Shown here: positions 1 through 64,000 of the stretch, in pieces
Position numbering within the stretch: position 1 is the first letter of the stretch
Layout: each line of letters starts with the position of its first letter
Virus record (IMG/VR): IMGVR_UViG_2721755651_000007
Length of the DNA: 64,000 bases
DNA from: a virus
Lineage: Duplodnaviria > Heunggongvirae > Uroviricota > Caudoviricetes
Direction: 5' to 3' (one strand)
Position numbers and translations under genes: made by a program
The notes under the pieces: model-generated
Databases searched by the model: none
Seen by the model: only the letters and a program-made list of their open reading frames with translations
Told to the model about the DNA's origin: nothing

Positions 1-107
1 GCAGACCAGCACCCCATCCGCCAGCACCGACATGATTCTGCTGGTGAAATCCACCATCACCACCAGAAACAGCAGGAGTGCAGCCACAGCCAGGCGCAGT
101 TTTACCG

Positions 108-539
108 TCACAGGTGATTCTCCAGACGAAGACCCAGAACACCGGCAATCTCTTCCAGCACCTTGCGCTCTTCCGGCTCAATTTCGCCGTCTGCCTCCGC
201 AATGGCCACCGCCACATCCAGCACATCTTCCGCTTCACGCGTATCGTGTTTCACATCCTCAATCTCACGTAACGCCGCACGACGACCAGTTTTAAAGTTC
301 GTATCCAGCTGACCGATAATGGTTGCGCTAATCGCATTAATTTCTGACGTAAACGCGGACAGCGCAGGCTGATTACGCAGTACCTGTTCGATCTTCGCTT
401 TCTCGGATGCCTCACATTCACCATCTGCACAGGCCACCAGGTATGCGGCGTTAATCACCACCTGTGCCAGATCGCGTTTTTCAAACTTTTTAATTTCCGT
501 TGCCGCTCTGCGGGTTTTCTTTTTGAAGATTCCAAACAT
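108..539 (-). CDS. TerB-like (tellurite-resistance TerB family) protein; start placed at internal Met with AAAGGAA SD
   Basis: ORF 108..611; acidic helical protein with TerB-like AAYLVACADGE.. region; SD 8 nt upstream of MFGIFKKK. Confidence 0.45.
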   Translation of the reverse strand: MFGIFKKKTRRAATEIKKFEKRDLAQVVINAAYLVACADGECEASEKAKIEQVLRNQPALSAFTSEINAISATIIGQLDTNFKTGRRAALREIEDVKHDTREAEDVLDVAVAIAEADGEIEPEERKVLEEIAGVLGLRLENHL

Positions 540-708
540 CGTGACGTTCCTTTGGGTGGGTGAGCCAACGCCCGGGAGCGATCTGCCCACAGAGAAAGTC
601 ACACTGACCACTCCGTAAGCTCACCCCCGAAAGGCTCTGTGGTTGGTATGCGCCGGGCGTGGCGCAGATACAAAAAAGGCCCGCCGAAGCGAGCCTGGAA
701 AATAAGTG

Positions 709-785
709 TGGCGCGTTGTAGTGGAGTCGAACCACTGACCGATTGCTTAGAAGGCAATTGCTCTGTCCGGCTGAGCTAACAACGC
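709..785 (-). tRNA. argO: tRNA-Arg (anticodon UCU)
   Basis: 77-nt cloverleaf on minus strand: 7-bp acceptor stem, anticodon loop CUUCUAA, T-loop TTCGACT, 3' CCA; near-identical second copy at 48781..48857. Confidence 0.9.
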
Positions 786-885
786 AGAATACCGATAATG
801 GACCGCCATCGGGGACCCGGCCCCGCACCAACAACCCTGTTATGGTGTCGTCTGCTCTTCCTGATAAGCTAATGGCGGTTTGTGA
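786..885 (-). other. degenerate tRNA-like remnant between the Ile and Arg tRNAs (argN-position)
   Basis: tRNA-like acceptor and D-arm (CCGCCAT-TA-GCTT..GAGC ... ATGGCGG-T-CCA) but no canonical anticodon or T arm. Confidence 0.3.
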
Positions 886-961
886 TGGTGGCCCTTGCTG
901 GATTTGAACCAGCGACCTGGCGATTATGAGTCGCTCGCTCTCACCACTGAGCTAAAGGGCC
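886..961 (-). tRNA. ileZ: tRNA-Ile2 (anticodon CAU, ileX-like; Met not excluded)
   Basis: 76-nt cloverleaf, anticodon loop CUCAUAA, T-loop TTCAAAT, 3' CCA; resembles E. coli ileX. Confidence 0.85.
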
Positions 962-989
962 GAGCCAAAAAATAATAATCAGATGAAAA

Positions 990-1703
990 TCAATAATCAA
1001 GCCCTTGCCTGGATACATATCTGTCTGGCGGGAAGCCATAATAGCGGTGAAATACAGAAATAAAGTAGGACCGGCTTGAATAACCACATTTTTCTGCTAC
1101 AGCCTGTCCATATCCATACCGGGAACATAACATATTTACAGCAACACGCATCCGCTCTTCCAGCAACAAGCGACTGAACATGCCCCCTTCATTTTTCAGT
1201 TTTGTCTTTAACAAACTCTCACTCATATGCAACTGTAGAGCAATCGCACCAAGCGTCCAGCTTGCTGATATATCTGTCTGAATTATCGCCCTGACTTTGG
1301 CACTTATGCTGGATAAACATCCACTTAAAAACAATGACATCCGTTCATCTGTTTCAAACAGAGACAGGCAGGCCATCATAAGAAACATATCCGTGACCTC
1401 TCCGGAAAATCCCTGGCTGGTAATTAAAGCCGCAGCCAACGCAGGATTGTTGGGTTCCAGCAACAGGTAAAGCGGAATGTCAGTCAGACGAGTCCTCGTC
1501 AGCTTATGCTGACTTTCCAGATATTGACTTACGACGGATTCGCTTATATCGACAATTTTAACTTTGCCATAATGCATAAGGAAAAGCTCCCTGATGCATT
1601 TGGTGGCCAGAACGACTGAGCCTGGCTTAAGTGACAACGTATCCTTTTCAAGAAAAATATTAATTGGGGAGCAAACCATGATAACTGAACAGACAACAGC
1701 CAT
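990..1703 (-). CDS. AraC-family transcriptional regulator
   Basis: ORF 990..1703; C-terminal AraC-type HTH region (..GYSSRSYFISVFHRYYGFPP..); occupies the Q-to-lysis cargo slot. Confidence 0.7.
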   Translation of the reverse strand: MAVVCSVIMVCSPINIFLEKDTLSLKPGSVVLATKCIRELFLMHYGKVKIVDISESVVSQYLESQHKLTRTRLTDIPLYLLLEPNNPALAAALITSQGFSGEVTDMFLMMACLSLFETDERMSLFLSGCLSSISAKVRAIIQTDISASWTLGAIALQLHMSESLLKTKLKNEGGMFSRLLLEERMRVAVNMLCSRYGYGQAVAEKCGYSSRSYFISVFHRYYGFPPDRYVSRQGLDY

Positions 1704-1838
1704 TATAATTTTACTTTCATTAGCAATTGGTTAGCTCAATTATAGCCCCAAAAGGTAAATTATCATCAACACATAAGCAAAGGACTGACAGGTGCCGCCC
1801 CCCCCACCAGCCGCCCATTTACCACAAATAAAAAGCCT

Positions 1839-2036
1839 TCAGGACTGAATGCGTCTGTAACAACCGCACTGATAGTCTGCCAGACCCGCCATAACCAGCT
1901 GGGTCAGTATTAACTGGCAGCGTTCGCGTGAAAGGTAAGTATTCTGCGCAATCTCCCCGACTGTCGCCGGTTCGGTAACGCTTAATTCATTAAACACCAC
2001 TCTGGCGGTTTCTGTCATATCCTGCTGTTTTAGCAT
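1839..2036 (-). CDS. hypothetical first late-operon protein (65 aa from MLKQQ)
   Basis: ORF 1839..2159; conserved copy at 50263..50583; lies immediately downstream of tR'-like terminator. Confidence 0.4.
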   Translation of the reverse strand: MLKQQDMTETARVVFNELSVTEPATVGEIAQNTYLSRERCQLILTQLVMAGLADYQCGCYRRIQS

Positions 2037-2158
2037 GTCTTTTTCCCTTTTCCGGTTAACGTGACATACCAATAACTCTTGTCGAAAAAGCCAGCAAGTT
2101 GAAAGACCGGTATTAGCAACCACCAGCGCGTTTAACGCCCCGTGCCGTTTTTCAGTCA

Positions 2159-2186
2159 TAAAAAAACCCGCAAAAAGCGGGCTCTT
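2159..2186 (-). terminator. tR'-like intrinsic terminator downstream of Q (prophage A)
   Basis: minus-strand hairpin GCCCGCTTTTTGCGGGC followed by T7 run. Confidence 0.5.
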
Positions 2187-2260
2187 TCAAATGTCCATGT
2201 CTGCTATTCGCCTCGCGGTACAGCTTTGCGAAGCTTACCGGAATTGAAGCAGTTTTTACG

Positions 2261-2827
2261 TCAAAAAGCAATAACTTTTTTCTCTATACCAAAAGCCATA
2301 ACCATTGGTTTGTACAAAATAAATTCTGCCACCTTTAGCCAATGCTCAATGCGTCTTTCACAGGTTCTTAAACTCCATTCCGGATGTGCATCATTCAGCA
2401 ATTCAGCCATTTTGCGCTTAGTCATCCCCCGCCCCACATAACGCTGACTCAGAACATTGAGCAGCCCGGGATAACCTGCCAGTACTTCACCAATAACCCT
2501 ATCGATTATTAACGCCTCTGAATCGGTACAATGTGCCAGCCAGCTTTTTTGATTGCCGTTGATCATATCCCGCAAAAAAGCCTCAAGTTCAGGTTTGTCC
2601 AGACCCGCTTTTTTCATCCTCCGGAGCGCCTCGTTAATTGCCGTTTTTGTCAGCTTTTTAGAGGTCAGTAATTGGTTGAACATATTTCCCGTCTTACCGT
2701 CGCCAATATACGACCAACGCCCCCACATACGCAGTTTCCCCTGGATCCAGACACTTTCCAGCGTTTTCAGGCGTAAATGCTCACCGCTTTTGCCTGTAAT
2801 TTCCGGGTATATCATATTTATGCTCAC
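2261..2827 (-). CDS. Q-like late antiterminator (QuuD-type family)
   Basis: position between rusA and tR'; WGRW motif region resembles QuuD-type Q proteins; paralog at 50702..51244. Confidence 0.6.
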   Translation of the reverse strand: MSINMIYPEITGKSGEHLRLKTLESVWIQGKLRMWGRWSYIGDGKTGNMFNQLLTSKKLTKTAINEALRRMKKAGLDKPELEAFLRDMINGNQKSWLAHCTDSEALIIDRVIGEVLAGYPGLLNVLSQRYVGRGMTKRKMAELLNDAHPEWSLRTCERRIEHWLKVAEFILYKPMVMAFGIEKKVIAF

Positions 2828-2877
2828 TCACTTTCAATTTTGTAAATCTTCACGCCCAGCCGCCCACCAGAAACGAG

Positions 2878-3183
2878 CTAGCCGCGCACAATATTGATTT
2901 CATCAAACTGCTCGTCGTCTATGAGAAGTCCGGCATGCGTCAGCGCATCCAGTGGTGCTTTCAGGATATTGTCCAGGTCACGACGGCGCTTATCCGGTGG
3001 CTCTGCAATAATCTTTATCGCCAGCCTTCCGGACAGGTTTAATTTCAGCCGCTGCTGGCGAACAATAAGTGCCACATCCCGGCGATAACGCTCACCGGCT
3101 TTTGATACAAAATATGTGCTGCCACGACGTCGCCAGTAGGTGTTCACCGTCGGCGGGTAAGGCAAAACAAACTCTATACGCAT
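2878..3183 (-). CDS. rusA: RusA Holliday junction resolvase
   Basis: LPYPPTVNTYWRRRG ... DKRRRDLDNILKAPLDAL matches RusA family. Confidence 0.85.
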   Translation of the reverse strand: MRIEFVLPYPPTVNTYWRRRGSTYFVSKAGERYRRDVALIVRQQRLKLNLSGRLAIKIIAEPPDKRRRDLDNILKAPLDALTHAGLLIDDEQFDEINIVRG

Positions 3184-3195
3184 CAGTAACCTCTT

Positions 3196-4245
3196 TTACC
3201 CGAGCACGCCGGTTGCAAAGGCGTGATCAAGAAAACGAAAAATTAAATCAACCTGGGAACCATGCTTTTCTTCGAACGCCAGCGGATCCGCATGAAGCTC
3301 GTTGTGATGCTCCCGACACAGCGGTAGCGTGAAAATATCGTGGGATTTTGTTCCCATTCCGCCCTGACCATGACCAATCAGATGATGAGGATCGTCCGCT
3401 GGCTTACCACAACACGCACACGGCTGTGTCTTTACCCAGCGTGTGTATTTCTCATTTACCCAGCGGCGACGTTTAGGTCGTTTCATGAAGGATTCCGGAG
3501 ACTCCGGATCAACGGCAATGCTGACCACCGTCTTTTCCTGTGGTGGGTTCTGTTGCTGGTGGGTGTGAGGCGGTAGCGCAATATTTTTTGTGCGCTGCTT
3601 CAGTATGCTGGTGGCGGTCTGTTCTCCCGGTATGATGTCGCTTTCACGGTATACGGAGCGGATTTTTTCCGCCGGTAATCCCAGAGAGCGACGCGATACT
3701 GCCTCAGGTAATGCGTCCACCACCTGATTGCAGACTGCCCACCAGGATAATTCAGCCAGCGATAATTCCCGCTCCTGCGTGCCATTCATTACATGGCGTA
3801 TGACGTCAATCATCCAGGCTGTCAGATTTTGTTGAGTAAGTTGCTCAAGTGATTCGGAGGTCTGGTCGCGCAGCTGGTTGTCGCAGTGCCAGCACAACAC
3901 CATTGCGCCAGCACCGTAACTGTGAATAACGGTTTCGCTGTGATGATAATCGCCGTGTGGCCACTGGCAGGATTTCACGTGACGTAATAACCAGTCAGAC
4001 AGTGCACCAGCGCCGCCAGCTGCACGAATCACCCGCTCATCGCTGAAAAATGGCAGCAGTGATTTATCTTCCGCCAGCGGCTGGCGAACAGCAGGAACCG
4101 CTCCAGATGGCAGCGCCCGCATGTTTTTCGGTTCCGGCTCCACCAGCACCCTGCCGCGATGAAAAACTGGCAATGATTCACGACCGGGCTTAAGGACCAC
4201 CAGCCCGAGTTCCGGAACCAGAACAGGTCGAAGTAATACCCGCAC
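3196..4245 (-). CDS. DUF968-like phage protein with C-terminal HNH/zinc-binding-like motif
   Basis: C-terminal CACCGKPADDPHHLIGHGQGGMGTKSHD..PLCREHHNELH; GTG start with GGAGG SD; paralog 51613..52659. Confidence 0.55.
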   Translation of the reverse strand: MRVLLRPVLVPELGLVVLKPGRESLPVFHRGRVLVEPEPKNMRALPSGAVPAVRQPLAEDKSLLPFFSDERVIRAAGGAGALSDWLLRHVKSCQWPHGDYHHSETVIHSYGAGAMVLCWHCDNQLRDQTSESLEQLTQQNLTAWMIDVIRHVMNGTQERELSLAELSWWAVCNQVVDALPEAVSRRSLGLPAEKIRSVYRESDIIPGEQTATSILKQRTKNIALPPHTHQQQNPPQEKTVVSIAVDPESPESFMKRPKRRRWVNEKYTRWVKTQPCACCGKPADDPHHLIGHGQGGMGTKSHDIFTLPLCREHHNELHADPLAFEEKHGSQVDLIFRFLDHAFATGVLG

Positions 4246-4246
4246 A

Positions 4247-4519
4247 TTACCTCCAGACGCGCTGACGGTAGCAGGCATGTGTCCGTGGCAGATGTGCACG
4301 AACAGGAAGATATACAGAAACGGTCCAGGTCAGACGATCAGCGTTCAGACTCCGCTCCACACGGACACCGCGACGCAGATACGCCTCTTGAAGCATATCT
4401 GCCTCATCGATCGTACAGAACAGATAGTGAAACCAGCCATACTGAGGCGCACGAAAACGCCTCCCCTGCTTAATTTCCGGGTCGGCTTCAGAATTGTGGG
4501 ATTTTATGTGTTGTGTCAT
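4247..4519 (-). CDS. hypothetical nin-region protein
   Basis: ORF 4247..4519, stop overlaps DUF968 SD; divergent positional homolog at 52661..52939. Confidence 0.4.
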   Translation of the reverse strand: MTQHIKSHNSEADPEIKQGRRFRAPQYGWFHYLFCTIDEADMLQEAYLRRGVRVERSLNADRLTWTVSVYLPVRAHLPRTHACYRQRVWR

Positions 4520-4640
4520 CGGATTCTCCGGTGACAGCAGGTGTCAGTTGTTCAGGCTGACTGCGCGAATTGTAAGGCAATACGCCGGAATGTACAAACA
4601 GAAAACCCGTCAGTAAGACGGGCTTAACAAGCAGGGGCGG

Positions 4641-4985
4641 TTACTTTAATAATTTCAGTGCCTTTACATCAACTTCAACACTGCTCAGGTCTTTATCAAT
4701 TTCACCCTCAATTCTTACTTTGTCTTTCGGAGAAACATTCTGCCCGGCCCATACGCTGTCATCAATATCCGTGACAATTGTCCCGCTATTGTCACGAAAC
4801 TCATAACGTTCATCACCCACTTTTTTAACGATGCTCCCTTCAAGGATAACCCATGCATCATCCTTCAGTTCTTTTGCCTGCGCTACTGTTGAACGCTCTG
4901 CTTCTGGCCCCTGGAAACCACCCTGCTGTGCAAAAGCGCCAAAAGACACACCGGAAATAAGTGCTGCAATCAATACCTTTTTCAT
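4641..4985 (-). CDS. YgiW/YdeI-family periplasmic OB-fold (BOF) protein
   Basis: signal peptide MKKVLIAALISGVSFGAFA, length and composition typical of YgiW family. Confidence 0.7.
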   Translation of the reverse strand: MKKVLIAALISGVSFGAFAQQGGFQGPEAERSTVAQAKELKDDAWVILEGSIVKKVGDERYEFRDNSGTIVTDIDDSVWAGQNVSPKDKVRIEGEIDKDLSSVEVDVKALKLLK

Positions 4986-5104
4986 TCATAGTCCTCTTTC
5001 AGAGATGAACATTCAAACAGCATTTTCAGTATGGTAAAGCGCGGGTGCGTTGAGGATGCCTGACACATCAGAGGTGGCGGGAGATTACTCCCCCGCCTGG
5101 TCTC

Positions 5105-5260
5105 TTACTTCTCAGATTCGTAGTCTACGAAGACAGCGACCTCCGTCTGACCGGTTCGGATTCGCACCTCGCAGAGGTCTTTCCTCGTTACCAGTGCCGT
5201 CACTATGACGGTTAAACAGATGACGATCAGGGCGATTAACATCGCCTTTTGCTGCTTCAT
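5105..5260 (-). CDS. hok: Hok/Gef-family type I toxin (51 aa)
   Basis: MKQQKAMLIALIVICLTVIVTALVTRKDLCEVRIRTGQTEVAVF closely resembles HokC/Gef; in-frame upstream extension in ORF 5105..5317 looks mok-like. Confidence 0.8.
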   Translation of the reverse strand: MKQQKAMLIALIVICLTVIVTALVTRKDLCEVRIRTGQTEVAVFVDYESEK

Positions 5261-5550
5261 AGCCTGCTTCTCCTTGCCTTTCGGCACGTAAGAGGCTAAC
5301 CTACATGTGTTCAGCATGGATTGAGCCTCAGATTAATGTTAAGCGTCTTGCAGGACGCGTAATGTTAACTGGGGCTTTTCTCTATCTGCCGTTGGTGTTC
5401 ATGCCCGAGGCAGATAGCCTCAAGCACCCGCAGCAATTCTACTTAACTATCCTTTTCCCGCAAACCGTTTTTATCCCCAGCGGCAAATCGAATACACCAC
5501 CAGCGCCACCGCCATCGCAATTCCTACCGTTGTGAATGCTTCAGGCCAGG

Positions 5551-6108
5551 TCATTGATTCACCTCCTGCGGCGGTTCTGGTAGCGACATCCAGTGGGTTG
5601 CTTGCCTAAGATCATTACCCGGACTAACTGCTATACCTCCGCGCCGGAACGTGCCTCCGAGATAGCGTGCGGAATATATTAATGGCCCAGCCTCGCTATC
5701 GATATTCATCGAAATAAGCACGTTCTGGCTCTTTTCAGGCATTCGCTCAGTACAGCTTATCCAGCCATCCAGAGTTATCGGAGATCTGGTTGACGTTTCC
5801 GAGATTTCCCGAAAATTGTTGGTTGACGAATTCTTATTTTCCCGAAAGTTTCCGGCCTGAAGCATGGCGACGCGGCAGGCGTTCCAGCCATCAGCATATG
5901 TTTTAGTTACACCGTCGAGATGGCAGGTAAGCAAATCCATTTCATCAGGCACTACCATTGCTATCGGCTCTGCTTCCAGTGATGCCAGCGCGATACGAAA
6001 CACATTAGCCAGCAGGCTGTCTGAAGACTTGTTATCGTGCGCCGAGTCGCTCAGGAAGCCTGTGATGTATGATTTAATCTCCGCGCGTTCTCTGGTAATA
6101 GTGCTCAT
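5551..6108 (-). CDS. DUF551-like phage protein
   Basis: C-terminal W..C.ERMPE motif region typical of DUF551. Confidence 0.5.
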   Translation of the reverse strand: MSTITRERAEIKSYITGFLSDSAHDNKSSDSLLANVFRIALASLEAEPIAMVVPDEMDLLTCHLDGVTKTYADGWNACRVAMLQAGNFRENKNSSTNNFREISETSTRSPITLDGWISCTERMPEKSQNVLISMNIDSEAGPLIYSARYLGGTFRRGGIAVSPGNDLRQATHWMSLPEPPQEVNQ

Positions 6109-6109
6109 A

Positions 6110-6328
6110 TCAGTTTTCCTTATACGGATTAATTTTATTGTGCAGTGCGCTGAATGATTCCCATGTCACATCGGTATATAGCTCAATAACTGGTTCAAAT
6201 GTCCTTCCAATTATCCAGACCAGTAATAGCGGGGATATCGGTATCATCAACACTATAAACAGAATGAAAAACAGAAACTCTGTTGTTCTGCTCTTTCGTG
6301 GGTAATTTTTTTCTAAATAATGTTTCAT
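6110..6328 (-). CDS. small membrane protein (hypothetical)
   Basis: ORF 6110..6328; hydrophobic core FLFFILFIVLMIPISPLLLVWIIG. Confidence 0.3.
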   Translation of the reverse strand: MKHYLEKNYPRKSRTTEFLFFILFIVLMIPISPLLLVWIIGRTFEPVIELYTDVTWESFSALHNKINPYKEN

Positions 6329-6455
6329 TTCTTACCGCCCTTTCGGGCGGCCTCCTGATGTTCTGAGGGTGCAGGAATCCCTCCGGTTAAGGATTTAATA
6401 AAAATCGTTTCTGATTTAAATCTTCAGTATTTAGTTGTTAGTTGGTTTATCGCCT

Positions 6456-6767
6456 TTATGCTTCAGCCTTATTTCGCAACCAGACACAAACCGGGCCATC
6501 TTCCGTATCATGAATGGAACCAATAAACCAGCCATCGCCCTCTGGTCGTTCCGGTTCCCATGCAGAAATATCAGCATCACACGCATCAAGGTCAGCACAT
6601 CCTTCATCTCTGAAGCAGAGGACGTATTGAAGATTATTTTCCTCCATCCAGGCGTTAAACTCTTCCGTTGAAATATATTCCCGACCATCACAGAATTTTT
6701 CATATTCAGGATGTGTCCAGTAGCCATATCCGTCACGAACTACCGGCATTTCTTTAATTTCACTCAC
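6456..6767 (-). CDS. hypothetical acidic phage protein
   Basis: ORF 6456..6767; overlapping alternative frame 6431..6736 judged less likely. Confidence 0.4.
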   Translation of the reverse strand: MSEIKEMPVVRDGYGYWTHPEYEKFCDGREYISTEEFNAWMEENNLQYVLCFRDEGCADLDACDADISAWEPERPEGDGWFIGSIHDTEDGPVCVWLRNKAEA

Positions 6768-6987
6768 TGTTAACCTCCTGCAACGCTACACGATACGCCT
6801 TCTTTATCCACGCCTTACTGCCATATAATTTCGTCTTCATAATAAACACACCTGCACGACTCGCCGATATCCCCGGACAGGTTAACAGCACAGCATCCAC
6901 CACACGGTTATGCTTCCGAAACTCCATTACAGTACTGCTGATAACCACCTGCCCCACCGGGCCGTAATCCTGATACAGGATTTTCAC
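6760..6987 (-). CDS. hypothetical phage protein
   Basis: GTG start preceded by AGGAGGG; start overlaps reconstructed stop of the IS-disrupted upstream gene. Confidence 0.4.
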   Translation of the reverse strand: MKILYQDYGPVGQVVISSTVMEFRKHNRVVDAVLLTCPGISASRAGVFIMKTKLYGSKAWIKKAYRVALQEVNSE

Positions 6988-7089
6988 GCAGACACCCTCC
7001 TGTCGAAATAAACGTAGTTATTCACTATGCGCAGCGGCATGCCTAATTGAACCGCCCCGGGTTTCCTGGAGAGTGTTTTATCTGTGAAC

Positions 7090-7980
7090 TCAGGCTGCCA
7101 GATCATCGTTTCCGATGGAAGCATAATAAGCTTTTTCTGCTTCTGCCGGAGGAGTATGGCCCAGCCTTCCCAGCAATCGTCGATTGTTATACCAGTCCAC
7201 CCACGTTAGTGTGGCCAGTTCCACTTCTGCACGGTTTTTCCAGCTCTTACGGTGTATTACCTCCGCTTTGTAAAGACCATTGATGCTCTCAGCCATCGCG
7301 TTGTCATACGAGTCGCCTGTACTCCCTGTTGATGCCAGTAATCCGGCTTCTTTTAGTCGCTCCGTATAGGCCAGTGACACATACTGAGAGCCTTTATCGC
7401 TGTGATGGATGGTGCCAGACGGACGACGGGCCCACAACGCCTGCTCCAGCGCATCCAGCACGAATGTCGTTTCCATAGACGATGAGACCCGCCACCCCAC
7501 GATGTATCCGGCAAACACATCAATGATAAACGCCACATAGACGAAGCCCTGCCATGTGCTGACGTAAGTAAAATCAGCCACCCACAGCTGGTCAGGTCGT
7601 TCTGCCACGAACTGACGGTTTACGCGGTCGCCTGCGGCAACGGCTTTCCGGCTGATGGTCGTACGGACCTTTTTACCCCGGAGAACACCGGCAAGTCCCA
7701 TAACCGCCATGAGACGTGCCACTGTACATCTGGCCACCCTGATTCCTTCCCGTAACAACTGACGCCAGACTTTACGCACACCGTACACCTGATGATTTTC
7801 ATCGTATACGCGCTGTATCTCTCTCTTCAGCCAGTCGTCGTGCTGCGCACGGGCACTGCGTTTATCCGGATGATGTCGCTGTTGCTGACAATGGTAATAC
7901 GTTGACGGGGCAATATGCAGTTCGCTGCATACCGGTCCGACCCCGTACTGCTCACGCAGCTTATCCAGCAGTGGCATCAT
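7090..7980 (-). CDS. IS3-family transposase OrfB (integrase core)
   Basis: 296 aa; DDE region ..[10 protein letters not shown].. [10 protein letters not shown]. Confidence 0.9.
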
Positions 7981-8303
7981 TTTTTCCAGAGGCGGTCGAA
8001 CTCCGCCTTCGCAAAATAAGCGGAAGCCTGGCGAAGGATATCGTTACTGCGGCGCAGTTCACGATTTTCACGTTCCAGCTCTTTCAGACGCTGACGTTCA
8101 GCGCTGGTGAGCCCACCATCACCGCCCCCGGTATCCCGCTCATGCTGGCGAACCCAGACACGCAGAGTCTCCGGCGTACAGCCAATCTTTGGGGCAATGG
8201 AACAAATTGCCGCCCACTGTGAGTCATATTCATCCTGACTTTCCAGAACCATACGAATCGCCCGCTGACGGACTTCGGGGGAAAAACGAGTATTTTTAGT
8301 CAT
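7977..8303 (-). CDS. IS3-family transposase OrfA
   Basis: 108 aa HTH plus leucine-zipper protein overlapping orfB. Confidence 0.9.
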
Positions 8304-8357
8304 CCTGTTTACCTCTTTCTCAGGGAGTTTAGTCTCCAGGATTTCCGGGGCGGTTCA

Positions 8358-8551
8358 AATTTTCTGGCAATTTCCCTTCTTTGCATGCCTCTCTGATGCA
8401 GTTGCCGCGCCAGCTCAATATCACGCTGAGAATATTTTGCCGACGGGTGAAAATCACCACGTAACATCATGCTGATGCCCAGCTCCCGTGCCTTCGTTCT
8501 CACTGCCGCTTCAGTTCGTCCGATAAGTGCGCCAACGCTTTTTACCTTCAT
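8358..8551 (-). pseudogene. HTH-like phage gene truncated at 3' end by the IS insertion
   Basis: reading frame runs into IS end; removing the IS restores ..REIARKLGMPLRIVNNYVYFDRRVSA-stop overlapping the next gene. Confidence 0.6.
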
Positions 8552-8610
8552 CGTTCCCGCACACTGCCGGAGTATCATGATTTCCGCCCGGCACCACGTC
8601 TTCCACCCAC

Positions 8611-9327
8611 TCACCGCTGCTGTTCTCTGGTGGCGGTAATATCCCGGAGAATATCCCGGCACTTGTTCAGCTCCCGCAGCGCGGCGCAGACTCGCTCCCA
8701 CTTCTGAACCTGACCTTTTGCCCGGCGCAGCTCGCGGTTAGCCACATGCAGCGATGGTAAAATCAGACCATCCGGATGCTTTCTGGTGAACGACGGCTGT
8801 GACTGCACTGTGACCGCCACACTTTCCGTTTTTATTTCTTCCTGTGTTTCCGCTTCCCCGACTGGTAACGCAACACCTGCTGGCTGAGGAAAGGCTTTAC
8901 CATCCGTTTCCGTTATGGATGCGGCTTTCGGCTCTGCCGGTAAATCAGCGCCCGGTATGCAGTACCGAAATTTACCGCCCTGATTCACGCGAATCAGACG
9001 CCCTTTGCTGATTGCCATGGCCAGTGATGAATTCGCCCGGCGGGAGGTAATCCCGAACATCAGTGCCAGCTCATCCGCCGTTTGTGGGCCATGATGTTCA
9101 ATCGCCTCAGTCAGCATTTGCGCTGTCACTTTCGGTACCGGTGACACTGGTTCACTTTCACCAGTCTGAGTCAGCCACCACATCGACCCCTTGTTATCCG
9201 CTTCACCACGGCGCTTCAGTTTCCACAGTTCGTTGACAGCATCTTCGCGGCTGATTCCAAGGCGCGATGCCACTACCTGTGAAGAGGCTTTTTTCAGTGC
9301 TTTCAGTGCGTCAAATACGGTTTCCAT
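8611..9327 (-). CDS. winged-helix-like phage protein (DUF1627-like)
   Basis: start METVF with GGAGG SD; paralog in prophage B carries an in-frame stop. Confidence 0.45.
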
Positions 9328-9360
9328 TAATATTTCCTCCGACAAAATCGTTTCTCAGAT

Positions 9361-38134: not shown

Positions 38135-40072
38135 TCAGCCGCCGGACGCACTGCCGTAGTTCACTCCGGTGATCACCGCCACCGCCGCAGTACGGCGACG
38201 ACGCCAGTTGATCCAGCGCTCCGCACGGATGGCCACGCTGCCTGTCTGGAACATGGAAACCAGCTCCACCGGGGACGGCGTGGTACTGTCGCCGCCCGGC
38301 TCAGACTGCATTTCCAGTGATGCCTCGCGGGACATATCCACTGCCACGCCGCCGTCATCCGCCAGATAAATATCCGGGGCATTCACCAGCACCAGCTGGT
38401 CACCCACGTACTGGGAGACAATCACCGGCAGCCCCTGGAAGGAGCCACCCAGCAGGGTCATGTCCGGGTATTCCTTCTGACCCAGCGCATTTTTACGCAT
38501 GGACAGTGCCAGGGCATTGGTGCTGGACATCAGCCAGACCGCACCGGTGGGCTGCAGGTTTGCTGCCACAAACTGTCCAAACGCAGCCTCGGCATCCGCA
38601 TCCGGGTTACCGGTTGATGCCGTGCCCTTCACATCATGGGTGATGGACGCCGGGGAGACATCTGCCACTGCGGCTTTTTTCGGGTCCACAAAGTCTGTAT
38701 CCAGACGCGCCACCACCGCTTCCGCCAGCGCATTACGGACCAGTGCATCAGCAGCCGGACTGGAAAAACGGATCAATTCTTCCGTCAGTACCGCAATGGC
38801 CGACACCTTCGCATGACTGAAGGTGATGGATTCAAAATCAAACTTCGTCAGGGGTTTTGCCTTACCCTCACCCACCCAGCCGGCAGCACCGCCGGACACC
38901 TGGGCGTGCACACGGATATTGAATGGCACCTGACGAAGTGCAGGGATCCCGCCCTGACCAAATCGCCCGATAATGGTCTGCGGACGCAGGTAATCAATAA
39001 AGTCCTGTGCGTATTCCTGATATTCAGACAGGCTGCCTGCCCACTGCGGATCCGTGGTGGTCCCCGCGCCCACTGCCGATTTCAGGACATGATGCAGACG
39101 ACTGTCATCCGGATACTGACGACGGGCCACTTCCAGGGCTTCAGATCGGACGCCTTTAGCCGCAGCCAGCGATTTGGCAAAGCGGGCGAAGCCAATCCCC
39201 TTATCCAGTTTCTGCTCCACACGGATCACCGGCGCAGAAGCCACCGCGGCCACATTCCCGTTACCGGCCTGTTTCACCGGCTGCGCCGTGGCGGCCTTAC
39301 CGGCTTCCAGTTCACGCAGGCGCTTCAGGTGCGCATCCACCTGACGGATTTCCGCTGCGGTGTTGTCGTAATGCTCTTCCTCCTCCACATCCAGCGTGCG
39401 CCCTTCCTCTGCGGCTTTGGTCATGACCTCCTCAAGGGAGGCTGCCAGCGCTGCACGCTTGTTTTCAAAACTTTTAATCTGTTCGCCAATATTCATTATG
39501 GTCTTTTCCTTATGAAAAACGGTTGTTGACTGTGCCGCAGCGCCGGCAGAAGATGCGATTTTCACCACCGGTTTCCGGTTGCCGGACGCGGCAGAAAACG
39601 GGCGGTCGTAAGATTTAATGGTCCGGATGGTGCATTCCGCATTCGCGGGCACGGTGACGGCAGACACCTCCATCAGTTCCCAGCGCAGAAAATGCAGTCC
39701 GCCTCCGTCCAGAAAGGTGTATTCATGGGGACGGAAGCCCACGGACAGCCCCCTGACCAGCCCGGTCTTAATGGCCGCCCAGACCTCATCCAGCCGGGCA
39801 GCCAGTTGCGACGGCATATCCGGTACGGGCTTCACCAGTGTTGCCGTGATTTCCAGCCCTTCGCTGACCCGGCGCACCGTACACTGCCCCACCGGGCGGG
39901 AATGGTCATGCTGCCAGAGAAACGGGATCGCACTGCCAAACTCCGCGCCCTCCGGCTCCAGGATGTCACCATCCCGATCCGGAGAAGGCGTTGACGCAAT
40001 CCCGGTGATCACCCGTTCATCCTCACTGAAGGATTTCACCGTCAGCAGGGAACAGGCCCGTTTAAGAGTCAC
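38135..40072 (-). CDS. prohead protease - scaffold-like linker - HK97-fold major capsid fusion protein
   Basis: N-terminal protease motifs (..WQHDHSRPVG.. ..VTVPAN..), coiled-coil middle, capsid-like C-terminus. Confidence 0.7.
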   Translation of the reverse strand: MTLKRACSLLTVKSFSEDERVITGIASTPSPDRDGDILEPEGAEFGSAIPFLWQHDHSRPVGQCTVRRVSEGLEITATLVKPVPDMPSQLAARLDEVWAAIKTGLVRGLSVGFRPHEYTFLDGGGLHFLRWELMEVSAVTVPANAECTIRTIKSYDRPFSAASGNRKPVVKIASSAGAAAQSTTVFHKEKTIMNIGEQIKSFENKRAALAASLEEVMTKAAEEGRTLDVEEEEHYDNTAAEIRQVDAHLKRLRELEAGKAATAQPVKQAGNGNVAAVASAPVIRVEQKLDKGIGFARFAKSLAAAKGVRSEALEVARRQYPDDSRLHHVLKSAVGAGTTTDPQWAGSLSEYQEYAQDFIDYLRPQTIIGRFGQGGIPALRQVPFNIRVHAQVSGGAAGWVGEGKAKPLTKFDFESITFSHAKVSAIAVLTEELIRFSSPAADALVRNALAEAVVARLDTDFVDPKKAAVADVSPASITHDVKGTASTGNPDADAEAAFGQFVAANLQPTGAVWLMSSTNALALSMRKNALGQKEYPDMTLLGGSFQGLPVIVSQYVGDQLVLVNAPDIYLADDGGVAVDMSREASLEMQSEPGGDSTTPSPVELVSMFQTGSVAIRAERWINWRRRRTAAVAVITGVNYGSASGG

Positions 40073-40135
40073 ATCAGCCTCCTGAAAATAAAAAAACCGC
40101 CGCAGCGGTTCATGATGGTTACAGTGTGAACAGGG

Positions 40136-41797
40136 TTATATGAAAAAAACCGCATATTCTTTCTTTTTCGGTTCCGGGTTAAGGGACATCAGGGAGACCG
40201 CATTGAACAGCGCCATCAGCGGGTCAATTTTTCCCCGTCCACTGGCCTGTTTGGTGATAAGAATGGCGTTACCTTTAGGCTCCACCCGGGCATTGCCGAC
40301 ACACCAGGCCATCAGGGGCTGGTCACCATGCACCAGCACCCCTTCAGCCAGTTTGCGCTCGGTGGTTTTAATGGCCCCGCCCAGTTTCCAGCCCTGGCTT
40401 ATCCCCACCACAATTCCGTCGGGGATCCCGGCTTCCGCCAGTGAATCCAGAATCTGCCCCACCCCTGACGGGTCAATACCGATATGGTCCAGTAACTCAG
40501 CCTCATGAATGCGACGCACATATTCCGCCACTTCCGCCGTGTCATCCCCGACACGCCGGACAATGGTCATATCTCCACAGGCAACAAGATCCTGAAACCG
40601 GGACGCCTCGCTCTTCCGTCGGACCACCGCGGTTTCATGCGCCCAGGCATGGCCCCAGCCCAGCCATTCGCGGGTTTCCCTGTCACGGCCAATCACGTAC
40701 ATTCCCAGCAGATCATCCAGGCCCCCGCCGTCAATCCCCACCGTCACCACATCAGCGCGCTGCAGGATATCGTCCAGGCTGACGCGCCTGCCCTGCTGCT
40801 CCCAGAAATCCGCACCCGCCCAGCGGTCAGAACGCAGGGCAAGACCAATTTCCACATTGGCATGTTTTGACATGAAGCCACGAAATGCTTCCTCACCAGC
40901 CTCCCGGGCTTTACGGTACTCCCGGTACAGAAAAGCCTCATCCACCGAATAACCGAGATTCGGGTTAACCATGGCGAGGTTTTCCATCAGCAGGTGAGCC
41001 CCGCTTTCCACCATTTCAGGAGGATGCTCAAAAATCACCGGCAGAAAGTGCGGATCATGAATTTTGCCGTCACGGACATCCCGGGCGTACTGCAGTTTCT
41101 GTCTGAACACCCCGGCTGGCGGCTCATTCGACTGGGTGGTCGTATACACCACAAACCCTTCCGGGCGGGAGGCAAGGCCGCCTATGGCTTCACGTAACAT
41201 GTCCTCCGCTTTGTACTGCTTGCCAAATAACCACAGTTCATCAATCAGCGTCCCCACGGACTTGATACCGGATACCGTATTCGGATCGGCAGCCACCACC
41301 TTCAGGGTGGTGTCCGTCACCCTGTGGGTGATGGTCCGGATATGTGTCTGCACCTGACAGAGGTCATCCAGATCATCGTCCCGTCGTACCATATCCCTGG
41401 CAGGGTTGAAGGCGTTAGCCGCCACCTCCACGGTCGGGGCCAGAATGGTGTAGCCCGCCGCCTGCCGCCAGTTCAGTAACAGCGCCGTCATCATGATCCC
41501 GGCAGCCAGCGTGGACTTGCTGTTTTTCTTGGGGATAAGGATAAAAACTTCCTTGATATGGCGTACACCGGTCTGCGCATCGTAGGAGCCAAACAGGGCC
41601 GCCACCAGGTCAAACACCCACTGTGCGCAGGACTCCCCGAACGTCGGGCTGCCCGGTGCATCCACAATCCGCAGTTGTTTAAAAATCGCCAGGGCATGTG
41701 CGGCCTGCTCCGGATAAATCGGAGCCGGAATAATCGACAGCCCCTTTTTCAGGCGCTCTGCCCAGTCCGGGCAGGCCGTGCTCCACACAGGTATCAT
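40136..41797 (-). CDS. terminase large subunit
   Basis: 553 aa; ATPase Walker A-like ..IPKKNSKST.. and nuclease half. Confidence 0.9.
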   Translation of the reverse strand: MIPVWSTACPDWAERLKKGLSIIPAPIYPEQAAHALAIFKQLRIVDAPGSPTFGESCAQWVFDLVAALFGSYDAQTGVRHIKEVFILIPKKNSKSTLAAGIMMTALLLNWRQAAGYTILAPTVEVAANAFNPARDMVRRDDDLDDLCQVQTHIRTITHRVTDTTLKVVAADPNTVSGIKSVGTLIDELWLFGKQYKAEDMLREAIGGLASRPEGFVVYTTTQSNEPPAGVFRQKLQYARDVRDGKIHDPHFLPVIFEHPPEMVESGAHLLMENLAMVNPNLGYSVDEAFLYREYRKAREAGEEAFRGFMSKHANVEIGLALRSDRWAGADFWEQQGRRVSLDDILQRADVVTVGIDGGGLDDLLGMYVIGRDRETREWLGWGHAWAHETAVVRRKSEASRFQDLVACGDMTIVRRVGDDTAEVAEYVRRIHEAELLDHIGIDPSGVGQILDSLAEAGIPDGIVVGISQGWKLGGAIKTTERKLAEGVLVHGDQPLMAWCVGNARVEPKGNAILITKQASGRGKIDPLMALFNAVSLMSLNPEPKKKEYAVFFI

Positions 41798-42357
41798 CCG
41801 TTGCCCTCATTATCATTATTCACCACCAGGCGGGGTGGTGGTGGCACCGCAAAACGGTTAGCCGCTTTTTTCGCCGCGTCACCTTTTGCCGATTTTTTAC
41901 CGGCATCCCCTTTTTTGTGGTGCGTGAACTGCGCCAGCTTATAAGCCGCATCCAGCGCCAGCCTGGGGTCGGTATTAATGTTCTCCACCAGAAGACGCCC
42001 CATCGCTTTCACCGGATCGGGAAGACCGTCCTCCATATACTCAATACCAGGAGATATCACCACGGGCGGTGGCATCTCCGGATTTGTTTCGTCCGGCTGT
42101 GGTATTGCAGCCGCCTCACGGCGACGGGGTTTATCCTCCTGCTCTGATTTTTTCTGCCGGTAAACAGGAACCTCATCCACCTCCACCGTCTCGCATTGTT
42201 TACGGGCTATAAACGCAAGCACCTCAGGATCTTTTGCCAGCTGCGAGCCTTTAACCCTGGCGGTCTTCGCCGAATAACCGGCGGCAATGGCTGACGCTGT
42301 TTTGTTTTTCCCGGACATGAGCGCCAGCGCAAATTTTCGTTTTTGCGTTGTCAGCAC
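41794..42357 (-). CDS. terminase small subunit
   Basis: N-terminal HTH ..GKNKTASAIAAGYSAKTARVKGSQL..; overlaps terL start. Confidence 0.7.
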   Translation of the reverse strand: MLTTQKRKFALALMSGKNKTASAIAAGYSAKTARVKGSQLAKDPEVLAFIARKQCETVEVDEVPVYRQKKSEQEDKPRRREAAAIPQPDETNPEMPPPVVISPGIEYMEDGLPDPVKAMGRLLVENINTDPRLALDAAYKLAQFTHHKKGDAGKKSAKGDAAKKAANRFAVPPPPRLVVNNDNEGNG

Positions 42358-42359
42358 AG

Positions 42360-42650
42360 CCTCCTCCCGGGTCCAGAACGCACTCAGCCGGGTATGGTTC
42401 AGCCCATTTTTCCCGGCATCTCATGCCGCAAATGTTAACTGCTGCCTGGTTAACATTTGCTGAAAAAGCCAGTTAACATTTTTTCCGCACAACAAACTGA
42501 ATAATAAAGATAAAAACCGCAAAAATGCCCGGACAGCCAGTTAACATGTTAACTGCCCTGAAACGGGAATTTTTTCTCTGCGTGAGAGGGGGCGCGGTGT
42601 CCGGAGCGATCGTTTTTTTCGCCGGATGATCCCCCCCCCGGGGCGGGTCA
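42360..42650. promoter_or_regulatory. candidate cos / terminase-binding region
   Basis: five GTTAAC-containing repeats (CAGTTAACAT-like) upstream of terS plus poly-C/G tract; adjacent HNH gene. Confidence 0.35.
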
Positions 42651-43013
42651 CAGTCCGATGATATCGTCTGCCCTGCCATGACCTCCGGACACCTCCGGCA
42701 GCGTCGGGTCCGGCATACCACCCGCCGCTTCACGAGCAGACTTTTGTCGATGGCATTCGGTACAGAGCGTCCAGAGATTCGTCTCCTCATTACCACCACC
42801 GAACTGAAGTGCAATTCGGTGATCGAGTTCACTGTCACAGAGGTCAACCACACGACCACAGAGACAGCACTGCCCGGCATCCCTGAGCCAGATATGACGC
42901 TTGAGGGAAACACGTGCACTGCCACTGACACGACGCTGTTCACCCTTCAGAATATTCACCCGCCGGGTGTTCAGAGTTTTGATTCTGCCCGGTAACGTAC
43001 GAAGCACAGCCAT
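42648..43013 (-). CDS. HNH endonuclease
   Basis: ..CCLCGRVVDLCDSELDHRIA....NLWTLCTECHRQK.. Confidence 0.8.
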   Translation of the reverse strand: MAVLRTLPGRIKTLNTRRVNILKGEQRRVSGSARVSLKRHIWLRDAGQCCLCGRVVDLCDSELDHRIALQFGGGNEETNLWTLCTECHRQKSAREAAGGMPDPTLPEVSGGHGRADDIIGL

Positions 43014-43054
43014 GTAAAATCCTCGCCATATAGCTTGTCACCAGAGGAAAGAAA

Positions 43055-43282
43055 ATGTCATCGAAAAACCGGCCCCGCAGAACAACAACCCGCAACATCC
43101 GATTTCCAAACCAGATGATTGAACAAATTAACATCGCTCTTGACCAGAAAGGTTCAGAAAATTTTTCTGCGTGGGTCATTGAATCTTGCCGCCGGGAGCT
43201 GGCAGCAGACATAAAATATGCCCGTCAGTTGACTATAAAAAAGAATGATACACAGTATGCTCTGCGATGGCTGTTCATATAA
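43055..43282 (+). CDS. ribbon-helix-helix (Arc/CopG-like) DNA-binding protein
   Basis: N-terminal beta-strand pattern ..RNIRFPNQMIEQINIAL.. Confidence 0.45.
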   Translation: MSSKNRPRRTTTRNIRFPNQMIEQINIALDQKGSENFSAWVIESCRRELAADIKYARQLTIKKNDTQYALRWLFI

Positions 43283-43644
43283 CTATTTCTTTATATTGCT
43301 GAATTTATAAAAACTCACAGACATTAGCTGTATTAATTCCGAATTGAAATAATCAGCCATATAGAATAAAAATAAAGCATAACAATAATAATCTTCTACC
43401 CAATCAGTACATTACTGCTGTGACTCCAACACGGCAGTTTTTTTATTGAACAGATTCCAGTTTCTTCCACCATCGCACCGGACGGGCGACCATGAGGGGA
43501 GAACGCCGCGCTCCGTTTACGCGGTAAACCCCGGTGTGTATCGTTTTTGATTATCCCCGCACACTCTCGCAGAGGAGTCTCCCTGTCGGGCTGCGGTCTC
43601 TGTTAATGCAGGAATACGGCGACGATACGGCGCATCAGCAAAAC

Positions 43645-44112
43645 TTAGTTCAGGCACTGAGTGCGGATATAGTCCTGTGCCCCTTCCAGCTGCTTCTGCA
43701 TTGTCATCAACCGTTCTCTGAGGATGAAATAATCCCGTTCAGCGGTGTCTGCCAGTCGGGGGCCGGTTGCATTATCCACGCCGGAGGTGCCGGTGGCTTC
43801 ACGCACGGTACCGGAGCAGGTGGCGTTGATCCGCAGGCGCTTACGACCAGCGGCAACATCAGCACGCAGAGTTTCATTTTCAGCTCTCGCATCGGCTAAC
43901 TCCCTCGAGTATTTTGCATCGAGCGCAGCAACATCACGCTGGCGCACCTGCATGTCAGTAATGGTGGCATTCGCCTGTTCCAGCTCTCTGGCTTTTTTAT
44001 CGCGCTGCGCTTTGTAGGTGAGCGCGTTGTCACGGTAATGGTTTGTTGCCAGCCACAGCGCACCATAGCCAACCGCCAGGACAATAATCACCACACACAG
44101 AACACGGTTCAT
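43645..44112 (-). CDS. Rz: Rz-like i-spanin
   Basis: N-terminal TM, coiled-coil periplasmic domain, embedded Rz1 frame. Confidence 0.8.
43707..43877 (-). CDS. Rz1: Rz1-like o-spanin lipoprotein (embedded in Rz)
   Basis: lipobox ..LVVSAC.., Pro-rich mature part; +1 frame inside Rz. Confidence 0.7.
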
Positions 44113-44265
44113 CTCTCTTTCACCCCACCAGTCCCGATAACGTCAGGACTCGCCAGGCGGTGGAAAAGAAAATGGCAACCAGCATGACTAAAAATGAAAT
44201 GCCGACAAGTACACAGAGGCTCTTCACCAGCGTTATGAGTTTATCTGATATCATTAGCCACCCCA

Positions 44266-44835
44266 TCAATCCGCCTTTGTTATTTTCCCTTTGCCTGTAT
44301 CAGCCAGGACAAAATCAATCAGCATATTCGCTTCATTTACCAGCGTACGGATTTTTGATACATGCGCGGCTTTAACCTGTTTCCACTCATTCAGCCCGGT
44401 AGCAAACACACTGGCAATGTTTTTATCCCGTTTCATGTCAGCACAAGCCTGGTTGAGTTCTTCCATCACGCTCATTTTACGGGGATTAACGACAAAACCC
44501 TTCGTCCAGTACTCGTAAAGAACATCGTCGCACTCTTCCTGATACCGGATGACCTTATCGCGGATTTCGGGTTTTACTTTGTTGGGATTAATGGTTTGTA
44601 GCCAGCCGGCAAGTTTTCGAAGTGGCATGGACACCATATTGCGTTGTTTCCCATCCTCAGCAACCATAACGATTTCCGTTATAGTTGACGCAAAACGCTG
44701 TCTTAACTTAGCCAACTGTGATTGCCAGGCCAGCCCCATCCCCGCAACGACAGGTTTCATGGGAACGTATGGTTCGCCATTATGGTTAACTACATAAAGA
44801 GAGTTGCCGTGAAACGGCACGGCCATCATATTCAT
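44266..44835 (-). CDS. ant: antirepressor (Ant-like)
   Basis: 189 aa between endolysin and Rz; AntA-like N-terminal region. Confidence 0.55.
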   Translation of the reverse strand: MNMMAVPFHGNSLYVVNHNGEPYVPMKPVVAGMGLAWQSQLAKLRQRFASTITEIVMVAEDGKQRNMVSMPLRKLAGWLQTINPNKVKPEIRDKVIRYQEECDDVLYEYWTKGFVVNPRKMSVMEELNQACADMKRDKNIASVFATGLNEWKQVKAAHVSKIRTLVNEANMLIDFVLADTGKGKITKAD

Positions 44836-45105
44836 CGGTTATTTCCTTTTAGTGATGAACCTTGTCTCACAGGAATCCAGCCCACAGAAAGGCACCGACA
44901 GCCAAACCGGTATCCTCAAGGGTCATCCTGAAAGGTTCTGTGTTGTGAGATGCGCGTGAGATGCGCAGAAATGACAAAGGCATCATTACGGTGCCTGAGT
45001 GTTAAACAACTGTTTTGACTTTATTCACTTACATTTTGCCAATTTGCAGGATTTCGTGTTATCCGTCCATGTAAGCAAACCTCATTTTTCAGCAAAATAT
45101 TCTGC

Positions 45106-45639
45106 TTATCTGTCGATTCCCCAGCACGCCAGCGCGCTCTCCTGGTCACGACGGGATACCTGACCGTAACAGTTATTTGAGCGAATACGGCAGTCCCTGC
45201 CACCGTCCTTAATCCACCAGCGAATCGCTTCGCAGGCACCTTTTCGATCTCCTGCATTAATCCGTCTGTAAAACGTCGACGGGAAACACTTACCGGGGCC
45301 AATGTTGTACGGACAGAATGACGCGATCCCCGCTTTCTGGGGTTCGGTCAGCGGCACTCTGATGTTTTTCTCCACCCATGCCAGCGCCTTATCACGCTCA
45401 ATGGCGTTAACCCGGTCGCATTTTTCCTTCGACAGCTTCATGCCAGGAATAACAGGCTTACCATCCCCCCGGGTGGCTCCACGGCAGATGGTCCAGATAC
45501 CCGCACCATCACGGTATGCTGTGGTGTGGTTACCTTCCTTTTCATCCAGAAACTGGTCGAGGATTTCAGGCGCAGACGCCCCTGCACCAATCAGCGCCAG
45601 AACGGCAGCCGACAGGCCGTATCTGATTTTTGCGTTCAT
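45106..45639 (-). CDS. R: SAR endolysin (T4-lysozyme-type, GH24)
   Basis: N-terminal signal-anchor-release segment ..GLSAAVLALIGAGAS..; lysozyme catalytic region. Confidence 0.85.
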   Translation of the reverse strand: MNAKIRYGLSAAVLALIGAGASAPEILDQFLDEKEGNHTTAYRDGAGIWTICRGATRGDGKPVIPGMKLSKEKCDRVNAIERDKALAWVEKNIRVPLTEPQKAGIASFCPYNIGPGKCFPSTFYRRINAGDRKGACEAIRWWIKDGGRDCRIRSNNCYGQVSRRDQESALACWGIDR

Positions 45640-45689
45640 GGATATTTATCAGGGTTTATCGATTTCAAATCCCTGGATATGTTAAGTCT

Positions 45690-46034
45690 TCAGGCCAGCG
45701 GTGGAGTCTTCAGAGAACCCGTAATTATTCCCGGTAGTTTTCCTCTGTAGGTTATCAACACATCCTGCGCCTCTAAAATTACGGGGCGCTTTTCCGGCAA
45801 CGGACCATCCCCTTCACATAACCCGGCAGCAACATCCATGAAAAACTGCTTCGCCTGCTTTTTCGCCTCAGCTTCGTAAAACTCCAGCGTGGCACCTTCA
45901 GTACGGTCAAGACTAATCGCCACATCTGGCAACAACAGTGACGGATACCCACCAATTTCCGGTGCCACAGTAACAGTAATCTTATCCGGGTAATTATTTA
46001 TCCCTTTAACAACCAGTTCGTATTTTTTCTTCAT
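45690..46034 (-). CDS. hypothetical protein between holin and endolysin
   Basis: 114 aa soluble protein; SD GGGGAG; unusual position inside lysis cassette. Confidence 0.4.
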   Translation of the reverse strand: MKKKYELVVKGINNYPDKITVTVAPEIGGYPSLLLPDVAISLDRTEGATLEFYEAEAKKQAKQFFMDVAAGLCEGDGPLPEKRPVILEAQDVLITYRGKLPGIITGSLKTPPLA

Positions 46035-46038
46035 CACT

Positions 46039-46254
46039 TTACTCTCCCCGCGCCGCCTTACGCCGGTCTTCTTTAATCTTGAAATACAGGTTCGTCAGAT
46101 ATGTCAGCAGCCCAAACAGCAGACTCCCCAGCACGCCTATCGCCACCCACTGGGACGGAGAGACTTTGTCCAGCAGCTGCAGTAACCAGTATCCCGTCCC
46201 CACCGCTGACGTGGTGTATGACACACCCGTTGTGATTTTTTCCATCTGGTACAT
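46039..46254 (-). CDS. S: pinholin (phage 21 S-like class II holin)
   Basis: ..[50 protein letters not shown] matches S21-type; dual-start MYQMEK. Confidence 0.8.
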
Positions 46255-46403
46255 ACCCCGTCTCCCGTTATCCGGAAGCTGACAACAATAAAAAAGCCAC
46301 CAGTTAACTACTGATGGCTCTGATAACTCATGCAGGCGTCTCAGACGACCCACTGACACTACCGGTGAGTTTAACGATACCTTCCATTTGACTGGCTCAC
46401 TTT

Positions 46404-48257
46404 TTATGATGATGCCGGTGCATTTATCTCCAGCACCAGACTTTCTATCTCAACGCCATACGCTGCATTTTTTGTAACATCCGTCAGCGTCAGCGCATTC
46501 AGTCCCAGTGTCAGACTGTCTTTTATAACCTGGAATGCCGGGCCAGCCACTCCATTCAGTTTCGGAGTAACCGTGGCACTGCCGGCGGTGAACACCAGCT
46601 CCAGCGTCTGCCAGTCGTTACCGTAATCGCCGAACTCCCCCAGCTTCGTGTTTCCGGCTTTCCTGTGATGCATCAGATTCACTCTGCCGTCAGTGGTCTG
46701 AGTGAAGTACGACATCAGGAACGGATTACCGGTACCCGTCATCGCCACACCATCAGGAACGGGAGCATCCGTATACAGATAAATCCCCAGCCCGAACTGA
46801 TTGTTGGTCAGTGCGCCTGACAGGCGGAACTTACAGGTCAGTCTGCCGCCCTGTGTCAGCAGGGTAATTGCGTCATCCACCGGATGCGTCAGGGACCAGG
46901 TTTTATTGCTCTGCCTGGTGATCTTAAATACACCATCTGACAACTGAATTCCGCCATCCTTAATGCTCCAGCCCTGCGCAGCAGCCTCTCCGGCTGCCGG
47001 CAGCAGGGAGATTGTGCGAACGGACGTATCTGCAGACGGACCCGATGGCGTGTTGCCGCCGGGCGAGGGTTTGATTTCCGGTGCCTTACCACTGATGAAG
47101 GCTGAGGTGCGCCCGGCTGCGTTCAGAATAGCGGTTGCCATACGATCCGGAATAATGCTCCTGCGCGCCCATGAACTGAAATGTGTCGGGCGGTTTGATG
47201 ATACCTGGTTTCCATTCGTTCTCGATGCCGCACCGTAATATCCTGATGCCGGAATATCCGGATCTTCTGCCGGCGCGTTAGTGGCGGTATTGACGCCGTT
47301 ACCGTCTGTCATGAAGGGCACAAAATAAACGCCCTCACTCTCCCTGTTTTTGTACGCCCCGTAAATGGTGTTGTACTGGGTGCCGTAGGTATTTTTCCAG
47401 TAATACGTCGTGTCACCACAAATCCACGGCACATCTGCAGCACTGCCACCATGGCACTGCGCGTTAAACACGGAGAGGTCAGCACGAAACTGTGCCAGCA
47501 TGGCTGTAAACAGCGCAGGTTGCTGTGCGTGGGTGGCGGCGCTCATGTCAAACTCTCCCTGCATCCAGCACACCGCCAGCAACACATTTTTCGGGTTCTT
47601 CTGTAATGCAGCTTTAGTGCGCGCAATCAGGTCCTGATATAACGGTTTACCCACACCCCAGCGCGCCGAATCCTGGCTGGCCCCCGCGTCCGCACTGAAT
47701 GTCCCCTCCGCGCCCTGGGTGAATGCCGAACCACCACGACAGCATGGTACCAGCAGGATCCCCGCGTTATTCGGGATATACGGAAGCAGTTTTTTGGCAA
47801 TATGTAAGCCCTGGCCGACACAGCCGTACTGCCCTTTGCTCAGGTCTGCCTTCGGATGATTCAGCGTACTCATATCCTGCACATCATGCAGGCAGTGGTC
47901 GGCCGGAATAATATCGTTATATCTGCAGGCAGCCCCACCCGGCGTAACTGTACTGCGGCGCGCCAGCTGTTTAATGCGCGGATCCGGAGCATCGTATGAA
48001 TCCGGCAGCGGAAGCCCTTCACCGTAAGCCATGGCATTGGACTGCCCGGCCAGTACGATGACGTAGTACCAATCCGGCTCAGTTGCACCACTGACCACCA
48101 CATCACCTTCTGCTGTAATCACCTGCATCAGGGTATAAGGGGTTATGGCCACCGGACTACCAAACGGCTGCCAGCCCTCTTTCAGTTTGTGTGTCAGCTT
48201 TTCCGCAAGGTCTGACGGCGACGCCGCCCTGACAACATCATAATGTTTAAATGTCAT
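46404..48257 (-). CDS. NanS-p-like sialate O-acetylesterase with C-terminal carbohydrate-binding region
   Basis: MTFKHYDVV.. N-terminal domain, SGNH/SASA-like core; location is the nanS-p slot of Stx-type phages. Confidence 0.7.
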
Positions 48258-48780
48258 TATTCCTCCCCTTTCCGGGATTTTCCTCAACAGTTGCGGGCCA
48301 CGGTCCGGCCACAAGGAGAATCAAAAGAGGAGAACCGCAGCCCGCAAAACGAAAAAGGCCGCGCAGTTGCGCAGCCTTATAAACCCTGGTTAAAATCCAC
48401 ACGATAAAAATGACAATGCAAGTATCTCATGCTGTTGCCCGAACCCACTCGGGCTTTTTTTTGCATGTAAAAAGGCTCCTGCGATGAGAAGCCTGGATAT
48501 ATGCCTAATCTCTGTATACAGCATGATGCCGGGTGCCTCCCGGTGAATTCTGCAATGACCAGACAGAATCCGCAACTTGCCTATACAATACGCAACCAAA
48601 CATCTGTCATTATGCCCCGCCGCTCAGGGGGATTCATCATGCAGGATTTTTTTAACAAACGCTCAGCATGTCAGGCAACAGTCAACTGCCTGAATTGTGA
48701 GGCATTTAACATTTCACTGTCCGGTGTCTTTCCTGTAATAAAAAGCCCGCAAAAGAGAGTCAGGGCAGATAAGTGTGGTG

Positions 48781-48857
48781 TGGTGCGTTGTACTGGATTC
48801 GAACCAGTGACCGATTGCTTAGAAGGCAATTGCTCTGTCCGGCTGAGCTAACAACGC
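48781..48857 (-). tRNA. argO: tRNA-Arg (anticodon UCU)
   Basis: 77-nt cloverleaf, anticodon loop CUUCUAA, CCA end. Confidence 0.9.
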
Positions 48858-48937
48858 AGAATACCGATAATGGACCGCCACCGGGGACTCCGAATCTCGC
48901 ACAGGGTGACGTTCTTTCCTGATGAGCTAGTGGCGGT
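48858..48937 (-). other. degenerate tRNA-like remnant (argN-position)
   Basis: 7-bp acceptor-like helix and CCA but only about 67 nt and no canonical anticodon or T arm. Confidence 0.3.
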
Positions 48938-49013
48938 TGGTGGCCCTTGCTGGATTTGAACCAGCGACCTGGCGATTATGAGTCGCTCGCTCTCACCGCT
49001 GAGCTAAAGGGCC
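48938..49013 (-). tRNA. ileZ: tRNA-Ile2 (anticodon CAU, ileX-like)
   Basis: 76-nt cloverleaf, anticodon loop CUCAUAA, CCA end. Confidence 0.85.
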
Positions 49014-49053
49014 GATTGCTGAATAATAACGACGCATGATTAACTCCGCAATC

Positions 49054-64000: not shown

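Follow-up and report, generated by a model that had tools for sequence, protein, structure and literature searches.

PsrB and PsrA of enterohaemorrhagic Escherichia coli (EHEC) O157:H7 are prophage-borne AraC-family regulators linked to pchB and to effector genes. The sections of two reviews on which we draw (PMC10877973, PMC8565820) assign PsrB to z2104 in O-island 57 (OI-57) and give PsrA as its closest homologue, with 90% identity. According to the same sections, which refer to Tree et al. 2011 and Yang et al. 2015, PsrB binds the gadE and hdeA promoters. It switches on the glutamate-dependent acid-resistance regulon, and cells that express it survive better at pH 2.5-3.5 as well as in the mouse stomach; supplied in trans, it represses LEE type III secretion indirectly, via GadE and YhiF. 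Deletion of psrB had little effect in uninduced cultures, and a phenotype of psrA deletion is reported in such cultures (PMC10877973, PMC8565820). Native-locus phenotypic evidence exists for PsrA and is weak for PsrB. The share of Q read-through in psrB expression is not addressed in the literature as summarised in these sections.

AppY (DLP12 prophage, E. coli K-12) and PatE (OI-8) belong to the same protein family as PsrB, are likewise carried by prophages and act on the same target pathway, acid resistance via gadE and hdeA, as activators of gadE and of the AR2 regulon, but they represent different sequence lineages and occupy different prophages and positions (PMC10057817). AppY is controlled by ArcA, H-NS, RpoS and DpiAB (PMC10057817); no equivalent control is known for psrB.

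Two further systems are relevant to the DNA analysed here. Stx phages share a common backbone in which Q, pR′ and tR′ are followed by the ileZ/argN/argO tRNA genes, a terminator, a cargo slot, nanS-p and the S-R-Rz lysis genes (PMC7547250). Antiterminators of the Q21 family work through a cassette comprising the Q gene, pR′, a pause element and a terminator. Phage P1 carries TciA/TciB, a pair of TerB-like and DUF3927-like proteins homologous to a pair found here; the P1 pair is located in the P1 genome and the present one in a lambdoid late region, and in both contexts any role is putative.

The psrB/tciA block of prophage Sp11

The window, a stretch of 64,000 nucleotides, is identical as a whole to positions 1753774-1817773 (reverse strand) of O157 strain 319 (CP018241.1), a match compared directly over 22.8 kb (0 mismatches) and over the last 24 kb. 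Many E. coli O157:H7 genomes contain its positions 1-4400 with 100% identity. In Sakai, the identical counterpart of these positions is prophage Sp11 (genes ECs2190-ECs2195) and, in EDL933, it is 1902577-1906976, inside OI-57 (1849324-1929825). An assignment of the window to Sakai Sp11 plus Sp12 was rejected, the second prophage (hereafter prophage B) lying off the Sakai coordinates; the layout is that of OI-57 in EDL933, an island made up of both window prophages together.

Every gene within the first 4.4 kb lies on the minus strand (Table 1). A previous sequence-only reading had described positions 108-1703 as an AraC-family regulator gene and a TerB-like gene in the first prophage. Both genes are found at these limits on the minus strand with strong family matches, and the RefSeq annotation of identical DNA contains exactly these AraC and TerB CDS. 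The interval is the accessory-gene block located just downstream of Q in the defective lambdoid prophage Sp11, which is part of OI-57. Two tRNA genes and an intrinsic terminator, absent from that reading, are also located in it.

Table 1. Features of the first 4.4 kb of the window, in order of transcription
Feature	Position	Strand	Remarks
DUF968 gene	3196-4245	minus	First in transcription order
rusA	2878-3183	minus	Between DUF968 gene and Q
Q antiterminator	2261-2815	minus	DUF1133; distant Q21/Q933W-family member
Candidate late promoter pR′	2232-2271	minus	TTGCTT-17 nt-TTCAAT, then -10-like TAAGCT; read by eye
Candidate tR′, strong intrinsic terminator	2160-2193	minus	68-101 nt past Q stop codon
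Small winged-helix ORF (ECs2192, phrog_331, weak TrmB-like)	1839-2036	minus	First gene after terminator; may start at 2159
psr moron cassette, approximate limits	965-1790	minus	Homology breakpoints vs prophage B
psrB promoter-like element	1739-1766	minus	ATGATA-16 nt-TATAAT; 10/12 consensus; 36 nt upstream of ATG
psrB (z2104 / ECs2191; WP_000301797.1)	990-1703	minus	Pfam, NCBIfam and PHROG matches
ileZ, tRNA-Ile2 (CAU)	886-961	minus	ARAGORN calls Met; tRNA-Ile in Sakai/EDL933 annotation
Decayed argN (tRNA-Arg UCG) remnant	786-885	minus	Alignment to intact argN
argO, tRNA-Arg (UCU)	709-785	minus	tRNA and Rfam calls
Intrinsic terminator after argO	677-696	minus	8-bp GC-rich stem and U tract
tciA (ECs2190), 143-aa TerB-family protein	108-539	minus	P1 TciA homologue
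tciB 5′ part (DUF3927, phrog_1470)	1-111	minus	Gene continues past window edge

The regulator gene encodes a 237-aa protein of the AraC/XylS family, related to GadX, YdeO and AppY. Its residues 155-230 carry the matches to the C-terminal AraC DNA-binding domain, with two helix-turn-helix motifs, as judged by Pfam (HTH_AraC, PF00165, E 2.9e-13, 50.0 bits for a cut-off of 26.6; HTH_18, PF12833, E 2.4e-9, 37.8 bits for a cut-off of 33.6), and it aligns end to end with the phage family phrog_1450 (E 3.8e-99). The best NCBIfam matches are the chromosomal regulators of the acid fitness island, YdeO, GadX and GadW, with the YdeO model aligned over residues 1-229. These are relatives, not orthologues; scores were far below the NCBIfam equivalog cut-offs for both YdeO (106.1 bits vs 348) and GadX (87.3 bits vs 500). 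The 195-aa short start of the original Sakai annotation is disfavoured, since residues 1-42 align to YdeO and to phrog_1450.

The EDL933 copy of this gene is located at 1905274-1905987, inside OI-57, and is the sole AraC gene in the 64 kb of the island inspected (record 1849000-1912976, that is, all but the last ~17 kb). The paa/adfO gene lies at the start of OI-57 in EDL933, matching the description given in one review, in support of collinear old and new EDL933 assemblies. The only paralogue located in O157, ECs1087 (Sp4; CP-933M in EDL933), shares 215 of the 237 residues (90.7%). Given the OI-57 position, the lack of another AraC gene in the inspected part of the island, the collinearity indicated by paa/adfO and the 90.7% paralogue, the regulator of the window is psrB, identical in locus and sequence to that of EHEC O157:H7. 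The name rests on genome position and on the review articles: no database record names the protein PsrB and a text search for ECs2191 found nothing. The linkage is also that described above, with pchB (PerC family) following the lysis genes and with nleG genes at the prophage ends; the Sp4-like psr copy also adjoins a PerC-family gene. As for psrA, the reviews place it in OI-50 of EDL933. No psr is found there, only a remnant ORF fused to codon 18 of a tciA copy, itself a pseudogene, and the 90.7% paralogue sits in CP-933M/Sp4.

No disabling mutation was found in psrB or tciA. The regulator is intact: its profile matches are full-length, and pairwise dN/dS among three psr copies is 0.22-0.43 for the whole gene and 0.13-0.27 for the half that binds DNA. 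As judged by these ratios, psr is under purifying selection. Of 5426 complete E. coli genomes, 726 contain psr DNA, usually in two copies, and matches at least 99% identical occur in 589 records; the exact PsrB and TerB proteins are encoded on about 1000 or more public contigs.

Cargo slots of the late region

Sequence specific to psr extends from ~1790 to ~965 (825 bp), and homology to prophage B resumes just upstream of ileZ. The GC content of psrB is 43.8%, compared with 50-54% in the neighbouring genes. Between the two intact tRNA genes, the argN remnant aligns to the intact argN of the Sp4-like and Stx2k loci. Its anticodon arm is destroyed, and no tRNA was called within 786-885.

The TerB gene encodes 143 aa from an ATG at 539, preceded at 7 nt by an AAGGAA Shine-Dalgarno sequence; the 108-611 ORF represents an upstream GTG extension. 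A 137-nt GC-rich leader without visible promoter precedes tciA, and the GTG start of tciB overlaps the tciA stop codon (GTGA). The product matches TerB (PF05099, 52.2 bits for a cut-off of 24.4, E 9.2e-14) and, over positions 1-143 of 143, phrog_632 ‘tellurite resistance’ (E 1e-68), a name given to this gene by homology. Identity to TciA of P1 is 40.6% over the full length; it reaches 97% with phage Evi, where a tciA/tciB pair likewise follows Q, and 66-71% with Erwinia jumbo phages. Further homologues occur in P7 and in Vibrio, Klebsiella and Pseudomonas phages, and TerB-domain phage proteins of the TciA kind are widespread. A PADLOC search with four proteins of the locus gave no defence-system match. 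In PHROGs both tciA and tciB are classed as moron, and psrB and tciA are accessory cargo of this kind.

Comparison with related prophages defines two cargo slots. The first, from the small ORF to ileZ, is occupied by psrB in Sp11 and by an N6/N4 DNA methylase gene in prophage B. The second, from argO to the esterase gene, holds tciA/tciB here, is empty in prophage B and contains stx in Stx phages, for example stx2 in phiSTEC1575-Stx2k. In this last phage, the order is Q, winged-helix ORF, psr (91.6% identical), three tRNA genes and stx2AB. Since psr co-occurs with stx2 it is no stand-in for a toxin gene, and only tciA/tciB occupy the stx slot. The second slot is followed by a SASA-family esterase gene (nanS-p type), which all identical genomes carry ~370 bp past position 1 of the window, and then by holin, lysozyme, Rz and pchB, with holin, lysozyme and Rz intact. 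The proposal that the regulator and TerB genes replace the toxin or esterase genes of related phages is thus retained for tciA/tciB with respect to stx; it does not apply to the esterase gene, which is present, nor to psr, which is found beside stx2 in phiSTEC1575-Stx2k. Sp11 follows the backbone of Stx phages, with candidates for pR′ and tR′, and differs from them by a TerB/DUF3927 pair in the place of the toxin genes and, in addition, by a Q of the DUF1133 type.

Candidate promoters and terminators from Q to tciA

Q of Sp11 was identified by matches to PF06576 (E 3.7e-105), PF06530 (E 5.9e-8) and phrog_753, and its similarity to the Q21 structure in PDB (6P18) is weak but significant (E 4.8e-4). 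We know of no Q-binding element for a DUF1133-type Q. A strong hairpin followed by a U tract (2193-2160), the candidate tR′, has a folding energy of -18.2 kcal/mol (z -5.8); 200 shuffled sequences were all less stable. The consensus scan did not call this hairpin, a probable reason being that pairing of the stem may continue into the U tract. Prophage B has an equivalent terminator with a different stem sequence, which also gives a stable hairpin when folded; equivalent terminator stems of the other aligned loci differ in sequence as well.

Upstream of this hairpin, we infer a candidate pR′ from its sequence. The core (TTGCTT, TTCAAT/TTGAAT, TAAGCT) is conserved with prophage B, a TG at -15/-14 is present in this copy only, and the consensus scan did not call the element. 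Initiation there is predicted to give a pR′-tR′ transcript of ~75 nt, compared to the 258 nt of StxS in Stx phages (PMC7547250). This predicted transcript is spanned by an isrK-like Rfam match (2161-2234) below threshold (19.8 bits, E 0.47); the only Rfam matches above threshold were the two tRNAs. The terminator and the winged-helix ORF after it form a conserved module, found behind four different upstream genes in the four-locus alignment.

Folding revealed no strong hairpin between the winged-helix ORF and psrB, nor between psrB and ileZ. The late-region position attributed to the two genes in the sequence-only reading is thus borne out, as both lie past Q in the same orientation, and only one strong terminator separates Q from psrB. 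The psr cassette itself lacks a terminator. The nearest one downstream is that after argO (696-677), with a folding energy of -19.9 kcal/mol (z -2.56) and conservation in all four loci compared.

The promoter-like element ATGATA-TATAAT in front of psrB is present in all three aligned psr copies and absent from the methylase-bearing prophage B, a conservation that is uninformative because the whole psr cassette is 91-94% identical. Four promoter-like sites were found in the region for 3.4 expected from shuffled sequence, a number not above chance, and a promoter function for the psrB element is therefore only inferred. The consensus scan also proposed TTGATT-17 nt-TATTAT at 1000-972 as a promoter-like sequence for ileZ, and its counts of terminator-like sites were likewise not above chance.

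Expression of psrB and tciA/tciB

We consider it highly probable that this block of the defective prophage Sp11 combines a known activator, PsrB, which would be expressed at low level from a promoter of its own, with tciA/tciB genes that would depend on Q. More precisely, psrB would be an 825-bp moron with its own sigma-70-like promoter, from which transcription would read through ileZ-argO to the terminator at 696-677. Such a promoter would provide low-level expression in the lysogen, independently of Q. In the presence of cognate Q, read-through from pR′ across tR′ (2193-2160) would only add to this expression. Strict dependence on Q is most likely for tciA/tciB, which lie behind the argO terminator without visible promoter.

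Since psrB is positioned downstream of Q, read-through into it is allowed, and psrB and tciA might instead be expressed essentially only from the Q-antiterminated late transcript, which would tie GAD and LEE regulation to induction. The arrangement of both genes on the Q strand, with a single strong terminator between Q and psrB, is compatible with such a regime, as is the behaviour of Stx phages, where pR′ is constitutive and transcription is halted at tR′ until Q acts. The little effect of psrB deletion without induction, together with the activity of PsrB in trans (PMC10877973 and PMC8565820, in the sections cited), would be in keeping with a psrB that depends on Q and stays silent in the lysogen. 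Moreover, Q of prophage B (50702-51244, likewise of the DUF1133 type) is 76.6% identical and the pR′ core is conserved, so that activation in trans by another prophage is conceivable.

Several observations argue against this exclusive dependence on Q. The psr cassette carries its own promoter-like element, and psrA, located in the same type of cassette, has a deletion phenotype in uninduced cultures according to the same review sections. In an RNA-seq study of strain PA20 (PMC5931665), ECs1087 was not induced by the SOS-inducing combination SMX-TM, whereas a neighbouring Sp4 gene rose; on the other hand, 17 of the 69 Sp11 genes were up under this treatment. Furthermore, the prophage is defective: integrase and RecE are truncated and, in this strain, an IS1203 separates the replication genes from Q. 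In Sakai, Sp11 shows neither excision nor replication according to the literature. Finally, the downstream lysis genes are intact; a cell with active Q would therefore probably lyse and have little time for a switch of regulon. We consequently regard expression restricted to the late transcript as improbable, and coupling of PsrB to induction looks unlikely as the main mode of expression.

A broader scenario would have Q read-through of tR′ boost PsrB, with Q possibly supplied in trans by the neighbouring prophage and its 76.6% identical Q. Induction of any O157 prophage would in this way turn on acid resistance and turn off LEE secretion for a short time in those cells that are induced, and the ileZ/argO tRNAs would aid translation of the AUA- and AGR-rich psrB message. 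We hold this scenario to be doubtful. That psrB and tciA are decaying remnants of a dead prophage without current function is very improbable: the prophage is defective, argN between the tRNA genes has decayed and the OI-50 copy of tciA in EDL933 is a pseudogene, but both ORFs match their family profiles from end to end, dN/dS points to purifying selection on psr, near-identical alleles (at least 99% identity) are retained in 589 records and, in the review sections cited, gain-of-function phenotypes and DNA binding are published for PsrB.

Taken together, these results favour low-level expression of psrB from a putative promoter of its own, with a possible contribution of Q. The sequence-only reading had further suggested that a prophage AraC regulator in this slot could couple host gene expression to prophage induction. 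For PsrB, the action on host genes is already published, as reported in the sections of PMC10877973 and PMC8565820 cited above, and the gene pair of the window is well known, annotated and partly characterised, in the EHEC lineage that has been studied most. With the role of PsrB established, finding psrB again therefore adds nothing new in itself. Beyond this, the present analysis bears only on the control of psrB, which may lie with its own promoter, with H-NS or with read-through under Q. Several prophage AraC regulators, PsrB among them, connect horizontally acquired DNA to the core circuits for acid resistance and virulence in EHEC. If Q read-through matters for psrB expression, prophage induction would be linked with both type III secretion and tolerance of acid, which would refine a known system to a modest degree.

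Cargo slots, tRNAs and the location of psrA

The position held in prophage A (Sp11) by psrB, an AraC/XylS regulator gene, is occupied in prophage B, at exactly the same place, by an N6/N4 DNA methyltransferase gene with accompanying tRNAs. The tciA/stx slot of prophage B is empty ahead of the DUF6645/esterase-position gene. Of the three tRNA genes that usually stand together, ileZ, argN and argO, the middle one (argN, with anticodon UCG) is decayed in both prophages: the remnants have lost the anticodon arm and retain alignment to the intact argN of other loci. psrB (990-1703, minus strand) is rich in rare codons read by the neighbouring phage tRNAs, with AUA used for 4 of 14 Ile codons and AGA or AGG for 5 of 13 Arg codons.

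Reviews assign the published paralogue psrA (z1789) to OI-50. No psr gene is present in the OI-50 prophage of EDL933 assembly CP008957, where the small winged-helix ORF survives as a remnant joined directly to codon 18 of the TerB-family gene tciA (15898-16367 of this locus, L003), a fusion annotated as a TerB pseudogene. The psrB paralogue, 90.7% identical, is located instead in CP-933M/Sp4 (ECs1087). Either the gene was misplaced in the original EDL933 assembly or the stocks are not alike.

Features of prophages A and B and of comparison loci L004 and L005 (window coordinates unless a locus is named)
Feature	Location	Coordinates	Strand
N6/N4 DNA methyltransferase	prophage B	49054-50112	-
tRNAs accompanying methyltransferase	prophage B	48938-49013; 48781-48857	
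DUF6645/esterase-position gene	prophage B	46404-48314	
Decayed argN	prophage A	786-885	-
Decayed argN	prophage B	48858-48937	-
YgiW/YdeI-family stress-tolerance protein, signal peptide	prophage A	4641-4985	-
hok/mok-type toxin locus	prophage A	5105-5317	-
Terminator/winged-helix module	prophage A	terminator 2160-2193, ORF 1839-2159	-
Terminator/winged-helix module	prophage B	50263-50640	
Terminator/winged-helix module	outside window	L004 8560-8863	
Terminator/winged-helix module	outside window	L005 7178-7480	

The nin region and repressor ORF of prophage A

IS1203 (IS3 family) lies at 7090-8303 within the nin region, interrupting a small DNA-binding protein gene which is intact in Sakai. This insertion could exert a polar effect on expression of the antiterminator Q from the early promoter. 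Upstream of Q, the nin region also holds two additional accessory genes (see table).

The Sp11 repressor is described in the literature as disrupted. At 11670-12308 (plus strand), an uninterrupted 212-aa ORF carries HTH_3 and Peptidase_S24 domains and resembles the CI repressor; the RefSeq annotation covers its C-terminal 112 aa only. Inspection by eye revealed no obvious Ala-Gly cleavage site in this ORF.

The terminator module and a candidate short RNA

A small winged-helix ORF (phrog_331) preceded by an intrinsic terminator makes up a conserved module. The gene upstream of this module differs at each of the four loci: Q genes of two types at two of them, a CPBP protease gene at a third and an unrelated gene at the other. 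Terminator stem sequences are not alike among the copies, and the longer, 106-aa frame of the ORF starts within the U tract of the terminator.

isrK is an Hfq-binding RNA of Salmonella Gifsy-1. A below-threshold Rfam match to it (2161-2234, minus strand; 19.8 bits, E 0.47) spans the short transcript predicted between the candidate late promoter pR' and terminator tR' of prophage A. This predicted transcript could be a by-product small RNA, similar to StxS, the pR'-tR' short RNA of Stx phages.

Follow-up and report, generated by a model that had tools for sequence, protein, structure and literature searches.

According to a published survey, phages of the Stx2a, Stx2c and Stx2d types carry three tRNA genes, and those of the Stx2e type carry two (PMC7366253). 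In Stx2a_WGPS6 (AP012539) and phage 2851 (FM180578), the cluster follows the region of the Q-like antiterminator and is itself followed by the stx slot and the lysis genes, and its middle gene is a 77-nt tRNA-Arg(UCG), which scores 43 bits with the Rfam tRNA model. The record of phage 2851 lists a tRNA-Ile, a tRNA-Arg with ‘codon recognized: CGA’ and a tRNA-Arg ‘AGA’, and in other phage records, e.g. that of Stx2a_WGPS6, the genes are often annotated as ileZ, argN and argO. A literature search on these three gene names returned no relevant paper. Degenerate tRNA genes are also known from the cryptic prophages of E. coli, and those of K-12 are attachment-site duplicates left by integration. Here, we analysed two copies of the ileZ–argN–argO cluster in a 64,000-nt stretch of viral DNA (hereafter, the window), in both of which the middle gene is broken.

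Two prophage copies of the tRNA cluster

Over its first 25 kb, the window is identical to several E. coli O157:H7 genomes, the annotation of which contains two tandem lambdoid prophages. Both tRNA clusters of the window, at loci A and B, sit on the minus strand (Table 1). ARAGORN detects four tRNA genes in the 64-kb window, two with the anticodon CAU and two Arg(TCT), all of which score between 67.3 and 72.5 bits with Rfam RF00005. The CAU genes are called Met by ARAGORN on the basis of the anticodon, but they correspond to tRNA-Ile in the PGAP annotation of an identical genome and to ileZ in phage records. Thus, as the initial annotation had it, tRNAs for Ile(CAU) and Arg(UCU) flank a remnant in both prophages. 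According to ARAGORN, Rfam and alignment, tRNA-Ile2(CAU), the middle element and tRNA-Arg(UCU) follow one another on one strand within ~270 nt. The gap between the flanking genes spans positions 786..885 (100 nt) at locus A and 48858..48937 (80 nt) at locus B, exactly where it had been placed, although the minus strand had gone unmentioned.

In the annotation of an identical O157:H7 genome, the surroundings of the clusters are alike at the two loci, with the order DUF968, RusA, DUF1133 (Q-like), a small ORF, one further gene, the tRNA cluster, further genes, holin, YdfR and lysozyme. The gene just before the cluster encodes a helix-turn-helix protein at locus A and a DNA methyltransferase at locus B. 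The cluster therefore has the late antiterminator region of a lambdoid prophage on one side and the lysis cassette on the other, as it does in Stx2a_WGPS6 and phage 2851; unlike in Stx phages, however, no stx genes follow it. The clusters of these two phages share with the window the gene order, the strand and intact ileZ and argO genes, and are 88–92% identical to the window clusters overall. More broadly, locus A (266 nt) and locus B (241 nt) each align at 88–100% identity to 289 phage records, most of them from Stx-converting phages.

The genes on either side of the middle element remain canonical at both loci. The two ileZ copies differ by a single D-loop base (Table 1), in agreement with what had been read from the sequence earlier. 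The argO copies differ in a compensated T-stem pair (CAGUGG/CCACUA vs CACUGG/CCAGUA), in one T-loop base and in the discriminator base; the compensated pair fits continued selection on argO.

Table 1. Positions of the tRNA genes, middle elements, spacers and putative expression signals at the two loci of the window
Feature	Locus	Positions	Strand	Basis
Promoter-like site: TTGATT (1000..995), 17-nt spacer, TATTAT (977..972), 10 nt before ileZ	A	972..1000	-	consensus scan, 9/12 matches
ileZ, tRNA-Ile2 (CAU); T at tRNA position 16 (window 946)	A	886..961	-	ARAGORN; Rfam 72.5 bits
Spacer ileZ/relic A, TCACAAA	A	879..885	-	sequence
Relic A of argN (probable)	A	799..878	-	argN covariance model (878..799), alignment, minimum-free-energy fold
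13-nt spacer relic A/argO, TTATCGGTATTCT	A	786..798	-	sequence and alignment
argO, tRNA-Arg (UCU)	A	709..785	-	ARAGORN; Rfam 67.3 bits; argO in phage records
Intrinsic-terminator-like hairpin, 8 bp, 6 G-C pairs, and T run, directly after argO	A	677..696	-	consensus scan
Promoter-like site: TTGCGG (49051..49046), 17-nt spacer, TATTAT (49028..49023), 9 nt before ileZ	B	49023..49051	-	read from sequence; below scan threshold
ileZ, tRNA-Ile2 (CAU); C at tRNA position 16 (window 48998)	B	48938..49013	-	ARAGORN; Rfam 70.9 bits; PGAP tRNA-Ile
Relic B of argN (probable)	B	48871..48936	-	argN covariance model (48936..48871), alignment
13-nt spacer relic B/argO, TTATCGGTATTCT	B	48858..48870	-	sequence and alignment
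argO, tRNA-Arg (UCU)	B	48781..48857	-	ARAGORN; Rfam 71.4 bits; alignment

The middle elements as probable relics of argN

General tRNA detection is silent in both gaps. With a 501-nt segment searched at each locus and every match up to E=10 considered, RF00005 found no tRNA there, and neither did ARAGORN at its default thresholds or at 90% and 80% of them. ARAGORN calls at 60–70% of the thresholds were dismissed, as they either overlap the genuine tRNA genes or have an ‘anticodon’ of four bases. At both loci the middle element remains below the Rfam tRNA gathering threshold of 29 bits, and the same holds for both relic allele types in the related loci L002, L005, L077 and L082, none of which reaches 29 bits with RF00005. 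Neither element combines a 7-nt anticodon loop on a 5-bp stem with a 7-nt T loop bearing T54-Psi55-C56. A valid cloverleaf in a covariance search, which the initial annotation had named as grounds for refutation, is thus not obtained with the general model. Searches with other Rfam families over the gaps gave chance-level matches (YrlA, mir-188, SMAD5-AS1), far under the gathering scores.

The silence of the general tRNA finders might be taken to mean that each gap is an unrelated spacer resembling a tRNA by chance, but a family-specific model refutes this reading, to which we assign a practically negligible probability. A covariance model (R1) built from 34 distinct intact argN alleles aligns both elements end to end in the 64-kb window, relic A with 51.3 bits (E=7.5e-11) and relic B with 49.9 bits (E=1.7e-10); the intact alleles themselves score 97.5–109.3 bits. 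Moreover, in an eight-way alignment both middle elements match the intact phage alleles of argN base by base. The relics share with argN both strands of the acceptor stem, that on the 5' side reading CCGCCA(U/C), as well as the D arm and the region of the T arm; the encoded CCA and the 13-nt spacer leading to argO are likewise common to them. The intact middle gene of the phage clusters has the anticodon TCG according to ARAGORN, and an intact middle tRNA-Arg with the anticodon UCG is present at neither locus of the window.

We consider the middle elements to be argN relics because the full-length match with R1 (E about 1e-10) and the pairwise alignments place them in a functional tRNA gene family, and because both have disabling lesions in elements that are needed for decoding. 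Most probably, they are pseudogenes of argN, the tRNA-Arg(UCG) gene of the known ileZ–argN–argO cluster, that do not decode and are removed during precursor processing; we estimate the probability of this reading at about 0.85. The earlier description of a degenerate middle tRNA in the phage cluster of both prophages accords with this homology and with the lesions. Like the tRNA pseudogenes of E. coli cryptic prophages, the relics are phage-borne fragments that fail tRNA detection; unlike the K-12 examples, they lie inside a phage tRNA operon and appear to have decayed in place.

In relic A, the acceptor helix (8 bp), the D stem (4 bp, GCUU/GAGC) and the 3' CCA are retained, as is a T stem with all 5 bp paired (CGGGG/CCCCG). 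The anticodon arm is expanded, its stem ACGAC/GUUGU carrying a loop of 11 nt where 7 nt are canonical, and the T loop, CCGGGU, has only six bases and lacks the T-Psi-C consensus. The initial annotation had denied the remnants both a canonical anticodon and a T arm, which is correct for the anticodon but not for the T arm of relic A, where the loop alone is abnormal. At minimum free energy (-31.2 kcal/mol, z=-1.85), relic A adopts a formal, non-canonical cloverleaf in which the acceptor and T stems are perfect. We also considered relic A as a real, if odd, tRNA with the anticodon AAC, a 7-nt loop AUAACAG and an extended, bulged stem. This was rejected because the extension pairs vary among A-type alleles (ACC vs ACG/GCG) and because the T loop is defective.

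Two comparisons bear on the order of events in the A type. The allele nearest to relic A among the matches listed, IMG/VR L077 (75 of 81 alignment columns identical), combines the expanded anticodon arm of relic A with a fully canonical T arm. Phages phiP27 (AJ298298) and mEp460_ev081 share the allele type of relic A, including the expanded anticodon arm and an interval of 100–101 nt; the phiP27 record annotates ileZ and argO only, with a 101-nt gap between them. Since L077 has the canonical T arm and phiP27 keeps a canonical T loop (UUCGAGU), the anticodon-arm lesion of the A type would have come first and the T-loop lesion later, which suggests stepwise decay. Relic A, with its CCGGGU loop and a C-to-U change in the D stem, is further decayed than the phiP27 allele.

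Relic B is missing 12 nt, among them the anticodon and the 3' strand of its stem, such that the 17 model positions of the anticodon arm are reduced to 5 nt. It still has the acceptor stem and CCA, one pair of the D stem is mismatched, and the T arm is altered, with two mismatches in the stem and one extra base in the loop (8 nt); the z-score of its fold is -1.07. Among the alleles compared, the nearest to relic B is not a UCG allele but the one annotated as ‘tRNA-Lys(UUU)’ in PPompW, with 61 identical positions, three mismatches and 14 gap columns. The gaps comprise deletions of 11 and 1 nt in relic B, a 1-nt insertion in its T loop and a D-arm base that is absent from PPompW. The two share the C7-G66 pair, the D loop and UGUG in the variable loop, whereas the PPompW allele still has the 12 nt that relic B lost and is free of the extra T-loop base. 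The middle element of Stx2c_PV98-693 is identical to relic B, and the whole cluster is 99.2% identical to locus B.

Thus, acceptor and D-arm-like sequences are kept in both remnants, as alignment and covariance-model alignment agree, and the remnants differ from each other, as had also been proposed. The acceptor pair 7-66 is U-A in relic A and C-G in relic B. Relics A and B represent independent lesion types from different allele lineages, and argN was therefore lost at least twice.

Allelic variation of the middle slot

The cluster is present in 3061 of 5426 complete E. coli genomes, in up to 13 copies per genome and roughly 7000 copies altogether. The best match is at least 99% identical to the whole cluster in 567 complete-genome records for locus A and in 373 for locus B. 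PGAP annotates tRNA-Ile and tRNA-Arg only under these matches, and the relics are unannotated in every record inspected. Pattern scans of IMG/VR yielded at least 172 loci, and the set made up of the matches listed, hand-picked records and the window contains 180 loci with 61 distinct intervals and 50 distinct tRNA bodies. The 77-nt UCG allele accepted by ARAGORN occupies the slot in 110 of these 180, the B type in 32, the A type in 15 and the PPompW UUU type in 14, the rest being other decayed forms; as these are class frequencies among the matches listed, they are not representative. In the 170 IMG/VR loci among the matches listed, the middle slot is occupied by 60 alleles of nine length classes; the first 51 nt of ileZ form 10 alleles, one of which accounts for 143 of the 170.

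The Rfam tRNA scores of the middle slot cover a wide range, from 55.9–58.4 bits for the best alleles through 42.9–44.9 bits for others, including that of phage 2851, to values below 29 bits for the A type, the B type, PPompW, m14, m19, m26 and L077. The flanking tRNAs across the related loci score 64.8–73.8 bits. Some of the variation changes the anticodon itself: the ‘tRNA-Pro’ (UGG) of TL-2011c differs from argN in one base, G in place of C35, and the PPompW UUU allele, which falls under the Rfam threshold, has C33 and a weakened D stem. The T loop forms a series across alleles, namely, UUCGAGU, UUCGGGU, CUCGGGU, CCCGGGU and CCGGGU. Stem mismatches are already present in 9–10 of the 34 ‘intact’ argN alleles, among which we found no compensatory pair changes. 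Covariation among the intact alleles was set aside as evidence of constraint, since a sample with no compensatory pairs is too young to tell. Collectively, the variation of argN fits relaxed constraint. The L018 allele (m28) is called ‘tRNA-Ser(UGA)’ by ARAGORN and scores below 29 bits with the Rfam tRNA model; it is probably a fourth lineage that has decayed as well.

Variation of this kind could also be read as selection instead of decay. The diversity of anticodon arms (UCG, UGG, UUU, expanded, deleted) might then reflect a functional, non-canonical tRNA-like RNA, be it a tRNA whose anticodon arm is unusual, a regulatory RNA of small size or a decoy that engages tRNA-targeting nucleases. 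The changes do concentrate in the anticodon arm, with the rest of the body conserved, and the anticodon stem of the PPompW UUU allele is compensated (UCAAC/GUUGA vs UCAGC/GCUGG); the cloverleaf fold of relic A and the frequency of relic alleles in pathogenic E. coli point in the same direction. However, the universal architecture of the T loop and anticodon loop is absent, RF00005 is silent up to E=10 in the 501-nt searches, and no Rfam family covers the elements beyond chance-level matches. Furthermore, the fold z-scores of -1.85 and -1.07 are unremarkable, the variation within the A type breaks predicted pairs, and relic B is simply an allele from which the anticodon has been deleted. We therefore regard a functional RNA of this kind as very improbable and retain the pseudogene reading.

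Certain parts of the slot are largely retained. The acceptor stem of 7–8 bp is near-intact in every relic allele except the B-type m17, which has a mismatch at pair 7-66. CCA is encoded in nearly all of the 50 middle bodies, the exceptions being m46 (CTA), m28 (none) and three otherwise intact alleles (TCA); among the decayed alleles only m46 and m28, both 77 nt long, are without it. Clean deletion of the slot was not seen in the IMG/VR scans, in which no locus has an ileZ–argO gap of 31–60 nt. The sole IMG/VR locus with a gap of 0–30 nt, L183, belongs to a different tRNA array (Thr, Ile2, Arg-CCG, Gly), where an ileZ-like tRNA is followed by a complete tRNA after 1 nt.

Predicted transcription, processing and decay

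Sequence features around locus A suggest a putative self-contained unit. The promoter-like sites upstream of ileZ (Table 1) are part of a wider pattern: of the 172 loci among the matches listed, 161 have the arrangement TTGnnn-17-TATTAT ending 9–10 nt before ileZ, across 29 distinct upstream 50-mers and several unrelated upstream contexts. At locus A, the hairpin and T run directly after argO resemble an intrinsic terminator. The same hairpin weakly matches the terminator end of the STnc100 model. We infer that promoter, ileZ, relic, argO and terminator make up one unit in locus A, and the relics are probably co-transcribed with their neighbours.

We propose that ileZ, the relic and argO would be transcribed as one precursor, likely from the conserved TTGnnn-17-TATTAT promoter, with predicted starts near 965 (A) and 49016 (B), and probably also by transcription reading through from the late promoter, and that the locus A transcript would end at the hairpin just past argO. 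The relic would be cut out and degraded as a by-product of the maturation of ileZ and argO, and, as far as its sequence allows one to predict, would be neither aminoacylated nor codon-reading. The host already reads CGA, so argN would be dispensable and may consequently decay under relaxed selection, while its variants would be shuffled as the numerous prophage copies within a genome recombine.

Polycistronic tRNA precursors of E. coli are separated by RNase P cuts, and a relic could conceivably take part in this step. As a non-decoding RNase P processing handle, it would help to free ileZ at its 3' end and argO at its 5' end from the tricistronic precursor, with cuts at the 5' end of the relic (878/879 in A, 48936/48937 in B), which lies 7 nt (A) or 1 nt (B) past the CCA of ileZ, and in the 13-nt spacer. 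Such a role is not exclusive with the argN-pseudogene reading. RNase P would have to recognise a minihelix, in which the acceptor stem stacks on a T stem-loop and the 3' end is CCA; of these features, relic A has the 8-bp acceptor stem, the perfect 5-bp T stem and CCA, and relic B has the acceptor stem and CCA but a T stem with two mismatches. The retention of the acceptor stem in nearly all 50 middle alleles and of the encoded CCA in all but a few, the 1–7-nt distance from ileZ and the lack of clean slot deletions in the IMG/VR scans are in line with it. Yet the relics show no covariation, and within the A type pairing is disrupted by an ACC-to-ACG change in the extension of the anticodon arm, by a 1-nt T-stem deletion in m56 and by a T-stem mismatch in phiP27. 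The T arm of relic B, with its mismatches and 8-nt loop, is a poor one. Moreover, the relics stem from few independent events, so that absent full deletions carry little statistical weight, and the tRNAs of L183 are 1 nt apart, so that close packing is not specific to a relic. Overall, a processing handle appears unlikely.

A broader version joins the two preceding proposals. The middle slot would be fast-evolving, its anticodon arm repeatedly remodelled (UCG, UGG, UUU, expanded, deleted) around a constant set of acceptor stem, T stem and CCA, and both window relics would be functional tRNA-like RNAs, serving either as RNase P handles for ileZ and argO or as decoys or escape variants against host anticodon-directed nucleases. 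We hold this to be quite unlikely. On the debit side of the pseudogene reading, we counted the formal cloverleaf fold of relic A, the near-intact acceptor stems with encoded CCA in relic alleles, and the slot that is never cleanly deleted in the IMG/VR scans, which may point to some residual role. That the two relic alleles are widespread and nearly invariant was counted likewise, but recent spread explains this equally well.

The cluster is already known, and its middle genes in the window are a case of ordinary gene decay within it, with little significance beyond annotation. For annotation, the relics explain why 80–100 nt are left unannotated between tRNA-Ile and tRNA-Arg across hundreds of genomes of E. 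coli O157 and other STEC, as well as the two rather than three tRNA genes reported for Stx2e-type and several non-Stx prophages. Should the maturation of the adjacent tRNAs turn out to require a relic, this would be a small, neat case of a pseudogene kept for the shape of its RNA. The allele types of argN could help to trace recombination among prophages. Finally, ileZ (AUA) and argO (AGA) remain intact, while argN (CGA) decays or changes in several ways, which is consistent with selection on the decoding of AUA and AGA, but not of CGA.

Alleles of the cluster tRNAs and a different array

The two copies of argO, the tRNA-Arg(UCU) gene, differ between loci A and B by a compensatory T-stem pair (G-C versus C-G), by one T-loop base (C versus A) and by the discriminator base (G versus A), and both alleles are seen again among IMG/VR loci. 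In at least six loci of the IMG/VR survey argO breaks off just past its anticodon loop, and unrelated sequence (…CTTCTAAGCAGCTGTGGTTGCACTCC…) takes its place from there on; the junction within the gene looks like a product of recombination or insertion.

Anticodons other than UCG are found on the body of argN, the middle tRNA-Arg of the cluster. In PPompW prophages the anticodon is UUU, named tRNA-Lys by annotators; the anticodon stem of this allele is compensated, but it has C33 and a weakened D stem. In phage TL-2011c a single C35-to-G change has given UGG, which annotators name tRNA-Pro. A phage tRNA array in the IMG/VR locus L183, consisting of Thr(UGU), an ileZ-like CAU tRNA, Arg(CCG) and Gly(UCC), is a different tRNA set from the ileZ–argN–argO cluster. 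Its Arg(CCG), whose 5′ end lies 1 nt past the CCA of ileZ, shares the first 15 nt with argO, whereas the anticodon arm is different.

Locations of features in the window and in related loci
Feature	Location	Strand	Remark
argO, locus A	window 709-785	-	
argO, locus B	window 48781-48857	-	
argN body, UUU	L004:379-454		PPompW prophages
argN body, UGG	L182:24180-24256		phage TL-2011c
tRNA array	L183:1974-2491	-	
STnc100 homologue	window 48463-48671	-	full-length, 175 bits
AgvB (anti-GcvB sRNA) match	window 48402-48461	+	56.6 bits, just at threshold
STnc100-like terminator	window 666-770		weak match
sok antitoxin RNA (hok/sok)	window 5255-5429	-	
sok antitoxin RNA (hok/sok)	window 53640-53789	-	
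DicF sRNA	window 13952-14003	+	
ALIL frameshift pseudoknot	window 7906-8022	-	IS3-family element (IS1203)
Prophage junction	window ~16000-20500		
Promoter-like motif	window 972-1000	-	
Promoter-like motif	window 49023-49051	-	

Other RNA elements and the prophage junction

In locus B, a homologue of the STnc100 sRNA lies ~110 nt 3′ of argO and is directly adjoined, on the opposite strand, by the AgvB match. Many IMG/VR loci likewise have an STnc100 copy after the tRNA cluster, frequently with an adjoining AgvB or AsxR. Locus A is without the STnc100 body, and a terminator resembling the STnc100 3′ end is still there. Each prophage also has one sok copy, that of prophage B being annotated with hokD.

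According to the annotation of the matching O157:H7 genome, in which the first 25 kb of the window recurs without a difference, several broken genes lie where the two prophages meet: the set comprises a truncated integrase, a RecE gene that is only partial, NleG effector genes, and an IS256 transposase gene into which ISEc8 (IS66-family) has inserted, splitting it. The broken genes thus make the prophage with locus A look defective at its left end.

A promoter-like motif before ileZ

A promoter-like motif, TTGnnn-17-TATTAT, is conserved at both loci of the window and in 161 of the 172 related loci listed, ending 9–10 nt 5′ of ileZ. Since it is kept although the genes upstream of ileZ vary between loci, its conservation suggests that the tRNA unit may have a promoter of its own and a very short leader.

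Follow-up and report, generated by a model that had tools for sequence, protein, structure and literature searches.

Toxin–antitoxin loci of the hok/sok family, which belong to type I, have been under study since the 1980s, and one of their prophage-borne members, hokW-sokW of the Sakai prophage Sp5, was characterised experimentally by Takada et al. in 2021 (PMC8621323). HokW was found to be toxic, sokW transcribed from its own promoter neutralised it, and mutation of the −10 box abolished this protection (PMC8621323). Both RNAs were detected on Northern blots, and the system was partly dependent on RNase III and Hfq (PMC8621323). Upon addition of mitomycin C, sokW was lost and HokW appeared in the inner membrane in a RecA-dependent manner, with a doubling of the phage yield (PMC8621323). 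The locus is annotated as mokW, hokW and 'SokW antisense RNA' in phage 933W (NC_000924) and VT2-Sakai. The system is already known and annotated, and one of the two loci described below, copy A, is of the type that has been characterised experimentally.

The two loci, copy A and copy B, lie 48 kb apart on one chromosome, within the window, i.e. the whole stretch of 64,000 nt that was analysed. Gene annotation was taken from the chromosome of Escherichia coli strain 319 (NZ_CP018241.1), which is colinear with the window and 100% identical to it (window position = 1817774 − record position). Both loci carry a 70-aa open reading frame (ORF) with an internal ATG, at 5260 in copy A and at 53642 in copy B, from which a hydrophobic 51-aa peptide is encoded (Table 1). 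A sequence-only reading of the window had proposed two copies of a Hok-like toxin of this length. The proposal was borne out by Pfam, in which the full 42-position HOK_GEF profile (PF01848, cut-off 22 bits) matched copy A with 79.8 bits (E 1.1e-22) and copy B with 75.9 bits (E 1.7e-21), and by a tblastn search of the entire window, which returned these two copies at the proposed sites and no third one. Both encode a Hok/Gef-family membrane toxin that is small (~50 aa) and has a single helix. The scores against the NCBIfam Hok subfamily NF007279, 53.6 bits for copy A and 44.3 bits for copy B, are below its curated, strict cut-off of 73. The full-length Rfam model RF01794 (gathering score 59) matched the leader regions at 5255-5429(-) with 113.5 bits and at 53640-53789(-) with 103.9 bits, and the toxin and leader matches of both copies are far beyond chance. 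In RefSeq, the toxins are listed as 'Hok/Gef family protein' (WP_000813258.1, copy A) and 'hokD' (WP_032287685.1, copy B), and only the 51-aa toxin is annotated at either locus, without mok or sok features. For each of the two loci, annotated genes of 100% identity occur in hundreds of STEC genomes, and O157 genomes contain 4–8 matching places each. The intervals first drawn around the loci, 5105–5320 and 53487–53700, contained the correct ORFs, with ends that were off by 3 and 1 nt, respectively. The functional loci, at ~5042..5464 and ~53401..53820, are about twice as long as these intervals.

Taken together, it is very probable that each of the two loci is a complete type I module of the hok/mok/sok kind and serves as an accessory cassette in one of two tandem lambdoid prophages, with copy A as an allele of hokW-sokW and copy B as an intact hokD. 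The features on which this assignment was built are collected in Table 1.

Table 1. Positions of the features of copies A and B and of neighbouring genes in the window
Feature	Position	Strand	Basis and remarks
Copy A mok (mokW-type) ORF	5105..5317	-	70 codons, in frame with hok; maps onto mokW of 933W; aligns with K-12 MokC
Copy A hok, 51 aa	5105..5260	-	CDS identical to 933W hokW
Copy A putative hok/mok mRNA promoter	5436..5464	-	-10 TAGAAT 5441..5436, -35-like TTGCGG 5463..5458; read from sequence
Copy A hok mRNA core (hokW-type)	5042..5429	-	tac 5429..5418 to fbi 5054..5042; Rfam start and fold
Copy A mRNA-leader hairpin with mok AUG (Sok target)	5292..5329	-	local fold; 7-nt loop CUGAACA; corresponds to Rfam consensus hairpin
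Copy A G+C-rich 3' UTR hairpin	5076..5097	-	between hok stop and fbi; folds; conserved, in part through compensatory changes
Copy A first intrinsic terminator 3' of hok	4603..4625	-	after ygiW, at the end of the module common to 933W
Copy A Sok promoter	5274..5302	+	TTGCCT 5274..5279, 17-nt spacer, TAACCT 5297..5302; published mutagenesis of -10
Copy A Sok RNA (sokW-type), 71 nt	5309..5379	+	transferred from 933W sokW misc_RNA; geometry as K-12 sokC
Copy A cargo, YgiW/BOF-family periplasmic OB-fold protein	4641..4985	-	Pfam BOF 1.9e-33, NCBIfam NF033674; directly after fbi
933W features transferred to the window	hokW 5260..5105; mokW 5317..5105; sokW 5309..5379(+); ygiW-like gene 4985..4641		annotation transfer
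Copy B mok ORF	53487..53699	-	70 codons, in frame with hok; N-terminal extension MokC-like
Copy B hok, 51 aa	53487..53642	-	I17 for T17 relative to K-12 HokD, one residue
Copy B putative hok mRNA promoter	53790..53824	-	-10 TAGGAT 53801..53796; aligned to copy A
Copy B hok mRNA core (intact hokD-type)	53425..53789	-	tac 53789..53778 to fbi 53437..53425; Rfam match and fold
Copy B intrinsic terminator	53401..53418	-	directly after fbi; K-12 hokD has the same
Copy B putative Sok promoter	53656..53684	+	TTGACC, 17-nt spacer, CAATCT; positional homology with copy A and sokC
Copy B predicted Sok RNA, ~49 nt	~53691..53739	+	homology to sokC and sokW
Copy B neighbour, AcfC-family adhesin Paa, SBP_bac_11 fold	53978..54736	-	Pfam SBP_bac_11; RefSeq name

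The window covers two tandem lambdoid prophages of an O157-type E. coli chromosome, with the late genes on the minus strand. In prophage A, the gene order around the locus is P – DUF1627 – IS1203 – … – DUF4014 – DUF551 – hok – ygiW-like – hypothetical – DUF968 – RusA – DUF1133 – … – tRNA-Ile/Arg, and in prophage B it is P – DUF1627 – fimbrial pseudogene – paa – hokD – two hypotheticals – DUF968 – RusA – DUF1133 – methyltransferase – tRNA-Ile/Arg, followed by lysis and morphogenesis genes. Each copy is thereby placed between the replication gene P and the DUF968/RusA/DUF1133 block, in agreement with the nin-region location originally suggested. The cargo was also recognised in part: the gene beside copy A is YgiW-like, as had been stated, and the 'solute-binding-like' gene beside copy B does have an SBP_bac_11 fold, but it encodes the adhesin Paa. 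The paa gene, which is associated with attaching-effacing E. coli, is virulence cargo located directly upstream of copy B, beside a frameshifted fimbrial gene. Prophage A is defective, with IS1203, ISEc8 and IS256 fragments, a truncated integrase, a truncated recE and pseudogenes. In prophage B of the strain 319 record (window ~20000..32000 and 35000..38000), the genes for tail tip protein J and the portal are frameshifted and that for tail protein L is truncated, and both prophages are probably defective. The two are separated by NleG-family effector genes and nested IS256/ISEc8 insertions.

Small RNA genes from other families were also recorded in the window. DicF (Rfam, 75 bits) is located at 13952..14003(+) in prophage A, ~175 nt upstream of dicB; prophage B has dicB as well (~61130..61318 (+)), where no DicF match reached the Rfam gathering score. 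Downstream of the tRNA-Ile/Arg pair of prophage B, at 48402..48671, AgvB (an anti-GcvB sRNA on the plus strand, 56.6 bits with a gathering score of 56) stands back to back with STnc100 (minus strand, 175 bits), an arrangement typical of EHEC prophage sRNA islands. At the tRNA pair of prophage A (712..961), neither AgvB nor STnc100 was hit by Rfam within the window.

Using a 431-nt query from copy A, the locus was found in 110 phage records. Compared to mokW/hokW/sokW of 933W, 428 of the 431 nt are identical (99.3%), and the Hok and Mok proteins are the same in both. The three substitutions are at 5449, at 5352 in the Sok hairpin loop, and at 5097 in the 3' UTR. Copy A and the 933W locus also share the 27-aa small ORF upstream and the ygiW-like gene downstream. 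Of the 16 hokW-sokW primers and probes in PMC8621323, 15 are exact matches to copy A, and the remaining one is mismatched at a single position. The exact matches include primers YO-421 and YO-422, used for mutagenesis of the sokW −10 box, which flank and replace window positions 5297..5303 containing TAACCT, and the sokW Northern probe YO-592, which equals window 5309..5338. In the published work, the YO-421/YO-422 mutation destroyed sokW transcription (PMC8621323). Judged by this near-identity, copy A is an allele of the experimentally established type I toxin–antitoxin system hokW-sokW. The surroundings differ, however. Copy A resides in the nin region of a defective prophage, whereas in 933W the hok-ygiW module is found outside that region, close to the right end of the record, with an Ea22-like gene on one side and a very large LPD5-domain ORF on the other. 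Since prophage A is defective, the role in phage release shown for Sp5 may not apply to copy A.

The predicted hok mRNAs of both copies show the closed form known for this family. Position 1 of the Rfam model falls on 5429 in copy A and on 53789 in copy B, where the sequence reads GGGUGCUUGAGG, and a −10 box (TAGAAT and TAGGAT, respectively) is found 6 nt upstream. In copy A, this putative box and its spacing are kept in the homologues. When 5429..5038 and 53789..53420 were folded, the first 12 nt (tac) paired with CCUCAACGCACCC (fbi) in the MFE as well as the centroid structures of both copies. The fold-back inhibition element, which had been suggested for mapping, could in this way be positioned in each locus. 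The predicted energies were −162.6 kcal/mol for copy A (z −7.2) and −151 kcal/mol for copy B (z −6.0), and none of 100 shuffled sequences folded as well. In an RNAalifold consensus of 12 homologues, the tac/fbi closure was kept in all ten that cover it, with pairs that are invariant except for one G-C to G-U change; across homologues, the closure is a matter of conservation, without covariation support. The local fold of copy B places the mok AUG in a leader hairpin with the 7-nt loop CUCGUCA, as the counterpart of the copy A hairpin in Table 1. Both loops start with YUNR, which we take to be the motif type described for antisense target loops. Mapping of promoters had likewise been proposed. 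For the Sok promoter of copy A this is achieved by the published −10 mutagenesis, while the two hok promoters and the Sok promoter of copy B are putative. A generic scan of both loci with sigma-70 and terminator consensus sequences flagged neither the hok and Sok promoters nor the Sok terminators, a result that was not counted against the loci, since the Sok promoter of copy A is experimentally validated and the thresholds of the tool are strict.

The overlapping upstream frame, with its start codon in the Sok target, is present in both copies. As anticipated in the sequence-only reading, it resembles mok, with homology to both K-12 mokC and 933W mokW, which are annotated and are each in frame with their hok. 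The mok start is located 57 nt upstream of the hok AUG, and in frame with it, in copies A and B, 933W, hokC and four other phage copies, i.e. in eight of the 12 aligned homologues. In these, translation of mok necessarily yields an N-terminally extended Hok, and in several phage records the 213-nt ORF is the only one annotated, under the name 'host killer protein'. It could therefore be argued that the true product is the 70-aa extended Hok and that mok is not merely regulatory. The conservation pattern speaks strongly against this. The 19-residue extension is poorly conserved between copies A and B, whereas the Hok part is 90% identical. In Rac442 and a P1-like plasmid-prophage, mok starts 58 nt before hok, which places it in the +1 frame with an unrelated peptide, and one further relative, an Stx1c phage, has ATA where the start codon would be. 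In addition, the 51-aa HokW ORF is toxic by itself (PMC8621323). The 70-aa ORF was consequently rejected as the true product, an interpretation that we regard as highly improbable given the variable mok frame among close relatives. As frame and ATG vary in this manner, the Mok peptide sequence is not constrained, and an in-frame mok is, in the aligned sequences, a feature of a subgroup and not of the whole family. It was also observed that the codon for Tyr47 of Hok (5120..5123 and 53502..53505, minus strand) precedes a G, so that the two copies and each of the 11 intact aligned homologues read UACG there. TadA is reported to carry out A-to-I editing at this motif in hokB, changing Tyr to Cys, and a 2026 preprint states the same for hokC, hokD and hokE.

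With regard to the antitoxin, Sok had been expected on the plus strand over the mok start, near 5260..5320 in copy A and near 53640..53700 in copy B. Strand and target proved correct, with sokW of 933W mapping to the plus strand there, but the span did not: the proposed interval holds the promoter, and the RNA itself lies farther upstream relative to hok (Table 1). Sok starts 9 nt inside mok and runs toward higher window coordinates, into the leader of the hok mRNA. An antisense RNA encoded in cis, with its own promoter and terminator and complementary to the mok initiation region, was accordingly identified. In the predicted Sok RNAs, the 5' tail is single-stranded, and a long hairpin and then a U run come after it. 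The fold of Sok A reached −30 to −31.5 kcal/mol, compared to −19.1 kcal/mol for the complementary strand, and that of Sok B −22.1 kcal/mol (z −3.4), compared to −8.7 kcal/mol. The Sok strand folds better than its complement because its G-U pairs turn into A-C mismatches there, and this strand-specific folding supports a structured plus-strand RNA in the models. For copy B, promoter and RNA are predicted by homology, while those of copy A are backed by the published mutagenesis and Northern blots. The −10 box of copy B, CAATCT, is weak.

The Rfam model RF01794, although named 'sok', matches the hok-sense strand, where it covers the leader of the mRNA as far as the hok AUG. Its hits in K-12 and in 933W are likewise on the strand opposite to the annotated sokC and sokW. 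The minus-strand hits were considered as a possible contradiction of a plus-strand Sok and rejected as such: with a consensus that runs up to the Shine-Dalgarno sequence and AUG of hok, the model describes the hok-sense leader, which accounts for hits on the minus strand. Strand-aware annotation from RF01794 would assign Sok to the incorrect strand.

One or both copies could be decayed, non-functional relics, as are the majority of the chromosomal hok loci in K-12. In K-12, hokA, hokC and hokE have been inactivated by IS elements and hokD is without a leader. Prophage A is full of IS elements and pseudogenes, and decayed relatives are known in 673R7, in which hok is frameshifted, and STEC1589, with its missing mok start. 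For copy B, the weak Sok −10 box points in the same direction. Yet hok, mok, tac, fbi and the Sok promoter and hairpin are all intact in both copies, the near-identical hokW-sokW is functional (PMC8621323), and both sequences are 100% conserved in >500 genomes. Moreover, decay of Sok alone would be expected to result in cell death. On balance, decay of either copy is improbable, and complete modules remain the preferred reading.

If these modules operate like the R1 paradigm, a weak promoter would give rise to a stable ~390-nt minus-strand mRNA, in which pairing of the 5' tac with the 3' fbi would keep the molecule closed and untranslated. Hok would be translated only when the overlapping mok frame is translated, a coupling that follows the R1 example. 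The short and unstable plus-strand Sok, made from its own promoter inside mok and fully complementary to the leader across the mok start, would block mok and hence hok, and the resulting duplex would, as in R1, be cleaved by RNase III. Once Sok synthesis stops, upon prophage induction or loss or transcription shut-off, Hok would be made and inserted into the inner membrane, leading to depolarisation or lysis. Translational coupling, 3' processing and RNase III decay are thus ascribed to these copies by analogy. Toxicity, the antitoxin activity of Sok, both transcripts and induced HokW have been demonstrated by others, on sequence near-identical to copy A only; to this, the present analysis adds the ORFs, homologies, predicted folds and promoter positions of the two copies.

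One step of this scheme is less readily transferred to copy A. Copy A and 933W share ~970 bp (~5568 to ~4600), comprising the 27-aa hydrophobic small ORF, hok/sok, ygiW and the terminator. When the ygiW-bearing loci were compared to the terminator-bearing ones (copy B, K-12 hokD, Tritos and PPompW), homology ended just after fbi, which indicates that ygiW sits between fbi and the terminator in the ygiW-bearing loci. A terminator scan found no terminator-like site between fbi of copy A and 4625..4603. In the absence of a terminator between fbi and ygiW, the 3' end of the mRNA, and hence activation by 3' trimming as in R1, is uncertain. Read-through of the hokW-type mRNA into ygiW may occur, which would make the transcript bicistronic and fbi internal rather than 3'-terminal. 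Such an arrangement would be a poor fit to R1-style activation by 3' trimming.

The 27-aa hydrophobic ORF (MTWPEAFTTVGIAMAVALVVYSICRWG), which is unannotated in the window, occupies 5471..5554(-), just upstream of the hok promoter, and its ATG overlaps the DUF551 stop codon (ATGA). By tblastn, it was found at 63-100% amino-acid identity in 88 phage records, some of which annotate it as a hypothetical protein. Its place is often behind a DUF551 gene or one of the Ea22 type, and it may represent a genuine small membrane protein.

The two co-resident copies have diverged in a very uneven manner. Identity between copies A and B is 98% in tac and the first hairpin, 88% in the Sok promoter and mok extension, and 94% both in the hok CDS and from the 3' UTR to fbi, but it drops to 46% in the Sok-coding block and to 33% in the Sok hairpin body, including a 21-nt indel. 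The homology ends directly after fbi and ~30 nt upstream of tac. In the set of 12 homologues, variability was highest in the stretch made up of the mok-start hairpin and the Sok 5' tail, and compensatory changes were seen at four pairs of the Sok hairpin. The predicted duplexes of full-length Sok with its leader amounted to −139 kcal/mol for A and −104 kcal/mol for B in the cognate combinations, compared to −34 and −37 kcal/mol when crossed. With the Sok 5' tail only, the corresponding values were −39 and −43 kcal/mol, and −12 and −17 kcal/mol when crossed. From these modelled energies we infer that Sok A and Sok B would be orthogonal, each acting on its own hok only. Near-identical hokW-type copies elsewhere in the same genome, on the other hand, would cross-protect in trans. 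A search of the literature on cross-talk between hok/sok paralogues yielded nothing specific. A more far-reaching interpretation, which we put forward tentatively and rate somewhat below even, is that the Sok/target block is a diversification hot-spot setting which prophage hok loci interact. On this view, the Sok specificities of the prophages in an O157 genome would form a network, which would determine the prophage whose Hok is made upon induction or loss. A hok-ygiW mRNA that is possibly bicistronic, with fbi in an internal position, is a second part of this interpretation. The divergence of co-resident copies in Sok alone offers a simple, testable hypothesis on antitoxin orthogonality among prophages. 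This divergence and the uncertain 3' end of hokW-type mRNAs are the mildly new aspects of an otherwise described system, and the initial interpretation of the two loci is supported overall.

When set against the better-known members of the family, the two loci share with hok/sok (parB) of R1 and IncF plasmids the Rfam leader family (106.6 bits for the IncF locus), the Pfam toxin family and the regulatory logic. HokW is, however, only 44% identical to R1 Hok (PMC8621323), and the IncF plasmid locus examined has its mok (DUF5431) in a different frame from hok. The plasmid systems act in post-segregational killing, whereas the prophage loci are linked to phage release. The chromosomal hokC (gef)/mokC/sokC of K-12 is closer in its layout, with mok in frame with hok, a Sok start 9 nt inside mok and the tac sequence GGGUGCUUGAGGCU. 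It differs in not being prophage-borne, in a Hok of 50 aa, in a diverging 3' UTR and fbi region, and in an adjoining IS186. The leader of copy B in particular resembles this locus, which is the closest K-12 relative of its Mok extension (MLVTYRLPLTDRKVKEKQA, compared to MLNTCRVPLTDRKVKEKRA in MokC) and of its Sok promoter (TTGACC, 17 nt and CACTCT upstream of sokC).

The toxin of copy B, in turn, is that of K-12 hokD (RelF, Qin prophage), with 50 of 51 residues identical, and HokD is toxic in published assays; the functional claims made for copy B itself are carried over from the R1 paradigm. The DNA of the two is near-identical and colinear from ~20 nt upstream of the AUG, in the Shine-Dalgarno region, through fbi and the terminator. 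Their positions are syntenic as well, upstream of rem-like genes and of a DUF968 (ydfU-type) gene. In K-12, relBE replaces the leader, so that tac, mok and sok are missing, whereas copy B has all three and adjoins paa. In practical terms, an intact hokD-type locus exists beside a virulence adhesin gene. Judged from these alignments, copy B is the intact form of a locus that K-12 keeps only as a truncated remnant.

Follow-up and report, generated by a model that had tools for sequence, protein, structure and literature searches.

What purpose a gene serves between the pinholin and the SAR endolysin of a lambdoid lysis cassette is the question raised by this locus. The window, meaning the whole 64,000-nt stretch of viral DNA that was analysed, carries on its minus strand the late region of a lambdoid prophage similar to Stx phages; transcription runs in the order esterase, S, DUF1327 gene, R, P22_AR_N gene, hydrophobic ORF and Rz/Rz1. 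The first-pass annotation had described a 114-aa soluble ORF with its own Shine-Dalgarno (SD) sequence at 45690-46034, between pinholin and SAR endolysin. This description was confirmed by the coordinates, by the PF04971 and PF00959 matches of the two neighbours and by hydropathy, as the highest 19-residue Kyte-Doolittle mean (KD19) of the protein is 0.89 versus 1.83 for the pinholin. The features of the cassette are listed in the direction of transcription.

46404-48314, minus strand: NanS-p-like esterase gene upstream of the pinholin, 636 aa, with DUF1737, SASA sialate O-acetylesterase and DUF6645 domains
46039-46254, minus strand: S21-type pinholin gene (S), 71 codons, 71 aa; PF04971 'Bacteriophage P21 holin S', E 8.5e-33; phrog_9876/phrog_20 'holin'
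46042-46049, minus strand: SD sequence GGGGAGAG of the DUF1327 gene, 7 nt before its ATG and within the 3' end of the pinholin gene, read from the sequence
45690-46034, minus strand: YdfR-family (DUF1327) gene between S and R, 114 codons plus TGA
45640-45689, minus strand: 50-nt spacer from the DUF1327 stop codon to the endolysin ATG, with its final 21 nt, GATAAACCCTGATAAATATCC, as the leader
45106-45639, minus strand: R21-type SAR lysozyme gene (R), 177 aa; PF00959 phage lysozyme, E 1.5e-24; phrog_7 'endolysin'
44266-44835, minus strand: antirepressor-like gene, 189 aa; P22_AR_N and ORF11CD3 domains; phrog_524 'Ant'
44120-44269, minus strand: small, strongly hydrophobic (membrane) ORF, 49 aa; 'hypothetical protein' in E. 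coli CDC#03-98
43645-44112, minus strand: Rz i-spanin gene with embedded Rz1 (43707-43892), the end of the lysis cassette; PF03245, E 4.9e-50; phrog_13

The DUF1327 gene begins with an ATG (46034-46032) and ends with a TGA stop codon (45692-45690). An in-frame GTG at 46037 would extend the ORF by one codon; RefSeq takes the ATG for the identical protein WP_000731259.1. A gap of just 4 nt, AGTG, separates the pinholin stop codon TAA (46041-46039) from this ATG. In cassettes with nothing between S and R the SD embedded in S serves the endolysin (locus L045), whereas in the window the same SD serves the DUF1327 gene. The leader in front of the window's endolysin (45640-45660, minus strand; GATAAAyCCTGATAAATATCC) is without an obvious SD and is kept in all filled-slot cassettes that were compared (window versus L011, L020, L036 and L063). 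The first codons of R also track the state of the slot, reading MNAKI or MNTKI in filled and MSRKL in empty cassettes. The N-terminus of the lysozyme is hydrophobic and SAR-like (KD19 maximum 1.67 at residue 9), and the pinholin carries the dual-start motif Met1, Met4. A second interruption of the lysis cassette lies between endolysin and Rz (44120-44835, minus strand) and consists of the antirepressor-like gene and the hydrophobic ORF.

The product of the inserted ORF (114 aa, 12.4 kDa, pI 5.5) matched PF07041 (DUF1327) with 155.2 bits (cutoff 25, E 5.5e-46, profile positions 1-92 of 93) and phrog_406 with an E value of 3.8e-64; no NCBIfam model matched the protein and no Rfam RNA family fell within the ORF. 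It is 100% identical to RefSeq WP_000731259.1, a 'YdfR family protein' of E. coli CDC#03-98 encoded among the same neighbouring genes, and to an ORF in phage YYZ-2008. The two family matches, the existence of 256 homologous protein clusters and a pN/pS below 1 with constrained codons 46-60 establish a real gene and not a chance ORF, and its membership in the YdfR/DUF1327 family is assigned with confidence. The family is narrow, since just 54 clusters came back when 1.84 billion representative proteins were searched exhaustively with HMMER. Of 5426 complete E. coli genomes, 3007 matched the 348-nt ORF in a megablast search, at up to 8 places per genome and nearly all of them chromosomal. Homologues were found by tblastn in 101 phage records, all of Escherichia phages, and 63 phage records carry a gene at least 95% identical to that of the window. 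A scan of one genome per species recovered Escherichia and Shigella, which is a lower bound on the range as a single peptide pattern was used. The same scan returned two further contigs binned as Veillonella parvula and a Bacillota MAG (L086 and L088, 46-47% identity to the query); both match the E. coli K-12-type allele and are probably mis-binned Escherichia prophage DNA and not evidence of a wider host range.

The order of S-family holin, DUF1327 gene and lysozyme recurs in CDC#03-98, in Stx phages and in E. coli K-12, where it reads essQ-ydfR-rrrQ and has consequently stood annotated for decades. The gene, its family and its position are thus already known, and no new entity is described here. 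The initial view of the gene as an unusual 'extra' did not hold, as it occupies the same slot in the Qin prophage of K-12, has an identical RefSeq entry and is present in more than half of the complete E. coli genomes.

Several elements upstream of the cassette were recorded as well. In Stx phages, NanS-p-type genes such as the 636-aa esterase gene lie downstream of stx; at the CDC#03-98 locus that matches at 100%, no stx gene separates Q from the NanS-p-like gene. Upstream of the esterase gene, Rfam models matched the anti-GcvB sRNA AgvB (48402-48461, plus strand; 56.6 bits versus a gathering score of 56), STnc100 (48463-48671, minus strand; 175 bits) and two tRNAs (48781-49013), one Arg-TCT and one with a CAT anticodon, which is annotated as tRNA-Ile at the matching position of CDC#03-98.

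Pinholin and SAR endolysin had been taken to be normally adjacent. This applies to phages 933W, VT1-Sakai, VT2-Sakai and Min27, all of which have S and R side by side and no DUF1327 gene, but not to the IMG/VR relatives with the same endolysin type, where the slot is filled in 50 of 55 cases. To describe its contents, 80 IMG/VR loci with a pinholin 94-100% identical to that of the window were sampled, and a lysozyme was visible in 74 of them. The DUF1327 gene stands alone in 30 of these 74 loci, 17 of which preserve the window's 399-nt interval intact (exactly 399 nt in 16 and 404 nt in one). Another 11 loci combine it with a second domain that has no Pfam match, either fused or as a separate gene, and 9 contain the second domain without DUF1327. 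The slot is empty in the other 24, with S followed directly by the lysozyme gene: five have an R21-type lysozyme 4 nt past the S stop codon (3 nt in one locus), and in 19 the lysozyme is of another SAR type and its gene shares one base with S. A 301-nt probe across the contiguous S-R junction was covered to at least 80% in 237 phage records, as compared to the 101 records with a DUF1327 homologue. As inducible phages with nearly identical S and R do without the gene, it can be stated with confidence that it is dispensable for lysis, and the first-pass guess of a gene outside the core lysis machinery was borne out. Absence or non-conservation in close relatives had been named as the observation that would refute the first-pass proposal; the outcome was split, with 933W and the Sakai phages lacking the gene and many other relatives conserving it. 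The S-R junction thus serves as a slot for optional cargo and is mosaic in its contents.

The cargo is modular. A core of 112 codons is followed by nothing (the 114-aa form), by a coiled coil (176 or 183 aa; phrog_2091) or by a coiled coil plus a C-terminal domain (297-329 aa; phrog_1085). In a blastn comparison of the window with locus L036, which has the 176-aa form, 46288..45699 aligned to 2967..3556 and 45704..45500 to 4008..4212, a difference of 451 nt. The two segments overlap by 6 nt at the junction near codon 112 (45699-45704, minus strand), and the last two codons and the stop codon of the window's ORF derive from the downstream segment. A break point near codon 112 recurs against L020, L063 and L068, and L063 carries a second, independent 114-aa form that ends at the same codon. 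The alignments may reflect a deletion in the window or insertions elsewhere. The second cargo domain (about 150 aa; phrog_36381 plus phrog_26186) is represented by 106 protein clusters, nearly all from E. coli; it occurs in the S-R slot alone or behind the DUF1327 core via the coiled coil (L011 3217-3777, L013 3220-3861, L020 1161-2150). Some filled slots additionally hold about 300 nt between the DUF1327 gene and R (L063 3565-3909, L036 3751-4073). By eye, the stretch in L063 appears to contain a small opposite-strand ORF, antisense to the late operon, which as a possible true moron is more convincing than the DUF1327 gene.

The expression context bears on whether the DUF1327 gene itself could be a moron, as had been proposed. 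A consensus scan, which is a weak test, found no sigma-70-like promoter and no intrinsic terminator next to the ORF on the coding strand, and the GC content of the ORF (0.49-0.50 versus 0.49-0.55 for S and R) shows no anomaly. Given the 4-nt gap after S, the SD embedded in S and this lack of transcription signals of its own, the gene should be made only from the Q-dependent late transcript and co-expressed with the lysis genes. A terminator-like hairpin of 12 pairs followed by TTTTTATTG lies within the late operon between the esterase gene and the pinholin start (46293-46321, minus strand) and is presumably read through by Q-modified polymerase. Of the moron proposal, the presence/absence polymorphism of the slot stood, while the expected promoter, terminator and deviating composition were missing. 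A gene expressed in the lysogen from the repressed prophage, protecting the host for example from superinfecting phages or cold stress, would fit the cargo swapping that is typical of moron sites, the up to 8 copies per genome and the cold induction of the Qin cluster, for which database evidence is cited in PMC13232886 (RNA Biol 2026). The composition of the gene nevertheless matches its flanks, a terminator-like hairpin lies upstream of S, and ydfR is essentially silent in K-12, with almost no reads under standard growth (PMC13232886). A search for known anti-phage defence proteins with PADLOC gave no credible match (best PDC-M35B, E 0.021, 12.9 bits). Taken together, a fitness or defence function in the lysogen is very unlikely.

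The gene evolves under a constraint that is weaker than that on its neighbours. Over the same 38 loci, the pooled Nei-Gojobori dN/dS was 0.48 for the DUF1327 gene, 0.12 for S and 0.08 for R, and pN/pS within the close clade of 114-aa forms was 0.36. Variation is unevenly distributed along the ORF, as indicated by the following segments, in which the domain limits were taken from the predicted structure.

45810-46034, minus strand: N-terminal domain, codons 1-75; predicted antiparallel strands 5-14, 18-27 and 38-43 plus helix 50-73; block pLDDT 69-90
45921-45965, minus strand: hypervariable segment from strand 2 to strand 3, codons 24-38; the alignment shows distinct allele classes
Codons 46-60, EGATLEFYEAEAKK: constrained stretch, sliding-window pN/pS 0.11-0.18
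45693-45809, minus strand: basic tail, codons 76-114, pI 8.4; pLDDT below 50 at residues 77-80 and 83-114; conserved to codon 112

Sliding-window pN/pS rises to 0.65-0.93 over codons 21-40. Tail codons 76-112 are about as constrained as the N-terminal domain (dN/dS 0.42 versus 0.47). On these substitution patterns, the DUF1327 gene is a real accessory gene under relaxed constraint, and the dN/dS near 0.5 is also compatible with a weak or decaying function. In one alternative reading, the ORF would be a 5' core left over from a longer mosaic gene, with little or no function as a protein, and the insert would act, if at all, in cis on the endolysin level by shifting the endolysin start from the SD embedded in S to a leader without SD. 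A remnant of this kind would account for the clean 451-nt gap relative to the 176-aa form with its final codons taken from the downstream segment, for a dN/dS that exceeds the values of S and R four- to sixfold, for the predicted disorder of the tail and for the retention of the SD-less leader before R in every filled slot. It does not sit well with the pN/pS of 0.36 among close 114-aa forms and the low values over codons 46-60, with the intact interval in 17 sampled loci and the 63 phage records at 95% identity or above, with the independent 114-aa form of L063 that stops at the same codon, or with the stand-alone K-12 homologue, which is a stable and protein-interacting product (PMC13232886). 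Such a remnant is considered unlikely.

The AlphaFold2 model of the window protein, obtained from an alignment of 19 sequences, had a mean pLDDT of 65. Its N-terminal domain is acidic (pI 5.0), and codons 1-75 are the only part common with K-12 YdfR. A model of a 287-aa long form showed the same N-terminal domain, followed by two long helices and a C-terminal domain of strands and helices. Foldseek searches gave a best E value of 0.44 against the PDB and of 0.009 against BFVD, where all matches were uncharacterised, and single-sequence and profile searches of PDB chains yielded no match. The protein was also inspected for a dsRBD, which is marked by an alpha-beta-beta-beta-alpha fold with GPxH and KKxAK motifs and by profile similarity; these were not found. 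An antiholin or membrane-bound holin regulator needs a TM segment or an exported or periplasmic domain, and the window protein has a KD19 of 0.89, no hydrophobic N-terminus and a globular predicted model.

The position between S and R allows a lysis-related role, and the first-pass annotation had named a lysis regulator as one option. In its soluble form this would be a protein that binds either the pinholin from the cytoplasmic side or the SAR endolysin tethered in the membrane, and that delays or sharpens triggering, like LydB of phage P1. The holin-lysozyme position is strictly conserved from K-12 Qin to the Stx phages, translation from the SD embedded in S would make the amount of protein track S, and the hypervariable codons 24-38 could form a partner-specific surface. 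Against such a role, the window's S21-type holin retains the dual-start (Met1/Met4) motif, which is associated with an intrinsic antiholin. The protein moreover has neither a membrane segment nor a signal sequence, the slot can carry an unrelated domain instead, and nearly identical S and R work without the gene in 933W and the Sakai phages. According to the screen list in the supplement of PMC3879167, the Keio ydfR mutant was a moderate hit in an envelope-leakage screen, which would agree with a lysis regulator; this phenotype may instead have arisen because the cassette had a polar effect on rrrQ, the lysozyme gene that follows. Of the original suggestion the position thus stands, and the absence of a membrane segment and the inducible phages lacking the gene count against the rest, so that a regulator of lysis timing appears quite unlikely.

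A literature search on the function of ydfR or DUF1327 yielded nothing beyond this screen list and PMC13232886; two comparative papers on Stx phages describe S and R, with no mention of a DUF1327 gene there in the accessible text. In PMC13232886, a two-hybrid library screen with RNase G as bait recovered residues 1-72 of K-12 YdfR, which scored higher with RNase E than with RNase G. The fragment gave the strongest signals with N-terminal constructs of RNase E and was also positive with full-length RNase E, and a full-length YdfR fusion scored only with Rne 1-597 (PMC13232886). FLAG-tagged Rne 1-598 co-eluted with Strep-YdfR from lysates, and YdfR co-purified with DNase-resistant nucleic acid (PMC13232886). 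Overproduction of YdfR changed few transcripts and did not stop growth (PMC13232886). The contact between YdfR and Rne could be bridged by RNA, as the co-purification from lysates was performed without a nuclease control for YdfR (PMC13232886).

These data suggest a reading of the locus to which a probability of about 0.4 is assigned: the DUF1327 gene would encode an optional, late-expressed, soluble cytoplasmic accessory protein, carried between S and R by lambdoid (Stx-type) prophages of E. coli, that acts on RNA turnover via RNase E. Its core is the acidic three-strand-plus-helix domain followed by the basic tail, which in other prophages is joined at this junction to a coiled coil, the second domain or both, and it would be expressed along with S and R, solely from the Q-dependent late transcript. 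Judging from K-12 YdfR 1-72, the N-terminal domain would bind host RNase E on its catalytic N-terminal half and might bind RNA too. The protein would thereby change RNA turnover in the late lytic phase, when the long late transcript, for instance, could become more or less stable, and would not act on the envelope. The RNase E step taken by itself is given roughly one chance in three for the window protein. It is proposed because the N-terminal domain, at 46% identity, covers the region of K-12 YdfR that is sufficient for the interaction; against it stand the origin of the data in a 46%-identical homologue, their nature as two-hybrid and lysate co-purification results and the few transcripts changed upon overproduction. 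The acidic pI of the N-terminal domain does not favour direct RNA binding. A more elaborate version, in which the core is a phage adaptor that docks late on the catalytic half of RNase E, a recombination hot spot at the S-R junction swaps, truncates or fuses this adaptor and codons 24-38 tune its specificity, is unlikely.

The YdfR/DUF1327 family is among the commonest uncharacterised prophage genes of E. coli, and its members are co-transcribed late with the lysis genes, to which the toxin genes are added in Stx phages. Should the reported RNase E contact prove genuine and extend to the window's allele, late-mRNA stability as well as toxin and phage yield could be influenced. If the core does serve as an adaptor, temperate phages would control host RNA decay from within the lysis cassette, and the stability of the stx-carrying late transcript could be affected. 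The optional slot, the recurrent junction at codon 112, the hypervariable segment and the swappable C-terminal modules provide a basis for experiments, although they will be unsurprising to the specialist.

Among known systems, the closest is K-12 YdfR (b1555, P76160) of the cryptic prophage Qin, which shares the Pfam family with the window protein and is likewise small and soluble. Its gene occupies the same slot, with essQ (an S21-family holin gene), a gap of 4 nt, ydfR, rrrQ (lysozyme) and rzpQ in this order. The K-12-type protein and the window protein have the N-terminal domain in common (46% identity over residues 1-74) but are unrelated beyond residue 74, where K-12 YdfR has a helical tail and the window protein a PEKRP...KTPP tail. 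Also, ydfR overlaps rrrQ (ATGA), whereas a 50-nt spacer precedes R in the window. The RNase E and RNA data belong to K-12 YdfR alone. The longer DUF1327 proteins that occupy this slot (phrog_2091, about 176-183 aa; phrog_1085, about 297-329 aa) are much closer over codons 1-112, at 85-98% identity, and their genes have the same start context after S; they continue into a coiled coil, to which the longest forms add the second Pfam-less domain of strands and helices, while the window gene ends at the junction. The cassettes of the phage 21 and 933W type agree with the window in the types of S, R and Rz/Rz1 and in their order. In 933W, S and R lie 4 nt apart, and in the window the DUF1327 gene comes in between; the Ant-like gene and small membrane ORF in the R-Rz interval of the window have a counterpart in 933W in that an ant gene is found at this place there too.

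Phage proteins that target RNase E include Srd of T4, gp0.7 of T7 and Dip of phiKZ, all of them early or middle gene products of virulent phages. The window gene differs from these in belonging to the late operon of a temperate phage, and the small effect of overproduced YdfR on the transcriptome sets it apart from them as well. The likeness would be one of role, and no relationship in sequence or fold is claimed. [quoted passage not shown]
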